In this document: one piece after another, positions 1 through 64,000 of the stretch
Layout: every line of letters starts with the position of its first letter
Position numbering within the stretch: the first letter of the stretch is position 1
Source: a phage
Sequence record: PQ724394.1
Direction: 5' to 3' (one strand)
DNA length: 64,000 bases
The notes under the pieces: model-generated
Seen by the model: only the letters and a program-made list of their open reading frames with translations
Database searches by the model: none
Told to the model about the DNA's origin: nothing
Program-made: the position numbers and the translations under genes

Positions 1-2
1 AA

Positions 3-212
3 TTTAAATCACACGAACCATTCCAAACATTTGGTCCTGTTGATAGTGTATTACAATCCCTTTACCTTGGGGACGATGTACCAGATTTTCTGGATATGCC
101 TGCCTTTGTTGCTACATGGGCCGACGATATAACTTCTACTGTAGCTATCCCTGGTCCTAATGGTCCTATTAAAGGATTGCTTAAAATCATGGATATCTTA
201 AATGAAGAATGA
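3..212 (+). CDS. 28: 3' end of a gene entering from upstream; baseplate hub distal subunit (gp28-like) by position
   Basis: Open frame from window edge to TGA at 210-212 (..GPNGPIKGLLKIMDILNEE*); lies directly upstream of gene 29 as in T4. Synteny only. Confidence 0.4.
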   Translation, partial: FKSHEPFQTFGPVDSVLQSLYLGDDVPDFLDMPAFVATWADDITSTVAIPGPNGPIKGLLKIMDILNEE

Positions 213-1938
213 ATCTAATCAGAATAGTTTTCGTCGCAATAAACTGATTGAAGAAATGGCTCCTCAGCGTCGTGCTGAGGCGCTAGCCCAAACCCAGAAC
301 GACGAATTAGGAAATATAACAGAAGCTTTATCAGAAACCCAGGCGGCGTCTGAATTGCTCTCTGAAGTTGTTGAAACAAAGTCTAATCAGATTATTAATT
401 CTATAGACAGAGTAGATAAAAGTGTTCAAGATGTTGTCGCCGGAACAGAATTAACAGCCGAAGCTATATCAGAACAAACCCAACAATCTAAAGCTCTTTC
501 GGATGCCTTAAACGAAAAGATTAATAAGCTTTCTAATATGTTGGAGGCTAAATTCTCTGGTATTTCTATTCCGCCGGAAGGGAGCTCATTAAAGGTTATT
601 GAAGACTCTATTCCAGAAGAACCTAAGGCTGAAACTCCTAAAGTCCCGGCAGTTATTGAAGATATTCTTCCGCCTGAAGATAATAAACCTGACGCTGAAT
701 TTGTACCAGAGCCTCCTAAAAATTCAAATGAAGGTAAAGAAGGTGATAAGTCTTCTCTTTCTGATAAAATCGAAGCCCTTACAAAAATAACCGAAAAAGG
801 ATTTAAAGCCTCTGTGGGTGTGGCTGATAGAATTTCAGGTATGCTTTTTAAGTATACTATTACTGCTGCTGCAGAAGCCGCTAAACTGGCTGCAGGCCTA
901 GCCCTTTTAATATTTGGTATAGATGCTATTCGTGTATACTTCCAATATTTCATGGACCAATTTAATGAAGGATGGAAAAAATTTAACGATAAGTTTAAAG
1001 AGTGGGGACCCGTACTTGAAGGCTTAATGACCTGGGCCAAGAATGCTGAAGCTATGTTTAGCGAAAGAAATTGGCTAGGTCTGGCAGAAGCTATTATTCG
1101 CGGTATGGTTAATCTTACCAAAAATATGGCACAACTGCTAATGCTCGGTATTTCTAAATTGATTTCTGCTATTTTAAGTAAAATACCAGGTATGGGTGAT
1201 TTGGCTGAAAACGTAGAGGCATCAGCTTTAATGTCGTATCAACAAAATACTGGAGCCACTTTAGATGACGAAGACCAGACTAAAATAGCCAAGTACCATG
1301 ATAGACGTTCAGCTGAGGCTTTAGAAACAGCCGAGAAAATGAATAAGAAGTATAAGGATAAACCTGAGCTTATAAACCAGGCAGAGAAATACGGTAATCT
1401 TACTAAAGAACAAGCCGACCAATTACGCGCTGGTGGAATTGATACAAGCTTCCGTGACCTCCCTGAAGAAGAACGTTTAGAGTATTTTAAGAAACGTGAT
1501 AAAGCCCAGGCTGATATTATTCGTTTAACTCAAACCGCCGATAATATAATGAAGCCTGATTCTAAAGATATCGAAAATGCCAAGGCATTTAAAGCGGATA
1601 TAGAGAAACAATTGGCTGACCCTATTATGGCTAAAGGTGGAGCACCTAAGGACCTTAATATTCAGCAATTACTTGATAAGATGAATAAATCTTTAGAGAA
1701 ATTTAATGAAGCTGAAAAGCCTAAACCTGCTTCTGTAGCGGAATCTCCTGAAAATACCCAGGTTAAAAAGGTTGACGAGCAAATGAGAGCAAAGGAAAAT
1801 GCTAAATATAGTCAGCAAGCTCCAACTCAAATAAATCAGCAAACGAATATCAAGAAAACGAGTAAGACCAGTTATAATTTACCACCACAGTCTTCCACTC
1901 CTGCTCCTGGTATGCGTCAAGCTACTAAAGTTAATTAG
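202..1938 (+). CDS. 29: Baseplate hub subunit / tail length determinator (gp29-like)
   Basis: 578 aa ORF, T4 gp29-like length, position between 28 and 48; overlaps upstream stop. Confidence 0.75.
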   Translation: MKNESNQNSFRRNKLIEEMAPQRRAEALAQTQNDELGNITEALSETQAASELLSEVVETKSNQIINSIDRVDKSVQDVVAGTELTAEAISEQTQQSKALSDALNEKINKLSNMLEAKFSGISIPPEGSSLKVIEDSIPEEPKAETPKVPAVIEDILPPEDNKPDAEFVPEPPKNSNEGKEGDKSSLSDKIEALTKITEKGFKASVGVADRISGMLFKYTITAAAEAAKLAAGLALLIFGIDAIRVYFQYFMDQFNEGWKKFNDKFKEWGPVLEGLMTWAKNAEAMFSERNWLGLAEAIIRGMVNLTKNMAQLLMLGISKLISAILSKIPGMGDLAENVEASALMSYQQNTGATLDDEDQTKIAKYHDRRSAEALETAEKMNKKYKDKPELINQAEKYGNLTKEQADQLRAGGIDTSFRDLPEEERLEYFKKRDKAQADIIRLTQTADNIMKPDSKDIENAKAFKADIEKQLADPIMAKGGAPKDLNIQQLLDKMNKSLEKFNEAEKPKPASVAESPENTQVKKVDEQMRAKENAKYSQQAPTQINQQTNIKKTSKTSYNLPPQSSTPAPGMRQATKVN

Positions 1939-1940
1939 GA

Positions 1941-3035
1941 TTGATAATGAAAGTAAAAGAAATTGACATTGACGTAGCCTCCTTATTTAAAGGAGGTTCA
2001 AAAACCTCCGCGGGCCAATCTAAAGCTAAACCAGCCCAAACCACGGTAACTGCCCAGTATCCAGCCGAAAGGGCCTCGGGCAATGATACCTCTACAGATA
2101 TGGTGTTAAACGATTTATATAAAAATGGATTACTTTTTACGGCATATAATTTTAGCTCTCGCGTATCACCTGATTTACGTAACGACCGCTCGAGCCAAAT
2201 GACTAAAAAGTTTTCAAAAGCCGCTAGTAAACTTACTGGTAATACCGGTGGGTTCAGCGCGGTTAAAAACTTGTTTAGTAACAACTCTAAAGGAGTTAAA
2301 TTTGATAGCCAGGCTTTAGCCAATATTTTGCTCCCACGTTCTAAATCTGATGTTGATTCGGTTACCCATAAATTTAATGATGTAGGCGAATCATTAATTA
2401 CTAAAGGTGGTGGTACTGCTACAGGTATTTTGAGTAACGTTGCCAGTACTGCTGTATTTGGCGCATTGGAATCTGTAACTAACGGTGTAATGGCCGATTC
2501 TGGTGAGCAAATATACACCACCGCTCGTAGTATGTATGCAGGGCCTGATAACCGTACTAAGGTATTCACTTGGGAAATGACCCCTAGAAACGCCCAAGAC
2601 CTTATTCAGATTATTAAAATATACGAAATCTTTAATTACTATTCTTATGGCGAAACAGGCAACTCTGCCTTTGCCGGTGAATTAAAAGAGAAGATTGATA
2701 CATGGTACCGTTCCACATTTAAAAAAGAAGCTATTGATAACTTTGACGGCAAGCTATTAGGAGAAGGTATCACAAGTTTCCTTTCTAATGTTATTGTGGT
2801 AAGTAACCCAACTATTTGGTATATTCGAAACTTTGGTAATACAAGTTCATATGACGGACGTGAAGATATTTTCGGACCGTGCCAAATCCAAAGTATACGA
2901 TTTGATAAAACTCCCGACGGACATTTTAATGGTTTGGCTATTGCTCCTAACTTACCATCCACGTTTAGTTTAGAAGTTACTTTCCGTGAAATCATTACTT
3001 TGAACCGTGGCTCACTTTATACGGAAGGATTCTAA
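1941..3035 (+). CDS. 48: Baseplate tail tube cap (gp48-like)
   Basis: 364 aa, same length as T4 gp48; synteny 29-48-54. Confidence 0.8.
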   Translation: MIMKVKEIDIDVASLFKGGSKTSAGQSKAKPAQTTVTAQYPAERASGNDTSTDMVLNDLYKNGLLFTAYNFSSRVSPDLRNDRSSQMTKKFSKAASKLTGNTGGFSAVKNLFSNNSKGVKFDSQALANILLPRSKSDVDSVTHKFNDVGESLITKGGGTATGILSNVASTAVFGALESVTNGVMADSGEQIYTTARSMYAGPDNRTKVFTWEMTPRNAQDLIQIIKIYEIFNYYSYGETGNSAFAGELKEKIDTWYRSTFKKEAIDNFDGKLLGEGITSFLSNVIVVSNPTIWYIRNFGNTSSYDGREDIFGPCQIQSIRFDKTPDGHFNGLAIAPNLPSTFSLEVTFREIITLNRGSLYTEGF

Positions 3036-3988
3036 TGTATACTTTACAAGAATTTCAAAACCAGGCAATTAATATTGACCTACAAAGGAATAACCTGTTT
3101 AGTGTAGTATTTGCTACAGTTCCTTCTTCTAAATCCCAAGCGCTCCTCGACCAGTTCGGTGGAGCTTTATTTAACAATATCCCGTTGAATACCGATTTGT
3201 TTGGAATTACCCAAGGAGATTTAACCCAAGGTGTTACGACATTAGTGACAGCGGGCACTCAGAAGTTGATTCGTAAGTCCGGCATAAGTAAATATCTGAT
3301 TGGAGCTATGTCATCCAGGGTTGTGCAGAGCTTACTAGGTGAGTTTGAAGTCGGGACTTATCTTATGGATTTTTTCAATATGGCTTATCCTACGGCAGGT
3401 CTTTTAGTCCATGCAGTTAAAATTCCGGATAATACTTTGAACTATGAAATGGATTTGAACCACAACTCGCCTAATATCAAAATTACCGGAAGAGAATATT
3501 CCCCATTGGTATTAAGCTTCCGTATGGATTCTGAAGCTGCTAACTACCGTGCTTTTAATGATTGGGTCAATAGTGTCCAAGACCCTATTACACAATTAAG
3601 AGCATTGCCTGAAGATGTTGAAGCTGACATCCAAGTCAACCTTCATTCTCGTAATGGATTGCCACATACGGTGGTAATGCTTAATGGATGTGTTCCTGTT
3701 AGTGTTTCATCGCCGGAATTATCCTATGATGGTGATAACCAAATTGCTTCGTTTGATGTTACATTTGCTTATAGAAGTGTGCAGACAGGTGCAGTTGGTA
3801 AACAAGCTGCTTATGAATGGCTGGAAGATAAAGTCCTTAAAGGCGTAGCAGGTATAAGTGAGAGTAACTCATTAAGTGCTTCTGTAGCTAAATTAAGCCG
3901 ACTTTCAGGAGCTTCTAGTGGATTGACCGGATTGGTTAATACATTTGGTGGGCGTGCTATTAATAATGGAATATCCAGGTTGTTATAA
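3035..3988 (+). CDS. 54: Baseplate tail tube initiator (gp54-like)
   Basis: 317 aa; start overlaps gene 48 stop; synteny. Confidence 0.8.
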   Translation: MYTLQEFQNQAINIDLQRNNLFSVVFATVPSSKSQALLDQFGGALFNNIPLNTDLFGITQGDLTQGVTTLVTAGTQKLIRKSGISKYLIGAMSSRVVQSLLGEFEVGTYLMDFFNMAYPTAGLLVHAVKIPDNTLNYEMDLNHNSPNIKITGREYSPLVLSFRMDSEAANYRAFNDWVNSVQDPITQLRALPEDVEADIQVNLHSRNGLPHTVVMLNGCVPVSVSSPELSYDGDNQIASFDVTFAYRSVQTGAVGKQAAYEWLEDKVLKGVAGISESNSLSASVAKLSRLSGASSGLTGLVNTFGGRAINNGISRLL

Positions 3989-3994
3989 CAAAAA

Positions 3995-4014
3995 AGGAGA
4001 GCTTACGCTCTCCT
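3995..4014. terminator. Bidirectional hairpin terminator between convergent gene 54 and ORF 4023-4313
   Basis: Perfect inverted repeat AGGAGAGC-ttac-GCTCTCCT, T-run on one side. Confidence 0.6.
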
Positions 4015-4022
4015 TTAGGGGT

Positions 4023-4313
4023 TTATTTACGGAACGAGATAAAACCTGCGGCGGTCATTAATGGCTGCTTTTTAACAAAGACCGTGATAGAAATAGGAGC
4101 TTCAGATTCAAGCTGGCCGGTTACTACACCATTAAAGATATTTTCAGTTTGTTCGGGTTGTGAAAAATTTTCAACCGGGCGTAAGTCAAACTGTTTGTCT
4201 TTGCCGAAAACTCGACGTAATTCATTACCGACTGCACTGTCGAACTCTTCAGAAGCAGGGATAACGTTTTCAACTACCAGCTCTTGACCATTAAAACGGA
4301 ATGCAGATTTCAT
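4023..4313 (-). CDS. Hypothetical protein (96 aa) downstream of alt
   Basis: ORF preceded by GAGGAG RBS and a GTTTAC / TACTAT early-promoter-like cassette at about 4330-4370. Confidence 0.5.
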   Translation of the reverse strand: MKSAFRFNGQELVVENVIPASEEFDSAVGNELRRVFGKDKQFDLRPVENFSQPEQTENIFNGVVTGQLESEAPISITVFVKKQPLMTAAGFISFRK

Positions 4314-4370
4314 AATGTTCTCCTCATGTTTGTGTAAGGTAATAGTACCACATCCTTGTGGCGTTGTAAA

Positions 4371-6494
4371 CTACATTTTGAATTTATTTGATAAAGAAGA
4401 GATGTCCAAAGATGCAGCAAGGATTTCCATAGCCTCATTACTTTCTGAAACAGATTCTGAAACTAGGAATTCTTTAAACCCATTCATCAATTTAACTTCA
4501 CCGGTTTCCATCAGATGGTCGCCATCGTAAACGGATTCGCTGAGTTCTGAAGGAGATGTCACTGTAGCTTCCATAAGGTATTTGTGAGATACTCTATCAT
4601 TCATAGCAAAAGCCGCTACTTTATCAACCTTCAACAATAACCCGCGCGGAAGGATAATTTCCGCTTCTTCGGCATATTCTGTAAGGTCGCCAGGAGCGAT
4701 AACTTTAACTGCTTCAGCACCTCGAATAACCATACCAATTTCAGCAATCCTGTCTGCAGGGCCTTCAGGTGCAATTGGATTACCAAACTCGTCTTCTTCC
4801 CATTCTACCTCTTCGTCATCGACTTCACCTACGTCAGATGAACTACCACTGGCTAATTTAAACAACTCATCAGCGGAGGATAAAGAACCTTCATCACCGA
4901 CAAAAACTGCTTGGTTGTCGAGGGCCATATAATTTTTACCAAATTCGCCAAAGATATTAGGCTTTAATGAAGCGGACACAAAGTTCTTAAAGTAAAAGGT
5001 TTTGTTATCAATATTATGGCGCAGAATTTTGTATGGTAAATCCTGACCACGATACAAAATAGTACCCTTAGGAAGTTTAATACCCTTGGTAAATGCCGAG
5101 TCTAAATCCTTAATCAATTTAATAGCTGTTGTATTGTTTTCGGATTCAGGTTTACCTAAAAGGAATAAGTTCATAGGAGCATATTCAGCCGCACAATATT
5201 CAATAATGGCATTACTTTCGTCTTTGGTCAAGCCCTTAGGTTTAATGAGCTCGCCTGAATAAGCATATGCATCGCTAATAGAATCGTTAATCAGTTTATA
5301 AACGGCTTCCATAGCGAAAGCAATTCGAGATGCTTTCTCTGAAGGAGACCCCTGAAAACGGGCACTCAGGTTATTAACAATTCTCTTAATAATATCCAGA
5401 CTATTGGTAGTATTGATTTGAGAAAGACCGCTTAAAAGTCTATCGACTTCCGTATTAAAAAATGCCATATTATTAGAGTAAATTTCAAACCCTTGTTTAT
5501 CTCTATTAGCATAATTTAGTTTAAATTTACTATCAGTCATTAAAGCGTGCGTGAGAGCAATGGTGTATCTAAAGTTGGCAAGGTCCTCACTCTTAGATTT
5601 AAACTGAGAGGCCTGTCGCATTTTAGTAATAGAACCTTTTTTAAAGTTCTGGCTAATCTGCTCAATACCTTCGTTCTCAGGGCCTTCGGCCGAGTGAACA
5701 GGGACAGAAGCTTCAAACTCGTTATAAATCTGCAATTCTTTAGGTGATAAAGTTTCGGGTTCGGCAGTAGAATACTGCGCCGCTGCAGCCATACGACGGG
5801 AAATCTTAGTACGAGAAATAACAGCCTTATCGGTACGTTTCTCTTCAACCTGTGCAATAGATGCCGCTACGGCTTCTACTTTACTTACGGCCTGGCCGGT
5901 TTTCTTAGAAACATAAACTTCACCGACTTTAGACTCAACCTTGGTATAAAGGTCTGCATCAATTTCAGGCATACCCTTGATATCTTCGATATTAGAACCA
6001 CGACGTACTAAAAGAACGTAGGTATGTTTACCACTAAACTGGAACATATCATCGACAACTTTAAACTTACCACCGGTACGTGCCATCACCAAACGAGCTA
6101 ATACACGCTGAACGGTAGGACCCTTACCTTTCATTTTCTTGGTAGGGAAACGGAACAAAACTGCATCCATTTTAAGTTTGTTTACTTGTTCGTATACGGT
6201 ATCGAAAATAGTATTCAGTGTACCAAGTGGGTCAGAACCAAGCCCACCTTTGAGTTCAGCCGGAGCACCCTTGCTAGACAAACTCATTAAAATAATATGA
6301 ACGTATTTGTCGCCAGGCTTAACCATTTTAATAGCGTCTCCTTGAGACGCATAAGATACCATACGAGCAACCAGGTTATCATTACCTGGTGCTTGGATAG
6401 AGAAAATCTGTGGGATACCTGAGCCTGGCTTAAGATTTGTTACTGGATAGTTTTTAGCTGAATCACTATCAAAAACTTCGTTTAAATTTTCCAT
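4371..6494 (-). CDS. alt: Alt-type ADP-ribosyltransferase, paralog A (707 aa)
   Basis: N-terminal region conserved with the neighbouring paralog (LVARMVSYAS.GDAIK...LKGGLG); C-terminal R (YRGQ), S-x-S (FVSASL) and E-x-E (EEAEIILPRGL) motifs; position next to DNA ligase as T4 alt. Confidence 0.85.
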   Translation of the reverse strand: MENLNEVFDSDSAKNYPVTNLKPGSGIPQIFSIQAPGNDNLVARMVSYASQGDAIKMVKPGDKYVHIILMSLSSKGAPAELKGGLGSDPLGTLNTIFDTVYEQVNKLKMDAVLFRFPTKKMKGKGPTVQRVLARLVMARTGGKFKVVDDMFQFSGKHTYVLLVRRGSNIEDIKGMPEIDADLYTKVESKVGEVYVSKKTGQAVSKVEAVAASIAQVEEKRTDKAVISRTKISRRMAAAAQYSTAEPETLSPKELQIYNEFEASVPVHSAEGPENEGIEQISQNFKKGSITKMRQASQFKSKSEDLANFRYTIALTHALMTDSKFKLNYANRDKQGFEIYSNNMAFFNTEVDRLLSGLSQINTTNSLDIIKRIVNNLSARFQGSPSEKASRIAFAMEAVYKLINDSISDAYAYSGELIKPKGLTKDESNAIIEYCAAEYAPMNLFLLGKPESENNTTAIKLIKDLDSAFTKGIKLPKGTILYRGQDLPYKILRHNIDNKTFYFKNFVSASLKPNIFGEFGKNYMALDNQAVFVGDEGSLSSADELFKLASGSSSDVGEVDDEEVEWEEDEFGNPIAPEGPADRIAEIGMVIRGAEAVKVIAPGDLTEYAEEAEIILPRGLLLKVDKVAAFAMNDRVSHKYLMEATVTSPSELSESVYDGDHLMETGEVKLMNGFKEFLVSESVSESNEAMEILAASLDISSLSNKFKM

Positions 6495-6497
6495 TAT

Positions 6498-8582
6498 TTA
6501 CCCTTGGATGAATTTTTCTGGTATGTCATAGAGGTCTATGCATGAAGCCAAAAGTGGCAGTACGTCAAACCGTGTAGATTTAACAAATGAATCAAAAGAT
6601 ACAGGGCTTTCGGAAGTATCGAAGTCATCTTGGTATACAACCAATTCACCAGTTTCCATTAGTACGTCACCATCATACACCACAGATTCTTGAAGCTCAT
6701 CTGTGGTCATAACTTCGGCTTGAACGAGTTTTGTATTACTAGATGTTGTTCCGTCATTATTAGAGGCATCGGTTATTTTATTAACTTTGACCATCAATCC
6801 ACGCGGTAGAATAACTTCAGCTTCTGTTGCTATTCCGAGACTTCCTGGATATACAACATTAACTTTATGGGCTCCATCAATTGCCCATCCTATTTGAACT
6901 TTAACGTAATCAGGGTTTTCTTTATACGCTCTTATTTCATTAGGATTAATGGTTATTCCTTCTTCATTTTTATCGACTGTCAATTCATTGCGAACTTCCG
7001 GTTCTAAAAGACCGACACCCGCGTGTGTAACACCAAAACGACCAAAAATGATAGGAGTCAGTGAAGTAGATACAAAATTTCTAAAATAAAATACCTTATT
7101 TTTAACTAGTGCTTCGTATATAGGAGCAGTCATACTTTGAGCACGATAAACTGTAATGCCTTCTGGTATACGGTCACCATTTTCAAAAGCTGAATCAAGA
7201 TTATTAACAGCAGATTCAATAGACCTTTCATTCATTACATCATAGTTCTGAGGATTATAACGTCCTAAAAGAAGATTATTGATGTCGGTATAACCTGAGC
7301 CGCAGTATTCTCTGATGCCGCGCTTTTGTGATGGGGTGTATTTAGAACCATCGCGAGCAATAGTAATATCGACCATAATACCACCGCCTACACCAGCAAA
7401 ACTATATACACGTTTTTTAATGAACTTGGTCTTGGCTGCTTTCCACTTGGACTCGGTTAATTCATTCCAGACGTCGTCAGGCTGACCTTTACGAGTTTTG
7501 TTATGTATAGCCAGCCATTCGCCTTTATATTCTTCAAAAACTGTATTAATAACAGAGGCATACTTTTCTAGAGCTTTAACAGATGTCAAAGGTTCGTTTT
7601 TGATGGCTGTAAGAATTCTCTCTTTAATTTTCTCTTGGATTTCACCTATACCGTGAAGAGGAAACATTTTATATTCATAATGCAACTCTTCAGCAGTGCC
7701 TTCAGCTACTATATTAGCAACTTTATTTTTAGCCGCAGGAGAATTGTTATTGGTGACCATTTCCTGTGCCTCAGGGATTAATGGAGCTGTTGCAGGTTTA
7801 TTAAAATCTGCTGCAGTAGCTTCATATTTCTTAAACAGTTCACTTTCATTACGATAAGATTCTAAAGACTGACTTGCTGCAATAGCGCGACGAGAAATCT
7901 TAGTCTTGGTTATAACCATTTTATCAGTGCGACGTTCTTCAACTTTAGCAATACTGCCGGCAATAGCAGTTTCTTTAGTAACCTGCACACCTTCTTTTTT
8001 AGAAATATAAACTTCACCAACATCAGAATCTACCTTAGTATATAATTCGGCATTAATTCCTGGCATACCTTTGATATCTTCAATATCAGCTTGTTTACGA
8101 ACTACTAGGATATAAGTATGTTTACCGGTAAATTGGTACATGGCTGGAACTACTTTAAAACGTCCACCGGTTTTCTGTGCTACCAAACGTTGGATAATCC
8201 GTTGGACGATAGGTCCTTGTCCTTTCATTTTCTTGGTTGGAAAACGGAACATCACAGCATCCATACGAAGCTTTTTAACTTGTTCGAATACTACGTCGAA
8301 AATGGTATTAATAGCATCAATAGGAGTAGGGCCTAAGCCGCCTTTAAGTTCGGCTGGAGAACCTTTAGCTGAAAGGCTCATAAGGATGACGTGGGCGTAT
8401 TTATCACCTAATTTAACCTGTTTAATAGCATCGCCTTCAGAGGCATAAGATACCATACGGGCCACTAATTGGGATTCGGCGTCGCCAATCTTCCAAATCT
8501 GCGGTACTTTAAGTTTTGGGTTTAAGTTTACAGTAGGCAGGGTGCCTTCAGACTCAAACACTTCATTTAATTGTTCGGTCAT
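6498..8582 (-). CDS. alt: Alt-type ADP-ribosyltransferase, paralog B (694 aa)
   Basis: Same architecture as paralog A; YRAQ, FVSTSL, EAEVILPRGL motifs; AAAGAGGA RBS upstream. Confidence 0.85.
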   Translation of the reverse strand: MTEQLNEVFESEGTLPTVNLNPKLKVPQIWKIGDAESQLVARMVSYASEGDAIKQVKLGDKYAHVILMSLSAKGSPAELKGGLGPTPIDAINTIFDVVFEQVKKLRMDAVMFRFPTKKMKGQGPIVQRIIQRLVAQKTGGRFKVVPAMYQFTGKHTYILVVRKQADIEDIKGMPGINAELYTKVDSDVGEVYISKKEGVQVTKETAIAGSIAKVEERRTDKMVITKTKISRRAIAASQSLESYRNESELFKKYEATAADFNKPATAPLIPEAQEMVTNNNSPAAKNKVANIVAEGTAEELHYEYKMFPLHGIGEIQEKIKERILTAIKNEPLTSVKALEKYASVINTVFEEYKGEWLAIHNKTRKGQPDDVWNELTESKWKAAKTKFIKKRVYSFAGVGGGIMVDITIARDGSKYTPSQKRGIREYCGSGYTDINNLLLGRYNPQNYDVMNERSIESAVNNLDSAFENGDRIPEGITVYRAQSMTAPIYEALVKNKVFYFRNFVSTSLTPIIFGRFGVTHAGVGLLEPEVRNELTVDKNEEGITINPNEIRAYKENPDYVKVQIGWAIDGAHKVNVVYPGSLGIATEAEVILPRGLMVKVNKITDASNNDGTTSSNTKLVQAEVMTTDELQESVVYDGDVLMETGELVVYQDDFDTSESPVSFDSFVKSTRFDVLPLLASCIDLYDIPEKFIQG

Positions 8583-8618
8583 AATAATTCCTCTTTAATA
8601 ACCGTATTTATGCCATAA

Positions 8619-8634
8619 AAGGCCCGAAGGCCTT
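8619..8634 (-). terminator. UUCG-tetraloop hairpin (on transcript GGCCUUCGGGCC) followed by UUUUAU
   Basis: Inverted repeat AAGGCC-cgaa-GGCCTT between small ORF stop and alt-B start. Confidence 0.55.
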
Positions 8635-8845
8635 AAAGTGGTAGCAACGTACGATATACTTCGAATGTCGGGCCTTTTTCATAGCCATCAAACATGTCTT
8701 TAAAATCGGCAAAAGCTATTTCATCCTCAAACTCTAGGATGATTTGAGAGGCCGCGGTGGTATTTGTATTTGTTACAACAATTGTTTCTAAATAAGCTTT
8801 CATATTATAGTCCAGTTTGAGACCAATCACCAAATACATCTTCAA
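8633..8845 (-). CDS. Hypothetical small protein (70 aa; may start at internal ATG 8803)
   Basis: ORF between ligase and alt; track start overlaps ligase 3' end, internal ATG follows ligase stop by 1 nt. Confidence 0.35.
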   Translation of the reverse strand: MKMYLVIGLKLDYNMKAYLETIVVTNTNTTAASQIILEFEDEIAFADFKDMFDGYEKGPTFEVYRTLLPL

Positions 8846-10310
8846 ATGTATCAGCTTCTGTTTTATCGAAACGCCAACCTTTAATAGTTGGAAGGAAAAT
8901 ACCTACAGTATCAGTACGTCCTTTAGAATGAACCCAACCATTACATTCACAGTCAGCAATACGTCCAATCAACTTACCTTCACGGGCTTGTTTCATAAGA
9001 AGTTCACGGTCTAAATCAGGACGGTTTTCTAATGGGATTAATACCTTTTTACCGGATTTATCTTTCTTATGGGTGGTATCTTTAAAACCGGAACCACAGT
9101 CAGTTGTAATACGACGGCACCGTGATACTAACTCAATACCACCAATCTTGTTAGGGTCTTTAGAGTGTTCATAATAACCTACTACTTCTAAAGCAATATC
9201 GATTACTTCTTTGAACTTTATAAGATTCTTAGAACGGCGGTTCTCCCAGTAGGAGTCCATGTTCTTAAGGATAATACCTTCCAAGCGTTTGCCGATATAT
9301 TTCTTATAAACTGCTTTAGCTTCGTCCAGGTTATTAACCCACTGCGTTTCGATAGGCTCGACACGTGTAAAACCTTCAGCCATTTGTACTAATGCCGCTA
9401 AACGAACATCGTATTTTTGACCTTTAATTTTGCCTTCAGAATAAACTTCATCCAATGGAACATAGTCCCACGCCTGTAATACCATGCCATCAGCTTCAGC
9501 TGGAGTAATAGTTCCTTGAAGAGCCTTGTTAGCCAAGCCATTTGACGTAGAACGATCGGCTACGGTTTGGAACTCCTTAGCCTTACTTAATTCAGGAAGT
9601 TCTTCATCAAACATACTAAACAAATCATTAGATGCTTTAGGTTCTACTTTAGGTGTATGGTAAACTAATTCACCATCAATCATAACACCATTAGGATGAC
9701 GCTGACGAGCTTCTTCGGTCATTTTAATAAGTTCGGCCGCAAGCTTAGTAAGCCCTTGATATTCGTTCCCACCACGAGTAAGGAATGTTACCCCATCGTT
9801 ACGAACTTCAGCAAAACAACGGGCACCGTCAGCTTTTAATTGGGCGAACGCTGGCCATTTAATATTTTTCTTAATCAGGGCTTCGTCATAAGAACTAGCC
9901 AACATTTGAGGTTGTTCAGGGATTAAACCTTTCCAAACCTTGTTAGCAATAGAAATCGATGCACCACATTCAAGGTCACGCATCATTACTCGACGTAATA
10001 CCTCAGCGTCAGGACCCTTAGCATCGGCAATAATTTGGGCAAGCTCTTCAATAGCCGCATTACCTGTAATCTTACGGGTGGCTAATGTGAACTCAGCGAA
10101 ATCAAGAAGGTCTTCAAGTGTAATCATACCAAAGGATTGAGACGTAAATCCAGGTTCAGGCCACTTTTTAATACCGTAGTTTAAACGACGGGTATAAGCC
10201 ATACGATATACACGTTTCAGAAGCTCGTTATCCTTTTCACGAGCAATAATAGCTTCTTTAGCTTTAGTAGAATCAATAGAAGCAATTTCGTTTAAAATAT
10301 CTAAAATCAT
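8805..10310 (-). CDS. 30: ATP-dependent DNA ligase (gp30)
   Basis: N-terminus MILDILNEIASIDSTK.. and KADGARCF adenylation motif match T4 DNA ligase; 501 aa. Confidence 0.95.
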   Translation of the reverse strand: MILDILNEIASIDSTKAKEAIIAREKDNELLKRVYRMAYTRRLNYGIKKWPEPGFTSQSFGMITLEDLLDFAEFTLATRKITGNAAIEELAQIIADAKGPDAEVLRRVMMRDLECGASISIANKVWKGLIPEQPQMLASSYDEALIKKNIKWPAFAQLKADGARCFAEVRNDGVTFLTRGGNEYQGLTKLAAELIKMTEEARQRHPNGVMIDGELVYHTPKVEPKASNDLFSMFDEELPELSKAKEFQTVADRSTSNGLANKALQGTITPAEADGMVLQAWDYVPLDEVYSEGKIKGQKYDVRLAALVQMAEGFTRVEPIETQWVNNLDEAKAVYKKYIGKRLEGIILKNMDSYWENRRSKNLIKFKEVIDIALEVVGYYEHSKDPNKIGGIELVSRCRRITTDCGSGFKDTTHKKDKSGKKVLIPLENRPDLDRELLMKQAREGKLIGRIADCECNGWVHSKGRTDTVGIFLPTIKGWRFDKTEADTFEDVFGDWSQTGL

Positions 10311-10630
10311 TTTACCGTCCTTACAGTTTGTGTACTTCTATTATAAGCTACTTCATCTAAAAGCTCATTTAAAGTTTTGTGATACGATATAATACGCTTA
10401 TCTTTAATATCATATTCAGTAACATACATAAATCCACGCCGAACACATTGGATAAAGATATCTTCATCTTTGGCTTGGAAATATACAGGGTTCAATCGAA
10501 GGAATTGTCTAACGTTTCCATAATCATGGGATTTAGGGATTCCATCAGTAATAGTATGAACAACAAACATATTAACCTCGTGCAATCCATTCAACGGCTG
10601 CATTATTACGAAGGGATTCGATTGCTGCAA
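10307..10630 (-). CDS. Hypothetical protein (107 aa; start uncertain)
   Basis: ORF overlapping 3' end of upstream gene by 59 nt; true start probably an internal Met. Confidence 0.35.
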   Translation of the reverse strand: MQQSNPFVIMQPLNGLHEVNMFVVHTITDGIPKSHDYGNVRQFLRLNPVYFQAKDEDIFIQCVRRGFMYVTEYDIKDKRIISYHKTLNELLDEVAYNRSTQTVRTVK

Positions 10631-11210
10631 TATCGTCCCATGAATTAACCTTTACGGCTAAATTAGGTTTAAAGTCGCGTTCACCACGGGCTAACCAATA
10701 AACTTGGATATCCATGAGAATATTAGATGCAGCATCACAGTGGTGAGCCAAATCGTCAACATAAAACTTAATGCGTTTACCGTATGTATTTTTAGCTCTT
10801 ATGAACAGGTCTTCTTTTGATTCTGAATGACCACACATCAGAATCTCCTTGAATGCACCAGGGAACAAAGCATTCAAATTGAATTGTCTATTCAGCAGAG
10901 CATCAATTGAGTCGCCTAGCGCAGTCACGGCTACAAAATCGAAGTCTTTTTTGAGCTTGTTGATGTGTTTTAATGCATCCATGTAAGGGGACAGATAACG
11001 AATAAAATCTGACTGGTTATATTTCTCGATTAAACGTGCGCCTAATTCGTCGTCACAATTAAACAGTTCGCCTGGAGATAAGAAACGTTCGTCCTGAATC
11101 ATATTCAAAATATGTTCTAAAGGCAAATTATATTTCTGTGCGAAATAAGGCAAGCCGGACTGCCAACTTAAACATACTCCATCGATATCTGTTAAGATAA
11201 CTGGTTTCAT
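10572..11210 (-). CDS. HAD-superfamily hydrolase-like protein (212 aa)
   Basis: HAD motif I VILTDIDGV near N-terminus, downstream YVDDL acidic motif. Confidence 0.55.
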   Translation of the reverse strand: MKPVILTDIDGVCLSWQSGLPYFAQKYNLPLEHILNMIQDERFLSPGELFNCDDELGARLIEKYNQSDFIRYLSPYMDALKHINKLKKDFDFVAVTALGDSIDALLNRQFNLNALFPGAFKEILMCGHSESKEDLFIRAKNTYGKRIKFYVDDLAHHCDAASNILMDIQVYWLARGERDFKPNLAVKVNSWDDIAAIESLRNNAAVEWIARG

Positions 11211-11674
11211 AATAAATCTCTCAATTTGTTTAGGATGTCGATAAACTCTTTTTCAGTTAGTATTGTATCACATTCTTTGAGGTGGCTTGCCATTGAATGC
11301 TTTAAAACCTTACCTTTAGTGGCTTGTAAAGCTTCTCGGAATCCTTTGTTCTGGAGTGCTGCTTCAAAATACGCACTTTCGTAAAGCTCTTTCCATGCTT
11401 CGGAATATCTTGAAAACGGGGTTCCAAGCCAGAACAACGTGCCACGGTCCTGAGCTCTAGCATAAGCTCGTCCAGCTTTTTGTGCGTCTAACCCGGACAT
11501 CCTAAATATACGTCTTTGTTGTTCAACACTTTTCACCTTACATCCTTGGAGGAATCCTTCGAGTCCACCAAATTGGATACCGTCCATAACGAAAGGCCAT
11601 TTAGCAAAGTTACTTAATGCGCATGATGGCCACGGAAAGTTACTTCTAATTTCTAACTCAGACATCTTTGACAC
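11207..11674 (-). CDS. NADAR/YbiA-like (DUF1768-type) protein (155 aa)
   Basis: LSNFAKWPFVMDGIQF...EGFLQGCKV and LQATKGKVLKHS resemble the YbiA/NADAR signature (FSNFA.WP..DG...EH.FQ..K) as recalled from memory. Confidence 0.5.
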   Translation of the reverse strand: MSKMSELEIRSNFPWPSCALSNFAKWPFVMDGIQFGGLEGFLQGCKVKSVEQQRRIFRMSGLDAQKAGRAYARAQDRGTLFWLGTPFSRYSEAWKELYESAYFEAALQNKGFREALQATKGKVLKHSMASHLKECDTILTEKEFIDILNKLRDLL

Positions 11675-11870
11675 TTATAATCTTGGTAGCGTACCACATA
11701 CCATGGTCCGGTAATCTGGATTTAATTGACCGCCCACGATATGTTTTTCGCATTATAACAGTCTTAATAACATCTTCATCACAAGCATATGGCGGCGATA
11801 AGTCGATAACACGATAAGTCACTTCAACCATTTCTAGGCCAAACAGCTTTTTAAGCCATTTCTTAACCAT
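11658..11870 (-). CDS. Hypothetical protein (70 aa)
   Basis: ORF in 30.x-like accessory block. Confidence 0.4.
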   Translation of the reverse strand: MVKKWLKKLFGLEMVEVTYRVIDLSPPYACDEDVIKTVIMRKTYRGRSIKSRLPDHGMWYATKIISVKDV

Positions 11871-11871
11871 A

Positions 11872-12066
11872 TTATCCTCGCTTCAAACATTTGATTACAG
11901 ATAATTCAGAACCCATACGAACGTCTTCAGTTCCATCGACCCACAGGACGGTGTAGGCTTCTTTAATAGTAGCATTACCTAATTTAAAACCAGGCAAGAC
12001 CTTAGAAATCATTCCAGGAATACCTACACCTTTTAACTGGACGGTTTGTGATAAGAATAGTTGCAT
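11872..12066 (-). CDS. Hypothetical protein (64 aa)
   Basis: ORF in 30.x-like accessory block. Confidence 0.4.
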   Translation of the reverse strand: MQLFLSQTVQLKGVGIPGMISKVLPGFKLGNATIKEAYTVLWVDGTEDVRMGSELSVIKCLKRG

Positions 12067-12353
12067 TAGAACCTCATCTGAAATCCATGTGATTTAACAT
12101 TACCGCCGTAGATGTCAGAAGTATTGACTTCGCGGGCAGCGCTAGGGTCGATGTTAATATCATGGTTGAGCTTAGTGATTGCTAGGGTGTCACGACCATT
12201 GACTGTACGGAATTCTACTGGACAAACCACATCAGCATAAGCCTTAATGGATTCACGAGTAGGCTGTTTGTCGGCAGGAACATCTTTACCTGCCTTAGAG
12301 AAAACAACTTCACAGAAATTTTTACGAGTATCGAAATAAGTGGTCATAAACAT
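12066..12353 (-). CDS. Hypothetical protein (start moved to ATG after hairpin and GAGGA RBS)
   Basis: Track ORF 12066-12386 starts inside a GGAGGC-cgaa-GCCTCC hairpin; the ATG at 12353 has a GAGGA RBS 7 nt upstream. Confidence 0.5.
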   Translation of the reverse strand: MFMTTYFDTRKNFCEVVFSKAGKDVPADKQPTRESIKAYADVVCPVEFRTVNGRDTLAITKLNHDINIDPSAAREVNTSDIYGGNVKSHGFQMRF

Positions 12354-12368
12354 AATATTTTCCTCAAA

Positions 12369-12384
12369 GGAGGCCGAAGCCTCC
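12369..12384 (-). terminator. UUCG-tetraloop hairpin (inter-cistronic)
   Basis: GGAGGC-cgaa-GCCTCC. Confidence 0.5.
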
Positions 12385-12394
12385 ATTTTTAAGA

Positions 12395-12760
12395 TTAGAT
12401 ATCAAATTCATTCAGAACTACATCAAAGATTGCTTCCAGGTGTTCAGGTTTAGCACGGTTGCTCAGGATGTGACGAATCCAGGTTTTAACCAGAAGCTTA
12501 CGATTATCACCGTTCCAGCAAGGATGGGTACCTAAATCACGTTGACGGAAATCATCATCCAAAGCGATTTTAAAAGTAGAACCTTCCATAGTGATTGAAA
12601 CCGTGATACCATTTTCAAAGCGCATATAAACGTAGTTAGGAGTCATGCACTGTTCGATTTCGCACACTGTGCTGTTGTTGTGTTTCCACAGGCAAATAAC
12701 TTCAGAAGAACCAGCAATACCGTTAGAAACATATTTACGTTCGAAGTTGATGTAGTTCAT
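12395..12760 (-). CDS. Hypothetical protein (121 aa)
   Basis: ORF with GGAGA RBS; own early-promoter cassette upstream. Confidence 0.55.
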   Translation of the reverse strand: MNYINFERKYVSNGIAGSSEVICLWKHNNSTVCEIEQCMTPNYVYMRFENGITVSITMEGSTFKIALDDDFRQRDLGTHPCWNGDNRKLLVKTWIRHILSNRAKPEHLEAIFDVVLNEFDI

Positions 12761-12796
12761 TTTATTCTCCAGTTTGTTTTCGTATTATTTGGTACA
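12758..12796. repeat. 39-nt direct repeat copy 1 (5' leader/RBS/start of gene 12395-12760)
   Basis: Identical to 13201-13239. Confidence 0.8.
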
Positions 12797-12830
12797 GGTC
12801 TATAATAACACAACCTGTACCAAAGTAAAC
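12791..12830 (-). promoter_or_regulatory. Early-promoter stem-loop cassette (GTTTAC -35, 17 nt, TATTAT -10; stem GGTACAGG/CCTGTACC)
   Basis: Read on minus strand: GTTTAC at 12830-12825, TATTAT at 12807-12802; -10 sits in loop of an 8-bp inverted repeat. Confidence 0.55.
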
Positions 12831-12834
12831 CGTT

Positions 12835-13203
12835 TTATGCAACTTTAATCCAATTATCTAAATTTAATTCACCTTTGGCTTTCATTTTTTCGATCAGGTC
12901 ATCTGCAGTTATACGACCATTTTGATACCATGTAACATCTTCAGAATAACCAGTTTCTTCATCTTCATAGGTCTTACAACGAATCTTACCGGTTATGATA
13001 GTTTTCAGTTCGTAGGTATCACCGGTAAAAAAGTTTGTTACCAAAATTTTCCAAGAGAAGTCATCAGAAGGACCTTCAGGAGTCATACAACCTACAAATT
13101 CAAATTGTTCTTTGTACAAGCGCCATTGCATCTCTTTAGTTTCAATAGCTTTATAACCGTCGTGGTCTTTACATTTGATATATGAGTTAAGATTGATTTT
13201 CAT
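12835..13203 (-). CDS. Hypothetical protein (122 aa)
   Basis: ORF with GGAGA RBS; own promoter cassette. Confidence 0.55.
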   Translation of the reverse strand: MKINLNSYIKCKDHDGYKAIETKEMQWRLYKEQFEFVGCMTPEGPSDDFSWKILVTNFFTGDTYELKTIITGKIRCKTYEDEETGYSEDVTWYQNGRITADDLIEKMKAKGELNLDNWIKVA

Positions 13204-13239
13204 TTTATTCTCCAGTTTGTTTTCGTATTATTTGGTACA
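13201..13239. repeat. 39-nt direct repeat copy 2 (5' leader/RBS/start of gene 12835-13203)
   Basis: Identical to 12758-12796. Confidence 0.8.
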
Positions 13240-13244
13240 TGTCT

Positions 13245-13273
13245 ATAGTATCATGCCTACCGGAGATGTATAC
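13245..13273 (-). promoter_or_regulatory. Early-promoter-like cassette (GTATAC -35 variant, 17 nt, TACTAT -10)
   Basis: Family member of the repeated cassette; -35 is degenerate. Confidence 0.4.
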
Positions 13274-13299
13274 CCTTTTTTTAAGATTTAGAAACAAAA

Positions 13300-13321
13300 A
13301 TGGGACTCCGAAGAGTCCCAT
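13300..13321 (-). terminator. Rho-independent terminator (UUCG hairpin + U-run) after small ORF 13325-13486
   Basis: ATGGGACTC-cgaa-GAGTCCCAT; on minus transcript followed by UUUUUGUUUC. Confidence 0.65.
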
Positions 13322-13324
13322 AAC

Positions 13325-13486
13325 TTATGCAATAACTTTACCGAAGCAAGCAGCATCTGCACGCAATACTGCACGAGCACGAGCTTGAAGCTTATCAACT
13401 ACCTGATTGATACGCTTGTTAGACGCACGCTTGTAACCAGCGCGTTTAGAGGTTCCGTCAACTACTTTAACTTCTTTCTTAGCCAT
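13325..13486 (-). CDS. Small basic protein (53 aa), not in ORF track
   Basis: ATG at 13486 to TAA at 13325; MAKKEVKVVDGTSKRAGYKRASNKRINQVVDKLQARARAVLRADAACFGKVIA; immediately followed by terminator. RBS weak. Confidence 0.35.
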   Translation of the reverse strand: MAKKEVKVVDGTSKRAGYKRASNKRINQVVDKLQARARAVLRADAACFGKVIA

Positions 13487-13839
13487 TTTTAAATCTCTTA
13501 AATTAGGATGCAGGACTTATTGGCATTGCCTGCGCAAGCCCTCAAGGGGAACATAGGTTTTAGATATTTAACGACAGGATAACCGTAAACCTCGTCATCA
13601 TAGCTCTTATCTGTTGCACACCGTTAGCTTAAAGGTTCCGGGTTCGATTTCTCGAGGATAAGATATATACTGATGGATATATAGGCCTTGAGGCGTACTC
13701 CCGATTGGCCATCACCTCGGGGTAGCATGCACTTGCCGCTATAAAATAACATTCAAGAGGTACACCGTAAAACTGCCGGGGTCTTAAAACTATAATGATT
13801 CGCAAATCATTAATCAGACAGTTCGACGGCTCCTCGATT

Positions 13840-14088
13840 TTACTTCAGGGTAATAATAAAATGACGTACTGCTTTACGAGCTGCTGAAGCCAAAGGCTTA
13901 GCATATTTCAGTTCATCTTTTGCTTCCAATTCAGCGGCCAGAGTAGCCTGAGCAGGATTAAGATGTTTGAAATAACGCAGGATTTCCAGTGCTTCGGCTT
14001 CAACATCAATAGATGCGCCGTAGTTTTCGTGACCGTTGTTCCAAGCGTTGCGTTGCAGTTCAAGAGCGTGATTCAGATGTTTGTTCAT
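13840..14088 (-). CDS. rIII: Lysis inhibition accessory protein rIII-like (82 aa from internal Met)
   Basis: Start taken at the internal Met (MNKHLNHALELQ..) to give 82 aa, T4 rIII length; position next to gene 31. Confidence 0.65.
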   Translation of the reverse strand: MNKHLNHALELQRNAWNNGHENYGASIDVEAEALEILRYFKHLNPAQATLAAELEAKDELKYAKPLASAARKAVRHFIITLK

Positions 14089-14226
14089 TTTAAATTCTCG
14101 ATTCGAGATAAAGATTGGTGGACACGTTCTTCTGAATTTCACTTCCTTTCGGCAAGTCTCTCAGTTGTAGTCCACCGCTTAGGATTCTCCGGTTAACTAA
14201 CTAGTCCGGCAGCCAATCCATATTAT

Positions 14227-14234
14227 TATTTATA
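14227..14234 (-). promoter_or_regulatory. Late-promoter consensus TATAAATA (minus strand)
   Basis: Exact TATAAATA on minus strand just after gene 31 stop, upstream of rIII. Confidence 0.4.
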
Positions 14235-14558
14235 TCACTTATAAAGACACGGAATAGCTTTATAGTGGCAGGTAACGAATTTCTGTTTAATTTCTTTAGG
14301 CTGTTTAATACCAAGCGCAACTAAAGGATGAGGCACGTTAGCAATCTTACCAACAGGAAGTGGAGTCAAATCACCTACTTCACAAAAACCTTCAGGGACA
14401 TCAGGCCCTACAGAATAAATTTCGCAAAGTTCAGGGATTTCACCTTGATGAAGTTTGCCAATAACGATACCAGATGCAGTAGTTTCTTCATCACCAGCTT
14501 GTTTTGGTTCGGAAACGAGAATAACATATTCTCCGACCGCTTTAATAGGAAGTTCCAT
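14235..14558 (-). CDS. 31: Co-chaperonin GroES homolog gp31
   Basis: 107 aa; GroES/gp31-like sequence; synteny. Confidence 0.85.
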
Positions 14559-14589
14559 ATTTAATCCATGTTGTTTTGTTGATAGATTA

Positions 14590-14614
14590 ATAATAACACG
14601 CTATTCTTAAAGCA
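14590..14614 (-). promoter_or_regulatory. MotA-dependent middle promoter candidate for gene 31 (MotA box TGCTTTA, 12 nt, TATTAT)
   Basis: On minus strand: TGCTTTA at 14614-14608, TATTAT at 14595-14590. Confidence 0.5.
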
Positions 14615-14616
14615 TA

Positions 14617-14916
14617 TTACAGGACAAGCAGAGTTTCAGTCTGAAGCCCATTAATAGAAATCAGTTTATCGAAACGGAATGAACGCCAGTCATTAACCTT
14701 GGTATCAAATACACGAATATAATTAACCGGTTCTTTATTAGCTTCTTGGCCCGGGGCTTGAATTTCTTTATACGGGAGGAGGTCCAGGTCGCGAGTACAA
14801 GTCATACGACGAACGCTACCATCCGCCTTTTCAAACAGAACTTCGTGAGTACCCACAGACAGAATAGTCTTGGCTTTTTCACGGAGTCGAATAGTTTCTT
14901 GTTCAGTTAAAATCAT
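14617..14916 (-). CDS. Hypothetical protein (99 aa)
   Basis: ORF in 31.x-like position. Confidence 0.5.
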   Translation of the reverse strand: MILTEQETIRLREKAKTILSVGTHEVLFEKADGSVRRMTCTRDLDLLPYKEIQAPGQEANKEPVNYIRVFDTKVNDWRSFRFDKLISINGLQTETLLVL

Positions 14917-14918
14917 AA

Positions 14919-15152
14919 TTATTCCAGGATAGTTTTAATAGTTGTTGCATTACGCTCTTTTAGAGCACTTAATAGGCTATGGCAATTATCAAGAATAGGC
15001 ACTGTTTTGTATTTCATTTCGGCGCGAACCCACTCGGATTTATAGTATGATTTCCAACGAGAGAAAAAGTACTTTTTATATTCCACTGAATAGGCTACTA
15101 AGCTTTCGCCTTTTGAGTTCAGACCTGAAAACTTCACTAATCGAAATTTCAT
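14919..15152 (-). CDS. Hypothetical protein (77 aa)
   Basis: ORF; tightly packed with neighbours. Confidence 0.45.
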   Translation of the reverse strand: MKFRLVKFSGLNSKGESLVAYSVEYKKYFFSRWKSYYKSEWVRAEMKYKTVPILDNCHSLLSALKERNATTIKTILE

Positions 15153-15697
15153 TATTCACCACAATAGTTTTGAATTGATTCCCAGTTCAGAGAACGGAGA
15201 CCGGTACGGTTATACTGGATAACTTCGATGCCTGATTCACGGAGGATATCATCCCAACCTTCAGGATTTCGGTCATAGAGTTCAGCATAAACCAGAGTTT
15301 TAATTCCGGACTGCGCAATAGACTTAGCACAATCTGCACATGGAGATAGTGTCACATACATTGTAGCACCGTCAATAGAACTTCCTGTACGAGCTGCGAA
15401 CAGAATAGCATTCAGTTCGGCATGGATTTCATTTTTGGATGACCATGCGGCATGAGCCATACGATGTTCTTTAAGAAGAATCGATTTATGGGACATTCGT
15501 GCTGTGTCATACACAACACGAGTCCAGTTCTGTTCTGCCGCGTGGTCACAACAGTTCACACCACCGGAAGGCGAACCATTATACCCTGTAGAAATAATGC
15601 GACCATTCTTTTCAATAACCGCACCCACTTTCCATGAACAACATTTTGATTCTTGAGAAATCAGGTATGCAATCTGAAGGTATGTGCTTGCTTTCAT
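15152..15697 (-). CDS. cd: dCMP deaminase
   Basis: Cytidine/dCMP deaminase zinc motifs HAELNAI and PCADCAK; 181 aa. Confidence 0.9.
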   Translation of the reverse strand: MKASTYLQIAYLISQESKCCSWKVGAVIEKNGRIISTGYNGSPSGGVNCCDHAAEQNWTRVVYDTARMSHKSILLKEHRMAHAAWSSKNEIHAELNAILFAARTGSSIDGATMYVTLSPCADCAKSIAQSGIKTLVYAELYDRNPEGWDDILRESGIEVIQYNRTGLRSLNWESIQNYCGE

Positions 15698-15927
15698 TCC
15701 ACGTACACTCGCTGCGCTTCGACTAGACCATCAGAACCAAGTTTTAACTGGGTAATCTGGTCGCCATTTTTAGGATTAACGATAACCAATACTGCACGTG
15801 GTGATTCCTGAATTACTCGCAGAGTTGCATCAGGAAAACGTACAGAAACCTTATTAATCAGGGCCTGAGCAAATTCTTTAACTTTAACTTGGAACTGCTC
15901 TACAGTAATAGGTTGTTCGCTCAGCAT
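15694..15927 (-). CDS. Hypothetical protein (77 aa)
   Basis: ORF, start overlaps upstream stop. Confidence 0.45.
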   Translation of the reverse strand: MLSEQPITVEQFQVKVKEFAQALINKVSVRFPDATLRVIQESPRAVLVIVNPKNGDQITQLKLGSDGLVEAQRVYVE

Positions 15928-16481
15928 TAGATGGTCTCCAACTTAAGTTGTTTGGTAGTGGTAGCTTGGGTAACGTCGCCTTTAACAATATAACACACCT
16001 GTTGGAACGAACTGGTCAAAAGCTCTTCGGCTTGACGGTCGGCTTGTTCTTTTGTGTTATGGCGAGAATGAACTTCAATCTTACCATTTTTAACGATAAG
16101 CACTTTCCATTCAGCAGTGGCTTTTACCAGCTTAGGTTCATCATTTTCAGGAATACTCACCGAGGCCAGTGGACGTACTACTTCAATAAAGTAATCGAAT
16201 TCATGGCCAAAAAAGCCTGAGGAATTAAAAAGAACAGCATTTGCATCATCAGGATTACCTGTGATTTTGCTCGGGTCGACAAACATCATCTCGTCATATA
16301 CACGAATTCGGCTTACACGTTCACGCCCATTATGGTAATCAATTTCAACTTCAAACGGGTTCATACCTACATACTTGGCAAAAGCTGTATTGAGGCCATA
16401 AGCGCCGTTATTAGTGAATTTGTTTTTAGTGTATTCACTACCGAACTTATAAAACTTACGCTCTTCAAAGAACTTGCTCAT
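15927..16481 (-). CDS. Hypothetical protein (184 aa from internal ATG)
   Basis: Track ORF extends through a promoter-like cassette; ATG at 16481 follows ATGAGGAA RBS. Confidence 0.45.
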   Translation of the reverse strand: MSKFFEERKFYKFGSEYTKNKFTNNGAYGLNTAFAKYVGMNPFEVEIDYHNGRERVSRIRVYDEMMFVDPSKITGNPDDANAVLFNSSGFFGHEFDYFIEVVRPLASVSIPENDEPKLVKATAEWKVLIVKNGKIEVHSRHNTKEQADRQAEELLTSSFQQVCYIVKGDVTQATTTKQLKLETI

Positions 16482-16543
16482 TTCGATTTCCTCATTTGTT
16501 TCGGTAGGACTACTATACCACAGTCCTACCATGATGTAAACAC

Positions 16544-16822
16544 TTAAATTGCTTCGACAACTACCGTTTGTTTCTGGAAGTCCATTTTGCATGAAATAGC
16601 CAAAATGTGGTCATCAATTTTAAATGGAACAATTGCAAATGCTGCACCAGGTGTGAGTTGAACAGTGATTGCATCAACTGCATCCGGGAACATGATTTCC
16701 AGAATAGCAGACAAACGACCATGAACTTTTAGTTCAGTCGACGTGTCGACAGGTTCGTATAGGTAATCAGATACAATCTGACTAAAAACTACTTTAACAA
16801 TTTCAGAATAAGTAGGGAACAT
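16544..16822 (-). CDS. Hypothetical protein (92 aa)
   Basis: ORF. Confidence 0.45.
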   Translation of the reverse strand: MFPTYSEIVKVVFSQIVSDYLYEPVDTSTELKVHGRLSAILEIMFPDAVDAITVQLTPGAAFAIVPFKIDDHILAISCKMDFQKQTVVVEAI

Positions 16823-16829
16823 AATTACC

Positions 16830-17045
16830 TCAGTGTACTGTATGGACCTTCACGTTAACAATAAACCGGTCAACGACTTCAGTCAGAGGAACGAACTCAA
16901 CATAGTACTCACCTTTGTAACGTTCATTCAAATCGTTACGGAGAGCGGCCAGTGAGTTAATGAGGGTAGGAGACATATTAAGCCCTACCAGTTTCTGAAG
17001 CTCTTTATAAGCTTCTTCTTCAACTTCATGGTGTTTGTTATACAT
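16830..17045 (-). CDS. Hypothetical protein (start moved to internal ATG 17045)
   Basis: Track ORF 16830-17150 overlaps the upstream gene by 113 nt; internal ATG has GGAAGAA RBS. Confidence 0.4.
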   Translation of the reverse strand: MYNKHHEVEEEAYKELQKLVGLNMSPTLINSLAALRNDLNERYKGEYYVEFVPLTEVVDRFIVNVKVHTVH

Positions 17046-17234
17046 AATGTTCTTCCAAGAAGGCAAGGAGTTCAGGAGCGGATTTAAAAATACCACCATC
17101 GACCCTGTCTTCATCTCTGTAGTCCATAACATCCAGGCCAATACGTCCATCAGTTAAAGGCCATACGCCGAAGAAAAAGCATTTACGTTTTTCAATTTCT
17201 TCGATTGTACGAAAAATCTTTTCGATATTATTCA

Positions 17235-17235
<1 letters not shown>
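17038..17235 (-). CDS. Hypothetical protein (65 aa)
   Basis: ORF directly downstream of pseT. Confidence 0.45.
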
Positions 17236-18456
<1,221 letters not shown>

Positions 18457-18460
<4 letters not shown>

Positions 18461-18918
18461 ACACCAAGCTCCTTATAAAGTTCTTCACGGCAGGTTTTAA
18501 GGATTTTACCAGTTTCATAAGCCGCACTTTCAGAAACATCACCAAGTGTAGCAGCAGCTTGCATTTGGCCATGGCGCTTAGCCGCATATTCAAAACTTTT
18601 TACCAGCTCACGAATACGTTCTTTTTCTTCGTGAAGTGATTGGTTTTCTTTATAGCACGCCGTAACATCTAAGATTGAATTCCACACATCAGAAGGAATA
18701 GGCTCGGACAATTTCAACACTCGGCTCGGGAAATCATTCCATGGGGCATAGTATTCAACTTCTGTAATAACTCCACCTTTACATTCTGTAATAAAAAATC
18801 GAGCTTTACCTTCCAAAGGTGTTTTACGGCAAGAACCAATTCGGGCCAGCTTTTGGAAGAATTCGTCTTTACACTTCATGATATTATTAGCGTTCTCAAC
18901 ATACCATAATATTTTCAT
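18457..18918 (-). CDS. Hypothetical protein (153 aa from internal ATG)
   Basis: Track start (18954) lies inside the -10 of the promoter cassette; ATG at 18918 has GAGGAA RBS. Confidence 0.5.
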
Positions 18919-18952
18919 GTCCAATTCCTCAATTTTTATAATCCGTAGGAGC

Positions 18953-18982
18953 ATTATACTCTGCTCCCAAGAGTTTGTAAAC
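18953..18982 (-). promoter_or_regulatory. Early promoter (GTTTAC -35, 18 nt, TATAAT -10)
   Basis: Minus strand GTTTAC at 18982-18977 and TATAAT at 18958-18953; -10 within a GGAGCAG/CTGCTCC stem-loop. Confidence 0.55.
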
Positions 18983-19089
18983 TACTTTCCAAAAATACCA
19001 TTCATACACATGCTGAACACGATACCAAAGCAAAAACATGCAGCGCCGAATTTAAAAACATCCCACCCATCGATACAGGCTTCAATCAT
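18982..19089 (-). CDS. Small hydrophobic peptide (35 aa from internal ATG), translationally coupled to o-spanin
   Basis: ATG at 19089 overlaps o-spanin stop (ATGA); MIEACIDGWDVFKFGAACFCFGIVFSMCMNGIFGK. Confidence 0.35.
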   Translation of the reverse strand: MIEACIDGWDVFKFGAACFCFGIVFSMCMNGIFGK

Positions 19090-19376
19090 TTGCACTTCTC
19101 CTCTTTTAGTCCAGAACGATAATAACATAACATAGATTTTTGGTCTTGTACATATCTTTTTACGTCGTTCAACCAAATGCGGTGTTCTTGAGAGTCTTCA
19201 AATGGCATTCCTACCCAAGCCTTACCATCGAGTACCTTAACCTGCCACTTAACATTATGTTCGGCAATAGGTTGTGGCCATGAAGGGTGGAGTTGTTGTT
19301 TAGGCGCTACAGGAACATCCTGGGCACATCCAACTAGCAATCCAATAGATAACATTACAGCAGCCAATTTAATCAT
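19086..19376 (-). CDS. Outer-membrane spanin lipoprotein (Rz1-like; T4 pseT.2 equivalent)
   Basis: Signal peptide with lipobox LLVGC; start overlaps i-spanin stop (ATGA). Confidence 0.65.
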   Translation of the reverse strand: MIKLAAVMLSIGLLVGCAQDVPVAPKQQLHPSWPQPIAEHNVKWQVKVLDGKAWVGMPFEDSQEHRIWLNDVKRYVQDQKSMLCYYRSGLKEEKCK

Positions 19377-19726
19377 TCTGTGATGCTCCTGAAGTCTTCT
19401 GTAAAGGAATCGAAGGACTTGTTGATTTGTTTTTCGACCAATCCTGGTTTACTTGCCACCACGTGCGCCTTCTTCGAATCTTTACGGAGCTTTTCATTTT
19501 CTACCTTAATTTTATCCAGTCTGGCATTCATTTCAGTAGTACGGAATTCAATATCTGAATATTGACCACGAAGGTCATCAACAGCTTCAGCGTTCTGTTT
19601 AGCCGCTTCCTGGGTTGTTTTCAGTTCTTCAGTTAATGTATCGATACGGCTTGATTGATATGAAATCAAACCATAAGCACCTACTGCAAGAGCTCCAGCT
19701 AAAAGGTAAATATTTAATTTAGACAT
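19373..19726 (-). CDS. Inner-membrane spanin (Rz-like; T4 pseT.3 equivalent)
   Basis: N-terminal transmembrane segment (IYLLAGALAVGAYGLI) followed by charged coiled-coil-like region; immediately upstream of lipoprotein. Confidence 0.65.
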   Translation of the reverse strand: MSKLNIYLLAGALAVGAYGLISYQSSRIDTLTEELKTTQEAAKQNAEAVDDLRGQYSDIEFRTTEMNARLDKIKVENEKLRKDSKKAHVVASKPGLVEKQINKSFDSFTEDFRSITE

Positions 19727-20214
19727 TTGGTAATAATCTCGATGATGTCATCACGTGACAGGGAGTTGATAAGAACCGTTTTAGGGTTTTCACACTGGAT
19801 TTTATACGTTTCGAACATCACGCACAATTCTTCAGCGGTATGGTAAGGGCTCGAAATGCCAAGGCGATTAAACTTATCGCTTAATGGGTCGCAAATCAAA
19901 TAGAATGTGATTCCAGCGATTTTGACATTAGGCTGACTGATATTAATGAATACCTCAGCATCATACTTGGAAAGGTTGTTTTGGAGAAACTCAACCATAG
20001 AGTTAACAGCTTCCGGCATGGCTTCACGCTTTTCTTCTGCATAACGGGTAGAGTATTCTTTTTGCTTAATTTTCTTTTTAGCATTTTTAGCTAAAGTAAC
20101 ACGAAGATCGGTTAGGTACCCTACTGCACGAGAACCTTTAAAAACTTGGATACCGTCAGTAGAGTCACCAAAAGCTTTAACAACCATTTCGTTGGTAATC
20201 ATTTGCATATTCAT
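19714..20214 (-). CDS. Hypothetical protein (166 aa); Alc-like by position and length
   Basis: T4 alc sits beside the pseT.x genes and is about this length; no motif support. Confidence 0.4.
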   Translation of the reverse strand: MNMQMITNEMVVKAFGDSTDGIQVFKGSRAVGYLTDLRVTLAKNAKKKIKQKEYSTRYAEEKREAMPEAVNSMVEFLQNNLSKYDAEVFINISQPNVKIAGITFYLICDPLSDKFNRLGISSPYHTAEELCVMFETYKIQCENPKTVLINSLSRDDIIEIITKCLN

Positions 20215-20244
20215 TTTGTTTTCTCCTCATTAGTTGGTAAGTCT

Positions 20245-20273
20245 ATACTAACACATCATGAGGAGATGTAAAC
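20245..20273 (-). promoter_or_regulatory. Early-promoter cassette (GTTTAC -35, 17 nt, TAGTAT -10)
   Basis: Family member upstream of 19714-20214, followed by GAGGAG RBS. Confidence 0.45.
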
Positions 20274-21421
20274 TACTCTATCACAATTTCTTTCAAATAT
20301 TTTTCAGGGATTTGGGCCTTATGATTTTTCAAGAACACAGAGTTAATCTGGTCCACGACTGTATCATAATTAATACCGTCTACGTACGCCTGCATAAGAA
20401 TAGAGAACAGCCCTGGGAAGTCTTTGAGGATTAACTGACCGGTAACAGCGTAGTCTTTACGGTCACGACCCTTGAGCTGAGAATATGCTGCTTCTAACAA
20501 AGCCAAGGACTGTTCTAAGTAGTCTAAATGGATACGTTCAAATGCATTGATTTTCTCGATAGCAAATGAATCGGTGCTGAACAAACCTCGGAGGTCATCA
20601 GTTCCACCAGCCACTACAACTTCAAACAAACGTTCGTTATTGTTAATGGAATCTTTGGTATGATGCAGTGCGCTATACCAAGCGGTTTTGAGTTTAAAGA
20701 ACGTGCCATCTTTAAGTACAAAGATAAAGCCTTCAATACCCTCTTGTTTACGGATATTGTCAACAAAATCACCTTCAGAGAGTTCATAGCTTTTAACCAA
20801 ATGCTTACGCAGAGCGCCATCTTTAAACAGTTCAGCATAAGGGATATACTCACCCGTTTCGTTATTACGAACGTTCAGTAAGATAAGGTTTGTTTCTTGG
20901 TAAGCCAGCACAATACGGTTAGTAGGCGAAACATACTCGAGGTTGCATGTGTAGCCTGCTTTAGTAATTTCTTCTAAACGAGCAGCGAAGGCCTCGTTTT
21001 CAGGGAGTCGAAGGAAACGTAAAGAATCATGTACCATCGACGAATGGATAGAGCCTTTAGATTTAACAGAAAGATATTGTCTGTCCATGAAGGTAGAAAT
21101 CAAGGAACCATCTTCCTTAGCCATTACGAGGTCGATATTTTCTTGTGATAAATCTAAACCAATAGTCAACGGGTTTTCATCGAGATTAAAGAACTTTTGC
21201 ATAGGACGAGCAGCGATACGTACCGGACCATTCTCGTCCATTTCAAACATAATGCCTCGGCACTCTAGTGCGCCGTCTTCCAACCAATCACTGTATGATG
21301 CATAGTTATAACTAAAGATGCGATAGTTGACTCCTAGAGCACTCTGGAAGTCTTTAAAGAAGAACTTAGATTTAGTTGAGTTTTTAACCAAAGTCATCAA
21401 GTTATCATATAATTCAATCAT
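20273..21421 (-). CDS. rnlA: RNA ligase 1
   Basis: Nucleotidyltransferase lysine motif (MAKEDGSLIS, KxDG); 382 aa; position as T4 rnlA. Confidence 0.85.
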   Translation of the reverse strand: MIELYDNLMTLVKNSTKSKFFFKDFQSALGVNYRIFSYNYASYSDWLEDGALECRGIMFEMDENGPVRIAARPMQKFFNLDENPLTIGLDLSQENIDLVMAKEDGSLISTFMDRQYLSVKSKGSIHSSMVHDSLRFLRLPENEAFAARLEEITKAGYTCNLEYVSPTNRIVLAYQETNLILLNVRNNETGEYIPYAELFKDGALRKHLVKSYELSEGDFVDNIRKQEGIEGFIFVLKDGTFFKLKTAWYSALHHTKDSINNNERLFEVVVAGGTDDLRGLFSTDSFAIEKINAFERIHLDYLEQSLALLEAAYSQLKGRDRKDYAVTGQLILKDFPGLFSILMQAYVDGINYDTVVDQINSVFLKNHKAQIPEKYLKEIVIE

Positions 21422-21831
21422 TGCTTTATCCTATGTTGGGTATTCCAAGGTGGATTAAATTTCTTTATGAACATTGGCTCTTCAAGAGACATGGTCTCAA
21501 CTGACATAGTTCCAAGTTCGTTAGTCATCGACAGATTAAAGCACTGTCTAGCATAGAACTCTACCTTTTTACCTGCCATTAATGCTTCATGAATCAGAAT
21601 GGACTTGGTCGAATCCGACGTTTGGTCCTTACGATTAATAGCTGTTCGGTAGTAGTTGATGCGCTTACGAAGATTTTTAGTCTTCCCGATGTAGACTAGT
21701 ATATCATCAACCGCTATAGCATATATGACATTTTGTTTGTTTGGAACCGTGATAGGGGCTATAGTAGCATCTGTTTGGAGCTCCAGTGTAACGTACTTGA
21801 TAAAGCTAAATTCATCTGCGATTTCTTTCAT
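21418..21831 (-). CDS. denA: Endonuclease II (GIY-YIG family)
   Basis: MKEIADEF.. N-terminus, VIYAIAVDDILVYIGKTKNLRKRINYYR GIY-YIG-like motif; 137 aa from ATG 21831 (track start lies inside a hairpin). Confidence 0.85.
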   Translation of the reverse strand: MKEIADEFSFIKYVTLELQTDATIAPITVPNKQNVIYAIAVDDILVYIGKTKNLRKRINYYRTAINRKDQTSDSTKSILIHEALMAGKKVEFYARQCFNLSMTNELGTMSVETMSLEEPMFIKKFNPPWNTQHRIKQ

Positions 21832-21839
21832 AGCAATAA

Positions 21840-21853
21840 GGGGCCGAAGCCCC
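21840..21853 (-). terminator. UUCG-tetraloop hairpin between nrdB and denA
   Basis: GGGGC-cgaa-GCCCC. Confidence 0.5.
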
Positions 21854-21858
21854 ATTCC

Positions 21859-23037
21859 TTAAAAATATTTCTTGTATGACGCCATTACTTTTTCATCGAC
21901 ATCATTATCAATTTGTGCTACAAGGTAAGAACTGATTTCCACTTCCTGAGGAGCAGCCTGTACAGCATCAGAGTTCAGGTATTCACGAATCCAAGGATAT
22001 GGATGGCGAGTAGGGGCATCAGTAATAGGACATGGTAAGCCACATTGCTTCATACGAGAAACTGTCAGGTAATCGACAAAAGCACCCATGTTCTGAGTAT
22101 TTAATCCAGGGCAAGTACCATCTTTGAACAGGTGGGCAGCCCACTCTTTTTCTTGTCGGTTAACTTCCATGAAAATATCAACTGCTTCTTGTTCACACTC
22201 TTGGGCAATTTTAACCCATTCATCACCATCTGTACCAAGCTGGAGTTGACGGATAATGTACTGGGTGCCTTTAAGGTGAAGCTGTTCATCACGTGCAATG
22301 AACTTCATAATCTTAGCATTACCTTCCATGATTTCCATATTCTTATGGAAGTTAAAGGTACATGCGAAAGATACGTAAAAACGAATAGCTTCCAATGCGT
22401 TGATTACATGCAGGCAGAGGTAAAGAGAGCGCATTAGTTCACGTTTCCAATACATTTCATGCTCTATGGCATCTTCAATATCATCTTCGTCTGAGTTAAT
22501 TTCTTTTTGGTACTCAATATCAGCTTTAGCATTCTGCCAATATCTAGTTTTCTCAATAACATCGTCATAATAACGACCAATAGATTCAGCACGTTTCATG
22601 ATAGCTTCATCTAACAGAATTTCATCAAATACCTTAGATGGGTCTGTATAGAGGTTACGCATGATATGGGTATAAGAACGAGAGTGAATGGTTTCACTAA
22701 AGGTCCATGTAGCCACCCAAGTATCAAGGCTAGGGTCTGAAATCAAGGCTTGGAGTGCAGCAGACGGCGCACGTCCCTGGATACTATCCAGAAGTGATTG
22801 ATACTTCAGGTTATTGGTAAAAATATTTTGCTGGAATTGTGGAAGCTTATTAAACTGGGCAGCATCCATCATCAAGTTAACTTCTTCAGGACGCCAGAAG
22901 AAACTCAACTGTTTTTCACAAAGCTCTTCGAATACTTTATGACGTTGGATATCGTAACGAGCAATACCCAATCCTGAACCAAAGAACATCGGTTCGACTA
23001 AAACATCAACTGGGGTAGTATTAAAAACTGTAGACAT
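21859..23037 (-). CDS. nrdB: Ribonucleotide reductase small subunit (class Ia)
   Basis: Start taken at MSTVFNTTPVD.. as in T4 NrdB; one contiguous ORF. Confidence 0.9.
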   Translation of the reverse strand: MSTVFNTTPVDVLVEPMFFGSGLGIARYDIQRHKVFEELCEKQLSFFWRPEEVNLMMDAAQFNKLPQFQQNIFTNNLKYQSLLDSIQGRAPSAALQALISDPSLDTWVATWTFSETIHSRSYTHIMRNLYTDPSKVFDEILLDEAIMKRAESIGRYYDDVIEKTRYWQNAKADIEYQKEINSDEDDIEDAIEHEMYWKRELMRSLYLCLHVINALEAIRFYVSFACTFNFHKNMEIMEGNAKIMKFIARDEQLHLKGTQYIIRQLQLGTDGDEWVKIAQECEQEAVDIFMEVNRQEKEWAAHLFKDGTCPGLNTQNMGAFVDYLTVSRMKQCGLPCPITDAPTRHPYPWIREYLNSDAVQAAPQEVEISSYLVAQIDNDVDEKVMASYKKYF

Positions 23038-23090
23038 GTTATTCTCATTTGTTAGTGACTCATCCATGAGTCAATTATAATCAGATTTTA

Positions 23091-25346
23091 TTAAAGCTTA
23101 CAAGCTGCGCAATCATCGGCTTTAGGAGTTTCGATTTCATAATCGTCAGTACCAGAGCCATCACGGGTATTATGATAATAAAGGTTCTTACCACCAAAGT
23201 ACCAGAAATATAACAGGTCATCAAGCATTACTGACATAGGAACTTTTCCTTTCTCATAATTCTGAGGGTCGTAATACGTATTCGCTGATGCTGATTGGCA
23301 AACCCATTTCAACATAATTGCTACTTGGGTAAGATAAGGTTTATTACCTTTCTTAGCGAGGCTCCAAGCGTAATCATAGAGGCCTTGGTTATGTTCTACA
23401 TTAGGAACTACCTGACGGAAGTTACCTTCTTTAGATTCTTTAATACTTACCGGGCCACGCGGAGGTTCGATACCGTTTGTAGAGTTGGAAACTTGGCTGC
23501 TTGACTCGCATGGCATAAGTGCTGATAATGTGCTATTACGGATGCCATGTTTAGCCAAGTCTTCCCGCAACGACGACCAGTCACAAACATAGTTTGGGGC
23601 TGCGATTTGGTCAATCTTTTTATTGTACCAGTCGATAGGAAGCTCGCCTCGAGACCATTTAGTGTCTGAATAATACTCGCAAGGTCCTTTTTCTTCGGCC
23701 AACTTGATTGATGCTCGGATAAGTCCATACTGTAATCTCTCAAACAGTTCATGAGTTAAATCGTTTGCGTCTTCATAAGAAGCAAAGTTGCTTGCCAGCC
23801 ATGCTGCGTAGTTAGTAACACCCACACCAAGGTTACGACGTTTCTTAGCCTTCAGAGCTTCAGGAACAGGATAGCTTTGATAATCTAATAGGTTATCAAG
23901 TGCACGTACCTGTACTTCAGCGAGTTCGTTGATTTTGTCTTGGTCTTGCCAATCAAAGTTATCCAACACGAATGCAGACAGCGTACACAACCCGATTTCA
24001 GCGTCCGGACTATTCACATCTGTAGTCGGGATAGCAATTTCACAGCATAGGTTACTCTGGCGAATAGGAGCCTTTTCACGAATAAATGGTGTGAAGTTGT
24101 TAGTGTTATCAACAAACTGAGGATAAATTCGTGCAGTGCCTGAACGTTCGGTCATGAACAATTCAAAGAGGTCACGTGCTTTAATACGTTTCTTGCGAAT
24201 GCTAGGGTCCTTTTCAGCCGCTTCATACAATTCACGGAAACGTTCTTGGTCTTCAAAATAAGAATAATAAAGCTCGCCGCCCATTTCATGAGGACTGAAC
24301 AGCGTGATGTAATCATTTTTACCGAAACGTTCCATCATAAGGTCATTCAACTGGATTCCGTAGTCCATATGACGAATACGGTTCTCATCGACACCTTTGT
24401 TGTTTTTCAGAACGAGCAGATTTTCAACTTCCAAATGCCAAATAGGATAATAAGCAGTAGCAGCGCCGCCACGGATTCCACCTTGTGAACATGATTTAAC
24501 AGCAGTCTGGAAATGTTTCCAGAATGGAATAACACCGGTATGCTTGACTTCACCCATGCCAATACGAGAACCTTCAGCACGAATCATACCAACGTTGATA
24601 CCAATACCTGCACGTTTAGAAATGTATTCAATTATTGAGTTAGCGGTTTTGTTAATAGATTTCAGCGAGTCGCCTGCTTCAATAACCACACAAGAACTAA
24701 ATTGACGGGTTGGAGTACGTGCTCCTGCCATAATAGGAGTAGGCAACGAAACCTGACGAGTACTTACAGCGTCATAAAAACGAATAATATGTGCCAAACG
24801 GTTACCTGGCTCGTCTTGGTGTAAGGCCATACCAATACACATAATAGCGAACTGAGGGGTTTCGTAGATTTTACCGGTTGTTTTATCTTTAACCAGATAT
24901 TTCTCTTTCAGCTGCATTGCACCCGCATAGGTCAATTCAAAATCGCGTTCATGCTTGATATGAGATTCTAAGAAAGTAATTTCTTCTGCAGAATATCGAG
25001 ACAGCAATTCGGGGTCATATTTACCTTCGTTAACACAATAGGAAATATGGTCAATAAAACTGCGTGGTTCAAACTGACCGTAAACTTCTTTACGCAGTGC
25101 AAACATCAATTGCTTTGCAGCAACATACTGATAGTCAGGCTCTTCAACCGAGATAAGGTTAGCCGCCACCTTAACAGTCAGATTTTGGATATCTTTGGTG
25201 GTCATACCATCACGAAGGTGGGTTTTGATTTCTTCGTATAATTCATAGGGGTCGATTTGGGTTCCTTCACAGCCCCAAGTCAGAACTTTAATAATTTTTT
25301 GTGCGTCAAAATCTTGGGATACACCACTACTCTTTTGTACTTGCAT
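23091..25346 (-). CDS. nrdA: Ribonucleotide reductase large subunit (class Ia)
   Basis: 751 aa; C-terminal CAACKL tail; T4 NrdA-like. Confidence 0.95.
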   Translation of the reverse strand: MQVQKSSGVSQDFDAQKIIKVLTWGCEGTQIDPYELYEEIKTHLRDGMTTKDIQNLTVKVAANLISVEEPDYQYVAAKQLMFALRKEVYGQFEPRSFIDHISYCVNEGKYDPELLSRYSAEEITFLESHIKHERDFELTYAGAMQLKEKYLVKDKTTGKIYETPQFAIMCIGMALHQDEPGNRLAHIIRFYDAVSTRQVSLPTPIMAGARTPTRQFSSCVVIEAGDSLKSINKTANSIIEYISKRAGIGINVGMIRAEGSRIGMGEVKHTGVIPFWKHFQTAVKSCSQGGIRGGAATAYYPIWHLEVENLLVLKNNKGVDENRIRHMDYGIQLNDLMMERFGKNDYITLFSPHEMGGELYYSYFEDQERFRELYEAAEKDPSIRKKRIKARDLFELFMTERSGTARIYPQFVDNTNNFTPFIREKAPIRQSNLCCEIAIPTTDVNSPDAEIGLCTLSAFVLDNFDWQDQDKINELAEVQVRALDNLLDYQSYPVPEALKAKKRRNLGVGVTNYAAWLASNFASYEDANDLTHELFERLQYGLIRASIKLAEEKGPCEYYSDTKWSRGELPIDWYNKKIDQIAAPNYVCDWSSLREDLAKHGIRNSTLSALMPCESSSQVSNSTNGIEPPRGPVSIKESKEGNFRQVVPNVEHNQGLYDYAWSLAKKGNKPYLTQVAIMLKWVCQSASANTYYDPQNYEKGKVPMSVMLDDLLYFWYFGGKNLYYHNTRDGSGTDDYEIETPKADDCAACKL

Positions 25347-25412
25347 AATTTCCTCAATATGTTAGGTTCTACATCTATAATAACATAGAACCTGTTAAGC
25401 ATGGACTGATAT

Positions 25413-25706
25413 TTATAGGTCTTCTAATGAGAACGTATCTTTGAAAAGTTTGTTAACAACCAGGGCTATCACATCCCCATAACAGTCCTTAGGTTTACAG
25501 GTGCACGCTATTCGCATACCTCTAAGGGTTTCAAGGTGTTCTCTTTTAATTTCACCCGATTTTATTTTAGCAATAAAGTATTCTTTAAAGTTCTTGATGT
25601 TTTCCTCGCGGGTACCGTCTTTAAATGGATTACCCCACATGGTTCCACGCTGGATATTGACATCAAAATCTTCTTTATACTTGTTAACAACTCTACAGAC
25701 TCTCAT
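25413..25706 (-). CDS. Hypothetical protein with WGNPF motif and Cys cluster (start uncertain)
   Basis: MRVCRVVNKYKEDFDVNIQRGTMWGNPFKDG...ACTCKPKDC; track start is TTG overlapping td 3' end, internal ATG used. Confidence 0.4.
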   Translation of the reverse strand: MRVCRVVNKYKEDFDVNIQRGTMWGNPFKDGTREENIKNFKEYFIAKIKSGEIKREHLETLRGMRIACTCKPKDCYGDVIALVVNKLFKDTFSLEDL

Positions 25707-25767
25707 TATAGCACCAAATTCAGCCCAATCATAATAACCAAAAATAAGGTACCAGCGATTTGAATTT

Positions 25768-26624
25768 TCATACAGCCATCTTAGCCTTAATAGTAGGGTG
25801 CGATTCGTAACCTTTAAGAACAAAATCAGACGGCTTCATTGAATCAATCCAAGACAGTTGTGTCTTAGTGTCCCAAAGAATAAATTCTTCCGGTAAATTA
25901 ATTTCAAGTTCACAAAGCTCTTTAGGTTCGCGACGAAGAACTTCTTGGCATTGTTCAACGTGATTAGAATAGATATGCGTATTGCCGCCTGAAAACACTA
26001 AATCGCCAGGAATAAGATTACACATCTTAGCTACAATATGCACAAGAGCGGCGTAAGAGGCGATATTAAATGGTAATCCTAAGAACACGTCAACAGAACG
26101 TTGATACCACTGGAGGTCAAGATGACCGTTACGAACGTTGAACTGATAAAAACAATGACATGGTGGAAGAGCCATCTGGTCGATTTCAGCCGGGTTCCAT
26201 GCGGATACGATTTGACGTCGGTCATTAGGCATCTTTTTAATACGGTTGATAATTTCTACAACCTGGTCGACACCACCAAAATCTCGCCATTGTTTCCCAT
26301 ATACAGGACCGAGTTCACCGCTATGATAACCTAAATCTTTGGCCTGATTTTCATAATTCTCGTCCCAAATAGTTTTACCGTCAATTAATGAACCGTGAGT
26401 ACGGAAACGAAGGTCATTAACGTTAGTTGAACCCGAAAGGAACCAAAGGAGCTCAGCAATACAGGCTTTCCATGCTAATTTTTTAGTTGTTACTGCAGGA
26501 AAGCCTTTAGTTAAATCAAAACGTAATTTAGTACCGAACAGCGCAATTGTACCGGTACCGGTACGGTCGTCAGTTTCGTAGCCATTTTCCAGGATATCTT
26601 TAATTAAAAATTGATATTGTTTCA

Positions 26625-26625
<1 letters not shown>
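25768..26625 (-). CDS. td: Thymidylate synthase
   Basis: MKQYQFLIKDILENGYETDDRTGTGT.. matches T4 Td; one contiguous ORF (track start is an upstream TTG). Confidence 0.95.
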
Positions 26626-27747
<1,122 letters not shown>

Positions 27748-27757
27748 TATATTTTCC

Positions 27758-27997
27758 TCACGCTTTCTTAGCAACTTTCCAGTCGGCTTTAAATTGGTCA
27801 ACATCAGAATGGTGAATCCAGAAACCAGACGAGCTACCATCTTCATAAAGAGGACAACCATCACACTCATCTTTCCAGCCCATTTCACACAAAGCTTGTT
27901 CGGCTTTTTCCAGAGCTTCCGGATTGTTACCTTGGATTGTGAAGTACCATTTGCCTTTAACTTCAGAATCTTTAATTGATTCGCGTTGTAATTTCAT
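27758..27997 (-). CDS. Hypothetical protein (79 aa), Cys-containing
   Basis: ORF with RBS and promoter-like cassette upstream. Confidence 0.5.
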   Translation of the reverse strand: MKLQRESIKDSEVKGKWYFTIQGNNPEALEKAEQALCEMGWKDECDGCPLYEDGSSSGFWIHHSDVDQFKADWKVAKKA

Positions 27998-28055
27998 TTT
28001 ATTCTCCTCAAGTTGATAAGGCTATGGTAGTGATACTATAGCCTTAGGTAAACAC

Positions 28056-28283
28056 TTATTTTTGAATTAAGCCCATATAAAATTCAGCGTCTTCAGCATG
28101 CATACCATCGCAATATTCATCAGCCATAAAGCGGGTAAGGTCTTCAAGAGGACCTTGAACTTCAATTTGCATACTAAAGAATTGCGTATCTTTAATATAG
28201 GTCATAACTAAAGAAGGATAACGATTACGGATAACTTCGTAAGTGTATTCAAAATCAACGATATCAATATTAACTTTAGCCAT
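28056..28283 (-). CDS. Hypothetical protein (75 aa)
   Basis: ORF with ATGAGGAAAATAAA RBS and canonical cassette upstream. Confidence 0.5.
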
Positions 28284-28307
28284 TTTATTTTCCTCATGTA
28301 GTTGATA

Positions 28308-28341
28308 GGTCTATAGTATCATGCCTATAGACCTTGTAAAC
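28308..28341 (-). promoter_or_regulatory. Canonical early-promoter stem-loop cassette (GTTTAC -35, 17 nt, TACTAT -10; stem GGTCTATAG/CTATAGACC)
   Basis: Minus strand GTTTAC at 28341-28336, TACTAT at 28318-28313; 9-bp inverted repeat with 8-nt loop. Confidence 0.55.
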
Positions 28342-28343
28342 AT

Positions 28344-28604
28344 TTATTTTTGAATTTTATCAAGCCATTTACCAAGCTTAATCATTTCTTTGGTAGCTTT
28401 TTCCATACTTCTGAATTTAACCAGTAAGGGTTGAGCATCAACACCCATAACTAAAGTGGTTACAAGGCTATGTTCACCTACAAGCCATAATGAATACGTT
28501 TGGACATCGAGGCCGTAATTTCGGTCTTTATGAACTCGTATACCCATCACTTCAAATTTCTCACTGGCTTTTTCTACTGCATCCAGGAAATCATCTTTAG
28601 TCAT
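28344..28604 (-). CDS. Hypothetical protein (86 aa from internal ATG)
   Basis: Track ORF overlaps upstream gene; ATG at 28604 follows upstream stop by 1 nt. Confidence 0.4.
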   Translation of the reverse strand: MTKDDFLDAVEKASEKFEVMGIRVHKDRNYGLDVQTYSLWLVGEHSLVTTLVMGVDAQPLLVKFRSMEKATKEMIKLGKWLDKIQK

Positions 28605-28605
28605 G

Positions 28606-28986
28606 TTAGGCCTTAAAAGTTTTTTGCAAAAGTTCAATAATTTGGTCGACGTTCTGTTCAGTGACAATGCAATGGATTTGGGTCACGCCGGTCTTAGTAA
28701 CAGGTTTGTCAACTTCATCTTCGTCATATTCACGGAAGCAATAGAACTCATCTTCATGCAATTCAAAATATTCCTTTAGTGTCCCGTCCGAACTAAAAAT
28801 CTCACCATTCGCACATTTGATTTTAGTTACAAATTTATCCCCATCCGAGGTCATTGTATCCTTTACTTCAAACCATCCACCGTTTTCTTGGATAATATCG
28901 ACCATATCATTATTATTGATAGGGCTGATATTAATAAAGGCTTTGATACGCTCACGGCGAAGTTCATATTTTTTACCGATTTCCAT
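28606..28986 (-). CDS. Hypothetical protein, tandem paralog 1 (126 aa)
   Basis: Shares ME.GK.Y...NGG.F.V.D......D..V.K.....G ... YFEL.E.EF pattern with the adjacent ORF. Confidence 0.5.
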   Translation of the reverse strand: MEIGKKYELRRERIKAFINISPINNNDMVDIIQENGGWFEVKDTMTSDGDKFVTKIKCANGEIFSSDGTLKEYFELHEDEFYCFREYDEDEVDKPVTKTGVTQIHCIVTEQNVDQIIELLQKTFKA

Positions 28987-28988
28987 TT

Positions 28989-29357
28989 TTAAATTCCAAA
29001 GGTAGTTTTAATCAAGGCAACAACTTCTGCCGCATTTTTATGATTTACCTGCACATGAATGGTTTGGGTATCAACAGCAGGAGCATCGCCATCAACTTCT
29101 ATGAAGTGTTTGAATTCCCATTCAGCGAGTTCAAAATACTCGTCAGCATTATCATAAACAGACTTCAGGATGGTACCATCTTTCATTTCAACTTTTTCGA
29201 CAAAATAATCACCGTCGATATAACACATGTCCAGGACTTTAAAGGAATTGCCATGTTGTTCCATAATCTTAATCATACGCGAATTGTTAGCAGGACTACA
29301 AGCGATGAATTGTTTTTTGGCAGCAGGGTCTAATACGTAAAATTTACCAGTTTCCAT
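28989..29357 (-). CDS. Hypothetical protein, tandem paralog 2 (122 aa)
   Basis: Paralog of 28606-28986; own promoter cassette upstream. Confidence 0.5.
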   Translation of the reverse strand: METGKFYVLDPAAKKQFIACSPANNSRMIKIMEQHGNSFKVLDMCYIDGDYFVEKVEMKDGTILKSVYDNADEYFELAEWEFKHFIEVDGDAPAVDTQTIHVQVNHKNAAEVVALIKTTFGI

Positions 29358-29431
29358 TTTTATTTCCTCATGTAGTTGATAAGTCTATAGTATCATGTTT
29401 AAAGGAGTTGTAAACCATTAAATGCCAAAAA

Positions 29432-29449
29432 GGAAGACCGAAGTCTTCC
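29432..29449 (-). terminator. Rho-independent terminator after gene 32 (UUCG hairpin + U-run)
   Basis: GGAAGAC-cgaa-GTCTTCC; on minus transcript followed by UUUUUGG. Confidence 0.65.
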
Positions 29450-29466
29450 CATTATAAATCAATAAC

Positions 29467-30372
29467 TTATAGACCAGCTAACAGGTCGTCCAGACCATCG
29501 TCATCAGAAGGACTTACTGATGGTTCAGGAGTAGTGGAACGGGTCGGTGTAGACGGTTTGGAATCATATGCATCAAGGTCTGCACTGAATGCGTCCAGGT
29601 CATCACCAATCTTATCTGCAGCTGCAGAAGCTTTAGCGGCAGCACCACCAAGAGCAGCAGTACCAACAACTTTCTTAAACTTAGCTTCGTTAGTTTCAAA
29701 GGATTTGAACTCGAGCAGTTTAGAAAGGTCGTGCATTTCTTCCATCAATTTAGCTTGGTAAGCTTCATCATTGATGTTAGGAATTTCAGACTGACCCATG
29801 AATTTGGAATCGTCGTAGTTTTTGAAGTCACCAACTTTCTTAGATTTCAGTACGAAGTTAGCACCATCAAACGGACATGTTACGTCAACCGGCACTTCAC
29901 CAATATCAGTATCAACTTCAACCATCTGGTTGATTTTATCCATAATTTTCTGACCAAAACGGAATTTAAACACTTTACCTTCGTTAGCAGGCACTGCACT
30001 ATCCTTAATAACAAGGATGTTAGCCCAGAAGGAAGTTTTACGTTTCATCAGTTTGTATTCGGCGTTATTAGTATTATACGTATCGTTCTGGTTCATGTAT
30101 TTACATACAGGACAAGAATCGAAATCACCGTGAGTAGACGTACAGTTTTCAATGTACCATTGACCATTTTTCTTAAAGCCGTGGTTAACGAGCTTAACGA
30201 ATGGAGATGGATTTTCTTCGTTTTTCGAAGGTAGGAAACGAATTACCGCAGTACCAACACCATTGTCATCTTTCAATTTCCATTCAGCTTTATCATCGGA
30301 AGAGAAAGAAGAACCACCTTTCATTGCAGACAGTTGAGCAGCCAGTTGGGAAGGGTCTTTACGTTTGAACAT
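29467..30372 (-). CDS. 32: Single-stranded DNA-binding protein gp32
   Basis: 301 aa, T4 gp32-like N-terminus ([14 protein letters not shown]..), zinc-site Cys/His, acidic C-terminus ..DDLLAGL. Confidence 0.95.
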
Positions 30373-30462
30373 ATTATTTACCTTAGCAGATTTTAGCAGT
30401 TGTATTTTATTAACAGTTTTTAACAGATTGAGTTAGTATATTAACACATTTAATATGAAGCA
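30373..30462 (-). promoter_or_regulatory. Gene 32 5' leader (candidate autoregulatory translational operator)
   Basis: About 90 nt AU-rich leader with repeated UUAA(A/U) elements upstream of the gene 32 start. Confidence 0.4.
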
Positions 30463-31116
30463 TTAAAACTTACAAGATTTGATAGTTTCAATGAACAATT
30501 TACGAGCTTCTAAATTATCGATTATAAGAATTTTCTTATAAGCATTTAATTTAGTCGAATACTTAGACCACACTAAATCGTTGGTCTGTTCATCATGTTT
30601 ATTTATTATATCCATAAATGAATCAAGCAAAATAAACGTTTCGAACGAAATAACATTCGATTGAAGGAGCTTAAAAATATAGCTCGAGTTAACTTTTTTA
30701 TTATACTCAAAAATTTCAGAAAGCGCTTGAACTTCCACTTTCTTACTGAAATAATAGATGTTTTTGATATCATCCTCAAAAACTTGTTTTATTCTTTTAA
30801 GTCTACCGATATATTCCCGGTAAAAGACTAAGGCGTCAGCATCACTGATGTCGCCAATCCATGCGTCTTGGTTAGCCACCAAGTTACTCATGAAGATAAG
30901 AGCAAGCTCTTTCAAAGTGTATTTATCACTCAATTTCTCGAAGAAATATTTGTCACGACGTTTTTGGTAAGCCGTATCAGAGATTCGCATGACCCAGTTA
31001 TATTTTATAACGTCGTATTTGGCGTTGAAGTGATGTTTGAGCATTAAGTATAGTGAATATACGCTCTTACCATTCACCATACGATTATTGTTTGGTGGCA
31101 TGCGAATCTTAATCAT
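30463..31116 (-). CDS. 59: Helicase loader gp59
   Basis: 217 aa; N-terminus MIKIRMP...KSVYSLYLM..KYDVIKYNW matches T4 gp59. Confidence 0.95.
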   Translation of the reverse strand: MIKIRMPPNNNRMVNGKSVYSLYLMLKHHFNAKYDVIKYNWVMRISDTAYQKRRDKYFFEKLSDKYTLKELALIFMSNLVANQDAWIGDISDADALVFYREYIGRLKRIKQVFEDDIKNIYYFSKKVEVQALSEIFEYNKKVNSSYIFKLLQSNVISFETFILLDSFMDIINKHDEQTNDLVWSKYSTKLNAYKKILIIDNLEARKLFIETIKSCKF

Positions 31117-31415
31117 AACAAGAAATCCAGGGTATTAGTTTTTTGCGTTCGTGCCATTGAAGGACGAAGCAAGTTATCATCAATGGCCTCGTTCATAATT
31201 TTATCAATAATTCCTGCAGGCAAATAACGAGCAAAGTTACCTTCAGGGATGCTGTTCTCTTCCAACCATGCGGTAGCCGCTTCGAGGTAACTACAACCTT
31301 CAGCCTCAACAAAGGCCTCAATATCAAGGCCATTCTGTTGTTTATTTACCAATACATGGACAGGTTCAGAAGCGGTATTAACCGCTCCATCAAAATCATT
31401 CAAAGATTGTGTCAT
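31113..31415 (-). CDS. 33: Late transcription co-activator gp33-like
   Basis: 100 aa acidic protein in gp33 position between 59 and dsbA. Confidence 0.7.
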   Translation of the reverse strand: MTQSLNDFDGAVNTASEPVHVLVNKQQNGLDIEAFVEAEGCSYLEAATAWLEENSIPEGNFARYLPAGIIDKIMNEAIDDNLLRPSMARTQKTNTLDFLL

Positions 31416-31674
31416 ACAGTTCTACCACTTCAGTTTTTTCGTCTTCGAAACGTTCACGGGTGCCTTTATGATACAGGGAGAACAGCTGGTTAAACATTTT
31501 ACCGTCTACACCAAGTTCAGTCTTAGCACGGTCTTTGATATCTTTAATTTCGTCACCATATGCTTCCATTTTTAATTTGGTATCGGAAGCAGTTTTAATC
31601 AACTGGGCCAGGGTATTACCATGTTCTTCTTGATTGAATTCAACTTTCACTTTTTCTTTAGCCATTATATTCAC
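31396..31674 (-). CDS. dsbA: dsDNA-binding protein DsbA-like
   Basis: 92 aa; position between rnh and 33. Confidence 0.65.
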   Translation of the reverse strand: MNIMAKEKVKVEFNQEEHGNTLAQLIKTASDTKLKMEAYGDEIKDIKDRAKTELGVDGKMFNQLFSLYHKGTRERFEDEKTEVVELYDTIFE

Positions 31675-31675
31675 C

Positions 31676-32623
31676 TTAATAAAAATCAGCTACTGTAGCA
31701 GTTAGTTTAGACAAACCTGATTTAACGAAATAAGGATAAACTTTAGATTTCGAAGGTTTGTTATACGTATTATATCTTTCAGTAATTAAAGCAACAATAT
31801 CATCTGGAATAAAGTCCATATCAATTAAGATTTGGTTTTCACAGAAACGTTCATATTGTTCCTCAGTAAGAAGTGTTTTAATTATATCATGGTCATAATA
31901 ATTCAGAGCAATTGCTTCAAGTTCCTTAGCACGAGTGCTAGGAGTACGTTCACCTTCAACCATTGTCAACCAATAATCACCACGAACTTTAATACTTGCA
32001 ACGTTATCCTTGCGGTCACCTTTAATAACCTTAGTCACACAATCAAGCAGAGCATCACCAGATTTTGTTTTGACGAATTTTTTCTGCATTGGAGACCATT
32101 GTTTTACGCCAGGGAATTTATGAAGTTGGGTAAAGTCACCATCAGAAGAACCAATCATAACCGGATGGCCTTTAGCTGTAAGGATACGAGTCAATACAGC
32201 AATATGGTCATCAGCCTCGATTGTATCGATATTCATAACAATATAAGGCATGTTTTGTTCAAGCTCATCCACAATAATATGCATTGCAGTGAATAAGCCT
32301 TCCCAATCAAATGGTGATTCGTCACGTGCCTTGGCACGGTTTTTCTTATAATAAGAAGAATAACGACGACGCCAATAACCTGATTTAGAGTTATCAACAC
32401 AAATGATTAGTTGGTTGTAACCTTGTTTTTTAAAGTCTTTAATGTTTTTCTTGATTGAATTCAACACGAGGTGTCGAAGCATTGCTGTGGTTACTTTAGG
32501 AAATCCAGCGTTTTCACCAAATTCTTGGAAGGCTGCCGCCATAATGATTTGGCTGAAATCCAGGAGTAAAAATCCGTCTTTTTGTTGGTCTTCTTCAGGA
32601 AGTAAAAAATCTAAATCGTTCAT
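31676..32623 (-). CDS. rnh: RNase H / 5'-3' exonuclease (FEN family)
   Basis: 315 aa; position and length as T4 rnh; acidic catalytic clusters. Confidence 0.85.
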   Translation of the reverse strand: MNDLDFLLPEEDQQKDGFLLLDFSQIIMAAAFQEFGENAGFPKVTTAMLRHLVLNSIKKNIKDFKKQGYNQLIICVDNSKSGYWRRRYSSYYKKNRAKARDESPFDWEGLFTAMHIIVDELEQNMPYIVMNIDTIEADDHIAVLTRILTAKGHPVMIGSSDGDFTQLHKFPGVKQWSPMQKKFVKTKSGDALLDCVTKVIKGDRKDNVASIKVRGDYWLTMVEGERTPSTRAKELEAIALNYYDHDIIKTLLTEEQYERFCENQILIDMDFIPDDIVALITERYNTYNKPSKSKVYPYFVKSGLSKLTATVADFY

Positions 32624-32654
32624 ATGAACCTCTGTCCAATTAGTGTAGAATGTT

Positions 32655-32683
32655 ATTATATCATGGCCCTGGAAGAAGTAAAC
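32655..32683 (-). promoter_or_regulatory. Early promoter for rnh (GTTTAC -35, 17 nt, TATAAT -10)
   Basis: Minus strand GTTTAC 32683-32678, TATAAT 32660-32655. Confidence 0.6.
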
Positions 32684-32690
32684 ACTTTGC

Positions 32691-32698
32691 TATAAATA
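32691..32698 (+). promoter_or_regulatory. Late promoter TATAAATA for gene 34
   Basis: Exact TATAAATA about 33 nt upstream of the gene 34 ATG. Confidence 0.65.
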
Positions 32699-32730
32699 GT
32701 TCTATACCCTGAAAACGAAAAGGAAATAAA

Positions 32731-35700
32731 ATGGCTGATATTTTAAAACCTGCATTCCGTGCTACATCCGGACTCGATGCTGCGGGCGAGAAAGTTATCA
32801 ATGTTGCCAAAGCCGATTACAATGTACTAGATGATGGCGTCAACGTTGAATTCTTTATAGATGAGAACACCATCCAGGCGTACGACGAGACGCGCGGATA
32901 TAAGAAAGGGTTTGCAGTAATCCATGACCAACGTATTTGGGTTGCTCAACGTGATATCGCTGCACCAGCCGGAACTTTTGTACCTGGTTATTGGACCGCT
33001 ACCCGTACTGACCCTAAATGGATTACAGTAGCATCTCCTACGCGCCAGTTGGCTTCCGGTGAATATATTGCGGTGGACTCAGCTGCTAGCTTTACTACAT
33101 TTACTCTGCCTCCTAACCCTACTGATGGTGATACCATTGTAATCAAGGATATCGGCGGCCGTGTAGGTTATAATGAAATCAAGGTTCAATCTAGTTCTGC
33201 TCCAGGCGGTGGTAATCAGAAAATTGTTCGTTTTGGTAACCAGTTCTCTGAAACTCTGATAACCAAACCTTTTTCTTATAACATGCTTATCTTTGCTAAC
33301 CGCCTTTGGCATTTCTGGGAAGCCGGTAACGAAGAACGTGGTATTCGTGTAGAGCCTAACACTGCACAGTTCCAAGCTCAAGCGGGTGATAACGTTTTAC
33401 GTCGTTATACTTCAGGTGCAGTAATTAAATTTACTCTTCCTAAGTATGCGAACCAAGGTGACATGGTTAAAACCGTAGATATCGATGGTCTTGGAAGTAA
33501 GTTCCACTTAATCGTTGAAACCTTTGATGCATCATCTTCATTGGGTAAGCCTGGTCAGCATAGCATGGAATTCCGTACCTCTGGTGATGGGTTCTTTGTT
33601 TATAACTCTGTTGAAAAAGTGTGGTATGTTTGGGACGGCGACCGTCAAACTCGTCTGCGTGTTATTCGTGATGACGTAGAACTTTTGGCTAACGAAAGTA
33701 TTATTGTTTTTGGTCCTAATAACACAACTCCACAAACTATTAATATCACTTTACCTACTAACGTAGCACAAGGCGATACTATTAAAATCGCATTGAACTA
33801 TCTTCGTAAAGCACAGACAGTAAATATTAAGGCTGCTGTAGGTGATAAAATTGCTTCTTCGGTTCAATTGCTTCAGTTCCCTAAACGTTCCGAATATCCA
33901 CCAGATACTGAATGGGTGTTGAATGATGTATTGACCTTTAATGGCAATATAAGTTATACCCCGGTTATTGAACTGAGTTATATCGAAGACACCACTACAG
34001 GTGCTAAATATTGGGTTGTTGCCCAGAACGTTCCTACGGTAGAACGTGTGGATTCTAAGGATGATTTAACTCGTGCTCGTCTTGGTGTTATTGCCCTTGC
34101 GTCTCAGACCCAGGCTAACGTTGACCATGAAAATAATCCTGAAAAAGAACTTGCAATTACTCCTCAGACCTTAGCCAATCGTGTTGCCACTGAAACTCGT
34201 CGTGGTATTGCTCGTATTGCTACAACTGCTCAGGTAAACCAAGACACCACTTTCGCTTTCCAGGATGATTTGATTATTTCTCCTAAGAAATTAAACGAAC
34301 GTACTGCAACCGAAACTCGTCGTGGTGTAGCTGAAATTGCTACGCAACAGGAAACTGATGCTGGTGTTGACGATACCACCATTATTACTCCTAAGAAGCT
34401 ACAGACGCGCCAGGGCACTGAAAGTCTTTCAGGTATTGTAAAATATACCTCTACGGTAGATACCACTCCTGCGACTGCTAGGGACACTGTAGGTACTAAC
34501 GTTTATAATAAGAACGTAGGCAATTTGGTTATTTCTCCTAAAGCTTTAGACCAATATAAAGCTACTCAAGCCCAACAAGGTACGGTATATCTTTCTACCC
34601 AATCAGAAGTTAATACTGGACAATCTGCTAGTGGATTTGCTAACAGTGCGGTTTCTCCTGAAACGTTGCATGCTCGTGTGGCTCTTGATACTCGTACAGG
34701 GTTAATTGAAATTGCTACGCAACAGGAAACTGATACTGGAACTGATTATACTCGTGCGGTAACGCCTAAGACGTTAAATGATAGGAAAGCTACGGAAGGA
34801 TTGACTGGTATTGCTAGAATTGCAACCCAGGTAGAATTTGATGCAGGCACGTTAGATAATGTTATTTCAACTCCGTTGAAAATTAAAACAAGACTTAATG
34901 ATACTGCTAGAACTTCTGTCTCAGCAGCCAGCGGTTTGATTGAATCAGGAACCTTATGGAACCATTATACACTAGATATTAGAGAAGCAAATGAGACTCA
35001 ACGTGGTACCGCTCGTCTGGCTACCCAGACCGAAGTCAATGTTGGCACTGATGACAAAACCATCATCACTCCTTTGAAATTACACTCTAAAAAATCTACT
35101 GAAAGTTCTGAAGGTATTATTCGTGTTGCAACGAATACCGAAACCACTGCAGGAACTTCTAAAGTTCTGGCTGTAAGCCCTTCTGGTTTAAAATATGTAG
35201 TACAGTCCGAAACCACTTGGGAAGCTACTGCACTTCGTCGTGGATTTGTTAAATTGACCGAAGGTGCTTTGACTTACTCAGGAAATAAAGTTACCGGTTC
35301 CGGTGTTAAATTTAACTCAGGTACAGGCCTTTATGAGAATGACGATACTGTTCTGAATGCGGCCAACTATCCTAAAACAGGTTATGCGGTTTCATCTTAT
35401 GAGATGAATAAAACTTTGCAGAACTTTTTACCTATAAATGCTACGGCTGTGAACTCTGAGAAATTGGATGGTCTGGATTCACTTCAGTTCATTCGTAGAG
35501 ACGTCGACCAAACGGTTAATGGTTCTTTAACCCTGACCAAACAATTGAACCTGGCAGCCCCTCTGGTGTCTTCTAGTACTGCTACATTTACGGATGTTAC
35601 AGCTACTAATTCTACCTTTGGTACAGTGAATGTTGTTAACGGAACCAATAAATGGAAAATAACATCTCCATCTACTGGAACTACATTAACGATTGGCGAT

Positions 35701-36699
35701 ACTACTAACGTATTGACATTAAACACTGCTACGGGTAATGTTGCTGCACTTAACAACCTTAGCGCTGGTAATGATGTTCAAGCCAAAAATAACTTTGTGT
35801 TAAATGGAAGAACTATCGCAACCACCACCGGTGAAGCTTCTGGTGCTACATTGTCTTTAGGCGATAATTCTCAGAACTTGGTACTTAAAACATTAGATGC
35901 AGGAAATATCGTAGCTAATGGTGGCGGTGCATTTAAAGTTCTTACCGAGAAAAACGCAGTAGAAATTGTAGACAGAAACTTTGTTAACCAAGCCGGTGAT
36001 ACAATGTCCGGTGTACTCCGTGTGAATGCTCCGGTTCGTGTATTTGGTACTAAGCCTACATTAGCTTCTCAGGTTCCTACGGCAGAGACAGTTGGCTTCT
36101 GGTCTGTTGATATCAATGACGAGGCCACTTATAGTAAGTTCCCTGGTTATTGGACTATGAAGACCAAACGACAAGTTAATATTGACACGGTCCAAACTAA
36201 ACCTGCTGGTGTTTCTGATGAGGTATGGAATGCTTCCGGTTGGTTAACAGAAACCGGTGCATTTAGTTCTCCGGCTATTCGTTATCGTAACGAAGACGGT
36301 AGTTTTGGTGATGAAGTTCTTGGTACGTCTGGTCAGAAATTACGTGGTGCTTGGTTTGATTATTCTGTTCGTGATAAGGAAGTTAAATATCCTGGTACAT
36401 TAACTCAGTTTGGCAATACGTTAGATTCATGTTATCAGGATTGGGTGTGCTATCCTACAGGACTGAATGGTGGTACTATTCGTTATACACGTACCTGGCA
36501 GAAGAATAAAAACGCATGGACCACGTTCTCTATGGTCTATACAGCAGATAACCCTCCTTCTGCGGAAGATGTTGGTGCACTGCCGGCAGATAACGCCACA
36601 ATGGGTAACATTACAATCCTCGATTGGTTGCGTATTGGTAACGTTCGCATTATTCCTGACCCAGTCACTAAATCCGTTAAGTTTGAGTGGATTGAATAA
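32731..36699 (+). CDS. 34: Long tail fibre proximal subunit gp34
   Basis: 1322 aa; internal repeats; first gene of 34-35-36-37 operon. Confidence 0.9.
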   Translation: MADILKPAFRATSGLDAAGEKVINVAKADYNVLDDGVNVEFFIDENTIQAYDETRGYKKGFAVIHDQRIWVAQRDIAAPAGTFVPGYWTATRTDPKWITVASPTRQLASGEYIAVDSAASFTTFTLPPNPTDGDTIVIKDIGGRVGYNEIKVQSSSAPGGGNQKIVRFGNQFSETLITKPFSYNMLIFANRLWHFWEAGNEERGIRVEPNTAQFQAQAGDNVLRRYTSGAVIKFTLPKYANQGDMVKTVDIDGLGSKFHLIVETFDASSSLGKPGQHSMEFRTSGDGFFVYNSVEKVWYVWDGDRQTRLRVIRDDVELLANESIIVFGPNNTTPQTINITLPTNVAQGDTIKIALNYLRKAQTVNIKAAVGDKIASSVQLLQFPKRSEYPPDTEWVLNDVLTFNGNISYTPVIELSYIEDTTTGAKYWVVAQNVPTVERVDSKDDLTRARLGVIALASQTQANVDHENNPEKELAITPQTLANRVATETRRGIARIATTAQVNQDTTFAFQDDLIISPKKLNERTATETRRGVAEIATQQETDAGVDDTTIITPKKLQTRQGTESLSGIVKYTSTVDTTPATARDTVGTNVYNKNVGNLVISPKALDQYKATQAQQGTVYLSTQSEVNTGQSASGFANSAVSPETLHARVALDTRTGLIEIATQQETDTGTDYTRAVTPKTLNDRKATEGLTGIARIATQVEFDAGTLDNVISTPLKIKTRLNDTARTSVSAASGLIESGTLWNHYTLDIREANETQRGTARLATQTEVNVGTDDKTIITPLKLHSKKSTESSEGIIRVATNTETTAGTSKVLAVSPSGLKYVVQSETTWEATALRRGFVKLTEGALTYSGNKVTGSGVKFNSGTGLYENDDTVLNAANYPKTGYAVSSYEMNKTLQNFLPINATAVNSEKLDGLDSLQFIRRDVDQTVNGSLTLTKQLNLAAPLVSSSTATFTDVTATNSTFGTVNVVNGTNKWKITSPSTGTTLTIGDTTNVLTLNTATGNVAALNNLSAGNDVQAKNNFVLNGRTIATTTGEASGATLSLGDNSQNLVLKTLDAGNIVANGGGAFKVLTEKNAVEIVDRNFVNQAGDTMSGVLRVNAPVRVFGTKPTLASQVPTAETVGFWSVDINDEATYSKFPGYWTMKTKRQVNIDTVQTKPAGVSDEVWNASGWLTETGAFSSPAIRYRNEDGSFGDEVLGTSGQKLRGAWFDYSVRDKEVKYPGTLTQFGNTLDSCYQDWVCYPTGLNGGTIRYTRTWQKNKNAWTTFSMVYTADNPPSAEDVGALPADNATMGNITILDWLRIGNVRIIPDPVTKSVKFEWIE

Positions 36700-36707
36700 G
36701 AGGTATT

Positions 36708-37829
36708 ATGGAAAGATTTATGGCAGAATTTGGACAAGGATATGTCCAGGTTCCTACATTATCTGAAAACAATGCTGTAAGATATAAACTTAGTATAGCT
36801 GGTAGTTGTACTAAGTCTACCACAAAAGCATATGTTAAATTTCAAGATGGGGACTTCGGTCCCCAGAATTTTCAAAATGGACTAAACCTTATAGAAATTG
36901 ATGTTAGTGCCGAACCTAAAGTGGTGGCTAACAAAACTTATAGCTTTACAAAAGATTTTGATGTTATCTCTGAAGCTTTTATTACTTACATAAGTTCAAT
37001 ACCGGCCAATAGAATAGTTTGTTTAGTATCTTCCGGTAGATTAAATGCTTCACAAAATCTTATTGATTGGTTCCGTGCAGCAGGAAGTACCGCATTTCCA
37101 TCTAAATGGCTAATAGACCGCTTCGAGCCGTCTTATTCGGCCTTTTACGTGTCTGGTAGAAATACTATAGTGATGGAACACGTCCTTTATAATGATGGGG
37201 TGTTTGTTGAAGATGTTTCTACACCATTAGAAGTCGTTTTTGACGATATCAGTGATGTAGGCGGGACCGGGTATCCTATAAGAATAGTGGAAGATGAAAA
37301 CACTTATCTAAGTAATGGTGGAGAGGAAATAAAACGTTTCCCTACTGAATCTCCTACTACTCCTTGTGCCGATTATAACATGAAGCCAGGAGAATTCTTT
37401 TATCTTAAATTCCAAATGATGTGTGACCAGGAATTAAAAGATTTAGGGACTTCTCAAATGTCTGTTAGATTTTTTGATGCCTCAGGTGCTTTAACAGGGT
37501 CGGTTAATATGGAAGTTCCGCCTAATGTCCCTGCCGGGTCTTGGATGACTTTTGAGCGGGTAATTGAAGTTCCTGCTAATACGGAAACATTTACATTGTA
37601 TGCAAGAAAAACAGTGGCCGATGGAGTCGGTGGTGTACGTAATGTGATGTTTGGGGAAGTATCAGAGCCAGAATCTCAACCTAAATCGGCTGAATTTGGT
37701 GTAAACGGTATCCGTATGAATTTCGGTACTGAAACTAAGAATATGGGTACTACCATAGCCCAGTTATACGATAAAACAGGTACTAAACCAGGTCAGGTTT
37801 GGGTGTCTGAATTTAGAGAAAAATATTAA
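36708..37829 (+). CDS. 35: Long tail fibre hinge connector gp35
   Basis: 373 aa; synteny. Confidence 0.85.
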   Translation: MERFMAEFGQGYVQVPTLSENNAVRYKLSIAGSCTKSTTKAYVKFQDGDFGPQNFQNGLNLIEIDVSAEPKVVANKTYSFTKDFDVISEAFITYISSIPANRIVCLVSSGRLNASQNLIDWFRAAGSTAFPSKWLIDRFEPSYSAFYVSGRNTIVMEHVLYNDGVFVEDVSTPLEVVFDDISDVGGTGYPIRIVEDENTYLSNGGEEIKRFPTESPTTPCADYNMKPGEFFYLKFQMMCDQELKDLGTSQMSVRFFDASGALTGSVNMEVPPNVPAGSWMTFERVIEVPANTETFTLYARKTVADGVGGVRNVMFGEVSEPESQPKSAEFGVNGIRMNFGTETKNMGTTIAQLYDKTGTKPGQVWVSEFREKY

Positions 37830-37847
37830 GGAACCTTCGGGTTCCTT
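37828..37847 (+). terminator. Rho-independent terminator after gene 35 (UUCG hairpin + U-run)
   Basis: AAGGAACC-ttcg-GGTTCCTT followed by TTTCGTTTT. Confidence 0.65.
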
Positions 37848-37904
37848 TTTCGTTTTCTACGGCCATAAATATATAAAAGGCTATAACTCCCAAAGGAAAC
37901 TCAA

Positions 37905-38552
37905 ATGGCAGATTTAAAATTAGGTTCTACAGCAGGAGGTTCGGTATTATGGCACCAAGGTAATTTTCCTTTAACGCCTGTATCAAATGACCTTCTTTAC
38001 AAAACGTATAAAGTTTACACCGAGTATAATAAACCTCAAGCAGTTGATAACGATTTCGTTTCAAAAGCTAACGGTGGTAATTATCAGAACAACGTGTATT
38101 TTGAAAAAGGTTTGACCTTTAATGATACTAATGGATACGGTATTAAATTAGGAGCAAGAACTGGCGGAGCCCCGTTCACAGCTTCTTTCCGTATTAAAGG
38201 TGCTTTTGGGTATGAAACGGAAGATGGTACTCCGTTTGTGATATTTGACCCAAATACAACAGTTGGTGCTAAACGTCTTACCGTAATGGGTGATTCATTA
38301 TTCCGTCAAGTATATGATGAATCAGGACGCGTATTCAGCCCAGGCAACACCCCTACTAAAGCTCAAGTTGGATTGCCATTAGTAGATAACGCAAAACAGG
38401 TCCAAATAAATAATACTAATATGCAAACAATGACTGGGGTACTTGCGGCTCCTAACTTCATTTCATTAAATCCGGCCTCTGACGCAGGACATGTTCCGCG
38501 TTTTGACCAGATTGTTCAAAAAGATTCTATCCAAGATTTTGGTTATTATTAA
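37905..38552 (+). CDS. 36: Long tail fibre distal connector gp36
   Basis: 215 aa; synteny. Confidence 0.85.
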   Translation: MADLKLGSTAGGSVLWHQGNFPLTPVSNDLLYKTYKVYTEYNKPQAVDNDFVSKANGGNYQNNVYFEKGLTFNDTNGYGIKLGARTGGAPFTASFRIKGAFGYETEDGTPFVIFDPNTTVGAKRLTVMGDSLFRQVYDESGRVFSPGNTPTKAQVGLPLVDNAKQVQINNTNMQTMTGVLAAPNFISLNPASDAGHVPRFDQIVQKDSIQDFGYY

Positions 38553-38560
38553 GAGGCATT

Positions 38561-41500
38561 ATGGCTACTTTAAAACAGATACAATTTAAAAGAAGTAAAG
38601 TAGCTGGTGTACGTCCTACGCCAGCGCAGTTGGCTGAAGGCGAGCTGGCTATTAACTTAAAAGACCGTTTGTTATTTACTAAAGATGATACTGGAGCGAT
38701 TATCGACCTTGGCTTTGCTAAAGGTGGTAATATTGACGGTAACGTTGTTCATAAAGGAAATTATAATCAAACTGGGGATTACACCCTAAATGGTACCTTT
38801 ACCCAAACCGGCGATTTTAATTTAACCGGTATTGCTCGTGTAACTCGTGATATTATTGCCGCAGGTCAGATAATGACCCATGGTGGGGAACTTATTTCCA
38901 AGAGCGCCTCAACTTCTCACCTTCGATTCTTTGATGGCAGTGACCGTGAACGTGGTATTATCTTTTCTCCTAATAATGCAGGAGCAACCAACCAAGTAGT
39001 TAATATTCGCGTACAAGATTATTCTACCGCAGGCGAAAGCACTTATGCATTTTCAGGCAATGGTTTGTTCACTTCACCTGAAGTATCAGCATGGAAATCT
39101 ATTTCGTCTCCACAAATTCTGACCGATAAAGTTATTACAAACGGGAAGAAGACCGGCGATTATGATATCTATTCATTGGCCGATAATACCCCATTGGCAG
39201 AAAGTGAAACAGCTATTAACCATCTCCGTGTTATGCGAAATGCTGTAGGCGCGGGTATATTTCACGAAGTTAAAGATAATGACGGAATAACCTGGTATGC
39301 CGGCGACGGCTTAGAAGCTTATCTTTGGTCATTTACCTGGTCCGGTGGATTGAAAGCAGGCCATTCTATTTCCGTAGGCACCCCAGGTAACTCTAAAGGA
39401 TATTCTGAATTAGGAAATGCTTCAATTGCTCTTGGCGATAATGACACCGGGCTAAAATGGCATCAGGATGGATATTATTTCAGCGTTAATAACGGCACAA
39501 GAACTTTCCTGTACGGCCCAGCAGAAACCACCAGTCTTAGAAAAATGGTTATGGGGTATTCTGTAAACGGTACCGATTTAACCACTCCTCCGGCGGAAAA
39601 CTATGCTTTGGCTACTGTTGTCACTTATCATGATAATAACGCATATGGCGATGGCCAAACTCTTTTAGGTTATTACCAAGGCGGCAATTATCACCACTAT
39701 TTCCGTGGTAAAGGTACTACAAACGTTAACACTGCTGGCGGTTTGTTAGTGACTCCTGGTAATATTGATGTTGTTGGTGGTTCTGTTAATATCGATGGTA
39801 GAAATAATGCTTCTACGCTGATGTTTAGAGGTAACACAACTGGTAGTAGTTCAGTTGATAATATGACAATTTCTGTATGGGGTAATACGTTTACTAATCC
39901 TAGTGTAGGTAATCGTAAAAACGTTATGGAAATTTCTGACGCAACTAGTTGGATGAGTTATATTCAAAGACTTACTACTGGTGAAGTAGAAATGAACGTC
40001 AATGGTTCATTTGAATCATCCGGTGTTACTGCTGGAAATAGAGGAGTTCACACAACAGGCGAAATTTCGTCTGGAGCAGTAAATGCGCTTCGCATTTGGA
40101 ATGCAGATTATGGAGCCATTTTTAGACGTTCAGAAGGCAGTCTTCATATTATTCCAACTGCTTACGGTGAAGGTAAAAATGGTGATATCGGACCACTTCG
40201 TCCATTTAGTTTGGCTTTAGATACCGGTAAGGTTGTTATTCCTGACCTAGATTTGAGTTATGCTTCTTTTGCAGCAAACGGTTATATTAAATTCGGTGGA
40301 CATGGTGCAGGTGCAGGCGGTTACGATATTCAATATGCACAAGCAGCTCCTGTTTTCCAAGAAATTGATGATGACGCGGTAAGTAAATATTATCCTATTG
40401 TTAAGCAGAAATTCTTACAAGGAAAAGCTGTTTGGTCTTTAGGTACTGAAATTAATTCCGGGACTTTTGTTTTACACCATCTTAAAGAAGACGGGACTGA
40501 AGGTCATACCTCAAGATTTAATGCTGATGGTACAGTTAACTTCCCTGATAACGTGCAGGTTGGTGGCGGTGAAGCTACTATTGCTCGAAACGGTAATATC
40601 TGGTCTGATATTTGGAAAACGTTTACTTCAGCAGGCGATGTAACTAATATTCGCGATGCCATTGCTACTCGTGTTTCTAAAGAAGGCGACACGATGACCG
40701 GCCGTTTAACCATCAATGCAAACTCGGATGCTATTGTTATTAACAGTGCTGAAACCCAATCTGGTTATGTGAAAGGACAAAAAGCTGGTGTTGATAACTG
40801 GTATATAGGCAATGGCGGCGCTGATAATGCCCTATCGTTTTATAGTTTCCAAACTAATTCAGGCGTTAATATTCATAATACCGGGGAAATTTCTTTAGCC
40901 CCCCAAGGGTCGGATACTTTTTATTTTAATAGGGACCGTCTTTATATAAAGGGTTCACAATGGGCTGCACATCAGGCTGGCGATTGGGGAAACCAATGGA
41001 AGCAAGAAGCCCCTGTGTTTGTAGATTTTGGTAATGTTGGTAATGATAGTTATTATCCGATTATCAAAGGAAAATCTGGTATTACTAACGAAGGATACGT
41101 ATCCGGTGTAGATTTTGGTATGCGCCGCATCACTAATACATGGGCGCAAGGTATTATTCGTGTAGGTAACCAGGAAAACGGTTCCGACCCGCAAGCTATC
41201 TATGAATTCCACTCTAATGGTACTTTTTATGCTCCGAGCTTACTTAAGAGCAACAGAGTATCGGCCGGCGGTGGAGACCCTGTATGGGGTGGGCCGTGTA
41301 TTGTTATCGGCGATAACGACACCGGATTGGTGTGGGAAGCGGACGGTATTTTCAACGCATATGCAAACGGTCAAGGGGTGTTTAGTTTTAGAGCCGGACT
41401 TGCCCAGACATTTGGTAACGTTAACTTACACTGTAATGCGGGTATGTATGTTCGTGATAACATCGATGTTAACGACGTTTATATTCGTTCTGATATTCGT

Positions 41501-41806
41501 TGTAAGTCGGAAATTAAGCTTATAGAGAATGCCCAAGAGAAATCTAAACTCTTAGGTGGTTATACTTATCTGCTTAAAAACTCTGTCACAGATGAAGTTA
41601 AACCATCTGCAGGTTTAATTGCTCAGGAAGTTCAAGAAGTATTGCCTGAACTTGTGACTGAAGATAAAGAGACCGGCTTACTTCGTTTAAACTATAACGG
41701 TATTATCGGTTTAAATACTGCTACTATCAACGAGCATACTGATGAAATCAAGGAATTGAAATCTGAAATTGCTGAGTTGAAAGCATTAATTAAATCATTA
41801 TTATAA
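38561..41806 (+). CDS. 37: Long tail fibre distal subunit gp37
   Basis: 1081 aa; synteny; C-terminal region resembles an intramolecular chaperone domain. Confidence 0.9.
41489..41803 (+). other. C-terminal intramolecular-chaperone-like domain of gp37 (S74-peptidase-like signature)
   Basis: [14 protein letters not shown] ... GGYTYLL ... [16 protein letters not shown] ... coiled-coil tail; resembles the self-cleaving C-terminal chaperone of phage fibre/endosialidase proteins. Confidence 0.5.
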
Positions 41807-41810
41807 GAAA

Positions 41811-41824
41811 GGGCCTTCGGGCCC
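41811..41824 (+). terminator. UUCG-tetraloop hairpin between genes 37 and 38 (attenuator/stabiliser candidate)
   Basis: GGGCC-ttcg-GGCCC immediately before the GGAGG RBS of gene 38. Confidence 0.45.
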
Positions 41825-41835
41825 TGGAGGTTTTT

Positions 41836-42615
41836 ATGGCAGTAGTAGGAATTCCTGGTTGGATTGGAACTTCGGCCGTTGCGGAAACAGGCCAACGCTG
41901 GATGTCAGCAGCTTCTAGAGAATTACGTCTAGGGAACCCATCTTGGATGTCGCAATTTGCTGGTAGGTCTCGTGAGATTATTCATACCCTTGGAGCGGAC
42001 CACAACTTCAACGGGCAATGGTTTAGAGACCGTTGTTTTGAAGCCGGCGGTGCTCCTATAGTGTTTAATATCACAGGCGACTTAGTATCATATACTAAAG
42101 ATGTTCCGTTGTTCTTTATGTACGGTGATACCCCTAACGAATATGTTACTTTGAATATTCATGGTGGTGTTCATATGTGGGGCCGAGGTGGCAACGGTAC
42201 AGTAAATGGAAGCCCAGGCACTAATGGTGGTGACGTAATCCAAAATGATATTGGTGGACGACTTCGCATTTGGAACTATGGTGTGATAGCCTCCGGCGGT
42301 GGCGGCGGCGGTGGCGTATCATTACAGAATAGTTGGCCTGCAAATTCTACAGCAGGTGGCGGTGGCGGCAGACCATTTGGTCTCGGCGGCGGTGGTGTTA
42401 ATTGGCCAGGCGGCAATGCTAGTTATGTTGGTCCAGGTGGCGGTGGTAATACAAGCCAATTTGGCGCTGGCAATGGTGGTGATGCTGGAGGTTGGGGCGG
42501 AGACGGATGGGGTAGTAACTTATCCAGGTCAGGTGGTGGTGCTCCTGGTAGAGCAGTATTCGGTTCCTCCCCATCATGGGGCGCTACAGGCACTATCTAC
42601 GGCTCTTGGTTATAA
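41836..42615 (+). CDS. 38: Tail fibre adhesin gp38 (T2-type, glycine-rich motifs)
   Basis: N-terminus [63 protein letters not shown] as in T2-type gp38; C-terminal half with poly-Gly tracts. Confidence 0.85.
42286..42570 (+). repeat. Glycine-rich low-complexity repeats within gene 38
   Basis: Runs of GGN codons (GGGGGGG, GGGGG, GGGG, GGGG) separated by short variable segments; locally GC-rich. Confidence 0.8.
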
Positions 42616-42631
42616 TACGAAAGTATTAAAT

Positions 42632-42639
42632 TATAAATA
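42632..42639 (+). promoter_or_regulatory. Late promoter TATAAATA for holin t
   Basis: Exact TATAAATA about 20 nt upstream of AAGGAG RBS and ATG 42658. Confidence 0.6.
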
Positions 42640-42657
42640 TCTTTAAAGGAGAAAAGT

Positions 42658-43311
42658 ATGGAACCAAAAGTAGGATTTTCATTATCAGACCTACTTTTTG
42701 GACTTCTTGATAGAATTTTTAAAGATACTTCTTCCGGGAAAGTAGTTTTTTCCCGGGTCCTAGTCGTAATATTATTGTTCTTTATGGCATTAGTTTGGTA
42801 TAAAGGCGAGCATATTCTAAACTTTTATAAAGAGACAACTTATGCCTCTTATACTGAAATGATTAGACAAGACCAGGACAATAGATTTAAAATTGCGGCT
42901 ATCGAGCAGCTCCGAATAGTGCATTCTTCTTCAGGCGCAGACTTCACAGCAATATATTCTTTTAGGCCGACCAACATGAATTATTTTGTGGACATGGTTG
43001 CTTATGAGGGTAAATTACCGGAAACGGTAGACGCAAAAAATACGGGAGGATTTCCGATTGACAAAACGTCAGTAGAGTATATGGCGGGAGTTAACGGGAA
43101 CTATTTTGAATCATCTACTGAATCTGTGTTTCTCCCTACAAAGGAGAAAACCCATTTCACTTATATGTTTTCATGCCCGTTTTTTAATTTGGATAACATC
43201 TATGCCGGCTCGATATCATTATACTGGTATGACATCAAACCGGATTTAGGATTTCCTAGACTTTCGTCTATGTGTGGTCAGGCCGGGAGGACATTAGGTC
43301 GAACTCGTTAA
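42658..43311 (+). CDS. t: Holin / lysis inhibition sensor T
   Basis: 217 aa; N-terminal TM segment; conserved FSCPFFNLDNIYAGSI and KTHFTYMF blocks as T4 holin T. Confidence 0.9.
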   Translation: MEPKVGFSLSDLLFGLLDRIFKDTSSGKVVFSRVLVVILLFFMALVWYKGEHILNFYKETTYASYTEMIRQDQDNRFKIAAIEQLRIVHSSSGADFTAIYSFRPTNMNYFVDMVAYEGKLPETVDAKNTGGFPIDKTSVEYMAGVNGNYFESSTESVFLPTKEKTHFTYMFSCPFFNLDNIYAGSISLYWYDIKPDLGFPRLSSMCGQAGRTLGRTR

Positions 43312-43583
43312 AAATTGGAGGTATACATCATTAGATAACGGTGTATATCTTCATACCCTTCATTAAATTGCTCAATAAGAGTATCACGTTCATCTTCAGT
43401 TAAAGACTTAAAGAGTTTATTAAAAGATAGGCCATTAAGTTCCTTTCCATGTTCATTACGAATACCTAACTCATTCAAAAAGGCAATAAACTCATCACGA
43501 CGTTGCATGATGTCTTCACAATCCGTTTTAATCAAAATGGAAACAATAGTAGCAATTTCGGAAACGATTTCAATTTTAGTCAT
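43308..43583 (-). CDS. asiA: Anti-sigma-70 factor AsiA
   Basis: 91 aa; ..FIAFLNELGI...LTEDERDTLIEQFNEGYEDIHRYLMMYT matches T4 AsiA. Confidence 0.9.
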   Translation of the reverse strand: MTKIEIVSEIATIVSILIKTDCEDIMQRRDEFIAFLNELGIRNEHGKELNGLSFNKLFKSLTEDERDTLIEQFNEGYEDIHRYLMMYTSNF

Positions 43584-43641
43584 TTTAATTTACTCAAGTA
43601 TTCAATAGGACATTCATTTATTCAGTAAGAATATTGTAACA

Positions 43642-43893
43642 CTATTCTTCTAGATTGTACACATGATTTTTCATCCGTACAACATATTCCTGATACATTT
43701 CTTCAATAGGTTCCTGGAACTTAAAATCAGCTCCTAGGAATTCCTCAAAGCACTCCTGCTCACGTGTACGCATACCTGTTACGGTATTCTCTAAGTTATG
43801 ACTCATAGCCTTTACCCTTATGTTTCTGCTTACGCTTAGACTCTTTAAAATTTTTCTTCTTGTCCTTATGGACCGAAGCCTTATTGAAATCAT
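43642..43893 (-). CDS. Hypothetical protein (83 aa; may start at internal ATG 43806)
   Basis: ORF; first ATG 2 nt after upstream stop, internal ATG has AGGG RBS. Confidence 0.4.
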   Translation of the reverse strand: MISIRLRSIRTRRKILKSLSVSRNIRVKAMSHNLENTVTGMRTREQECFEEFLGADFKFQEPIEEMYQEYVVRMKNHVYNLEE

Positions 43894-43895
43894 GC

Positions 43896-44180
43896 TTAGC
43901 TACAAGATTGTTCATCACGTAATTTCCTTAATTGATATTCAAGAGAACTGATAATTTCTTTATTAGTTGCAATATACATATCACGTAGGAACGGCTTCAA
44001 CCCTTCCATATTCCCATGAATTGTCTTAGAACTAATATTCTTTATATATTCATGGTCTAATGCATCCCAAGCCGGCTGGTTGACATAAGTTCCCCAATTA
44101 TCTTCAACCATAACATTCAGACGTTTAATATGGTTGATATGGGCTTCGATTGCATCAATCTGGAGTTGTTTAAGATTCAT
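43896..44180 (-). CDS. Hypothetical protein (94 aa)
   Basis: ORF in arn-like position. Confidence 0.45.
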   Translation of the reverse strand: MNLKQLQIDAIEAHINHIKRLNVMVEDNWGTYVNQPAWDALDHEYIKNISSKTIHGNMEGLKPFLRDMYIATNKEIISSLEYQLRKLRDEQSCS

Positions 44181-44668
44181 TAGTAAAGGTCCTCAGAGTA
44201 AAGTTCTTTTTCACTACCACCACGTTCAATACGAACTTGATTAGCATATGTTGCAATAATCATTGCTTCTTCGCGAGTCCAATAATTTGAGTATTGGTCG
44301 ATAAATCCTTGGTCATCACCGCAAACATGCTCAGATACAAGTTTATCACTTACTTGGTCAAGCACTTCTGCCATATCTTTAGAATAATGTCGAGCGCCAG
44401 GAATAACCAAAGTCCCACCGTCTTTTAACTTAAAGCGGTTGGCTGCACACACAATTCGTCGCTGATATTTTTCATTGTTATTCCAATGAGCAATCTGCCA
44501 ACAGATTTCAGGAACCTCTTCCAAAACATCCTCTTCCGAATATTCAGTGTAATCACCATAGGCCCGTAATTTGGCCGCTAAGCTTTCAGGCGTCTCGCGA
44601 GAAAGAGCTTTATCTAATAAAGCCATACGGTCTTTAAAAGATAATTCTTTACCTTTTAATGGATTCAT
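44180..44668 (-). CDS. Hypothetical protein (162 aa)
   Basis: ORF, start overlaps upstream stop. Confidence 0.5.
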
Positions 44669-45024
44669 TTCACAATTACCTTATAGCCTTTAACTTTAGA
44701 AAATGATTGGATTTTGGAACCGGTTTCTATCAACATATCTTCATTAGAAGAAGATAGCATGATATCCACAATTTGGCCTTTACCGTATGGGTTGATAGAA
44801 ACTTCTTCCTCGGCAATCATAGCTAAAAATCTATTTAACTGCATACCAAATTCAAGAGTCACTTCATGAATACGAAGGTTAAGCTGGTATACTTTCTTAA
44901 CACCGTTAACTAAGGAAGTCATTTCACCCCATGCATTACGTTGTTCTTCGCGAGGCTCTTCAATCAATTTAAGGGAATGGCCTTCGCCGTCCCAGTTAAG
45001 TTCCATCGGAATCATTTGAACCAT
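44665..45024 (-). CDS. Hypothetical protein (119 aa)
   Basis: ORF. Confidence 0.45.
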
Positions 45025-45341
45025 CCTTTAACACGTTGCCATAAAGTTTTCTGTTGAGCTTTATTAACACCAATTGAACGAATGACCGGTTGTGATTCCT
45101 GGTATTCTTTGTAGTCGGCTTTATAGACTTCATAAGCAGCCGGAACAAAGGTGCTGATGGCCGCCATAAAGTTCTTACGAATTCCCATAGAAGCTTCAGA
45201 ACCACCACGGATGATTAAGTATTTACCCGCTTTAATCTTAACAATAGTTCCAAGATAAGCGCCATGGTACCAAATATCCCAACCTTCTTGAGTAGGTTCT
45301 GCACAACGACGAAGTTCATTAACAATATTCAGCTTGTTCAT
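45012..45341 (-). CDS. Hypothetical protein (109 aa)
   Basis: ORF directly downstream of motA. Confidence 0.45.
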   Translation of the reverse strand: MNKLNIVNELRRCAEPTQEGWDIWYHGAYLGTIVKIKAGKYLIIRGGSEASMGIRKNFMAAISTFVPAAYEVYKADYKEYQESQPVIRSIGVNKAQQKTLWQRVKGWFK

Positions 45342-45359
45342 AATAATTTCCTCAGTCAG

Positions 45360-45992
45360 TTAAATTGCGTTGGTTACGGTTTTGATAACTTCAGATGATA
45401 CGTTTTGGAAGTCGATATAAGTATTCTTACCACCAGTCTTAATCTTAACATCAAGATTCAAGGAAGTAAACACTTGTTTTTCTTTATCAGTCATATTATA
45501 ACCGAAGATACGCATCATTCCGTCACGACGGACTTCGATTTGACGAATACCGTTGGTACGTTTAGCGAATCGAACTTCAAGATTGCTACGGTTTTCAGCG
45601 ATTTCACGAATCTCGATACGGTCTTCTAACAAAGATTTAACTTCATCAGCCAATACCACCATTTCAGGAGTAACACCACGCGAACTGCGAGTTTTACGTT
45701 TTTCCAACATCTCTGGAGCATTTTCAGAAGCGAACAGGTCAGCAGCTTTTTGAACTAGGTCCATTGCTTCACCCGTAGCCACCAGTCCATCACCAGATTT
45801 TTCGATGAATCCTTTCTTAATCAATACACCGATGTTAGAGTTAACTACCGCTGCACTAAATTGTTCACTCAGGGCTTCACGGACTTCGCCTGAAGTGATG
45901 AAGTTATTCTTGATGATATGTACTAAGATAGAAGCCGTTTTTTCATTCAGGACGTCTTCAGAAGCTTTGATGATATAAGTAATTTTAGACAT
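45360..45992 (-). CDS. motA: Middle-transcription activator MotA
   Basis: MSKITYIIKASEDVLNEKTASIL...VVNSNIGVLIKKGF.EKSGDGL matches T4 MotA; ATG at 45992 with GGAG RBS (track start is upstream inside promoter). Confidence 0.9.
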   Translation of the reverse strand: MSKITYIIKASEDVLNEKTASILVHIIKNNFITSGEVREALSEQFSAAVVNSNIGVLIKKGFIEKSGDGLVATGEAMDLVQKAADLFASENAPEMLEKRKTRSSRGVTPEMVVLADEVKSLLEDRIEIREIAENRSNLEVRFAKRTNGIRQIEVRRDGMMRIFGYNMTDKEKQVFTSLNLDVKIKTGGKNTYIDFQNVSSEVIKTVTNAI

Positions 45993-46026
45993 TTTAATCT
46001 CCGATAACCATTTATTTGATAGGTCT

Positions 46027-46055
46027 ATAGTATCATGTTTAAAGCAGAAGTAAAC
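46027..46055 (-). promoter_or_regulatory. Early-promoter cassette for motA (GTTTAC -35, 17 nt, TACTAT -10)
   Basis: Minus strand GTTTAC 46055-46050, TACTAT 46032-46027; TGCTTTA element at 46046-46040. Confidence 0.55.
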
Positions 46056-46093
46056 TTTATTAGAGCTCTTTTTCAAGAGCTCTAATAAAGTAC

Positions 46094-46321
46094 TTACTTA
46101 ATGTTCAGATTACGAACTTCGATTTCGTCTTCAGGGGCAAAATCAAACTGTTTGAATTCTGTGTCACCTTTAAATTTAAAAATCATTGTGAAGAAAGTCA
46201 GAACACCGGGTTTTTCTTCACGAACTCCACAGATATCATATTCAATACCATCTACAACCAGTTTGTTAGCAGTCAGAGCATTTTTAGCTTTAACGATTTC
46301 GTTTTCGATTTTAAATTTCAT
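46094..46321 (-). CDS. Hypothetical protein (75 aa)
   Basis: ORF with GGGAGA RBS and cassette upstream. Confidence 0.5.
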   Translation of the reverse strand: MKFKIENEIVKAKNALTANKLVVDGIEYDICGVREEKPGVLTFFTMIFKFKGDTEFKQFDFAPEDEIEVRNLNIK

Positions 46322-46368
46322 TTTTGTATCTCCCGGTTGTTTGTTTCAGTTCATTTATTTGATAGGTC

Positions 46369-46398
46369 TATAGTATCATGTTTAAAGCAGATGTAAAC
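46369..46398 (-). promoter_or_regulatory. Early-promoter cassette (GTTTAC -35, 18 nt, TACTAT -10)
   Basis: Near-identical copy of the motA cassette. Confidence 0.55.
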
Positions 46399-46422
46399 AC
46401 TTTTTTGCACTAAACCCAAAAA

Positions 46423-46438
46423 GGAACCCGAAGGTTCC
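46423..46438 (-). terminator. Rho-independent terminator (UUCG hairpin + U-run) after small ORF
   Basis: GGAACC-cgaa-GGTTCC; on minus transcript followed by UUUUUGGG. Confidence 0.65.
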
Positions 46439-46543
46439 TTACTTTTTAAAGTGAGCCGCTATTAGACCTATAGCTAAGCCCGTTGCCAGGCCTAGGATAA
46501 CAGCAAAGATACAGAGTAACAAGAACTCAACTCCAAGGCTCAT
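46439..46543 (-). CDS. Small hydrophobic peptide (34 aa), coupled to gene 52 stop
   Basis: ATG overlaps gene 52 TGA (ATGA); MSLGVEFLLLCIFAVILGLATGLAIGLIAAHFKK; not in ORF track. Confidence 0.4.
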   Translation of the reverse strand: MSLGVEFLLLCIFAVILGLATGLAIGLIAAHFKK

Positions 46544-47919
46544 AGAGCCTCCAAATCTTTAATATACTCAGTTACAACATCAGTGGTTTTCCAGTATTGG
46601 TGCTCTTCCTTCTTAGCCTTAGCTTCGAGGGCCAATTTCTTGGCTTCGTCAGAGGTAATATGGAAAATATTCATTGCTACAAGTTTATCAGCATATTCGC
46701 CATAGACTTTGTTACTGGCCAATTCTTCGGTTAAAACCTTACGGGTCTTACCTTGGATAACCACTACGCCATCAATAACATCTTTAATGAATGTAGCTTT
46801 AGCCAGGGCCAGTTTGAAAGCTTCTTCGGTTTCGATGATTTTACCATCAATACGTTTTTGTACAAAGGTCTTACGGACCTCAACGAAATCACGAATCAGT
46901 TCAACTGCATCTTCGTAAACCTTAAGTTTACCTTTCTCATTAATAACGGTCAGGTTTTGCGAACGACGTTCGATTAACCCAAAGTCTTTCATGATTTTTT
47001 CGTGCTTCTTATTTTCTTCAGTAGGCAATTCATATTCTTTACGAATCTTAACCTTGAAGCCGAAACCATTCTCGTCACAGTCGTCATCATACGTGATATA
47101 CCCTTTGTCTTCTAAAGGGTCCAGAACCTTGGCCACATACGTTTCACGGTCATATTTGTACGGGATTTCTGTGATATGCATTTGGGTTCGAGATGTGAAC
47201 TTATAGGTCCCACGAATCTCATAACTTCCAGGTTCAATCTCAACAACTTCACCACGGAATTCCGGATAAGCCACCTTAGGCTTGGTTACGCGTTTTTCTT
47301 GAAGAACCTGCAATACAGCTTTCTTAACAGAATCAAAACTATGAGGAAGGATATTAGTTGCATAACCAGTTGCAATACCGGAAATACCATTAAGAAGAAC
47401 AGTAGGAATAATAGGCAGATAAAAAGCTGGTGGCTTATGTTCGACATCCGCATGAACCGGAGCATATTCTGTATCCTTATAAACCTTTGCGAAATTAGTT
47501 CCAATTCGTGCAAAAATATAACGAGATGCCGCTGCTTTTTGAACCAAACGAGAACCAAAGTTACCTTGTCCATCTAACAGTGGGAAGTTGTTGTTCCATG
47601 TGTTGGCCATCAAAGCCCCTGCTTCCTGAGCAGAACCTTCACCATGGTGGTATCCAAGGTCGGCTACACCACCTGCAATAGAAGCTAGTTTGTGGAATTT
47701 TTCTTTATTACCACGAGCCATATCAAGACAACGAGCAACTACAAAACGTTGTACAGGTTTAAAACCGTCAATCATATTTGGAATGGCGCGGTTTTCGACA
47801 GTATACATTGCGTAAGCCAGCGCTTCGTTGTCGATGATGCTTTTTAAGTCACGACGAGTAAAAGCATCATCGTAAACATCTAAGGATTGTTTAAAAAGGG
47901 TATCAATTACATCAGCCAT
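46540..47919 (-). CDS. 52: DNA topoisomerase II medium subunit gp52 (GyrA-like)
   Basis: 459 aa; GyrA/ParC-like block PNMIDGFKPVQRFV; synteny. Confidence 0.9.
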   Translation of the reverse strand: MADVIDTLFKQSLDVYDDAFTRRDLKSIIDNEALAYAMYTVENRAIPNMIDGFKPVQRFVVARCLDMARGNKEKFHKLASIAGGVADLGYHHGEGSAQEAGALMANTWNNNFPLLDGQGNFGSRLVQKAAASRYIFARIGTNFAKVYKDTEYAPVHADVEHKPPAFYLPIIPTVLLNGISGIATGYATNILPHSFDSVKKAVLQVLQEKRVTKPKVAYPEFRGEVVEIEPGSYEIRGTYKFTSRTQMHITEIPYKYDRETYVAKVLDPLEDKGYITYDDDCDENGFGFKVKIRKEYELPTEENKKHEKIMKDFGLIERRSQNLTVINEKGKLKVYEDAVELIRDFVEVRKTFVQKRIDGKIIETEEAFKLALAKATFIKDVIDGVVVIQGKTRKVLTEELASNKVYGEYADKLVAMNIFHITSDEAKKLALEAKAKKEEHQYWKTTDVVTEYIKDLEAL

Positions 47920-47923
47920 AATT

Positions 47924-48064
47924 TTACCATACTAGTGAATGAATAACCATAATAACATCGGAAATAAAAAGCACAACTTGGATAAGACCGAATATTACTC
48001 CATAATACAGCGCTACTAATAAAGCAGCAAGGGCTACAGAGTAGCCCAGGATTTGTTTAATCAT
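47924..48064 (-). CDS. Small membrane peptide (46 aa), not in ORF track
   Basis: MIKQILGYSVALAALLVALYYGVIFGLIQVVLFISDVIMVIHSLVW; ATG overlaps upstream stop. Confidence 0.4.
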   Translation of the reverse strand: MIKQILGYSVALAALLVALYYGVIFGLIQVVLFISDVIMVIHSLVW

Positions 48065-48225
48065 TTCTTGACCAAGGCTTCCAGAAATTTAACGATTGCA
48101 TCAATTACGAACCAAGTGCAAATAAATCCAACAGCGAAAGGACCTGGAACCCACACACCAGCAGCAAAAAGGGTTACCCACACAATAACAATCACGAGCC
48201 AGATAAAAGTATAAATCGGTTGCAT
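48061..48225 (-). CDS. Small membrane protein (54 aa), Ac-like by position
   Basis: MQPIYTFIWLVIVIVWVTLFAAGVWVPGPFAVGFICTWFVIDAIVKFLEALVKK; two predicted TM segments; position of T4 ac. Confidence 0.4.
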   Translation of the reverse strand: MQPIYTFIWLVIVIVWVTLFAAGVWVPGPFAVGFICTWFVIDAIVKFLEALVKK

Positions 48226-48232
48226 AATTTCC

Positions 48233-48313
48233 TCACAAGCGTCCGAAGACGCCTTTGGTTTTAAGATTGTTACGATAGAACTGCATCACATGTTCGTTAT
48301 GGAAATTACTCAT
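48233..48313 (-). CDS. stp: Stp peptide (26 aa)
   Basis: Translates to [26 protein letters not shown], essentially the T4 Stp sequence as recalled; ATG overlaps ndd stop by 1 nt. Confidence 0.8.
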
Positions 48314-48762
48314 TAGTAAGCCTGCAGAACGAATTTGAAGTTATCGGCCAACATGCGGTTCATTTCTTCCAGAGTCTGAAGGTCGGAACTATGGTTGCGA
48401 GTGAAAGCCATTGCAATTTGACCTTTACCAAAGCCTGTGGTCAGTGGTTTCATTTTAGAAGCTGGCACATAAAGAACTTCGTACAGAACACCATTTACGG
48501 CCATGGTACGAGCTGATTGTGAACGTTTCTTACGAATGTTAGCCACGATACCATCAAGACCTTGAGCTGAACGTTGGTTGCCGACATAAAAACGAGCGGC
48601 TACGACACGAGAATCTGCTTCACCTTTAACAAAGAAGTAGAAGCCGGGCTGAGCCGAGATTTCTTTAGAAGGCTTACCATTTTGGTATTCGCCATTCTTA
48701 ACATAAGCAACAGTAGTAGCACCAGCAGACAGAACGTTACCGCGAGTCATATAAGTATTCAT
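48313..48762 (-). CDS. ndd: Nucleoid disruption protein Ndd
   Basis: 149 aa; ..[12 protein letters not shown]...RKKRSQ.ART.A...[24 protein letters not shown]...[21 protein letters not shown] matches T4 Ndd. Confidence 0.9.
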
Positions 48763-48803
48763 ATCAATTTCCTCAGTAGATTAATGTTTTGTTATCCAGT
48801 CAA

Positions 48804-48840
48804 CGAGAACCATTATAACATGATTCTCGAGGTTGTAAAC
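48804..48840 (-). promoter_or_regulatory. Early promoter for ndd (GTTTAC -35, 17 nt, TATAAT -10 in loop of CGAGAA/TTCTCG stem)
   Basis: Minus strand GTTTAC 48840-48835, TATAAT 48817-48812. Confidence 0.6.
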
Positions 48841-49184
48841 TATTTTTGTAGCTGTTCTAAAATAAATCCGCTTGTATAAAAGGAAGCATTATAAACCTTA
48901 TTCAGCGGGTTCAAAGCACGTCCATAGGTATCACGTAATTCTTCGATAACATTTTCGTAGCTCACATAGTAAGCACTACGATAGTCAGGGTCCATGCTCA
49001 TACGGAATTTGATGAATCGATAAAACCCTGTATCCGGGTCTTGAACGAAAACGAAATCCGCACTTGCCATAGTTTTTGAATCTAACCCAGTAACCAGTTC
49101 TTGATTAAAGGCTGCCAATGCCTCTTTAAGACTGAGTTGCTCAAAGAACATAACCTTAGCATTACCAAAAAATACTTTAGACAT
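48840..49184 (-). CDS. Hypothetical protein (114 aa)
   Basis: ORF upstream of ndd. Confidence 0.5.
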   Translation of the reverse strand: MSKVFFGNAKVMFFEQLSLKEALAAFNQELVTGLDSKTMASADFVFVQDPDTGFYRFIKFRMSMDPDYRSAYYVSYENVIEELRDTYGRALNPLNKVYNASFYTSGFILEQLQK

Positions 49185-49198
49185 AATATTTTCCTCAA

Positions 49199-49423
49199 TT
49201 ATTCAGAGTCGACTTCTTCTGATAATTCCATCAGTTCATCAACCGTGAAACACTCTGTATTATTTTCAATAGCAAAACGCTTTTGATAAAAAGGATAATC
49301 CAAACAGTTTTCAGTACGAATAGGCCGCTCGCTATTATCCATTAAAGGAGAAATACGAATCAATTGTTGACCATTACCTAAGACAAATTTTTCACCAACT
49401 GCGATATCTTTAAAAAGTTTCAT
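49199..49423 (-). CDS. Hypothetical protein (74 aa from internal ATG)
   Basis: ATG 49423 with GAGGAA RBS overlapping upstream stop. Confidence 0.45.
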   Translation of the reverse strand: MKLFKDIAVGEKFVLGNGQQLIRISPLMDNSERPIRTENCLDYPFYQKRFAIENNTECFTVDELMELSEEVDSE

Positions 49424-49439
49424 AATATTTTCCTCGGAA

Positions 49440-49586
49440 TTAAAGAACTTCTTCAATTTGGATGTATTCGCTATATCCTTCCTCGATGAGGATATCACGG
49501 GCGCAGTCAGCGCTGATATAAAAATTAAAACTAACGGTAGTAATCACTTTACCATGCAACTTTACTTTATAAATTCGATTACCCAT
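49440..49586 (-). CDS. Hypothetical protein (48 aa from internal ATG)
   Basis: ATG 49586 with GAGGAA RBS; track start is TTG. Confidence 0.4.
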   Translation of the reverse strand: MGNRIYKVKLHGKVITTVSFNFYISADCARDILIEEGYSEYIQIEEVL

Positions 49587-49596
49587 AATATTTTCC

Positions 49597-49707
49597 TCAG
49601 AAGTTAAAGAATACACGTACATGGTCAATCATAAAAACTATTGGGAAAATGCTCAATACTACTAACAACACAAACATATTCCAAATTGCTTTAAGTAAGT
49701 TTTTCAT
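49597..49707 (-). CDS. Small hydrophobic peptide (36 aa), not in ORF track
   Basis: MKNLLKAIWNMFVLLVVLSIFPIVFMIDHVRVFFNF; GGAGATGATT RBS; directly downstream of cassette 49734-49762. Confidence 0.4.
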   Translation of the reverse strand: MKNLLKAIWNMFVLLVVLSIFPIVFMIDHVRVFFNF

Positions 49708-49733
49708 AATCATCTCCATTAGTTGATAGGTCT

Positions 49734-49762
49734 ATAATATCATGTCTAATGGAGATGTAAAC
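49734..49762 (-). promoter_or_regulatory. Early-promoter cassette (GTTTAC -35, 17 nt, TATTAT -10)
   Basis: Minus strand GTTTAC 49762-49757, TATTAT 49739-49734. Confidence 0.55.
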
Positions 49763-49766
49763 TGAT

Positions 49767-49898
49767 TTATCGTTTTTCGTAGTATTCTATTATACCACCG
49801 TAAGTTCTTTGGGCATTTAAAGCCTGGCACTCAAAAATGTAATCGCGCATAACTAACCAGTTACCGAACTTATCTTTACCAAATTTATGTATATACAT
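49767..49898 (-). CDS. Small ORF (43 aa), not in ORF track
   Basis: MYIHKFGKDKFGNWLVMRDYIFECQALNAQRTYGGIIEYYEKR; GAGGA RBS with short spacer. Confidence 0.3.
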   Translation of the reverse strand: MYIHKFGKDKFGNWLVMRDYIFECQALNAQRTYGGIIEYYEKR

Positions 49899-49987
49899 AA
49901 ATCCTCATTATAAAATTATAATTAAACTAAAACATATACAAATAAATGGAATACAAGTCATCCAAATAAAGCACCAGGTTTTGCTAC

Positions 49988-50254
49988 TCAAAATACAACC
50001 TCTTTTATCTCAATCAAACCACGGTGCAATGCAGTGCGGAGGTCGTAAAGAATATCTATACCATCAACATTATCCAGCTTGCCATCAATAAGCTTTTTTA
50101 AATCTTCCTTTGATGCAATCAACGGGCGAAGAAATTTACATTCAGAAAGAGATAACTCTGTAGTAACATTATCACCTTCACCTGATGCATCATACATAGC
50201 GGCAACAACCATACCCGTAACTTTGTGTTTAGCGTAATATAATTTGATATCCAT
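49988..50254 (-). CDS. Hypothetical protein (88 aa from internal ATG)
   Basis: ATG 50254 with GAGGAG RBS; track start lies in promoter cassette. Confidence 0.45.
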   Translation of the reverse strand: MDIKLYYAKHKVTGMVVAAMYDASGEGDNVTTELSLSECKFLRPLIASKEDLKKLIDGKLDNVDGIDILYDLRTALHRGLIEIKEVVF

Positions 50255-50326
50255 TTTGTTCTCCTCATTAGTTGATAGGAAGATAGTAACACCATCCATG
50301 GCGTATGTAAACACTTATTTTAAAAA

Positions 50327-50803
50327 TTATAAGGCGAGATACCAGCCGTTGTAATTACTCTTACGGACTAGCTTTTTGATGGATTCTCTGTCACCAGAGA
50401 ACTTAGGAGTGAACAGGACGTCGCCTGCCTCATTTACTGAAGTGTCGAATATAATTATACAATCTGCAACTTTATGATTCAAGAGCGGCCCCAGGTTAAT
50501 CCCTGTTCCATAAGGGAAGTCACCCGAGTATCCTGTAGTGCAGGAAATCCACTTAGAATCAGATTGGTGGGTCTTGACCTCTACACGTAGTCCACAGTAC
50601 ATAGGATGGGCTAAAACATCCCAGGCGTAGGTATAAGGGTCGTCATGGTCTTCCAGACCACTGTTGACGTATCCTTTCAACCAATCAGCAACCATGTACT
50701 CTGCATACGTCGCAATAACACACCTAGTCAATACTTCTTTCTTATCTTGGGATGGGTCTTGGCTTAAGGAATATAATACGGTATCCTTAATCTTGACCTT
50801 CAT
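50327..50803 (-). CDS. Hypothetical protein (158 aa from ATG 50803; track ORF 206 aa)
   Basis: Track ORF overlaps upstream gene by 130 nt; chosen start is first ATG after upstream stop. Start is ambiguous. Confidence 0.35.
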   Translation of the reverse strand: MKVKIKDTVLYSLSQDPSQDKKEVLTRCVIATYAEYMVADWLKGYVNSGLEDHDDPYTYAWDVLAHPMYCGLRVEVKTHQSDSKWISCTTGYSGDFPYGTGINLGPLLNHKVADCIIIFDTSVNEAGDVLFTPKFSGDRESIKKLVRKSNYNGWYLAL

Positions 50804-50816
50804 TTCACCCGTTAAA

Positions 50817-51143
50817 TCAGATGTCTTCAGGGTAAATGTCGGCATCTTCGACAGTCGAACTAGTCCCGGATTTGACGGATTCATAATCACCACCAATATA
50901 CAATTCTTCGACGTGAACATTACCAAAATAGATACGAGAGTTTTCACTCAATTTACTGTGGTCTAATTTTTTAAGGTTTTCAACTGAATCGAAAATCACG
51001 TCTGTTGCAAAAAGATGGCCTGTAGCTTTATCAGATTTGATTACATCTACACAATAAACCTTATCGGCCACATGATTACCTTGGAGATAACTATCTTTGA
51101 TATCTTCGTCGCCGACGTTCATGTAATTAATCATTTTACTCAC
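50817..51143 (-). CDS. Hypothetical acidic protein (108 aa)
   Basis: ORF. Confidence 0.4.
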   Translation of the reverse strand: MSKMINYMNVGDEDIKDSYLQGNHVADKVYCVDVIKSDKATGHLFATDVIFDSVENLKKLDHSKLSENSRIYFGNVHVEELYIGGDYESVKSGTSSTVEDADIYPEDI

Positions 51144-51333
51144 CGAAATAAGAAATACGAACCTCTAAACAATGAGCATATGCACCCATCGCATCTAGTT
51201 GTGCAATCAGTAACCCTTGTTGACGGATATCAAGAGTTTCAAAAACACCACCTTTAATAAACTCTTCGAGAGCATTAATTTTCAGGACCAGTTGGTCGTA
51301 TTCTTCAATTACACGTGCTTGGAAACCTAACAT
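51136..51333 (-). CDS. Hypothetical protein (65 aa)
   Basis: ORF with GAGGA RBS right after hairpin. Confidence 0.45.
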   Translation of the reverse strand: MLGFQARVIEEYDQLVLKINALEEFIKGGVFETLDIRQQGLLIAQLDAMGAYAHCLEVRISYFGE

Positions 51334-51345
51334 AATTCCTCATTA

Positions 51346-51361
51346 GGAGGCCGAAGCCTCC
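51346..51361 (-). terminator. UUCG-tetraloop hairpin after rIIB
   Basis: GGAGGC-cgaa-GCCTCC between rIIB stop and next gene RBS. Confidence 0.5.
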
Positions 51362-51371
51362 GTTTATTGGT

Positions 51372-52340
51372 TTAGTATTTGTATTCGTTTGCGAACTGTT
51401 CAGTGACGTCTTCCAGAACTTCATAATAACATACGCGCATTTTAGCATCACCGTAATCGACCGGGATACTAACAACATCACGCGGGTTAACTTTACATGA
51501 AACTACTTTACAGTTAGAGTTACCAAAGTGGCCAATATAGCTACGAGAGCAAACGTGCAGACCACTTGAACAAGTTACTTCGTCGTCATCATTTACACGT
51601 GAACGTGGCATTTTAACAGGTTTGCCTGGTGAGTTATCAAACGTACCGGTACGACAGTCGGTGTAATCGGAGTTAACAACTTTCCATGCGATAAAGTGAC
51701 CGTCTTCAGTGATTTTGATATCGTTTGCAACCAGGAAGTCGAACAGACGCTGTACAGCTTTTTCGCTCGGGTTTTCTAACAGGTTTTCAAGGAACGGCAG
51801 GTAGAATTCAAAATCTTCGCCATTTTCCATTGAGGTGATAATACGGTCAATCAACCCTGAACGCAATTCGATACCTTGATAAACCAGACGCCCACCTTCA
51901 ATACGAACGTTACCTTTAACGAAGGCCTTAACAGCTTCTTTAATGGAAATCAGTTTAATCGCATCATCAAAACGGGATTCTTTAAGAGCCTGTACGATGG
52001 CATCAAAATGTTTGTTCTTATTAGTAGTGTTCCATACTGTACGACCTTCAGTGATGGATACGAATTTAGAACTAGCATTCCAGATAATTTCAGGACGAGA
52101 ACCACCGATAGTAATATCAACCGGAACAAATCGAGGTTCGTTAGGAACAGTTACTTTGACATTTCCGGTAATAACCACTTGAGAACGTTTAACTTCTTCA
52201 GCATTTTTCAGGACTTTACGGACGGTATCAACCGAAACACTATACCAATCGGCTAGTTCCTTCTGAGTATAATTACCAGATGTATATAACTTAACGATTT
52301 CAACTTGCTCGGAGGCGGTCAAACACTTAATATTGTACAT
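51372..52340 (-). CDS. rIIB: rIIB membrane-associated protein
   Basis: MYNIKCLT..EQ.EIVKLY.SGNYTQ.ELADW..VSVDT.R.VLKNAEE and C-terminal ..KVNPRDVVSIPVDY.DAKMR.C.YEV.EDVTEQFAN match T4 rIIB. Confidence 0.9.
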   Translation of the reverse strand: MYNIKCLTASEQVEIVKLYTSGNYTQKELADWYSVSVDTVRKVLKNAEEVKRSQVVITGNVKVTVPNEPRFVPVDITIGGSRPEIIWNASSKFVSITEGRTVWNTTNKNKHFDAIVQALKESRFDDAIKLISIKEAVKAFVKGNVRIEGGRLVYQGIELRSGLIDRIITSMENGEDFEFYLPFLENLLENPSEKAVQRLFDFLVANDIKITEDGHFIAWKVVNSDYTDCRTGTFDNSPGKPVKMPRSRVNDDDEVTCSSGLHVCSRSYIGHFGNSNCKVVSCKVNPRDVVSIPVDYGDAKMRVCYYEVLEDVTEQFANEYKY

Positions 52341-52354
52341 AATATTTCCTTAGA

Positions 52355-54565
52355 TTAAGCCGCTTCCACGGCTTTCATGAATTTAACGATTTGAGCTACA
52401 GAAGCCTCGGTAATGGATGTTCCACGACGATACATGTAGTCCGAAACTAAATGGTAATCAGATTCAAACTGTATAGTCATTTTATCATTGTTACTTGAAG
52501 CATTCTCGGTTAACGTATAGAACGTCGTGTTGCAAATTTTCTTGATAACTGAAAGCTTGTCATCAGTGATATAGCCATGGAAATTCATGTAACGGAATAT
52601 ATCATAGAAATTACTCAGACGAGTATATGCTTCAGTCACCGGCTTATCACTGAAATACTTAGTCATGAAATTAAGTTGAGGGAACTTAGCAATGATTTCA
52701 AGGTAATACCGAGCTCGAGTATTGCTACCAAGGTAGTCGTCAATATCTACAGCATCCAATGCTTCGGCATAAGCTTCTAATGTGGTTTCCATCAAGCATT
52801 CGCATTGGCCTAACTTTTTAATCTTTTTGGCAATCTGAGGGCGAATGATATGGAATTCAGTAGCACCAATCAAATTAGCCATACGACACATAGTAGTGGT
52901 GTTGATGTCAAAGATACCATAAGCTTCGTCCATTCCCATGATATCAGAACGACTACCAAACAATACGTACCCTGTAATTTCTTCTGCTTCGGCAGCAGTT
53001 AAGTACAGGGTCTCTTGTTGCCAACGCCCGTCTTTAATGAACCAACGATAAGCACTTGGTGTTTTAGGACGAGGTTCGGATGAACGAACAGTAACCGGAA
53101 TCCAGGGCTTAACAATTTTATTCAGTTCAGAGACTTTATAAAAATGAATTGTATCGCCTTTAAAAAGTTCTTTAACCTTTTCAAGTTGTTGCATTTGCAA
53201 CATTGAATTCGGGTCGACGAAAATAAGGTCTGTTCTGTATTTAGGAATATTGTGCTCTTTAACAATTTTCTTGGCCGAAGCACTGTTGTCCATTGCTAAG
53301 GCCCAAAGTCCTCGAACTAATGGCACACGACCCTTTTCATCATCATAAACAATATGGATTTCTTTATTATTAATGCCTAATAAACCACTAAGTCCTGCTA
53401 CCGAAGAAGTATTACCACTCGGCTTAATTCGTTTCAAACGTGGGTCCATACAAACTTCGTAAACAACACCTAAATTAATAAGGTCGTTTTGAAGTGTGTA
53501 ACGTTGGTATAATTTCTCATATGTCAATTTTTCTGTAGTAAACAGGCTAGTCCCACCTTTTTTGGTAAGATAGTCACGAGCACTGTAACCAAGGTTAGAA
53601 AGGTCACGATAAACATGACGTGGATTATCAGATTCAACCCATTCCTGTGTATCGTTTTTAAAGACCAATGCATCCAAGGCTTCGATACGAGTTGCGATAT
53701 TTTCCATTGTGCGTTTATCAAGAGACAGCACTTCACGAGATGGAGCAATATCCAGCGAACCCATAGGGAACTTAATATAAACTACATCATGGCGAGTACG
53801 CATCCATGTGCCTTTAATATAAGCTGAATCCAATGGATAAACAATACCGCCATAAACAGCATAAAGTCCTGAACGTTCAAAATCTTTGTAACCTGTATCT
53901 GTTACAGCATAGTAGTCTTCAAATTCAGGGAAATAATCAACTTCGGCCCCATCAACATCACCAAGTCCAATGAACGGACGCATGATATATCGAACTTCAG
54001 TTTCAAACTTACGGAAATCTTCTTCGTCGACAGGAACCGTGATTTCGATACCTGTTTTGTCGCCTGGTTGCATTGGTTCTACGAAAGTAGGTTTAATCTG
54101 CGGCCCATCACCATCCATATAAGCTACATAACCGCGAACTTCACCATTATGCCAGGATGTAATATTAAACGTTTCGGTATAACTGAACGGGGATTTAGAA
54201 CCAAGGCCAAAACCGCCAATGAAATCGTTAGAAGCAGTTTTAGATGATGCGAAATAAGAGTTATACAAACCGGTTTCGTTTTCATCACCACGAATCTGGA
54301 AATCGCTCATGCCTGGTCCGAAATCACGACATACAAAGCGTGGGTCTAGCTTACCAGGAACCTGTACTTTCCAACGTTCTTTATTACCATTCAGAATATG
54401 AGCATCAATCATGTTGGTAATTAGTTCACGAACTACAGCACGTACCTTATTACTATAAAGGTCTGATGAAAGAATTTTAAAGACCTTAGGCGAGGCCTGG
54501 ATAGTAAATCCTGTGGACTTAGAGCCGTTGCCAATGATTTGTTCTTTTTCGGTTTCAATAATCAT
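52355..54565 (-). CDS. rIIA: rIIA protein
   Basis: 736 aa; position upstream of rIIB; T4 rIIA-like length. Confidence 0.85.
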   Translation of the reverse strand: MIIETEKEQIIGNGSKSTGFTIQASPKVFKILSSDLYSNKVRAVVRELITNMIDAHILNGNKERWKVQVPGKLDPRFVCRDFGPGMSDFQIRGDENETGLYNSYFASSKTASNDFIGGFGLGSKSPFSYTETFNITSWHNGEVRGYVAYMDGDGPQIKPTFVEPMQPGDKTGIEITVPVDEEDFRKFETEVRYIMRPFIGLGDVDGAEVDYFPEFEDYYAVTDTGYKDFERSGLYAVYGGIVYPLDSAYIKGTWMRTRHDVVYIKFPMGSLDIAPSREVLSLDKRTMENIATRIEALDALVFKNDTQEWVESDNPRHVYRDLSNLGYSARDYLTKKGGTSLFTTEKLTYEKLYQRYTLQNDLINLGVVYEVCMDPRLKRIKPSGNTSSVAGLSGLLGINNKEIHIVYDDEKGRVPLVRGLWALAMDNSASAKKIVKEHNIPKYRTDLIFVDPNSMLQMQQLEKVKELFKGDTIHFYKVSELNKIVKPWIPVTVRSSEPRPKTPSAYRWFIKDGRWQQETLYLTAAEAEEITGYVLFGSRSDIMGMDEAYGIFDINTTTMCRMANLIGATEFHIIRPQIAKKIKKLGQCECLMETTLEAYAEALDAVDIDDYLGSNTRARYYLEIIAKFPQLNFMTKYFSDKPVTEAYTRLSNFYDIFRYMNFHGYITDDKLSVIKKICNTTFYTLTENASSNNDKMTIQFESDYHLVSDYMYRRGTSITEASVAQIVKFMKAVEAA

Positions 54566-54572
54566 ATTTTTC

Positions 54573-54776
54573 TCAATTCAGGTTACGTTTAAAAATATCT
54601 GCTACTTCAAGGAGCTCTTCCTTAGTAGCGATGTCGTTGAGTATTTTATATCTGATTTCTTTAAAGCGTTCTTTAAAATCTTCAGCTGCATTGATATCAA
54701 AAAATCTCTGGATTAGCCGGAATTCTTTGTGGACAGCTTTATCAAACAAATCAATGTTGACTTTAAAGTTTGTCAT
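54573..54776 (-). CDS. Hypothetical protein (67 aa)
   Basis: ORF directly upstream of rIIA. Confidence 0.45.
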   Translation of the reverse strand: MTNFKVNIDLFDKAVHKEFRLIQRFFDINAAEDFKERFKEIRYKILNDIATKEELLEVADIFKRNLN

Positions 54777-55086
54777 TTTTAACTACCTCATGTTGAACAT
54801 ATTCTCTGGTAGAACCCAGTTCAGCCAGAATTCTTCTCATAGAACCCATTGTACTTTTGTGCTCTCTGTGGCGATACAATATCTCTAAAACCTTTTCCTG
54901 GACAACAGGAGAGAGTGCCTGGTTATCTTTAATCTTTAAGGCAATAGATTTTACAGCCTTGAGATATTCTAGTCCCTTACCGCTCGTAATCACTACTCCT
55001 TCATCTTTACAGTTACGAATGGCAGTCTCCATAAAAGACAAAGCCAAGTTATCAGTATTCACTATACTATTATCTTGCATAATCAT
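54763..55086 (-). CDS. Hypothetical protein (107 aa)
   Basis: ORF. Confidence 0.45.
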   Translation of the reverse strand: MIMQDNSIVNTDNLALSFMETAIRNCKDEGVVITSGKGLEYLKAVKSIALKIKDNQALSPVVQEKVLEILYRHREHKSTMGSMRRILAELGSTREYVQHEVVKNDKL

Positions 55087-55141
55087 ATTCTCACCTCTTA
55101 GAGAATCGTATCACACTTTTAATCTGTTGTAAACCCCGAAA

Positions 55142-55157
55142 AGGGCCTTGCGGCCCT
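55142..55157 (-). terminator. GNRA-tetraloop hairpin + U-run (terminator candidate)
   Basis: AGGGCC-ttgc-GGCCCT; on minus transcript GGGCCGCAAGGCCC then UUUUC. Confidence 0.55.
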
Positions 55158-55160
55158 TAA

Positions 55161-55322
55161 TTAGATGCTTGAATCGACTCTATAAACTTGACCACGGGTT
55201 TGGTAAACTTCGCCGTCCCATGTTTCAACTGTGATAGTAACGTACTCGGCAAAAAGAGGACGTGTATCTGTCCAGAGATAACCATATTCACCTGTGACGA
55301 GCGTAACCCAGTACTTTCTCAT
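55161..55322 (-). CDS. Small protein (53 aa), not in ORF track
   Basis: MRKYWVTLVTGEYGYLWTDTRPLFAEYVTITVETWDGEVYQTRGQVYRVDSSI; strong AAGGAG RBS; followed by terminator. Confidence 0.45.
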   Translation of the reverse strand: MRKYWVTLVTGEYGYLWTDTRPLFAEYVTITVETWDGEVYQTRGQVYRVDSSI

Positions 55323-55364
55323 AAAGTCTCCTTTTATACGGTACTCATGTACCGTACGTATTTA

Positions 55365-57182
55365 TTATGACATCCAAGCCTTACGCAGCTGTGGGTCGTT
55401 TCCAAGGAGCATTTCGAACTGGTCTTTCCAATCTTCAGGTAATTGAACTACATCGAATTTAGGGTCTTGAATCATTCGACGGTATTCAGCCTTCTCAAGA
55501 GAACCGAGACCTTTAATATAACGAATAGAATGTTTTGGTAGAGAGTCCTTAGCTTTGGTATAACTAGGTACATCATAGAACCATTCCTGTTCTTTACCAA
55601 CCTGGGCAATGATTACAGGAGTCTTACAGAAACGAATTCGTCCCTGTTCGAACAATTCCGGCCACTGACTAAAGAAAGCTAATAACGAAGGATAAATCGA
55701 ACCGGTACCATCCACATCGGCGTCAGTCATGATAGCGATATTACGATAGTTGGTTTTATCTGCGGGTTCACCAATAACCAGTCCAGTGATTGCACAGATA
55801 TCAAACAATTCTTTGTTCTTCATGATATCGGCAGCAGTCATACCCCAGGTATTCATAACCTTTCCGCGTAACGGATAACCACCTTGGAGGTCTTTATTAC
55901 GAACTTCAATAAAAGGGCCCATTGCGGAATCACCTTCCGTAAGGAATAAAGTCGTATCAGCATCTTTGCCATACATATTGGCTTTAATATGCTTATGGAC
56001 CTTGGCTTTCAAAGCTTTCTTAGCAGCTTTTGTTTCGGCGGCTTTTTCAGCAGCGAGTTTACGTGCTAAAGCTGCTTCGACAATAGGCATAATCAACCCA
56101 TCGACCTTAAGAATAGCCGTTGCAATTTTCTTAGCATCAATTTGGATATGGTTACGAATCTCACCAAACGGAGAGGTTAATCGCTCTTTAGTCTGTGAAT
56201 CAAAACGCATATTGCTCATATCACGAATGAACATTACCATAGTAAGGCATTCTTTAACACGGGCCTTAGTTACTTCGATTCCTTTATATTTCTTTTTAAT
56301 ACCAGGCAGAAGATGCTCACAGATATCATCAAACACACATTCAACGTGGTGACCACCGTTCTTAGTATGGATATTGTTTACATACGTCAGTTGACGGAAC
56401 CCGTCCGGAGAAGGAGTAAATGCCATCGAAACATTATCAGTTTCTTGGATTACAAAGTCTTCACCAAATTGCTTAGCATACTTTTTAAAGTTACCATCTA
56501 CTTTTTTACCATTAAAAGTAAATTGGATATCTGGATAAATTACGGCCAGTGTTTGAAGGCGGTCTAATGTAATATCCAGATAAATTTGGGACAGGCTATT
56601 TTCTTCGAAATGGTTAAAGTCTGGGGTGAATATAACCGAAGTACCCTTACCTTTAGATTTCTTAGTAGACCAACCTTTGTTTTCCATTCCATTGGAACAG
56701 TTAACAGTAATCTCATTCTCACCATCAGAGGTGATGCCTGTGAACAAAACAGAGAAGATATTAGTTAAACTACTACCAACACCGTTCATGCCGCCCGTCT
56801 TACGCTCAGCGTCATCTCCAAAGTTACCACCGGCCTTTGGAATAGTCCATGCAGCTACAGGACCCGGAATTTGTTCACCATTTTGGTCGGTAACCATTGC
56901 TTGAGGAATACCACGGCCATTATCAGAAACTGAAACCTGATTATTCTTAATTTGGACATCAATTTTATTTGCGAATTTAAAATTGGTACGAATAGCTTCA
57001 TCGACAGAGTTATCAATGATTTCGTCAATTAATTTAACCAGTCCAGGAACATAGTTCACCTGGGTAAAATTACCAAACAGGAATCGACCGTGAGCTTCAT
57101 TAGCACTTGAGCCAATATACATCCCACTACGTTTTTTGATATGTTCAATGTCGGACAGTACTTTAATTTCATTCTTAATCAT
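55365..57182 (-). CDS. 39: DNA topoisomerase II large subunit gp39 (GyrB-like), one contiguous 605-aa ORF
   Basis: GHKL ATPase and TOPRIM-like regions (e.g. EGDSA); single uninterrupted ORF. Confidence 0.9.
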   Translation of the reverse strand: MIKNEIKVLSDIEHIKKRSGMYIGSSANEAHGRFLFGNFTQVNYVPGLVKLIDEIIDNSVDEAIRTNFKFANKIDVQIKNNQVSVSDNGRGIPQAMVTDQNGEQIPGPVAAWTIPKAGGNFGDDAERKTGGMNGVGSSLTNIFSVLFTGITSDGENEITVNCSNGMENKGWSTKKSKGKGTSVIFTPDFNHFEENSLSQIYLDITLDRLQTLAVIYPDIQFTFNGKKVDGNFKKYAKQFGEDFVIQETDNVSMAFTPSPDGFRQLTYVNNIHTKNGGHHVECVFDDICEHLLPGIKKKYKGIEVTKARVKECLTMVMFIRDMSNMRFDSQTKERLTSPFGEIRNHIQIDAKKIATAILKVDGLIMPIVEAALARKLAAEKAAETKAAKKALKAKVHKHIKANMYGKDADTTLFLTEGDSAMGPFIEVRNKDLQGGYPLRGKVMNTWGMTAADIMKNKELFDICAITGLVIGEPADKTNYRNIAIMTDADVDGTGSIYPSLLAFFSQWPELFEQGRIRFCKTPVIIAQVGKEQEWFYDVPSYTKAKDSLPKHSIRYIKGLGSLEKAEYRRMIQDPKFDVVQLPEDWKDQFEMLLGNDPQLRKAWMS

Positions 57183-57206
57183 GTTATTTCCTCATGTAGT
57201 AGGAGA

Positions 57207-57231
57207 ATATTATCCCATTTCACTTAAAGCA
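57207..57231 (-). promoter_or_regulatory. MotA-dependent middle promoter candidate for gene 39 (TGCTTTA, 12 nt, TAATAT)
   Basis: Minus strand TGCTTTA 57231-57225, TAATAT 57212-57207. Confidence 0.5.
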
Positions 57232-57234
57232 TAA

Positions 57235-57250
57235 AAGGGCCGAAGCCCTT
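57235..57250 (-). terminator. Rho-independent terminator (UUCG hairpin + UUUUAU) after lipoprotein gene
   Basis: AAGGGC-cgaa-GCCCTT. Confidence 0.6.
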
Positions 57251-57509
57251 AATCAAATCGAATGGTCGACTTTTTAAAGAATAACCCAGAACAAACTGTT
57301 CCTTCAACCCTTTTACCTGTCGGCCCTACAGCAATAAAGCCTGTACGCTGGAAATCATCTTCAGAACAGCCAAATAAGTTGTATCCTGTGATTTGGATTT
57401 GTTCGTAGCCATTTGCATCCAATACACGGGTGGCATTATCGGCATCAGTACAACCAACCAACGAAACTGCTAGTACAAGAGCTGCAATAGAACGATTAAC
57501 ATATTTCAT
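57249..57509 (-). CDS. Predicted lipoprotein (86 aa)
   Basis: Signal peptide with lipobox LVGC (MKYVNRSIAALVLAVSLVGCTD..). Confidence 0.55.
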   Translation of the reverse strand: MKYVNRSIAALVLAVSLVGCTDADNATRVLDANGYEQIQITGYNLFGCSEDDFQRTGFIAVGPTGKRVEGTVCSGLFFKKSTIRFD

Positions 57510-57515
57510 AATTTC

Positions 57516-57692
57516 TCACTTAGTTAGCAGGTCATAGAACCCGCCGTTAACATGTTTAGGAGCTGAAACTAACCGAACAGCCAGCCGATGGCAATCAGGG
57601 CAAACATCATTATCTCTTTCAGAGATTTTCTTGATTTTTTCGTATTCTTTTGCACAGTCTTCGGATTGGCATTTGTAATCATAAAGCGGCAT
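57516..57692 (-). CDS. Small zinc-ribbon protein, FmdB-like (58 aa), not in ORF track
   Basis: MPLYDYKCQSEDC...CPDC: two CxxC pairs with the Y.YKC N-terminal pattern of FmdB-family zinc ribbons. Confidence 0.5.
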   Translation of the reverse strand: MPLYDYKCQSEDCAKEYEKIKKISERDNDVCPDCHRLAVRLVSAPKHVNGGFYDLLTK

Positions 57693-57693
57693 A

Positions 57694-58131
57694 TTATTCC
57701 TTAAAGTGGGCTTTCAACATCTGGTAAACTGTCCAGGCTTCAGAATTATTAGAGATAGTGATTTTAGTCAAAGGGAAATCACTCGGTTCAGATGGGGCTG
57801 CGTCTTCAGACTGGTCTTCGTCTTCAGAAAAACCATCTTCGGCCCATTCGTCTTCACTGTCAACTACAACCATTTCCGTAAAGAATTTACGCTCGCTTGG
57901 ATATAAAACCATATCAATGTTATCACCATAAGCCAAGTCCACGTTCATCACATAACCTGCCGCTAATCTAACAGGGCAAAAACCTTCAGCATTGACAATA
58001 ATATCGGCTAAGCTAGAATTATCAGGATTCCTAATATTATGGGCATTCAGCTTACGGAATTCAGCTTCTGCCGCGTCATCTTTAAAATAGTACCATTTAC
58101 CTTTTTCAAATTCGAGTTCTTGATTAAGCAT
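57694..58131 (-). CDS. Hypothetical protein with acidic C-terminal tract (146 aa from internal ATG)
   Basis: ATG 58131 with GGAAGGAA RBS; DSEDEWAEDGFSEDEDQSED tract. Confidence 0.45.
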   Translation of the reverse strand: MLNQELEFEKGKWYYFKDDAAEAEFRKLNAHNIRNPDNSSLADIIVNAEGFCPVRLAAGYVMNVDLAYGDNIDMVLYPSERKFFTEMVVVDSEDEWAEDGFSEDEDQSEDAAPSEPSDFPLTKITISNNSEAWTVYQMLKAHFKE

Positions 58132-58342
58132 TGTAAGTTTCCTTCCAGAAGTCGGTGCCTTCAGCAGTGATTTCACGGAACACTGCATAGATAGGATTTT
58201 TATCACCTTGATTTTCGTATACATAAACCGACGATAAATGAGAAAACGTATCAGAATGTTCCTTTTGAACCACGATTAAATCAGGGTTGAACAGAACATC
58301 TTCAAATTCTTCACGAGTCGAGTTCACAGTAACTTTAGCCAT
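58124..58342 (-). CDS. Hypothetical protein (72 aa)
   Basis: ORF with cassette upstream. Confidence 0.45.
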   Translation of the reverse strand: MAKVTVNSTREEFEDVLFNPDLIVVQKEHSDTFSHLSSVYVYENQGDKNPIYAVFREITAEGTDFWKETYNA

Positions 58343-58415
58343 TTTATTTTCCTCTCATTTGTTGATAGGGTAATCTTATCACTACCCTACCGTATTGTAT
58401 ACTGTTTTTTAACCT

Positions 58416-58979
58416 TTATGCACGGTGAATGTTAGCATATTCAACAATAAAGCTTTCAGGAACAACCTTAAAGGTTCCAAGGAACACGATGTTATAGAGC
58501 TTAACGCCACCTTCAACCCACTGGTCTGTGATGTAACCAGACATGCTACTGGTTTCGTAAGTACCAAAAGGTTCGTCAACATATTTGAACGGTTTAGGAG
58601 TATTAAAACACACTCCTCGACCTAATTTCCATTTGAAATCAACGCCAACATGAGACTGGTCGATGGTTTCAACGTCTTGAGCTACTACGCCGCGAATATC
58701 ATTGCTTTCACATACATACCCATCATGGGATTCAACTTCTTCAACCACTGGGGTATGAACAAGTTCAGGAACTATTGGACGCGCTTTCCAGCCCTTAGGA
58801 ATCAAAGTGACATGGCGTTCTTTAACATAACCTACAATTGAAGAAACGAAACCACTGGAACGAAATGCCTGGACTTTAACAAGACCACGAGAGAAATTGA
58901 ATCCAATAATAATACATTTTTTACCAGCAACTTTAGATTTAGAATCTTCGGAAACCGTTACGATATCACCAATTTTCAT
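58416..58979 (-). CDS. Hypothetical protein (187 aa), shares C-terminal domain with next gene
   Basis: C-terminus ..ITDQWVEGGVKLYNIVFLGTFKVVPESFIV similar to 59057-59806 C-terminus. Confidence 0.5.
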   Translation of the reverse strand: MKIGDIVTVSEDSKSKVAGKKCIIIGFNFSRGLVKVQAFRSSGFVSSIVGYVKERHVTLIPKGWKARPIVPELVHTPVVEEVESHDGYVCESNDIRGVVAQDVETIDQSHVGVDFKWKLGRGVCFNTPKPFKYVDEPFGTYETSSMSGYITDQWVEGGVKLYNIVFLGTFKVVPESFIVEYANIHRA

Positions 58980-59056
58980 AATATTACCTTTTGTTTAGGA
59001 ATTAGGTTTATTCTCCATAAGAGCCATTATAACATGGCCCTCGATAAAGTAAACTA

Positions 59057-59806
59057 TTAATTCAATACATTAACCACTGCACTACGAGGTACTACGCTAA
59101 AATCACCAGCATGTACAACGTTCAGCAGCTCAACACCATCTTCAACCCACTGGTCTGTTACCCATCCACAGATAGGATTATCAAAAGGACGACGGATAGC
59201 CACAGCAGCACACAACAGGTCGGTAGGGCCTTGTTCTTCAACTTCTTGGAACAGGATGAACTCATCTTCATAAACCAGGTTTTTCTCTATTTTGTTATTA
59301 TCTAACCGGCGACCGTGGACGACGTAAGATTTGTCAAACCACTCACTTTTGGCGAATTCTTCAACAATAAATTCGCCTTCGCCAAAAACATAAGTCAGAG
59401 TTTTATAACCGGAAATCAAGGCTTTAGTTTTAAATTCAGGTTCAACCAGTTTATAGGTTTTGCCGATTTCGATAGTCTGAGTAGTCATAGTGGGTTCCTT
59501 AATTTCCAGTGGTTTAACAAGAGTGCCGTACATGCTTGCAATGTCAAAATCAATTAGTTGCTTTGGAGCTAAGCTAATAAAAGCATCAATTTCTCGTTGC
59601 GACAATCGAATAGTATGGATATCCGGAACACCGCACTCTTGAACTGTCACAGATTTAATGTTATCAAACTCGTCGGGTTCAATAGAAAGAATACGAAATT
59701 CGTTTCCTTTAGTCATCTTTTTAAGGATGTCATAAGCTTGGTTGTAGAGCTTAAGGTCTGCAAATGGCGTAATAATATATTTGGCATTCGGATCGAAAGT
59801 ATTCAT
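59057..59806 (-). CDS. Hypothetical protein (249 aa), shares C-terminal domain with previous gene
   Basis: C-terminus ..VTDQWVEDGVELLNVVHAGDFSVVPRSAVV. Confidence 0.5.
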   Translation of the reverse strand: MNTFDPNAKYIITPFADLKLYNQAYDILKKMTKGNEFRILSIEPDEFDNIKSVTVQECGVPDIHTIRLSQREIDAFISLAPKQLIDFDIASMYGTLVKPLEIKEPTMTTQTIEIGKTYKLVEPEFKTKALISGYKTLTYVFGEGEFIVEEFAKSEWFDKSYVVHGRRLDNNKIEKNLVYEDEFILFQEVEEQGPTDLLCAAVAIRRPFDNPICGWVTDQWVEDGVELLNVVHAGDFSVVPRSAVVNVLN

Positions 59807-59808
59807 AA

Positions 59809-60312
59809 TTATCTCATTTCAATAAAATCTACGAGTTCAGCATGGGATTTGCGGAACATTACTTGGCGGTCACCAATGACTACCTCATCTTCAGGTATTT
59901 CGTAAACAGCAAGATAGAATCCTTTAGAAGATAATTCTTCGCGCTCTTCATGAGTGAACCAGCGCATCATATCATACTCGCTGGCAAAAGCAAAATGGTA
60001 GAGGTTAACAAACCAACCCGGAATATAATCGTCACAGTCTTCATAATCGGGTCGTTTCCACTTAGTTCTAATGGCTTTATTAGAATTTTCTACCAACAAC
60101 TTATCTTGACTTGGTAGTGGGATATTTTTATTAATGCTATGATGATGTCTAAAAATAGGTCTGTCTAAACCTACTTCCAATAACCAGCCTTCACTCCATG
60201 AGTCTGTTGTACTTCTATACGGGGTCATTTGAGTACAGAGGTCTCGTCGTATTGTGATAGCGTTTCCATCATCTAAGATACTGAACGATGACTCAACTCG
60301 ATAAATTTTCAT
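59809..60312 (-). CDS. Hypothetical protein (167 aa); MotB-like position
   Basis: ORF immediately downstream of dexA; position only. Confidence 0.4.
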   Translation of the reverse strand: MKIYRVESSFSILDDGNAITIRRDLCTQMTPYRSTTDSWSEGWLLEVGLDRPIFRHHHSINKNIPLPSQDKLLVENSNKAIRTKWKRPDYEDCDDYIPGWFVNLYHFAFASEYDMMRWFTHEEREELSSKGFYLAVYEIPEDEVVIGDRQVMFRKSHAELVDFIEMR

Positions 60313-60372
60313 TTTGTTCTCCTCATGTTGATAGGGTAGATAATATCATGTCATGAGGAGAAGTAAACACTT

Positions 60373-61047
60373 TTATCGATTTTTTATACTTAATGGGTCT
60401 GGATTCTCAGGAACATCTTCCAGGTTTAAAGCATATCGTTGGGCATATTTCAGCATCAAGATATCCTTAGCACAGTCATGGATAGAGTCATGAGCAACAA
60501 AACCATTCAATGTTCCGTTAGGCAGAGGGCACATGCTCAATCCGCGCGTCAGTGAATACGCTTCAATAGCTGTACGGATATCACGTTGGTTCCAGAATTT
60601 AACCGGTTCTAATTTACTGGTATCGATTTCGTTCTCAGGAACACCTTCAGAACGATAAGCATCGCGAATAAGGTCCACCAAGATTGGAAAGTCAAAGGAC
60701 ATTCCACGGCACCACATCTGGGATTTCCATTGGTCCACTTCGTTTTTACGACAGTATTCTAGGAAATTACCAAGGCCGATAGAAGTACTCACATCAATTT
60801 CGGACGGAGCCAGGTTTTTACGTGCTTCAGGTCCTTGTTCTTTCCACCACTGCAATGTGCTTTTAGAGAACAGACGTTTATCGCGTTGAGAAGCCAAATC
60901 GAATTTAATACGAAGGCCGCGTTGAGTAAGCTCTTCAAACGATTCTACTACCTCTGGATTAGGGTCGTAAGCAATTACGGCGAGGTCGATAACTGCTGCA
61001 TTTTGGGTAGTGGCAAAGGTTTCAAAGTCAATAATTATATCTTTCAT
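60373..61047 (-). CDS. dexA: Exonuclease A (DEDD 3'-5' exonuclease)
   Basis: 224 aa; N-terminal IIIDFETFA motif; synteny with dda. Confidence 0.85.
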   Translation of the reverse strand: MKDIIIDFETFATTQNAAVIDLAVIAYDPNPEVVESFEELTQRGLRIKFDLASQRDKRLFSKSTLQWWKEQGPEARKNLAPSEIDVSTSIGLGNFLEYCRKNEVDQWKSQMWCRGMSFDFPILVDLIRDAYRSEGVPENEIDTSKLEPVKFWNQRDIRTAIEAYSLTRGLSMCPLPNGTLNGFVAHDSIHDCAKDILMLKYAQRYALNLEDVPENPDPLSIKNR

Positions 61048-61283
61048 TTAACGTACCTCATAAGGTCTCGGATTTGGCCAACGGTGTAGTCTTCAATATA
61101 AACCGAAGAGATATTGTCGTCCATCAGTTTTTGCACCGCAATAAAATCACTTTCAATATCTTTAAGTGAGTGCAAGACCTTATGAGCCTTGCCACGGATA
61201 TTTGTATCGTCTGGGTTGACCTTAATAATATATTCCGTCTCGAATTTCAACTTATAAAATTGGTCTTTAGTTACTTTAATCAT
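61044..61283 (-). CDS. Hypothetical protein (79 aa from internal ATG)
   Basis: ATG 61283 with GAGGAA RBS; track start overlaps dda 3' end. Confidence 0.45.
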   Translation of the reverse strand: MIKVTKDQFYKLKFETEYIIKVNPDDTNIRGKAHKVLHSLKDIESDFIAVQKLMDDNISSVYIEDYTVGQIRDLMRYVK

Positions 61284-61290
61284 ATTTTCC

Positions 61291-62622
61291 TCAAACATAA
61301 TAGGCATCAGTACGAGCACGGGTAATACTAACATAAGCCAGCTGTGAAGCTAAATTGGCATCAGCCATGTGCATGCACGGAGTATAGATGAAACTGTTTT
61401 GGACAGTAAGGCCCTGTGATTTATGAACGGTGCTCACCGGAAGAGCTCTAACCTTAGTGAACATTCGCTTGGCTTTCCAGAAATCAGCCCACTTAGGTTT
61501 CTTACCAGTTCCACGCATAGCCTTGTACTCAGTAGCCACCTTAGCCAAGAAATAATGGAACTTCTCAACTGAAGCCTCATCAATAACTTTCAAGTGTTCT
61601 ACGTAGTACTCGTCATCCTCATCAATAGATTCAACCTGGAGGTCCCAGTAATTAATCATCTGGCGAGTGCCTACATCCTTGGCAGACAAGAACAATGAGG
61701 TATGGTTCACATCTAAAATACGAACCATTTGGCCGTTATTAAAAATGGTTTCAGAGAATTTCTTACCATCGTATTCGAGCTCCTTCATAAAAGGCTCTTG
61801 CATCACGAGGATTTCGCCCTTGATATAAGGCACCTCGGTTTCATAAAGCTTTTTACGAATAATGCTATTCAGCTTTTCAACCGATTTATTCGTATAAGCA
61901 AACATCCTGTTCTCAAACAAGGCATCGGCATCTTTTACGATGGAAAAATAATTCATCATAAAATCTTTTAAAGCCGTTTGAGATTTAAAACCATGGACCC
62001 CATGACCTTCGAATATACAATCTCGGAACCATCCACCGTTACGGATTTCAGTAGCAACCTCAATGATAGGAGCATTACTACGCATTACTTCAGTAAGGTG
62101 TAGCTGTTTAATTTTAGGATGAGTAAAGAATGGAGACAACTGAGGACTTCCATCACTTCCTGGTTCTACAGGTTGTAACTGTGCTCGGTCGCCAATCCCC
62201 AGTACAGTGCACCATGGTGGAACCGATGCTTCGATAATCTTAAACAACTTACCGTCAATCATTGAGCCTTCGTCTACCACAAGAACATTACATTTGCTCA
62301 AGTCAGGAGCTTCACGTTGTTCAAAAATATCCTGGTCTTCGTATGTAGTCGGGTTAATCTTTAGGATTCGGTGAATTGTCGATGCTTCTTGGCCTGCGAG
62401 TTTCGACAATACCTTCTTGGCCGCGTGTGTAGGTGCGGTCAAAATAACTCCGAGTTCGCCATTCTTGACTAAGTGGTCAAGGATAAATTTAGTAAGGGTC
62501 GTTTTACCTGTACCCGCAGGTCCATTCAATGTAATCCATTCGCCCTTACGTCGTTTAATAGCTTCAATGATTTCTTTAAAGGCCGTCCGTTGCCCAATAT
62601 TCAAGTCTTCAAATGTAATCAT
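61291..62622 (-). CDS. dda: DNA helicase Dda (SF1B)
   Basis: 443 aa; Walker A NGPAGTGKTTL; N-terminus like T4 Dda. Confidence 0.95.
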   Translation of the reverse strand: MITFEDLNIGQRTAFKEIIEAIKRRKGEWITLNGPAGTGKTTLTKFILDHLVKNGELGVILTAPTHAAKKVLSKLAGQEASTIHRILKINPTTYEDQDIFEQREAPDLSKCNVLVVDEGSMIDGKLFKIIEASVPPWCTVLGIGDRAQLQPVEPGSDGSPQLSPFFTHPKIKQLHLTEVMRSNAPIIEVATEIRNGGWFRDCIFEGHGVHGFKSQTALKDFMMNYFSIVKDADALFENRMFAYTNKSVEKLNSIIRKKLYETEVPYIKGEILVMQEPFMKELEYDGKKFSETIFNNGQMVRILDVNHTSLFLSAKDVGTRQMINYWDLQVESIDEDDEYYVEHLKVIDEASVEKFHYFLAKVATEYKAMRGTGKKPKWADFWKAKRMFTKVRALPVSTVHKSQGLTVQNSFIYTPCMHMADANLASQLAYVSITRARTDAYYV

Positions 62623-62918
62623 GCCAATTTTACTCGCTTAACATATAAAGTGTCTAAAATCAATTTTAATTCTCGAGCCCGTTCTTTGGTAGGAAAAACT
62701 GTTTTAGTTTCCCACTTATCAAACCACCATTTTCTTGGCGTGCACACTGTTTCAAGGCGTCCAAGCCGAAGATATCTTTTTGTTGAGATTTCATAAGCCT
62801 CTAAAGCAGTGTCGGCTCCAATCTTTGTCGAATACAAAGTCACTTCACCGGCATCTTCTAATGGAATTTCATACCCGTCTTTGTCCTTGTGAACTAATAC
62901 GTATGCATAGTACATCAC
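62619..62918 (-). CDS. Hypothetical protein (99 aa)
   Basis: ORF, start overlaps upstream stop. Confidence 0.5.
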   Translation of the reverse strand: MMYYAYVLVHKDKDGYEIPLEDAGEVTLYSTKIGADTALEAYEISTKRYLRLGRLETVCTPRKWWFDKWETKTVFPTKERARELKLILDTLYVKRVKLA

Positions 62919-62919
62919 G

Positions 62920-63669
62920 TTAACCTCTAATCAGTGAAAAAATTGAAGCATTCAGCGGAAGACCTTTTTTCAACTTCAATTTGTCAATAAAAGAAAGGTG
63001 TTCTAAACGCTCCAGACCTTGAATAATTTTATCATACATATCGTAACGCGTTTCTGCTTCAGACAATTTAAACTTGACACGCCAATCAGGTCCACCAATT
63101 AAAGATTTAAGACCTTTTTCCATAGTACCGATTGAAGCGTTAGAACCATGGATACGGGCCTTAACTGCGATAACAGAAGGGGTCTTATCGGTAGCTCCCG
63201 ATTTAATAAGGTCTTTAAGACGTTTTTCACGTTTTTTAAGACCTCTTTGGGTATCTTTAATATTTTTAACGATTTTACGAATTTTATAATAGTTATCAGG
63301 AGTAACTTTAAAACTATTAGGCATTTTAGAACTACCTGAAATACGAACTGCTAAACGAGTCTGGGCACGTTTCAGTTCATCAAGGGACAAATCGGCACGT
63401 AAGCTGTTATACTTAACTTTAACTGGGATTACATTACCCTCAATATAGCCGATATCGTTGTTAAAACGTTCAAATGAAATCTTATCATTAACTGAATTTT
63501 CATCAAAGTACTCGCCCGAATAAGCGCACACTTTTTGTTCGAGAAGTCTACGAACATACTTACTAGACAGATTGAAGTCCTTACCGCGTTTATAAGCAGA
63601 AGCTTTGGTGTGTTTGCGGCGGTTGTAAACCTTTAACTCAAATTCATCGTTAGTTTTAATAGTAGGCAT
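62920..63669 (-). CDS. Hypothetical basic protein (249 aa); Srd-like by position and length
   Basis: Position upstream of dda as T4 srd and similar length; no motif support. Confidence 0.45.
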   Translation of the reverse strand: MPTIKTNDEFELKVYNRRKHTKASAYKRGKDFNLSSKYVRRLLEQKVCAYSGEYFDENSVNDKISFERFNNDIGYIEGNVIPVKVKYNSLRADLSLDELKRAQTRLAVRISGSSKMPNSFKVTPDNYYKIRKIVKNIKDTQRGLKKREKRLKDLIKSGATDKTPSVIAVKARIHGSNASIGTMEKGLKSLIGGPDWRVKFKLSEAETRYDMYDKIIQGLERLEHLSFIDKLKLKKGLPLNASIFSLIRG

Positions 63670-63807
63670 GATATTTTTCTCATCTTACGGACGATTAGTT
63701 GATAGGTCTATAGTATCATGTTGCTTAATAAAGTAAACACTTTTTTGCTTTAAATTTTCAACGGTATAATGAATCAAGGACTTTGCCTTTCAATTAAACC
63801 GGGTGGT

Positions 63808-64000
63808 TCAGTAAGAAAGAACGGAAAGATTCCAAATAGTGTAATTATTCCATTTAGGATTTCTCTCAATAGAGTCTACGCGTAGCGTAGTTCCCGCAGG
63901 GAACATCATCTCATCTTCATCATTAATTAATTGTAAGTTTGCTACACGGGTAGATTCAGGAAATGCTCCTGGGAACTCTTCAGGGGGAGCAGCACACAAC
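63808..64000 (-). CDS. 3' end of a Mod-like ADP-ribosyltransferase gene (5' part beyond window)
   Basis: C-terminus contains EDEMMFPAGTTLRV, matching the ExE catalytic block of the two Alt paralogs (EAEIILPRGLLLKV / EAEVILPRGLMVKV). Confidence 0.5.
   Translation of the reverse strand, partial: LCAAPPEEFPGAFPESTRVANLQLINDEDEMMFPAGTTLRVDSIERNPKWNNYTIWNLSVLSY

What the first reader, a model, noticed from the sequence alone, without database searches (positions are those of the whole stretch)
43642..45341. Five-gene block of unknown function between asiA and motA
The interval between the two best-characterised host-takeover regulators holds five ORFs (83-162 aa) with no motif I can recognise. 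In T4 this position is occupied by arn (anti-restriction) and arn.x genes, a known hot spot for anti-defence functions. These ORFs are therefore prime candidates for new inhibitors of host defence systems.
Basis: inference. Interest (0 to 1): 0.5.

Follow-up and report, generated by a model that had tools for sequence, protein, structure and literature searches.

The report
T-even phage arn operon without arn
The block between asiA and motA is the already catalogued "arn operon" of a JS10/JS98-like T-even phage, with six real small genes rather than five and no arn gene; no function has been shown for any of them, but one protein (Arn.3) carries a short module resembling the antitoxin of a bacterial anti-T4 defence system, which can be tested directly.

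Summary
The window is a Dhakavirus (96% identical to phage JS10). The ORFs are real, but the gene list needs correcting. The 83-aa ORF is an artefact. It joins a 54-aa AsiA.1-like gene to an out-of-frame reading of a hidden, highly conserved 39-aa lysine-rich gene (Pfam DUF7230).

The true order is motA, arn.4 (109 aa), ORF4 (116 aa), arn.3, arn.2, DUF7230, asiA.1-like, asiA. Four genes are homologues of T4 arn.4, arn.3, arn.2 and asiA.1. Only ORF4 is restricted to Dhakavirus. The one proven anti-restriction gene of this locus, arn, is absent, as is arn.1.

All six genes are under purifying selection. Arn.4, DUF7230 and Arn.3 are better conserved than MotA and AsiA. ORF4 and the AsiA.1-like gene sit in two cassette-swapping slots.

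The literature calls arn.1-4 "function unknown", finds them dispensable for T4 in a lab host, and already lists the Arn/AsiA region as an accessory hot spot.

New lead: Arn.3 residues 9-40 match the N-terminal, toxin-binding part of CmdA, the antitoxin of CmdTAC (PD-T4-9_B, E=3e-9). This suggests antitoxin mimicry. A comparison across the BASEL phages is suggestive only (p≈0.12). Anti-defence is plausible but unproven.

The parts
45012..45341 (-). arn.4, long form (109 aa, pI 9.7). Starts 18 nt after the motA stop and has a GAGG Shine-Dalgarno sequence.
   Evidence: 100% identical to JS10 Arn.4; 78% identical to T4 Arn.4 over residues 42-109. phrog_1594, E=2e-53. Family PF26821. Present in 33 of 33 motA loci. 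dN/dS about 0.1. The AF2 model is poor (pLDDT 57) and was not used.
44665..45015 (-). ORF4, a Dhakavirus-restricted cassette gene (116 aa from MIPMEL; acidic, pI 5.2). It has ATGA stop/start overlaps with arn.4 and arn.3. Its first ~21 residues match the leader found on some Arn.3 homologues.
   Evidence: 97% identical to JS10 gp250. phrog_14178. Only 6 clusters among 5.8 billion proteins. Leader shared with P0021, P0073, P0088 and P0095. The slot is empty in L026 and L014, holds a 51-aa ORF in L012 and Bas35, and holds a 67%-identical allele in JS98 while the flanking genes are 100% identical.
44180..44668 (-). arn.3 (162 aa): an N-terminal two-helix module followed by the T4_Y16D core domain.
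44549..44644 (-). CmdA-like module of Arn.3 (residues 9-40; predicted helices 11-23 and 27-36).
   Evidence: PADLOC PD-T4-9_B, E=2.8e-9, 35.5 bits, profile positions 2-33 of 77. 14 of 52 family members hit, best E=2e-12. The same module lies inside a 320-aa Jedunavirus protein.
43896..44180 (-). arn.2 (94 aa). Its start overlaps the arn.3 stop by one base (TAATG).
   Evidence: 96% identical to JS10 Arn.2; 38% identical to T4 Arn.2. phrog_1844. dN/dS 0.16-0.21. It lacks the ArcZ pairing site CCAGGGAAA that sits at the 3' end of T4 arn.2.
43796..43915 (-). Hidden sixth gene: a 39-aa lysine-rich protein (DUF7230, pI 10.2). Its start overlaps the arn.2 stop, and its TAA overlaps the ATG of the next gene.
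   Evidence: Pfam PF23876, E=3.6e-13, 49.8 bits against a gathering score of 27. phrog_1359, E=1e-22. Annotated in JS98 and JS10. Unannotated homologue in T4. Frame open in 21 of 21 loci. dN/dS 0.03-0.10.
43642..43806 (-). asiA.1-like gene (54 aa, acidic, pI 4.6).
   Evidence: 88% identical to JS10 gp245; 46% identical to T4 AsiA.1 over 24 residues. phrog_5245, matched from residue 30 of the 83-aa ORF. AAGGG/AAAGG Shine-Dalgarno sequence.
43807..43893 (-). 29-codon extension that produced the '83-aa ORF'. Not a gene.
   Evidence: No Shine-Dalgarno sequence. Out of frame with the conserved DUF7230 gene. The related loci scanned show only 52- or 54-aa ORFs at this position, none of 83 aa.
46009..46091 (-). 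Early promoter (TTTACT-17-TACTAT) abutting a perfect 17-bp stem-loop upstream of motA. This is the likely promoter of the whole block.
   Evidence: Sequence read directly. 47-nt repeat 98% identical to 46352-46398, and inverted repeat I2. No terminator-like site on the minus strand between 43600 and 45360. Only one weak MotA-box-like site, at 44367.
43308..43583 (-). asiA (flanking gene), with its own promoter-like site at 43633-43661.
   Evidence: Pfam AsiA, E=2.4e-22. Promoter scan.
45360..45992 (-). motA (flanking gene).
   Evidence: Pfam MotA_activ 4.8e-39 and MotCF 1.9e-13.

Best explanation
The block is the Dhakavirus version of the T-even 'arn operon'. It holds six small genes (arn.4, ORF4, arn.3, arn.2, a DUF7230 micro-gene and an asiA.1-like gene), packed with overlapping stop and start codons.

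The genes are most likely read through from the early promoter upstream of motA. This step is inferred.

They are accessory host-interaction proteins, not housekeeping genes. That is shown for the T4 homologues only.

Four genes (arn.4, arn.3, arn.2, DUF7230) form a conserved scaffold. Two slots between them exchange cassettes. One lies between arn.4 and arn.3 and holds ORF4 here. The other lies between DUF7230 and asiA; here it holds only the asiA.1-like gene, and arn is absent.

The mechanism I commit to, as inference: at least Arn.3 is a counter-defence protein. Its N-terminal two-helix module copies the toxin-binding end of CmdA, the antitoxin of the CmdTAC system. It lacks the chaperone-addiction tail and the ClpXP degron of CmdA. 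It could therefore keep the CmdT mRNA ADP-ribosyltransferase neutralised after the host antitoxin has been degraded. The enzyme-like T4_Y16D core may add a second activity.

ORF4 and the acidic AsiA.1-like protein are the next most likely inhibitors, acting by binding their targets one-to-one. Arn.4 and the basic DUF7230 peptide more probably target conserved host machinery.

How sure I am of each layer: about 0.95 that the locus is this operon with these six genes, about 0.5 that the block has some counter-defence role, and about 0.25 that Arn.3 specifically mimics CmdA.
For: Identity of the locus: 96% DNA identity to JS10, with the same gene order as JS98 and dhabil; pairwise identities to the T4 and JS10 proteins.

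Real genes: PHROG and Pfam matches; dN/dS 0.0-0.2.

Operon structure: Shine-Dalgarno sequences and ATGA/TAATG overlaps; no terminator inside the block; early promoter plus stem-loop upstream of motA. The T2 arn genes are reported to form one transcript (bioRxiv 10.64898/2026.06.19.733364).

Accessory nature: every CRISPRi-ART guide against T4 asiA.1, arn and arn.1-4 scores 'Not fit' (PMC11879866).

Cassette slots.

Arn.3 and CmdA: PD-T4-9_B hit at E=2.8e-9 over residues 9-40, matching profile positions 2-33 of 77. 14 of 52 relatives hit, best E=2e-12. [quoted passage not shown]

BASEL comparison: both phages that escape CmdTAC (Bas35, Bas38) have the CmdA-like N-terminus (25.6 and 28.0 bits). 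None of the nine phages with the T4-type N-terminus (14-16 bits) escapes.

Arn.3 core: a confident model with no PDB neighbour, invariant polar residues, presence in about 1,600 phage records across several families, and Foldseek matches to segments of 'large polyvalent protein' entries.
Against: No experiment links any of these six genes to a defence system. Silas et al. screened AsiA.1-type and DUF7230-type genes, and the main text names no phenotype for them.

T4 has an Arn.3 and is still strongly restricted by CmdTAC. Three phages with a CmdA-like N-terminus (Bas36, Bas46, Bas47) are sensitive. Bas36 differs from the resistant Bas35 at only a few positions. The association is not significant (Fisher p about 0.11-0.13), and the N-terminus is at best necessary, not sufficient.

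I could not obtain a CmdA sequence. That model B of PD-T4-9 is CmdA rests on the gene order T-A-C and on the model's length.

The same 30-residue module occurs in an unrelated 320-aa Jedunavirus protein, so it may be a general interaction module rather than a toxin binder.

Arn.4, DUF7230 and Arn.3 are more conserved than MotA and AsiA, which is unusual for genes in an arms race.

Transcription from the motA promoter is inferred from sequence only.
Confidence: 0.5

Rival explanations
1. Host takeover without any link to defence. The conserved scaffold proteins (Arn.4, the Arn.3 core, Arn.2, the DUF7230 peptide) bind or modify conserved host machinery such as RNA polymerase, the ribosome, RNA or the nucleoid. 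They would tune early infection, like their neighbours MotA and AsiA.
For: Arn.4 (84%), DUF7230 (84%) and Arn.3 (77%) are far better conserved between Dhakavirus and Tequatrovirus than MotA (52%) and AsiA (53%). arn.4 is present in 33 of 33 motA loci, and DUF7230 and arn.3 in most of them. The genes are co-transcribed and contiguous with motA. Arn.4 and DUF7230 are strongly basic, with pI 9.7 and 10.2. In Kuttervirus the Arn.3 core follows the topoisomerase II genes, and in phage muut it precedes a phosphoesterase and an RNA ligase.
Against: Knock-down of the T4 homologues has no fitness cost in lab E. coli, which argues against a central takeover role. The Arn.3 core is 78% identical between T-even phages and a 145-kb 'Septuagintavirus' record, which I did not examine further. 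It also occurs in several unrelated phage families, a spread typical of exchangeable accessory genes. Widely conserved T4 genes can still be anti-defence genes (Acb1 and Acb2; from my own knowledge). The CmdA-like module points to a defence target.
Confidence: 0.3
2. The CmdA similarity reflects common descent of a generic two-helix interaction module, or capture of a phage module by a P2-prophage-borne defence system. In that case Arn.3 has no activity against CmdTAC, and its function lies entirely in the T4_Y16D core.
For: Most family members lack the N-terminal module: 38 of 52 do not hit, and many are 89-127 aa and consist of the core alone. The module also occurs inside an unrelated 320-aa Jedunavirus protein. 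CmdTAC of ECOR22 lies in a P2-like prophage hot spot, where exchange with phage genes is easy (bioRxiv 10.1101/2024.02.24.581848). Bas36, Bas46 and Bas47 carry the module but are restricted.
Against: The match covers exactly the part of CmdA described as the structured, toxin-neutralising end, and none of the chaperone-addiction tail. Both natural escapers carry the high-scoring variant. CmdA sequences are reported to be unusually variable between otherwise homologous systems (PMC9519451), as expected if phages mimic them.
Confidence: 0.15
3. The ORFs are chance reading frames or decaying remnants in a spacer between two regulators.
For: One of the five, the 83-aa ORF, is partly an artefact.
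Against: All six genes show dN/dS of 0.0-0.2 at dS up to more than 1. Each has strong family matches, a ribosome-binding site and conserved synteny across 33 loci.
Confidence: 0.02

Closest known systems
arn operon of phages T4 and T2 (arn.4-arn.3-arn.2-arn.1-arn, followed by asiA.1 and asiA)
   Same: Same position between motA and asiA. Orthologous arn.4, arn.3, arn.2 and DUF7230 micro-gene, and an asiA.1-type gene. Same tight packing of genes.
   Different: No arn and no arn.1. No 70-nt intergenic region and no ArcZ pairing site, so the ArcZ/RNase E control described for T2 cannot work in that form. An extra gene, ORF4, lies between arn.4 and arn.3. arn.4 is the full 109-aa form.
Arn (T4 DNA-mimic inhibitor of McrBC, H-NS and PUA-Cal-HAD)
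   Same: It is the known anti-defence gene of this locus. JS10 carries a distant homologue, gp246, at the same position (reciprocal PHROG hits at 0.003 and 0.005; BLASTP E=0.001).
   Different: None of the window's genes is an Arn homologue. tblastn with T4 Arn and with JS10 gp246 finds nothing convincing in the 64-kb window.
CmdA, antitoxin of the CmdTAC (PD-T4-9) toxin-antitoxin-chaperone defence system
   Same: Arn.3 residues 9-40 match the N-terminal ~32 positions of the PADLOC PD-T4-9_B profile (E=2.8e-9). That segment is predicted to form two helices, as described for CmdA.
   Different: No chaperone-addiction tail and no C-terminal LAA degron. The module is fused to a ~110-aa T4_Y16D domain. 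It is encoded by a lytic phage, not next to a toxin and a SecB-like chaperone.
Phage inhibitors of toxin-antitoxin defence: Dmd of T4, pseudo-ToxI of phage phiTE, TifA of T4 (recalled from my own knowledge, not tested here)
   Same: The proposed logic is the same: the phage supplies a stable substitute for a labile host antitoxin.
   Different: Those cases have experimental proof. Here only a sequence similarity and a weak natural correlation exist.
Domains of large polyvalent proteins (Iyer et al. 2017, PMC5512222)
   Same: Foldseek places the Arn.3 core on segments of three 'large polyvalent protein associated domain-containing' proteins (probability 0.99-1.0). Such proteins are collections of conflict effectors.
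   Different: E-values are only 3e-3 to 6e-2, with 20-24% identity. This was not confirmed by sequence. Pfam LPD families do not match Arn.3.

Membership tests
T-even arn operon (synteny group) | Lies between motA and asiA on the same strand, directly downstream of motA. | tested here: met
T-even arn operon (synteny group) | Contains orthologues of arn.4, arn.3 and arn.2. | tested here: met
   BLASTP at 78%, 72% and 38% identity to T4, E from 5e-39 to 5e-21.
T-even arn operon (synteny group) | Contains arn, the McrBC inhibitor that gives the operon its name. | tested here: not met
   No Arn or JS10_246 homologue in the block or anywhere in the window. The JS10 insertion is absent here and in dhabil and JS98.
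T-even arn operon (synteny group) | ArcZ pairing site at the arn.2 3' end, followed by an intergenic region with an RNase E site (as described for T2). | tested here: not met
   CCAGGGAAA is present at positions +285 to +294 of T4 arn.2 and absent here. There is no match with up to one mismatch between 43300 and 46100. The ArcZ sequence was recalled from memory.
Pfam PF26092 T4_Y16D (Arn.3) | Sequence match to the family. | tested here: met
   The closest homologues all carry PF26092, named T4_Y16D. 72% identical to T4 Arn.3. The local Pfam copy lacks this model.
Pfam PF23876 DUF7230 | Score above the gathering threshold. | tested here: met
   49.8 bits against a threshold of 27, E=3.6e-13. 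12 of 12 relatives match.
ArfA (alternative ribosome-rescue factor A), considered for the lysine-rich peptide | Sequence or profile similarity to PF03889. | tested here: not met
   hhalign probability 0.3%. 0 of 12 members hit PF03889. No PDB hit.
CmdA antitoxin of CmdTAC (PD-T4-9_B) | N-terminal two-helix, toxin-neutralising region. | tested here: met
   Profile positions 2-33 matched, E=2.8e-9. Helices predicted at 11-23 and 27-36.
CmdA antitoxin of CmdTAC (PD-T4-9_B) | Unstructured C-terminal chaperone-addiction domain ending in a ClpXP degron (LAA). | tested here: not met
   Profile positions 34-77 are not matched. Arn.3 ends in ...SEDLY and continues into a folded domain.
CmdA antitoxin of CmdTAC (PD-T4-9_B) | Encoded between a CmdT ADP-ribosyltransferase and a SecB-like chaperone. 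| tested here: not met
   The neighbours are ORF4 and arn.2, and neither gives a PADLOC hit.
CmdA antitoxin of CmdTAC (PD-T4-9_B) | Binds and neutralises CmdT. | not testable with these tools
   Needs co-expression or pull-down experiments.
Anti-defence protein (functional class) | Restores phage growth on a host that carries a defined defence system. | not testable with these tools
   Indirect data only: the T4 homologues are dispensable, and the BASEL correlation gives p about 0.12.

The most novel reading that the evidence does not exclude
Arn.3 is a two-part counter-defence protein against mRNA-ADP-ribosylating TAC systems. Its N-terminal module is a degradation-proof mimic of the CmdA antitoxin that holds CmdT inactive. 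The T4_Y16D core is a small domain with no neighbour in the PDB and an enzyme-like set of invariant Arg, His, Gln and Asp residues. The core would act on the same pathway, for example by binding or removing ADP-ribose from RNA. That would explain why the core alone is spread over about 1,600 phage genomes and sits next to RNA-repair genes in phage muut. The variability of CmdA between systems, and of the Arn.3 N-terminus between phages, would then be two sides of one arms race.
Probability: 0.15. Interest if true: 0.75.

Novelty: already known. Interest (0 to 1): 0.38.

Why it matters
It is a known, already deposited set of "conserved hypothetical" T-even genes in a locus that others have already flagged as an accessory hot spot.

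Its value lies in four refinements.

1. The locus has a defined architecture: four very conserved scaffold genes and two cassette slots. This tells an experimenter which genes to screen against defence systems (ORF4, the asiA.1-like gene, the slot variants) and which to test for conserved host targets (Arn.4, DUF7230).

2. A 39-aa gene conserved across the T4 superfamily is missing from the T4 reference annotation.

3. The T4 reference arn.4 is annotated without its most conserved 41 codons.

4. The Arn.3-CmdA similarity turns the question "what do arn.1-4 do?", stated as open in a June 2026 preprint, into a simple co-expression experiment with a published system.

Tried and rejected
(1) ArfA-like ribosome-rescue function for the lysine-rich peptide. 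The idea came from a resemblance I recalled. Rejected: hhalign probability 0.3%, 0 of 12 members hit PF03889, and E. coli ArfA hits DUF7230 only at E=0.11.

(2) Structure of Arn.4. The AF2 model has pLDDT 56.9 and is unusable, so no fold search was run on it.

(4) PDB sequence searches for Arn.2, ORF4, Arn.4 and DUF7230: nothing below E=0.1.

(5) Pfam and NCBIfam scans of the five ORFs: only sub-threshold noise.

(6) Bacterial homologues of Arn.3: only 9 loci among 185,579 species, all stand-alone 96-127-aa genes, apart from one ambiguous locus (L050) with overlapping 154- and 171-aa ORFs. Some of the loci look phage-derived. None was informative. The contexts of distant metagenomic homologues were also uninformative.

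(7) Obtaining a CmdA sequence. tblastn against plasmids and blastn against E. coli genomes, using the Arn.3 N-terminus as query, found nothing.

(8) Middle (MotA-dependent) promoter for the block: no exact MotA box on the minus strand and only one weak candidate, at 44367.

(9) Arn elsewhere in the window. The best hit is E=0.02 at 6876-7025, which I treated as chance and did not follow up.

(10) Confirming by sequence the Foldseek link between Arn.3 and polyvalent proteins: not achieved.
Full report
WHAT THE WINDOW IS

The 3-kb region around the finding is 96% identical to Escherichia phage JS10 and 89-97% identical to other Dhakavirus genomes: JS98, dhabil, dhaeg, MN04 and Bp7. The surroundings are those of a T-even phage. 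In order they are gp37, gp38, holin t, then on the other strand asiA, the block, motA, a 75-aa ORF and topoisomerase gene 52. AsiA and MotA are confirmed by Pfam (2.4e-22 and 4.8e-39).

CHECKING THE OBSERVATION

All five ORFs are at the stated coordinates on the minus strand. Each matches a PHROG family of unknown function at E 1e-33 to 1e-72. None matches Pfam or NCBIfam above threshold in the local copies.

Comparison with the annotated JS10, dhabil, JS98 and T4 loci and pairwise BLASTP give these identities:
- ORF5 is Arn.4: 100% identical to JS10, 78% identical to T4 over the T4 length.
- ORF4 is JS10 gp250 (97%); it has no T4 counterpart.
- ORF3 is Arn.3: 99% identical to JS10, 72% to T4.
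- ORF2 is Arn.2: 96% identical to JS10, 38% to T4.
- ORF1 contains a 54-aa gene: 88% identical to JS10 gp245, and 46% identical to T4 AsiA.1 over its first 24 residues.

THE 83-aa ORF IS AN ARTEFACT AND THERE IS A SIXTH GENE

Reading the sequence shows a 39/40-aa lysine-rich ORF at 43796-43915/43918. Its start overlaps the arn.2 stop, and its TAA overlaps the ATG of the 54-aa gene. The ORF matches Pfam DUF7230 above the gathering score (49.8 bits against 27) and phrog_1359. It is annotated in JS98 and JS10.

The T4 reference has an unannotated homologue between arn.1 and arn (L003 2081-2200). The frame is open in all 21 related loci I checked, while the other two frames carry stop codons in almost every locus. 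dN/dS is 0.03-0.10.

The first 29 codons of the 83-aa ORF run out of frame across this gene and have no Shine-Dalgarno sequence. None of the related loci scanned has an ORF of that length at this position; they have 52- or 54-aa ORFs. The block therefore holds six genes.

ORF4 most likely starts at 45015 (MIPMEL...). That is the start seen in its homologues, and it forms an ATGA overlap with the arn.4 stop.

WHAT IS MISSING

JS10 and IME341 have an extra 93-aa acidic gene between the DUF7230 gene and the asiA.1-like gene. It is a distant Arn homologue: the PHROG hits are reciprocal (0.003 and 0.005), BLASTP gives E=0.001, and it has the same length and position as Arn. The window lacks it, as do dhabil and JS98, and tblastn finds no Arn elsewhere in the 64 kb. 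arn.1 is absent as well.

Arn is the only gene of this locus with a demonstrated anti-defence role. It is a DNA mimic that inhibits McrBC, and it was recently shown to inhibit PUA-Cal-HAD.

ARCHITECTURE ACROSS RELATIVES

I fetched 33 motA loci from IMG/VR, with MotA 40-100% identical to the window's, and mapped their plus-strand ORFs onto reference proteins. The counts below are approximate tallies of that map.
- arn.4 in its 107-135-aa form: 33 of 33 loci.
- arn.3: about 31.
- DUF7230 gene: about 29.
- arn.2: about 20.
- arn.1: about 19.
- arn: variable in type and presence.
- ORF4: only a subset of Dhakaviruses.

The slot between arn.4 and arn.3 has at least four states. It is empty in L026, which is 100% identical in MotA, and in L014. 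It holds the window's type of ORF4 here and in JS10. It holds a 112-aa allele only 67% identical in JS98, although the flanking arn.4 and arn.3 are 100% identical. It holds an unrelated 51-aa ORF in L012 and Bas35. Every junction uses an AAATGA stop/start overlap.

The first ~21 residues of ORF4 ([21 protein letters not shown]) recur at the N-terminus of Arn.3 homologues in other phages. ORF4 therefore looks like a cassette inserted behind an Arn.3-type leader.

A second variable slot lies between the DUF7230 gene and asiA. Here it holds only the asiA.1-like gene.

CONSERVATION

Between the window and T4-type phages, amino-acid identity is 84% for Arn.4, 84% for DUF7230 and 77% for Arn.3, against 52% for MotA and 53% for AsiA. 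All have low dN/dS.

EXPRESSION SIGNALS

Every gene has a Shine-Dalgarno sequence. There is no terminator-like site on the minus strand inside the block. There is no exact MotA box and only one weak candidate.

A T4-type early promoter abuts a perfect 17-bp stem-loop just upstream of motA. A 98%-identical 47-nt copy lies 343 nt further upstream, and the two flank the 75-aa ORF. This is the promoter-early-stem-loop (PeSL) arrangement described for T4-type phages (PMC2839356, PMC4122927). Read-through from this promoter is my inference.

For T2, a June 2026 preprint reports that arn.4 to arn form one transcript. That transcript is stabilised by the host sRNA ArcZ, which pairs with the 3' end of arn.2 upstream of an RNase E site. 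The pairing sequence CCAGGGAAA is present at that position in T4. It is absent from the window's arn.2 and from the whole block. The ArcZ sequence I used was recalled from memory.

WHAT IS KNOWN ABOUT FUNCTION

The same preprint states that the functions of arn.1-4 are unknown. In the CRISPRi-ART data set, every guide against T4 asiA.1, arn and arn.1-4 is classed 'Not fit', meaning that knock-down has no measurable cost in the lab host.

Silas et al. list 'Arn/AsiA' accessory regions. They included an AsiA.1, a DUF7230 ORF and a JS10_246-type protein among their 200 screened genes, and the main text names no phenotype for them.

STRUCTURE AND DISTRIBUTION OF ARN.3

Homologues carry Pfam PF26092 (T4_Y16D). 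The alignment shows a ~110-aa core with these motifs: [27 protein letters not shown] and a strictly C-terminal LFSEDLY. R93, H94, Q120, G121, F122, D124, R132 and Q144 are invariant.

The domain occurs in about 1,600 of 50,697 phage records. These include Ackermannviridae, Stephanstirmvirinae, Pseudomonas phages of more than 280 kb and a 46-kb Klebsiella phage. In Kuttervirus it follows the topoisomerase II genes. In phage muut it precedes a phosphoesterase and an RNA ligase.

Foldseek against BFVD finds its own family. It also finds, at probability 0.99-1.0 but with E of 3e-3 to 6e-2, segments of three 'large polyvalent protein' entries. I treat that as a lead only. In bacterial genomes the domain is rare (9 loci) and stand-alone, apart from one ambiguous locus with overlapping longer ORFs.

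THE ARN.3-CmdA LEAD

A scan of the six proteins against PADLOC gave one clear hit. Arn.3 residues 9-40 match PD-T4-9_B at E=2.8e-9 and 35.5 bits, covering profile positions 2-33 of 77. 14 of the 52 aligned family members hit, with a best E of 2e-12.

PD-T4-9 is CmdTAC (PMC9519451), a toxin-antitoxin-chaperone system that blocks T-even phages. [quoted passage not shown] Capsid protein displaces the chaperone CmdC, CmdA is then degraded, and CmdT ADP-ribosylates mRNA (PMC11618068).

The matched part of Arn.3 is predicted to form two helices, at 11-23 and 27-36. The chaperone-addiction tail is not matched. A phage protein with only the toxin-binding end of the antitoxin would be a stable antitoxin mimic.

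I assign model B to CmdA from the gene order T-A-C and from the model's length. I could not retrieve a CmdA sequence to check this directly.

A NATURAL TEST

[quoted passage not shown] I extracted Arn.3 from all 13 BASEL Tevenvirinae and from T4.
- CmdA-like N-terminus, MK(T/S)F(K/E)ERL..., 25.6-31.3 bits: Bas35, Bas36, Bas38, Bas46, Bas47.
- T4-type N-terminus, MNPFINRLKMLNVPL..., 14.2-16.4 bits: Bas37, Bas39-45 and T4.

Both escapers are in the first class and none is in the second. Three members of the first class are nevertheless restricted. Fisher's exact p is about 0.11-0.13, so the result is compatible with 'necessary but not sufficient' and proves nothing. The paper tested 12 of the 13 phages, and I do not know which one was left out.

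The window's variant scores highest of all (35.5 bits). The same module also sits inside a 320-aa Jedunavirus protein, so it may be a more general interaction module. No paper in the library links Arn.3 to CmdA.

VERDICT

The locus is indeed an accessory hot spot, and the genes are not housekeeping genes. However, they are known families, arn itself is absent, and an anti-defence function is unproven.

As a finding it is already known. The corrected architecture and the CmdA-like module are the useful additions.

Noticed in passing
window 43796-43915 (-); T4 locus L003 2081-2200 (-): A 39-aa lysine-rich gene (DUF7230) is conserved at about 70-87% identity across the T4 superfamily. It is not annotated in the T4 reference NC_000866, where it lies between arn.1 and arn and overlaps both.
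   Followed up: yes
L003 (T4) about 3335-3457 (-), compared with L035 844-1173: T4 arn.4 is annotated as 68 aa because the start codon of the 109-aa form reads ATA instead of ATG in the T4 reference. The frame upstream is fully open, and those 41 codons are the most conserved part of the family (C13, E15, G20, W21, W24, H26, Y29-G31 are invariant).
   Followed up: partly
window 46009-46055 and 46352-46398; stem-loops at 46054-46091 and 46421-46440: A 47-nt early-promoter sequence is duplicated at 98% identity. Each copy is preceded by a stem-loop, and the two flank the 75-aa ORF at 46094-46321. This is the PeSL cassette arrangement thought to drive module shuffling in T4-type phages.
   Followed up: partly
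window 43896-43930 (3' end of arn.2) and the whole of 43300-46100: The ArcZ sRNA pairing site (CCAGGGAAA) and the intergenic region with the RNase E site, reported to control the T2 arn transcript, are absent. This phage cannot use that host-sRNA mechanism in the described form.
   Followed up: partly
protein P0001 (203 aa, from a 170,556-bp contig): An Arn.3 variant carries two N-terminal modules in tandem, one of the Dhakavirus type and one of the T4 type, ahead of a single core domain.
   Followed up: no
L056 2689-3651 (Klebsiella phage PCCM_KpPS2, Jedunavirus): A 320-aa protein contains the same ~30-residue module (FEERLGLLDKALTKETPESLAEKLQSY) in its middle. It scores 35.6 bits against PD-T4-9_B.
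   Followed up: partly
L059 8841-8996 (Bas35 WilhelmHis); L012 about 5974-6129: A 51-aa ORF (MKTFKIV.EFYNGEGVV...) occupies the arn.4/arn.3 slot in some Tequatrovirus and Dhakavirus genomes, including the CmdTAC-resistant Bas35. The other resistant phage, Bas38, lacks it.
   Followed up: no
L045 2480-4324 (Escherichia phage muut): The Arn.3-core homologue overlaps the start of a phosphoesterase gene, which is followed by an RNA ligase. This neighbourhood resembles an RNA-repair module.
   Followed up: no
window 6876-7025 (-): Weak tblastn similarity to the Arn-like JS10 gp246 (37% over 51 aa, E=0.02). Probably chance.
   Followed up: no
BFVD hits A0A6J5LI71, A0A6J5LG11 and A0A6J5SNR6; W8CZM4 (Erwinia phage PhiEaH1, 291 aa): An Arn.3-like fold is reported inside three 'large polyvalent protein' entries and as part of a 291-aa protein. 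Both suggest multidomain architectures for this domain.
   Followed up: partly

Follow-up and report, generated by a model that had tools for sequence, protein, structure and literature searches.

The DNA analyzed here, a 64,000-nucleotide stretch of sequence record PQ724394.1 (the window), belongs to a T4-type coliphage of the genus Dhakavirus that resembles JS10 and JS98, and contains the core gene 52 placed between very small minus-strand open reading frames (ORFs) of 54, 46 and 34 aa that show two ATGA overlaps. The 459-aa product of gene 52 is 99.6% identical to gp52 of phage dhabil and 81% identical to that of the T2/RB9 group, and the JS10 counterpart is annotated as gp52. The gene order matches the T4 interval ndd-stp-ac-52.1-52-motA.1 slot by slot, in agreement with the original prediction, which had likened this region to the part of the T4 genome that holds ac and other small membrane proteins; clusters of small predicted membrane proteins have been on record for this region ever since the T4 genome was annotated. 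The features considered in this work are the following, the promoters and the terminator being assigned purely as consensus matches:

18982-19089, minus strand: 35-aa Cys-rich hydrophobic peptide (phrog_23289)
46370-46397, minus strand: predicted early promoter directly after the terminator, TTTACA-16-TACTAT with TG
46421-46440, minus strand: predicted intrinsic terminator hairpin, GGAACC-TTCG-GGTTCC followed by a T-run, overlapping the stop codon of the 34-aa ORF
46439-46543, minus strand: 34-aa predicted single-pass membrane peptide (MSLGVEF...HFKK), putative last gene of the gene-52 transcription unit
46540-47919, minus strand: gene 52, DNA topoisomerase II medium subunit, 459-aa ORF
47924-48064, minus strand: 46-aa ortholog of T4 gp52.1 (DUF7396), ending 4 nt before gene 52
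48061-48225, minus strand: 54-aa membrane protein predicted to form a two-helix hairpin, from the family with a G-[AV]-W-x-P loop (phrog_9347), in the slot of T4 ac
48233-48313, minus strand: stp, 26-aa activator of the host PrrC anticodon nuclease (Pfam PF08133, E=1e-20; phrog_6763)
48812-48839, minus strand: predicted sigma-70-type early promoter upstream of ndd, 11/12 consensus matches plus a TG extended -10
49597-49707, minus strand: 36-aa ortholog of T4 Ndd.4, predicted single-pass inner-membrane peptide (phrog_3098)
49908-49991, minus strand: 27-aa hydrophobic ORF with a TTG start, T4 Ndd.6-like in a comparison by eye

Along with the three ORFs beside gene 52, the original prediction had pointed to similar peptides at 49597-49707 and 18982-19089. 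The coordinates and the hydrophobic character of the three (34, 46 and 54 aa) held up, and both proposed ATGA couplings are found in the sequence, at 46540-46543 and 48061-48064; across all five flagged ORFs, GRAVY values range from 1.1 to 1.9 and uncharged stretches comprise 16-39 residues. A census of the whole 64-kb window identified just four strongly hydrophobic small sense-strand ORFs in the gaps between large ORFs, precisely those flagged at 46.4-49.7 kb. Related phages retain all five flagged frames, and pN is much lower than pS in each case, so that the lack of frame conservation that was to count against the peptides was clearly not observed; given this conservation, the five ORFs are genes rather than chance frames and, judging from the substitution patterns, they are under purifying selection. 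All five are present in PHROGs, with full-length matches (E=1e-20 to 1e-25), and the GenBank genomes of relatives list proteins with complete or 96-100% identity to them, labeled as hypothetical or as putative membrane proteins. Thus, the description of the peptides as unannotated applies to the ORF-length cut-off used for the window but not to the relatives, in which these small membrane-protein genes are already carried and mostly annotated, as is ordinary for T4-like phages. The additional peptides are similar to those beside gene 52 in kind but not by descent: the five fall into separate BLAST clusters, and the family HMMs gave no cross-matches in the window. In Pfam and NCBIfam, no peptide matches a holin, antiholin, Imm or other named family, the sole named match being DUF7396; the NCBIfam search returned zero matches, and a PDB sequence-profile search yielded noise alone (E above 0.1).

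The 46-aa ORF matches Pfam PF24129 (DUF7396) over residues 1-46 of 46 (77.4 bits, with a cut-off of 27) as well as phrog_3595 (E=1e-23) and shares 89% identity with T4 52.1, which identifies it as the ortholog of T4 gp52.1/DUF7396. The two proteins are of equal length and have the YYG and VLFISDVI motifs in common; the overlap with the upstream gene is 8 nt for T4 52.1 and 4 nt here (the stop of the 54-aa ORF and the start of the 46-aa ORF share the ATGA at 48061-48064), with otherwise no difference of substance. The N-terminal part of the protein is a predicted membrane anchor, after which comes the conserved VLFISDVI segment; AlphaFold2 models it as a single helix (residues 2-45, pLDDT 95.7), and its dN/dS is ~0.05-0.5, mostly 0.3 or below. 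A word-indexed homolog search with 52.1 returned 7 close relatives, a number that is no measure of the breadth of the family. Shared ancestry of 52.1 with the 54-aa family or with the upstream family of Acinetobacter phages was also considered, and both comparisons were negative.

On the other side of gene 52, the 34-aa ORF starts in the ATGA (46540-46543) that includes the gene 52 stop, is preceded by a GGAGG Shine-Dalgarno sequence, and matches phrog_16377 over its full length (E=2e-21, 1-34 of 34). In comparisons with relatives, pN is 0-0.013 and pS 0.12-0.40; E33 and MX01 annotate an identical protein, and MN04 annotates the same ORF. The peptide contains a GxxxGxxxG motif (G18/G22/G26) in which G18 and G26 are invariant and position 22 is G or A. 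The ORF occupies the slot of T4 MotA.1 (49 aa): both have a 4-nt ATGA overlap with the gene 52 stop, each is the last gene before a terminator and a promoter upstream of motA, and both products are hydrophobic and Gly-rich. However, the 34-aa peptide is shorter than MotA.1, has one membrane span and lacks detectable homology to it (no match by local tblastn run without the low-complexity filter, hhalign probability 0.5%), and an HMM of MotA.1 found no homolog in any of the six frames of the window. Furthermore, the 34-aa ORF is followed by a 75-aa cassette ORF whereas none follows motA.1 in T4.

Upstream of the 54-aa ORF, the gene order is again that of T4, with stp directly adjacent. The more distal ORF at 49597-49719 encodes 40 aa, or 36 aa if started at the internal ATG 49707, which is preceded by GGAG at a distance of 6 nt and is the point where the match to phrog_3098 begins (E=4e-21, profile positions 1-36 of 37); this ATG is the likely start here, in contrast to the upstream ATG in the annotation of T4 Ndd.4. 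The product of 49597-49707 is 59% identical to T4 Ndd.4 and has its KAIWN...SIFPIV...MID core; as in T4, it is encoded in this region and in an early-promoter setting, here by the first gene after a putative early promoter at 49761-49734 (minus strand). These similarities identify it as the ortholog of Ndd.4. Its dN/dS is ~0.1, and an identical protein of MX01 is annotated as "putative inner membrane". The 27-aa ORF at 49908-49991, which is absent from the list of the original prediction, has a GAGG Shine-Dalgarno sequence and a TTGA overlap with the upstream stop.

The predicted early promoter at ~48839 would transcribe ndd-stp-54aa-46aa-gene 52-34aa as a single unit that would end at the hairpin 46440-46421, and the ATGA overlaps would couple the 46-aa and 34-aa peptides translationally to the genes upstream of them. 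The hairpin 46440-46421 and the promoter 46397-46370 correspond to the stem-loop and promoter halves of a PeSL-type element. This promoter sits in one of two 47-nt direct repeats (46009-46055 and 46352-46398, 98% identical) that flank the 75-aa ORF, and a 22-nt PeSL core is present in six copies in the window compared with 0 expected. The combination of a stem-loop terminator and a conserved early promoter, repeated near variable ORFs, is, on these consensus matches, that of a PeSL-type element; such promoter-early stem-loops of T4-like phages were reportedly described by Arbiol in 2010. In T4, motA.1, 52.1, ac and ndd.4 are classed as early transcripts, and the corresponding proteins were undetected by mass spectrometry (Class_P = NA; PMC9697503 Table S2), an outcome to be expected of tiny hydrophobic peptides but one that does not confirm them either.

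The 54-aa ORF is preceded by a GAGGAAA Shine-Dalgarno sequence and matches phrog_9347 over its full length (E=4e-25); its dN/dS is 0.22-0.30, and in the family alignment G23 and P27 are invariant and W25 is nearly so. The family comprises 28 clusters of proteins of ~52 residues, found in ~170-kb genomes of T4-like phages wherever the contigs are long enough to judge, and its named members belong to Escherichia and Klebsiella phages. Within Dhakavirus, there are two variants that share only ~33% identity with each other, and the window carries the rare one: across the ORF, DNA identity falls to 46-47% to JS10/MN04, compared with 94-96% in the flanks, but reaches 99% to VR5 and 74-76% to VR20/VR26. 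The drop relative to JS10/MN04 is sharp and confined to this ORF, a pattern indicating that the ORF is exchanged as a cassette. The AlphaFold2 model consists of helices 3-22 and 29-52 (pLDDT 84.5), and a Foldseek search of this model against PDB revealed no structural relative, with one match at E=9.

The gene at this position in T4 is ac, loss of which confers acridine resistance and expression of which sensitizes E. coli to acriflavine and ampicillin, with a block of AcrAB-TolC proposed (bioRxiv 10.1101/2025.06.30.662393). We considered the possibility that the 54-aa ORF is the version of Ac in this phage, as an ortholog that has diverged or as a functional substitute, with the same acridine-sensitivity and efflux-blocking phenotype. 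Like T4 Ac (51 aa), it lies between stp and 52.1 and overlaps the 52.1 start; both proteins are hydrophobic, of ~50 aa, early-expressed (as predicted for the 54-aa protein) and two-helix hairpins, according to the AlphaFold2 model here and to the two short helices described in the preprint for Ac; and the window contains no other Ac-like gene. Nevertheless, this appears unlikely. A tblastn search of the window with T4 Ac was empty, hhalign against the Ac family gave a probability of 0.2%, and the Ac-family HMM detected no Ac gene anywhere in the six frames of the 64-kb window. The conserved motifs are unlike as well, a G-[AV]-W-x-P loop in the 54-aa family and an S/T-V-x-SQ-x-AQG region in Ac. 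Moreover, the two families are found side by side in three of the compared loci, from JS98-type Dhakaviruses and phage EcS1, and accordingly are not alternative versions of one gene. The acridine phenotype is established for T4 Ac and none is known for the 54-aa family; the suggested link of the locus to ac and acridines fails for the window, which lacks an Ac-family gene, so acridine sensitivity cannot be carried over from T4.

The original prediction further proposed that the peptides exclude superinfecting phages, set the time of lysis or modulate the membrane potential, tasks for which T4 offers the precedent of the small membrane proteins Imm, Sp, RI, RIII and holin T. The best candidate for a role in lysis is the 35-aa ORF, the start of which overlaps by ATGA the stop of the o-spanin gene pseT.2 and is preceded by a GAGGAG Shine-Dalgarno sequence, an arrangement that predicts translational coupling to the o-spanin gene. 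This ORF matches phrog_23289 (E=7e-20, 1-35 of 35), has pN of 0.09-0.13 and pS of 0.64-0.81, and appears to be Dhakavirus-specific. In T4, however, the post-spanin position is occupied by PseT.1, an unrelated soluble protein of 75 aa, and searches of the peptides for holin, antiholin and superinfection-immunity models (T, RI, RIII, Imm, Sp) in Pfam, PHROGs and NCBIfam found none at E up to 1. We consider these roles quite unlikely for the peptides described here.

Comparison of 49 loci shows how fluid the borders of gene 52 are. Upstream of 52.1, variable combinations of at least five hairpin families are observed; the slot after gene 52 is filled by at least seven unrelated families, with a small hydrophobic ORF beginning within 12 nt of the gene 52 stop in 36 of the 49 loci. 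Where 52.1 itself is missing, most loci have an unrelated small membrane ORF (from four families) just upstream of gene 52. A bolder interpretation of these observations is that the slots adjacent to gene 52 must hold translationally linked membrane peptides, whatever their sequence: 52.1 or an unrelated hairpin upstream, and a stop-overlapping ORF from one of at least seven unrelated families downstream. If so, the phage topoisomerase would be the working partner of the peptides, which might, for example, anchor replication or decatenation to the membrane. A different possibility is that the whole array is an interchangeable toolkit of inhibitors directed at machinery of the host inner membrane (efflux pumps and transporters, for instance), in which case the 54-aa hairpin would replace Ac functionally without being homologous to it. 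We regard this pair of proposals as distinctly improbable.

The narrower version, under which gp52.1 and the 34-aa peptide are partners of the topoisomerase that tether it, or replicating DNA, to the inner membrane, is very unlikely in our estimation. The same counts speak for it: 52.1 abuts gene 52 upstream, on the same strand, in T4 and 37 related loci, the prevalence of stop-proximal hydrophobic ORFs downstream spans all those families, and the ATGA overlap implies co-expression. Small membrane genes, however, crowd the border of gene 52, so that adjacency is possibly incidental; the downstream small ORF is absent from several T4-like lineages; and a T4 phage whose deletion runs from gp52.1 to rIIB, 52.1 included, is viable and forms plaques (PMC9712115 Table 1). 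A literature search of limited scope returned nothing usable on membrane association of the T4 topoisomerase.

Finally, the notion that the frames are open merely by chance, in intergenic DNA that is rich in AT, or mask non-coding RNA elements is exceedingly improbable: the ORFs are indeed very short, hydrophobic frames arise readily from T-rich sequence, and one comparable antisense ORF exists in the window (57588-57704), but the conservation analysis rules out chance frames, given that different genera retain the frames together with their lengths, start contexts and overlaps, synonymous changes far outnumber non-synonymous ones and the PHROG and Pfam matches span the full length, whereas in Rfam no family reaches even one third of its gathering score throughout 45900-50100, the low-scoring matches being terminator hairpins that resemble miRNA precursors.

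Taken together, these observations make it probable that the small ORFs, which are real genes, encode tiny inner-membrane proteins of an accessory, fast-changing early region beside gene 52. By analogy, the most likely role of these accessory proteins, made early, is to modulate the envelope of the host. Under this scenario, the peptides would be in the host inner membrane minutes after infection and would act by binding or perturbing host envelope proteins; the analogy for such a mode of action comes from one preprint, on the non-homologous T4 Ac, the only experimentally studied neighbor that suggests it. The peptides would be dispensable on laboratory hosts, in keeping with the accessory status that the plaque-forming T4 deletion from gp52.1 to rIIB points to, with an advantage that depends on the host or the environment, which would explain the cassette-like turnover next to PeSL elements.

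With respect to annotation, five to six real genes below the length cut-off in the window deserve to be called; two of the ORFs can be named (52.1 and ndd.4) whereas the 54-aa ORF should not become "ac". More generally, the locus shows T4-like phages keeping rapidly exchanged tiny membrane proteins beside a core replication gene, and systematic tests of such cassettes could reveal the ways in which large lytic phages remodel the envelope of the host soon after infection.

With known PeSL elements, the window shares the placing of a conserved early promoter directly behind a stem-loop terminator, and the unit in the window likewise is repeated in tandem around a small ORF at the edge of variable cassettes. 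PeSL-mediated swapping of ndd.4/.5 has been described (Comeau 2014, PMC4122927), and, as cited in PMC4122927, promoter activity and mini-circle excision/integration of PeSL have been shown experimentally for RB49/phi1. The exchange of the 54-aa variant differs in that its borders lie in coding sequence (stp and 52.1) and not in PeSLs; it probably occurred by ordinary homologous recombination in the conserved flanks. As for the proposed activity, the phage peptides would follow the mode of action of bacterial peptides to which they are unrelated in sequence. These bacterial small inner-membrane regulators, AcrZ, MgrB and MgtS among them, have lengths of 30-55 aa, cross the membrane once or twice and exert their effects by binding membrane proteins larger than themselves.

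All three short ORFs that the original prediction placed around gene 52, the gene for the medium subunit of DNA topoisomerase II, are present at the predicted sizes, as are the two similar peptides elsewhere (49597 and 18982). The ORFs flanking gene 52 are on the minus strand, which carries nearly all genes in this part of the window. Megablast of 46300-48400 yields 93-96% identity to Dhakavirus genomes (MN04, JS10, dhabil, VR5, JS98-like) and lower identity to Tequatrovirus and other T4-type phages. The relevant genes are as follows:

18982..19089, minus strand: 35-aa ORF, its start overlapping the stop of the o-spanin gene pseT.2
46439..46543, minus strand: 34-aa ORF
46540..47919, minus strand: gene 52, 459 aa
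47924..48064, minus strand: 46-aa ORF
48061..48225, minus strand: 54-aa ORF
48233..48313, minus strand: stp, 26-aa ortholog of T4 Stp (Pfam PF08133, E=1e-20)
48313..48762, minus strand: ndd
49597..49719, minus strand: ndd.4-like ORF, 40 aa, or 36 aa from the ATG at 49707
49908..49991, minus strand: 27-aa ORF, very hydrophobic, TTG start

Both predicted ATGA overlaps can be read in the minus-strand sequence: the end of gene 52 (GAG GCT CTA TGA) contains the ATG of the 34-aa ORF, with GGAGG ahead of it, and the end of the 54-aa ORF (AAG AAA TGA) contains that of the 46-aa ORF. GAGGAAA lies upstream of the 54-aa ORF, GGAG 6 nt upstream of the ATG at 49707, and GAGGAG before the ATG of the 35-aa ORF. 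Like the flagged ORFs, stp, whose T4 counterpart encodes a peptide activator of the host anticodon nuclease PrrC, falls under a typical ORF cut-off. The 27-aa ORF, absent from the original prediction, is preceded by the Shine-Dalgarno sequence GAGG, overlaps the stop of a 108-aa ORF (49988..50314) by TTGA, and by eye resembles T4 Ndd.6.

A census across the 64 kb covered all ATG-started ORFs of 20-74 aa situated in gaps between larger ORFs. Just four of those on the sense strand contain a strongly hydrophobic 17-residue window, namely the 34-, 46-, 54- and 40-aa ORFs at 46.4-49.7 kb; one antisense ORF has a comparable score. We consider conservation the stronger test, and examined it in 48 loci around gene 52 from IMG/VR together with the annotated JS10, MN04 and T4 loci. 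The 34-aa ORF differs from its relatives by 3-10 synonymous and 0-1 non-synonymous changes (pS 0.12-0.40, pN 0-0.013); dN/dS is 0.05-0.5 for the 46-aa ORF (mostly 0.3 or below, including phages with saturated synonymous sites), 0.22-0.30 for the 54-aa ORF and ~0.1 for the ndd.4-like ORF; and among five Dhakaviruses the 35-aa ORF shows pN of 0.09-0.13 versus pS of 0.64-0.81. Judged from sequence, the flagged ORFs are genes, because all five frames are conserved in related phages and non-synonymous changes are few compared with synonymous ones.

The gene order in T4 is ndd - stp - ac (51 aa) - 52.1 (46 aa) - 52 - motA.1 (49 aa) - motA. The 46-aa protein is 89% identical to T4 52.1 and matches Pfam DUF7396 (77 bits, cut-off 27); the 49597 product shares 59% identity with T4 Ndd.4 and matches the PHROGs family phrog_3098 end to end. 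The 54-aa ORF, a member of phrog_9347, the aligned members of which have in common a G-[AV]-W-x-P loop joining two hydrophobic segments, occupies the slot of ac, the acridine sensitivity gene of T4. Nevertheless, we reject its identification as Ac, because T4 Ac has no tblastn match in the window, the profile-profile probability against an alignment of Ac-like peptides is 0.2%, and some genomes, those of JS98-type Dhakaviruses and of phage EcS1, contain both families. The 34-aa ORF (phrog_16377) sits in the motA.1 slot, and T4 motA.1 likewise has a 4-nt overlap with gene 52, but the two are unrelated by tblastn and profile-profile comparison. The original expectation that this region holds ac as in T4 thus does not apply to this phage: the Ac-family HMM, like that of MotA.1, has zero matches in the whole 64 kb. 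At the position of the 35-aa ORF (phrog_23289), T4 has the unrelated 75-aa PseT.1.

All flagged peptides are very hydrophobic (GRAVY 1.1-1.9). AlphaFold2, given a 28-sequence alignment, predicts the 54-aa protein to be a hairpin (helix 3-22, loop 23-28, GVWVPG, helix 29-52; mean pLDDT 84.5), with charges only in the C-terminal DAIVKFLEALVKK tail. The 46-aa protein is predicted to form a single 44-residue helix (pLDDT 95.7), uncharged at residues 5-28; its C-terminal half contains the most conserved segment, VLFISDVI, and Q29, S35, D36, H42 and S43 at heptad spacing on one face. In the 34-aa peptide, a single uncharged stretch spans residues 7-30, E6 is invariant, the C-terminus ends in KK, and a GxxxGxxxG motif (G18/G22/G26) is retained in Gaprivervirus relatives.

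The predicted transcription unit is ndd-stp-54aa-46aa-gene 52-34aa, and the signals in the region are as follows:

49761..49734, minus strand: near-consensus sigma-70 promoter, extended -10, upstream of the ndd.4 ortholog
48839..48812, minus strand: near-consensus sigma-70 promoter, extended -10, upstream of ndd
46440..46421, minus strand: GC-rich hairpin and T-run, overlapping the stop codon of the 34-aa ORF
46397..46370, minus strand: early-type promoter directly after the hairpin

In T4, motA.1, 52.1, ac, stp and ndd.2-ndd.6 give early transcripts, and none has been detected as protein (PMC9697503 Table S2); peptides of this kind would be expected to escape detection, but that does not prove that they are translated. 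T4 with a deletion running from gp52.1 to rIIB is viable (PMC9712115 Table 1); on laboratory hosts, therefore, T4 can do without the cluster.

Experimental data exist for Ac alone: its loss confers acriflavine resistance, its expression sensitizes E. coli to acriflavine and ampicillin, and a block of AcrAB-TolC is the mechanism proposed in a preprint (bioRxiv 10.1101/2025.06.30.662393; also cited in PMC13250531). The flagged peptides are related neither to Ac nor to any named family; Pfam, PHROGs, NCBIfam, PDB sequences and Foldseek against PDB yielded nothing informative on their function, and no Rfam family accounts for the region. Location, timing, hydrophobicity, turnover and the Ac precedent point to a role as early accessory inner-membrane proteins that would act on components of the host envelope and might be retained for a benefit on particular hosts and exchanged as cassettes; we infer this to be the best reading. 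The superinfection exclusion or lysis roles originally proposed seem improbable, and tethering of the phage topoisomerase slightly more so.

Proteins identical to the 34-aa and 36-aa products are listed in NCBI as 'hypothetical protein' or 'putative inner membrane', VR5_262 shares 98% identity with the 54-aa protein, whose sequence also occurs unchanged in ENA contigs, and the 35-aa ORF is already annotated in UP19 and dhaeg. The finding of small membrane proteins is correct but already known in kind; its value is for genome annotation.

When every small hydrophobic ORF in the vicinity of gene 52 is clustered over 49 loci, an array of cassettes emerges. In all 37 loci that have it, the 52.1 gene lies directly upstream of gene 52, and is preceded by variable combinations of four unrelated ~50-aa hairpin families (a 57-72-aa 'FER..CG' family, the 54-aa family, Ac and an Ac-position family); Acinetobacter-type phages have another hairpin in its place, unrelated to 52.1 by hhalign. 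A small hydrophobic ORF starts within 12 nt of the gene 52 stop in 36 of the 49 loci, and these ORFs represent at least seven families without detectable similarity. Within Dhakavirus, the 54-aa gene exists in two variants, ~33% identical. At the DNA level, the window matches JS10/MN04 at 46-47% identity over this gene, versus 94-96% over stp, 52.1, gene 52 and the 34-aa ORF. Identity of the window's variant to the VR5 copy is 99%, and to the copies in the Gapriverviruses VR20/VR26 it is 74-76%; tblastn at E up to 1e-3 detects this variant in only 14 of 50,697 phage records. The whole family comprises 28 clusters in a 5.8-billion-protein collection; its contigs, where long enough to judge, are ~170-kb T4-like phage genomes, and its named members are labelled only 'hypothetical' or 'putative membrane protein'.

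In two JS98-type Dhakaviruses (L005, 2647-3490, and L017), an extra module lies upstream of the normal stp, 53-aa and 52.1 genes. It contains a further, divergent stp, a 49-aa gene resembling ac and a truncated piece of 52.1, and looks like a recombination scar with stp and 52.1 as homology arms. In Escherichia phage vB_EcoM_005 (L034, 3301-4829), the 53-aa gene is extended to 70 aa, only a fragment of 52.1 is present, gene 52 is cut to 395 aa and the 34-aa ORF lies 37 nt farther downstream, which could reflect deletion, frameshift or assembly error. T4 ndd.2a (L003, 2350-2472), annotated at 40 aa, is equivalent to the C-terminal portion of an ORF that has 65 aa in other Tequatroviruses (L011-L013, L039), and its homologs in other genera have 62-71 aa and a conserved GLKSVVETIWNG motif; the T4 reference gene may be a truncated form or have been assigned the wrong start. 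The 165-aa ORF 18457..18954 (minus strand), downstream of the 35-aa peptide, is another mosaic gene, with a divergent middle, conserved ends and two forms (165 and 172 aa) among Dhakaviruses.

The terminator-plus-promoter unit behind the 34-aa ORF is duplicated. Direct repeats of 47 nt, 98% identical (46009-46055 and 46352-46398), bracket a 75-aa ORF (46094..46321, minus strand), which looks like a mobile cassette: the same ORF, with one amino-acid difference, follows motA.1 in a Tequatrovirus-like locus (L013) where gene 52 is only 81% identical. The window contains six copies, with at most one mismatch, of a 22-nt core, TTGATAGGTCTATAGTATCATG (plus coordinates 28302, 29376, 46016, 46359, 49723 and 63699), compared with 0 expected from shuffles; the reverse complement of this core is the -10 and start region of early promoters on the minus strand. 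Because both repeats are early promoters and a stem-loop precedes each (46054-46091; 46421-46440), the pairs in 46009-46440 are two tandem elements of the PeSL (promoter-early stem-loop) type. The duplicated unit agrees with the PeSL elements of T4-like phages, which have been proposed to mediate cassette exchange in these phages, including that of ndd.4/.5 (PMC4122927).

Follow-up and report, generated by a model that had tools for sequence, protein, structure and literature searches.

Identification of stp and its genomic setting

The DNA analysed here is a stretch of 64,000 nucleotides of phage sequence (record PQ724394.1), hereafter referred to as the window, which belongs to a T4-like phage of the genus Dhakavirus. 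Over 24 kb the best-matching record was Phage NC-G, with 93.7% identity, and the next-best records were other phages of the JS98/JS10 group. Translation of the minus strand from position 48313 to position 48233 resulted in 26 codons followed by a TGA stop codon, and a mechanically generated list of open reading frames contains exactly this 26-codon ATG ORF (48233–48313 (−)). The first-pass annotation had described a near-exact copy of the T4 Stp peptide at this position, and translation and alignment bore this out: the Stp sequence was obtained, with 25 of 26 residues and 77 of 81 nucleotides identical to the annotated Stp of T4T. The only residue that differs from T4 Stp is the last one (Q26 to L), residues 1–25 being the same, including the mutation-sensitive residues 4–14. 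Searches with the peptide gave matches to Pfam PF08133, the anticodon nuclease activator family (E 1e-20, 73.1 bits, well above the curated gathering score of 25 bits), and to phrog_6763, annotated as 'activator of host PrrC lysyl-tRNA endonuclease' (E 8e-21, 74.5 bits). The ORF also resembles Stp in having some 26 residues, the N-proximal 18 of which are conserved, in its location directly downstream of ndd and upstream of the ac/52.1/52 genes, and in its coding-type evolution under purifying selection, described below. As judged from its sequence, 48233–48313 is an orthologue of T4 stp and a genuine gene.

The genes on the minus strand are arranged in the order ndd, stp, a small membrane ORF, 52.1 and 52, the order in T4 being ndd, stp, ac, 52.1 and 52. 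The arrangement ndd-stp-x-52.1-52 is common to the window, T4T and JS10, with stp annotated in the latter two. The TAA stop codon of ndd, which encodes the nucleoid disruption protein (48313–48762 (−); Pfam PF06591, 229.9 bits), overlaps the ATG of stp in the sequence TAATG; this junction is identical in T4T and suggests translational coupling of stp to the ndd stop codon. Upstream of ndd, a consensus scan identified a strong sigma-70/early-type promoter-like site, TTTACA-16-(TG)TATAAT, agreeing at 11 of 12 positions (48812–48839 (−)), and a transcript carrying ndd and stp is likely to originate from this putative promoter. Downstream of stp are an ORF encoding a predicted membrane protein of 54 amino acids in the slot of T4 ac (48061–48225 (−); phrog_9347), gene 52.1, encoding a membrane protein of 46 amino acids (47924–48064 (−); DUF7396, Pfam PF24129, 77.4 bits) with 89% amino-acid identity to T4 52.1, and gene 52, encoding the topoisomerase II medium subunit (46540–47919 (−); Pfam PF00521, 251.7 bits). 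The last of these is annotated as gene 52 in JS10 and T4T and provided the synteny anchor for the region.

Variation and selection in the Stp peptide

Within T-even-type phages the stp DNA is almost invariant and such comparisons are consequently uninformative on selection. Values of dN/dS for stp in the window against T2, VR7 and TH41 were 0.20–0.31. In the comparison of the window with the stp copy of the Kagunavirus Ro145clw, 10.5 of 12.8 silent sites differed (pS 0.82), as against 3.5 of 59.2 replacement sites (pN 0.06). Because the distant copies in siphoviruses change nearly every silent site yet keep the core of the peptide, stp is, on the evidence of its sequence evolution, a genuine protein-coding gene subject to purifying selection.

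An alignment of 11 diverse Stp copies showed six invariant positions besides the start methionine (N6, H8, M10, Q11, R14 and K18), all of them within the N-proximal 18 residues, while the C-terminal third varied. The invariant columns coincide with the part of the peptide identified as functional in T4, where loss-of-function suppressors in stp cluster at residues 4–14 and removal of the eight C-terminal codons reduces both activities only moderately (PMC3014915). Given this free C-terminus in the alignment and the mild effect of the C-terminal deletion, the replacement of Q26 by L in the window is expected to be neutral. Codon 26 is CAG in T4, CCT in VR7 and TTG in the window, and in JS10 and dhaeg it is TAA, resulting in a peptide of 25 amino acids; the same TGA follows in all of them, so that the peptide of the window runs one codon further than those of JS10 and dhaeg, to the shared stop. 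Residues 1–25 are identical to those of the JS10/JS98 Stp, which sits in the same genus-level backbone. Compared with T4, the window has in common the length of 26 amino acids, the TAATG junction with ndd, the downstream gene order and a hairpin at the 3′ end of stp, whereas it differs in the last residue and in an unrelated 54-amino-acid membrane ORF replacing ac.

A tblastn search with Stp gave matches in 799 phage records (E up to 1), 438 of which reached 99% identity or more across the aligned part, the weakest matches spanning just about 18 residues. The exact 26-residue form with a terminal L did not turn up among these matches, the best full-length match being 96.2% identical, and we consider the difference trivial. 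In an even sample of 60 matching records, 9 name the gene. It is annotated in JS10 and in the RefSeq record of JS98, both of the same genus as the window, as 'stp activator of host PrrC lysyl-tRNA endonuclease', and the closest record, that of NC-G, has no CDS over it. In view of this, the remark in the first-pass annotation that the track had missed the ORF is plausible. Overall, stp is present in hundreds of T-even-type genomes, and its absence from the annotation of most T4-like records is due to its being shorter than the usual length limits of gene callers.

Stp-like micro-ORFs sharing the core xHNEH[VI]MQ[FWL][YH]R were also located by tblastn in several unrelated siphovirus lineages, mostly unannotated and in early or accessory regions. 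In the segments examined, they were found at 2501–2578 in Kagunavirus Ro145clw, 2483–2575 in Braunvirinae ZL19, 1975–2052 in Nouzillyvirus XT34, 1501–1581 in Salmonella phage KKP 3830 and 1501–1584 in Skatevirus seszw. A possible repair pair in these Stp-carrying siphoviruses was considered and rejected; the 'polynucleotide kinase' of XT34 has only a HAD phosphatase motif and lacks the kinase P-loop, and the annotation of XT34 includes no RNA ligase. No mention of siphovirus Stp homologues was found in the searchable literature.

A hairpin at the 3′ end of stp

On the mRNA, codons 21–25 of stp form a C(UUCG)G tetraloop hairpin, GCGUC-UUCG-GACGC (48239–48252 (−)), located 2 nt before the stp stop codon and just upstream of the GAGG Shine-Dalgarno sequence of the next gene. 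Folding of a 36-nt segment gave −11.1 kcal/mol (z −2.2). The hairpin is kept in T4T and VR7 and is absent from T2 and from the Kagunavirus stp copy. Codon 26 begins with a pyrimidine in every hairpin-bearing copy, whatever the codon specifies, and this base lengthens the stem, which suggests a constraint at the RNA level rather than at the peptide level at this codon. Hairpins of the C(UUCG)G type are abundant in T4-type transcripts. Across both strands of the whole window, the sequence CTTCGG occurs 42 times, about two-fold the 19.4 ± 4.8 copies expected from dinucleotide-preserving shuffles (0 of 100 shuffles reached 42), an excess consistent with that abundance.

The variable cassette between stp and 52.1

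The slot between stp and 52.1 is a swappable cassette with at least four unrelated alleles, T2 having no comparable ORF there. The alleles comprise the 51-amino-acid Ac of T4, the phrog_9347 type of 54–55 amino acids in the window, dhaeg and VR7, an unannotated 53-amino-acid ORF in JS10, which is a different allele from that of the window, and a 49-amino-acid Ac-like ORF in NC-G. All of them resemble small hydrophobic proteins and are probably located in the membrane. Nucleotide identity between the window and T4 falls from 95% in stp to 84% in 52.1, 66% in ndd and 50% in the cassette. The 54-amino-acid ORF of the window was considered as a candidate for T4 ac and rejected on the basis of 24% identity over a partial alignment, no Pfam match and membership of a separate PHROG (phrog_9347).

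In NC-G (MK310184.1, 107000–111000), two unannotated stp copies are present on the minus strand between ndd and 52.1. One is of the VR7 type and the other forms an in-frame fusion with a 52.1-like N-terminus, each being followed by a different small membrane ORF; the fused copy looks like the footprint of recombination between the stp and 52.1 anchors. An additional ORF encoding a Cys-rich protein of 57 amino acids lies between ndd and stp in dhaeg and NC-G, and is missing from the window. The duplication in NC-G raised the idea that stp and the adjacent membrane ORF form a two-gene module, which was dismissed as the types are mixed across the window, dhaeg, VR7, JS10 and NC-G.

The repair genes pseT and rnlA

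The presence of pseT and rnlA, which the first-pass annotation had placed at 17235–18143 and 20273–21421, was confirmed, both being minus-strand ORFs encoding full-length homologues of the T4 enzymes. The pseT gene (17235–18143 (−); Pfam HAD_PNKP, 196 bits, and AAA_33) encodes a polynucleotide 5′-kinase/3′-phosphatase (Pnkp) that aligned without gaps over 301 of 301 residues to the T4 enzyme (PDB 1LTQ; E 2e-186) with 88% identity, and contains both the N-terminal P-loop kinase domain and the C-terminal HAD (DxDxT) phosphatase domain. All 13 active-site residues that were checked are conserved, namely K15, S16, D35, R38, R126, D165, D167, T169, R176, R213, D254, D277 and D278, the list of essential residues being that of mutational studies of the Shuman laboratory. 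The ORF opens with ATGATGA (18137–18143 (−)). Its second ATG, at 18140, would start the protein with MKKIIL, as in T4, and overlaps with the TGA stop codon of an upstream ORF of 106 amino acids, and for these two reasons the true start of pseT may be at 18140 rather than 18143, making the gene one codon shorter.

RNA ligase 1 (Rnl1) is encoded by rnlA (gene 63; 20273–21421 (−); Pfam RNA_lig_T4_1, PF09511, and T4_Rnl1_C). The predicted protein gave a full-length match to PDB 2C5U (E 4e-111), being 48.9% identical to T4 Rnl1 and eight residues longer. The residues presumed essential from published mutational work, K99 (motif I, KxDG), R54, K75, F77, D101, G102, K119, E159, E227, G228, K240 and K242, are conserved in 12 of 12 cases, including the equivalent of the adenylylated Lys99; this brings the conserved catalytic or essential positions to 25 of 25 for Pnkp and Rnl1 together. 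The C-terminal domain specific to Rnl1 is associated with tRNA repair specificity, and its profile (PF20819, T4_Rnl1_C) matched with 156.4 bits over positions 1–122 of 122. As the protein is only 49% identical to T4 Rnl1, a substrate preference like that of the T4 enzyme is assumed here. Both enzymes share full-length domain architecture and syntenic location with their T4 counterparts, the difference lying in the much lower identity of Rnl1 than of Pnkp.

The region is syntenic with the denA-rnlA-alc-...-pseT region of T4 and includes an endonuclease in the denA position, an Alc-type inhibitor of host transcription and small ORFs of the pseT region. An ORF of 145 amino acids upstream of rnlA, which matched the phage 'endonuclease' family phrog_1111, was considered as a homing endonuclease and rejected, since its denA position represents ordinary synteny. 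Large ORFs at 21859–27409 (−) are predicted to represent the nrdB/nrdA/td/frd region, an assignment presumed from ORF sizes and from synteny with the T4 map. No Rfam family, group I introns included, attained its gathering score in any part of the window; should the nrdB/td assignment hold, td and nrdB would be without the introns of T4.

Alternative explanations

Short ORFs are plentiful, 48 of at least 20 amino acids overlapping one 3.5 kb stretch, and a chance ORF with an accidental resemblance to Stp might be expected among them; an E value of 1e-20 to the family profile, 25 of 26 identical residues and conserved synteny already refute this explanation, to which we attach virtually no probability. 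It is also conceivable that 48233–48313 is conserved mainly as a nucleic-acid element, either a recombination anchor or an mRNA hairpin, the ORF being incidental or untranslated. The contrast in nucleotide identity to T4 between stp (95%) and its neighbours (ndd 66%, next gene 50%) would agree with this, as would its location flanking a cassette-swapping region, its duplication in NC-G and the conserved hairpin in its 3′ end. The hairpin, however, spans just the last five codons, and the distant copies retain the peptide despite change at almost every silent position and have start codons and Shine-Dalgarno sequences of their own. In T4, moreover, function is lost through missense mutations in the peptide, which is sufficient on its own (PMC3014915). 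Conservation mainly as nucleic acid is very improbable on these grounds.

A different question is what has driven the selection of stp. The peptide may have been kept purely for anti-restriction against type IC enzymes, with Pnkp and Rnl1 serving general RNA-end repair or mRNA processing, in which case the trio would not be a co-selected functional set in this phage but a by-product of T4 genetics. Stp-like peptides with the same core occur without the repair pair in siphoviruses (Kagunavirus, Drexlerviridae and Skatevirus), which fits anti-restriction as the primary selective role, and in the window stp lies 27–30 kb from pseT and rnlA. Pnkp, for its part, also processes mRNA cut by RegB (PMC3014915). 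Set against this, T4 pnk and rnl1 mutants have a single strong phenotype, namely that they are restricted on prr+ hosts, and mutations in stp suppress it (PMC3014915). We consider selection for anti-restriction alone unlikely; it is compatible with T4-like Stp action backed by Pnkp and Rnl1 and would change solely the presumed driver of selection. A broader proposal, which we offer tentatively and would not favour over its negation, is that Stp is one member of a wider, largely unannotated family of micro-peptides (core xHNEH[VI]MQ[FWL][YH]Rxx[LI]K) that would provide general type IC anti-restriction, without a tRNA-repair back-up, in unrelated lineages of ordinary-DNA coliphages and Salmonella phages (Kagunavirus, Drexlerviridae and Skatevirus), the T-even copies being near-identical in nucleotides because they might double as recombination anchor and mRNA hairpin beside the swappable membrane-protein cassette.

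Predicted role of Stp, Pnkp and Rnl1

The reading that we prefer is that the window, from a Dhakavirus-type T4-like phage, carries an orthologue of T4 stp which, by homology, very probably acts as in T4 and is accompanied by tRNA repair through Pnkp and Rnl1. Its basis is sequence identity, synteny, purifying selection and the preserved catalytic residues of both repair enzymes. That the genes of this phage are expressed, that the peptide binds type IC enzymes and activates PrrC, and that the tRNA is repaired are predictions from the genetics and biochemistry of T4. According to the scheme established for T4, inhibition of the type IC enzyme EcoprrI by Stp unmasks PrrC, and Pnkp and Rnl1 repair the cleaved tRNA-Lys (PMC3014915); the mechanism of Stp and PrrC has been reviewed likewise (PMC12707154; PMC12409349). 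The mode by which Stp inhibits EcoprrI is described as unknown in a 2025 review (PMC12707154), and the literature searched, including reviews up to 2025, contained nothing beyond this classical picture on newer Stp functions, triggers or structures.

Applied to the phage studied here, the scheme would begin with ndd and stp, probably transcribed early from the promoter upstream of ndd, and with translation of stp, probably coupled to termination at the stop codon of ndd. The peptide would then most likely bind the Hsd complex of type IC enzymes such as EcoprrI and EcoR124I and block restriction. In hosts with prrC in the type IC locus, this action would unmask the PrrC anticodon nuclease, which, as in T4 infection, would cut tRNA-Lys 5′ to the wobble base, and the cleaved ends would be healed by Pnkp and sealed by Rnl1. 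Towards PrrC, Stp is the trigger and as such the liability of the phage, the pay-off being anti-restriction. A phage-encoded tRNA-Lys was considered as another counter to PrrC and ruled out, ARAGORN finding no tRNA genes in the window. A comparable logic, in which a phage inhibitor of type I restriction-modification triggers an abortive-infection effector, is seen in PARIS, which senses Ocr, and in Ronin, and PARIS likewise cleaves tRNA-Lys (PMC12409349). The triggers and effectors of those systems are unrelated proteins and the likeness is one of analogy only, not of membership.

The first-pass annotation had further proposed that stp completes an anticodon-nuclease trio with pseT and rnlA, and that the phage is equipped for hosts carrying prr-type loci. 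As regards the trio, the identities and coordinates of the genes held up and the textbook scheme fits by homology, although the three do not constitute a module, stp being about 27–30 kb away from the other two. The second proposal stands insofar as everything needed at the sequence level for a transfer of the T4 scheme by homology is in place; it says little that is specific about host range, since T-even-type phages carry the trio as a rule.

The gene, its partners and its mechanism have been known for decades and are neither new nor specific to this phage, and with stp already annotated in the same genus the finding opens no new question. Its practical value is that of a correction to the annotation, stp being among the best-understood phage anti-restriction factors that are sensed by a host 'guard' system, in this case PrrC. 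Where stp is recorded correctly, predictions of host range and of defence evasion can include type IC restriction-modification and prr loci.

Follow-up and report, generated by a model that had tools for sequence, protein, structure and literature searches.

The two small open reading frames that lie between goF and gene 39 in this phage DNA (sequence record PQ724394.1; the whole stretch of 64,000 nucleotides that was analysed is referred to below as the window) are orthologues of the catalogued T4 genes 39.2 and 39.1, and are thus already known. The explanation that best accounts for the observations as a whole, and which we consider very probably correct, is that these orthologues form the tail of an early operon, that they encode a GroEL modulator and an envelope lipoprotein, respectively, and that they are neighbours through synteny. 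A sequence-only reading of the window had described them as a zinc-ribbon and lipoprotein pair sharing one middle-type promoter and one terminator. That observation was real, in that ORF calling recovered frames of 58 and 86 aa, 6 nt apart on the minus strand, but the orientation relative to gene 39 and the promoter were wrong; both genes are annotated in related phages, and the function of gp39.2 is published. As both frames correspond to catalogued T4-type genes, the finding is largely ordinary and its main effect is to tidy the annotation, what was supposed to be a two-gene cassette being the tail of an early operon. The remaining value lies in gp39.1, a very widespread phage lipoprotein that is early-transcribed, probably located in the outer membrane and detected as a protein in T4 infection.

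The window comes from a JS98-like phage of the T4 type (DNA identity 98-99%), and the interval 57100-57800 was likewise 98-99% identical to the corresponding region of JS98-type phages (Dhakavirus, Tevenvirinae: UP19, JS98 and JS10). When the JS98 RefSeq annotation was mapped onto the window, the order in the direction of transcription was dexA, motB.2, motB.1, motB, cef, goF, 39.2, 39.1 and gene 39, with two small ORFs followed by rIIA.1 and rIIA on the 3' side of gene 39 (Table 1). This whole gene block is transcribed from the minus strand, with 39.2 and 39.1 ahead of gene 39, so that the two are located 5' of gene 39 and not downstream of it as had been proposed. The JS98-type records carry annotated 39.1, 39.2, goF, cef and motB genes in the order found in the window, and the T4 order is identical. 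The zinc-ribbon frame had also been called unannotated, but both genes are named, as 39.2 and 39.1, in JS98, JS10, IME08 and many more records. Each of them is conserved in about 1000 phage records, far above chance expectation. The gene 39 product encoded here is the unsplit 605-aa form (39 plus 60). A search with Rfam over 56500..59200 returned one sub-threshold chance match and nothing else.

Table 1. Coordinates of genes, transcription signals and protein features discussed in the text (positions are those of the window).
Feature	Position	Strand	Description
motB	58416..58979	-	JS98 annotation mapped onto the window
cef homologue	58124..58342	-	72 aa; Pfam T4_Cef, E=8.5e-34; JS98 annotation
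goF (comC-alpha) homologue	57694..58131	-	145 aa; JS98 annotation; phrog_622
gene 39.2	57516..57692	-	58 aa, FmdB-type zinc ribbon; 39.2 in JS98 annotation
gene 39.1	57249..57509	-	86-aa prolipoprotein; ORF and phrog_902
gp39.1 signal peptide (predicted)	57453..57509	-	residues 1-19
gp39.1 lipobox Cys20	57450..57452	-	LVGC
gp39.1 mature domain	57252..57452	-	residues 20-86; contains C48 and C73
gene 39	55365..57182	-	large topoisomerase II subunit; next gene 3' of 39.2/39.1
Rz1-like spanin	19086..19376		phrog_812
early-type sigma-70 promoter-like site	59026..59053	-	TTTACT, 16-nt spacer, TG-TATAAT; before motB
MotA-like site, weaker	58454..58429	-	before cef; motif scan
intrinsic terminator	57235..57250	-	hairpin AAGGGC-UUCG-GCCCUU then UUAUGCUUU; directly after 39.1 stop codon
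middle-type promoter for gene 39 (putative)	57207..57231	-	MotA-box TGCTTTA, 12-nt spacer, -10 TAATAT

The genes upstream of the pair are closely packed: the 3' end of cef overlaps the start of goF by 8 nt, and a single nucleotide separates the goF stop codon from the ATG of 39.2. A motif scan found no promoter-like sites between goF and 39.2, and because the frames overlap or abut and this interval has no promoter, 39.2 and 39.1 are best regarded as the final cistrons of an early unit that begins further upstream. This tightly packed unit would run motB-cef-goF-39.2-39.1 and would end at the hairpin terminator, just before a separate middle promoter for gene 39. The middle-type promoter that had been assigned to the pair proved to belong elsewhere, as the sole nearby combination of MotA-box and -10 (57231..57207, minus strand) comes 3' of this hairpin and points towards gene 39, and this site aligns with GCTTTA...TATAAT, which precedes gene 39 in T4. 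The next motifs of this kind were at 58454 and 59051. Transcription through 39.2 and 39.1 most likely starts at the early-type site before motB (59026..59053). Because the number of matches in the promoter motif scans was no higher than in shuffled sequence, these promoters are ones that we infer. According to the supplementary tables of PMC9697503, the T4 RNAs of motB, cef, goF, 39.2 and 39.1 are all classed as early, which also argues against a private transcription unit driven by a middle promoter. Candidate promoters inside goF were discarded, as they either overlapped the 39.2 start codon or had a poor -10.

The shared terminator, by comparison with the promoter, was found as described. 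The hairpin, of six pairs with a UUCG loop and followed by the U-tract UUUUAUGCUUU, is placed right after the 39.1 stop codon and was the only terminator-like site that a pattern scan detected in 56900..59100 (57250..57235, minus strand). Its minimum free energy of -9.3 kcal/mol is not exceptional when set against shuffled sequences (z = -1.2). At the equivalent position T4 has the hairpin GGCC-UUCG-GGCC where the window has GGGC-UUCG-GCCC, and since both sides of the stem have changed together, the stem has been kept in T4. A terminator is also annotated at the equivalent place in Yersinia phage fPS-2.

The first of the two proteins, gp39.2 (MPLYDYKCQSEDCAKEYEKIKKISERDNDVCPDCHRLAVRLVSAPKHVNGGFYDLLTK; 58 aa), has the pattern MPLYDYKC-x4-C...C-x2-C, in which C8, C13, C31 and C34 are the predicted zinc ligands, and ends in the tail motif SAPKHVNGGFYD. 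It scored above the curated cut-offs of both Pfam PF09723 Zn_ribbon_8 (43.9 bits; cut-off 34.4) and TIGR02605 for the FmdB family (45.4 bits; cut-off 31.3), and shares with these families (PF09723; TIGR02605 CxxC_CxxC_SSSS) an N-terminus of the form MP-x-Y-x-Y-x-C and two zinc knuckles about 18 residues apart. The assignment to the FmdB-type zinc ribbons is thus upheld, although the cysteine arrangement that had been given for it needs correction, the first knuckle being C-x4-C and not CxxC. Poor conservation of the cysteine spacing in homologues had been named as a reason to abandon the assignment; since all four ligand positions were kept, with one replacement by His, in 18 distinct phage homologues from viral contigs, this reason does not apply. 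The spacing of the first knuckle ranged from 1 to 4 residues across the 18 homologues: T-even and JS98-type phages have C-x4-C, the remaining ones C-x-C, C-x2-C or C-x2-H. Conservation among the homologues extended to the tail SAP...GGFYD, and similar ribbons are present also in rV5-like and other phages.

Comparison with the protein from resequenced T4, gp39.2 (NwgI), showed 54/58 identical residues over the full length and the same gene order, goF-39.2-39.1-39, in JS98 and T4, which together identify the window's gp39.2 as the NwgI orthologue. Both proteins are of 58 aa with the same C-x4-C...C-x2-C arrangement and the same C-terminal GGFYDLL tail, and in both phages the gene immediately follows goF and is succeeded by 39.1 and 39; the four substitutions are E11K, N28T and the final two residues. 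T4 gp39.2/NwgI, which Georgopoulos described as a protein of 58 aa (PMC5153855), modulates host GroEL (Ang & Georgopoulos, Genetics 2012, as reported in passages of PMC5153855 and PMC4396842), and a T4 39.2 deletion mutant is blocked on specific groEL mutant hosts (same passage of PMC5153855). The earlier description of the zinc ribbon as a protein of unknown function is therefore superseded by published work on its T4 orthologue, as those passages report it. GroEL modulation was shown for T4 and is transferred to the protein of the window by orthology. The window's gp39.2 would be a cytoplasmic FmdB-type ribbon that binds or acts on host GroEL, shifting it to an open state that accepts the co-chaperonin, and this action would aid phage growth when GroEL function is limiting.

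Two other interpretations of this locus were weighed against a GroEL modulator encoded beside an unrelated lipoprotein. RefSeq labels gp39.2 as an 'FmdB-like transcriptional regulator', and membership of FmdB/Zn_ribbon_8, together with a match to phrog_1076, which is labelled transcription regulation, would fit a regulator. To our knowledge the FmdB label stems from a putative regulator, with no experimental result behind it for the phage members, and the RefSeq name is a transfer of the family name and not a finding. Whereas the family name implies regulation, the phage member T4 gp39.2 acts on a chaperonin: where the orthologue has been studied by experiment, the result indicates GroEL (PMC5153855 and PMC4396842, in the passages cited), and Pfam recognised no DNA-binding domain in the 58-aa ribbon, making the regulator improbable. 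The annotation is best read as the GroEL modulator gp39.2, neither a protein of unknown role nor a 'transcriptional regulator'. The original proposal went further. It would make the pair a self-contained cassette, transcribed from a middle promoter of its own and closed by its own terminator, whose zinc ribbon regulates or inhibits and acts together with a lipoprotein that serves exclusion or receptor masking. The genes are indeed 6 nt apart with a common terminator, and lipoproteins of other phages (T5 Llp and Cor) exclude superinfection. Among 80 viral-contig loci with a relative of 39.1, 27 were T4-like (defined by gene 39 downstream of the 39.1 relative), and in 26 of these a 39.2-like ORF preceded 39.1 (median offset 268 nt). 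However, phmmer, which could miss a short ribbon, found a 39.2-like ORF within 4 kb at none of the 53 other loci, and RB43, Aeromonas phage G2, Myxococcus phage Mx1 and Microcystis phage Mwe-JY26 likewise have 39.1 without 39.2 and with unrelated neighbours. Clustering of all ORFs within 2.5 kb at the 80 viral loci gave no recurrent neighbour of 39.1 outside the T4-like phages, and in T2 an ORF of 105 aa is inserted between 39.2 and 39.1. The functional pair is therefore contradicted by the failure of the two genes to be co-inherited outside T4-like phages and by the T2 insertion, and the cassette is further opposed by the absence of promoter-like sites between goF and 39.2, the position of the MotA-type site after the terminator, the early class of both T4 RNAs (PMC9697503, supplementary tables) and the different, cytoplasmic role published for gp39.2 (PMC5153855 and PMC4396842, as above); we consider it very improbable. 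Since the two families occur independently and one protein is cytoplasmic while the other is exported, their adjacency is better explained as inherited synteny than as a two-component system. The orthologues gp39.2 and gp39.1 would act in different compartments, as neighbours by synteny and not as the halves of a two-part system.

The second protein, gp39.1, has the features of a prolipoprotein. Its n-region contains K2 and R6, residues 7-19 form a 13-residue hydrophobic core with a mean hydropathy of 2.45 (the hydrophobic stretch being SIAALVLAVSLVG), and L-V-G-C follows, its Cys being residue 20. The protein obeys the PROSITE-type lipoprotein rule (positive n-region, hydrophobic h-region, lipobox [LVI][ASTVI][GAS]C and Cys at residues 15-35); of the window's 171 ATG-initiated ORFs with 50 aa or more, just 2 do so, the other being the Rz1-like spanin. 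In the family, the lipobox Cys column was Cys in 205/222 members, and Pfam LPAM_1 was matched by 14 of the 51 members searched, so that on this point, the existence of an 86-aa lipoprotein with a lipobox, the initial description is confirmed. Several family members that have no lipobox carry an N-terminal membrane anchor in its place, which suggests that what the family conserves is the attachment of a periplasmic domain to a membrane. Position +2 after the lipobox Cys was Thr in 140/181 members, and because Thr and not Asp follows the Cys, the E. coli +2 rule predicts sorting to the outer membrane; lipidation and outer-membrane localisation of gp39.1 are both predictions of this kind. Two further cysteines, C48 and C73, were both present in 212 family members, both lost in 4 and discordant in 3, and in 2 of the discordant members the Cys was displaced by merely one position. 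As both residues are kept or lost together, a C48-C73 disulfide in the mature domain is likely.

The family to which gp39.1 belongs is large. The protein gave a full-length profile match to phrog_902, which has no assigned function (E=8e-35), and was 67/86 identical to gp39.1 of resequenced T4, with which, as with PHROG 902, it shares the 86-aa length, the lipobox, the two further Cys residues and the position, and from which it shows no structural difference. Relatives were found in 1065 phage records by tblastn, and a profile search gave 2249 clusters at 50% identity (E<=0.001). The conserved columns include C48, C73 and the FK-x-STIRF C-terminus. Across phages of E. coli, Klebsiella, Aeromonas, Myxococcus, Microcystis and Brevundimonas the mature domain is 43-60% identical, and the distant relatives among these (Aeromonas, Myxococcus, Microcystis and Brevundimonas phages), at 43-49% identity, have the lipobox and both further cysteines in every case. 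By contrast with these numbers in phages, a scan of 185,579 species genomes (one genome per bacterial or archaeal species; narrow patterns from a 10-sequence gp39.1 alignment) detected the family in just two contigs, both metagenome-assembled, one of which carried phage-type primase-helicase and DNA polymerase genes. Since the scan gave only these two contigs, one of them phage-like, the family appears to be essentially restricted to phages. Searches of Pfam with gp39.1 and 51 family members matched only the lipid-attachment-site model and no family model, those of NCBIfam and PADLOC with gp39.1 gave nothing meaningful, and the literature searched (on gp39.1 and on T-even lipoproteins) reported no function for gp39.1.

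The AlphaFold2 model of the mature domain (mean pLDDT 84) has one helix and then four antiparallel strands, and it predicts a compact domain in which the helix packs on the four-stranded sheet, putatively a cystatin/PepSY-like roll; as such rolls are small and common, the resemblance is a lead and not a sign of membership. Rolls of this kind (B. subtilis YpmB, 2gu3; cystatins; the periplasmic domain of VirB8; the colicin M immunity protein Cmi, 2xgl) are 7-15% identical to gp39.1 in sequence and would resemble it in fold only. Foldseek with the full-length model against the PDB gave nothing significant (best E 0.35), and neither gp39.1 itself nor its family profile matched any PDB sequence. 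Against viral predicted structures, Foldseek with the mature model retrieved only uncharacterised members of the family, from PG7, Atu_ph07 and N1M2.

These properties allow a role for gp39.1 to be proposed. On its sequence, the protein would be exported, lipidated at Cys20 and then sorted to the outer membrane, where it would present a compact and probably disulfide-stabilised domain to the periplasm. This domain would bind, and probably inhibit or shield, a universally conserved component of the envelope (a peptidoglycan hydrolase or a protease). As the domain is conserved across unrelated Gram-negative hosts, such a component is a likelier target than a strain-specific receptor, although this choice of target is speculation. 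The fold and the tethering are compatible with binding to, or inhibition of, a periplasmic enzyme, and this is a tentative possibility; the fuller proposal, that the family consists of tethered cystatin/PepSY-like domains that bind a conserved envelope component and either inhibit a hydrolase or protease or block genome entry, is doubtful as a whole. A general block of phage entry by gp39.1 is conceivable. The idea of an envelope target is offered as a lead and not as a result. If it were true, gp39.1 would join Imm and Sp as the third of the early factors by which T-even phages protect the envelope or exclude other phages, and a conserved target would be relevant both to the biology of the envelope in phage-host interaction and to superinfection exclusion.

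Closer to what had been suggested for the lipoprotein, gp39.1 could be a superinfection-exclusion or progeny-protection protein of the T5 Llp or Cor kind, blocking a receptor or DNA entry from the periplasmic face. T5 Llp and Cor are lipoproteins that exclude superinfecting phages, and the timing of expression and the location of known exclusion proteins are like those of gp39.1. The similarities with T5 Llp and with Cor of T1/phi80 are that all are small phage lipoproteins, predicted to be in the outer membrane and expressed before lysis, and a small lipoprotein that is transcribed early, directed to the envelope, predicted to contain a disulfide and essentially restricted to phages is what this explanation would call for. 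However, the 43-60% identity of the mature domain in phages of very different hosts is difficult to reconcile with it: T-even receptors vary even among close relatives, so that a receptor-specific binder would be expected to diverge faster than gp39.1 has, and receptor masking in particular is unlikely because the domain is conserved in phages whose receptors differ. In addition, comparison with the PDB sequences and with Foldseek linked gp39.1 to no characterised exclusion lipoprotein, either by sequence or by fold, the solved structures including complexes of T5 Llp, and the two Llp and Cor proteins differ from gp39.1 in having no detectable sequence or structural similarity to it. T4 already has two proteins, Imm and Sp, to which its superinfection exclusion is attributed. 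Taken together, these points make an exclusion lipoprotein of the Llp or Cor kind unlikely. A part in lysis, as an o-spanin-like lipoprotein or a lysis-timing factor, would suit a small lipoprotein of the predicted outer membrane, and in T4, where the 39.1 RNA is early, the gp39.1 protein was found by mass spectrometry and is of the late protein class, that is, it accumulates late (PMC9697503, supplementary tables). The window, however, already has an Rz1-like spanin (phrog_812; Table 1), gp39.1 is predicted to be folded (pLDDT 84) and not proline-rich or disordered, and 39.1 has early genes around it, the lysis genes being distant and no i-spanin partner nearby, which leaves a lysis function hardly credible. 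An o-spanin identity was accordingly rejected, the neighbours being goF, 39.2 and gene 39, the mature part folded and the spanin of the window elsewhere. A tethered periplasmic binder of a conserved envelope component, tentative as it is, remains the reading of gp39.1 that we prefer.

The commonly used T4 reference differs from the window at both genes. In T4 RefSeq NC_000866 (AF158101), 39.2 is of 45 aa and 39.1 of 65 aa without a signal peptide, and a remnant reading MKYISRSIAALVLAVSLINSTDAD-stop is found upstream of the 65-aa 39.1. Eleven other T4 assemblies (T4T, three KJ4776xx records, MT984581, OL964735, OL964745, MZ375356, OZ035787, OZ209023 and OZ209057) all differ from NC_000866 in an identical manner, with 96.7-97.1% identity over 481 nt. 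The legacy T4 sequence at 39.2/39.1 most likely contains errors, or else represents a degenerate laboratory allele. Whichever is the cause, the reference conceals the lipoprotein nature of gp39.1, and as it truncates the gene and removes the signal peptide, the role of gp39.1 may have escaped notice in T4. In MT984581 both proteins are intact, at 58 and 86 aa and with the lipobox LIGC, and the 58-aa length agrees with the description of T4 gp39.2 by Georgopoulos (passage in PMC5153855).

The T4 reference sequence differs from resequenced T4 at the 39.2/39.1 locus. In the RefSeq record (NC_000866, 5380-5860), 39.2 is cut short at 45 aa and 39.1, which has lost its signal peptide, at 65 aa, when compared with the resequenced T4 MT984581; two 1-nt insertions together with clustered substitutions account for both truncations. 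Intact 58-aa and 86-aa forms are common to eleven resequenced T4 records, which are 96.7-97.1% identical to RefSeq over 481 nt. The truncated forms are most likely a legacy sequencing error. In T2 (AP018813, 1201-2015) an inserted 105-aa ORF separates the two genes, and the record labels 39.2 as 'kilA anti-repressor' and 39.1 as 'XRE family transcriptional regulator'; neither label agrees with the family matches of the orthologues in the window.

The sequence-only reading had described 39.2 as unannotated, but this applied to the wrong gene: what is locally unannotated is two small conserved ORFs between rIIA.1 and gene 39, both absent from the annotation of the JS98 RefSeq record. The 107-aa ORF has an identical counterpart in JS98; in the 53-aa ORF, the last residue alone departs from the JS98 sequence. 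Gene 39 itself is a single gene spanning T4 genes 39 and 60 and is without mobA, 60.1 and the gene-60 bypass region.

Features of the window, with family matches
Feature	Coordinates	Strand	Match
Rz1-like o-spanin, MIKLAAVMLSIGLLVGC...	19086..19376	-	phrog_812, E=1e-42
107-aa conserved ORF	54763..55086	-	Pfam DUF7367, E=3e-44
53-aa conserved ORF	55161..55322	-	phrog_4369, E=1e-29
Gene 39, unsplit, 605 aa	55365..57182	-	
motB	58416..58979	-	
249-aa ORF, motB.1 position	59057..59806	-	

Besides 39.1, the only ORF in the window that satisfied the lipoprotein rule was the Rz1-like o-spanin. Some members of the gp39.1 family carry an N-terminal transmembrane anchor in place of the lipobox; the proteins noted as variants were P0131, P0138, P0148, P0155, P0169, P0171 and P0109, the last of which (142 aa) appears to contain two domain copies in tandem.

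The 249-aa ORF that takes the place of motB.1 exceeds JS98 motB.1 (approximately 182 aa) in length. Its C-terminal motif, roughly 40 aa long (…TDQWVE-GV-L-N-V--G-F-VVP-S…), is present in MotB too, and phrog_2333 is also matched by the MotB C-terminus. Within goF, an Rfam match to archaeal snoRNA sR12 (57903..57953, minus strand) scored 18.9 bits (E=0.59), below the gathering score of 38 for that model, and was taken as chance.
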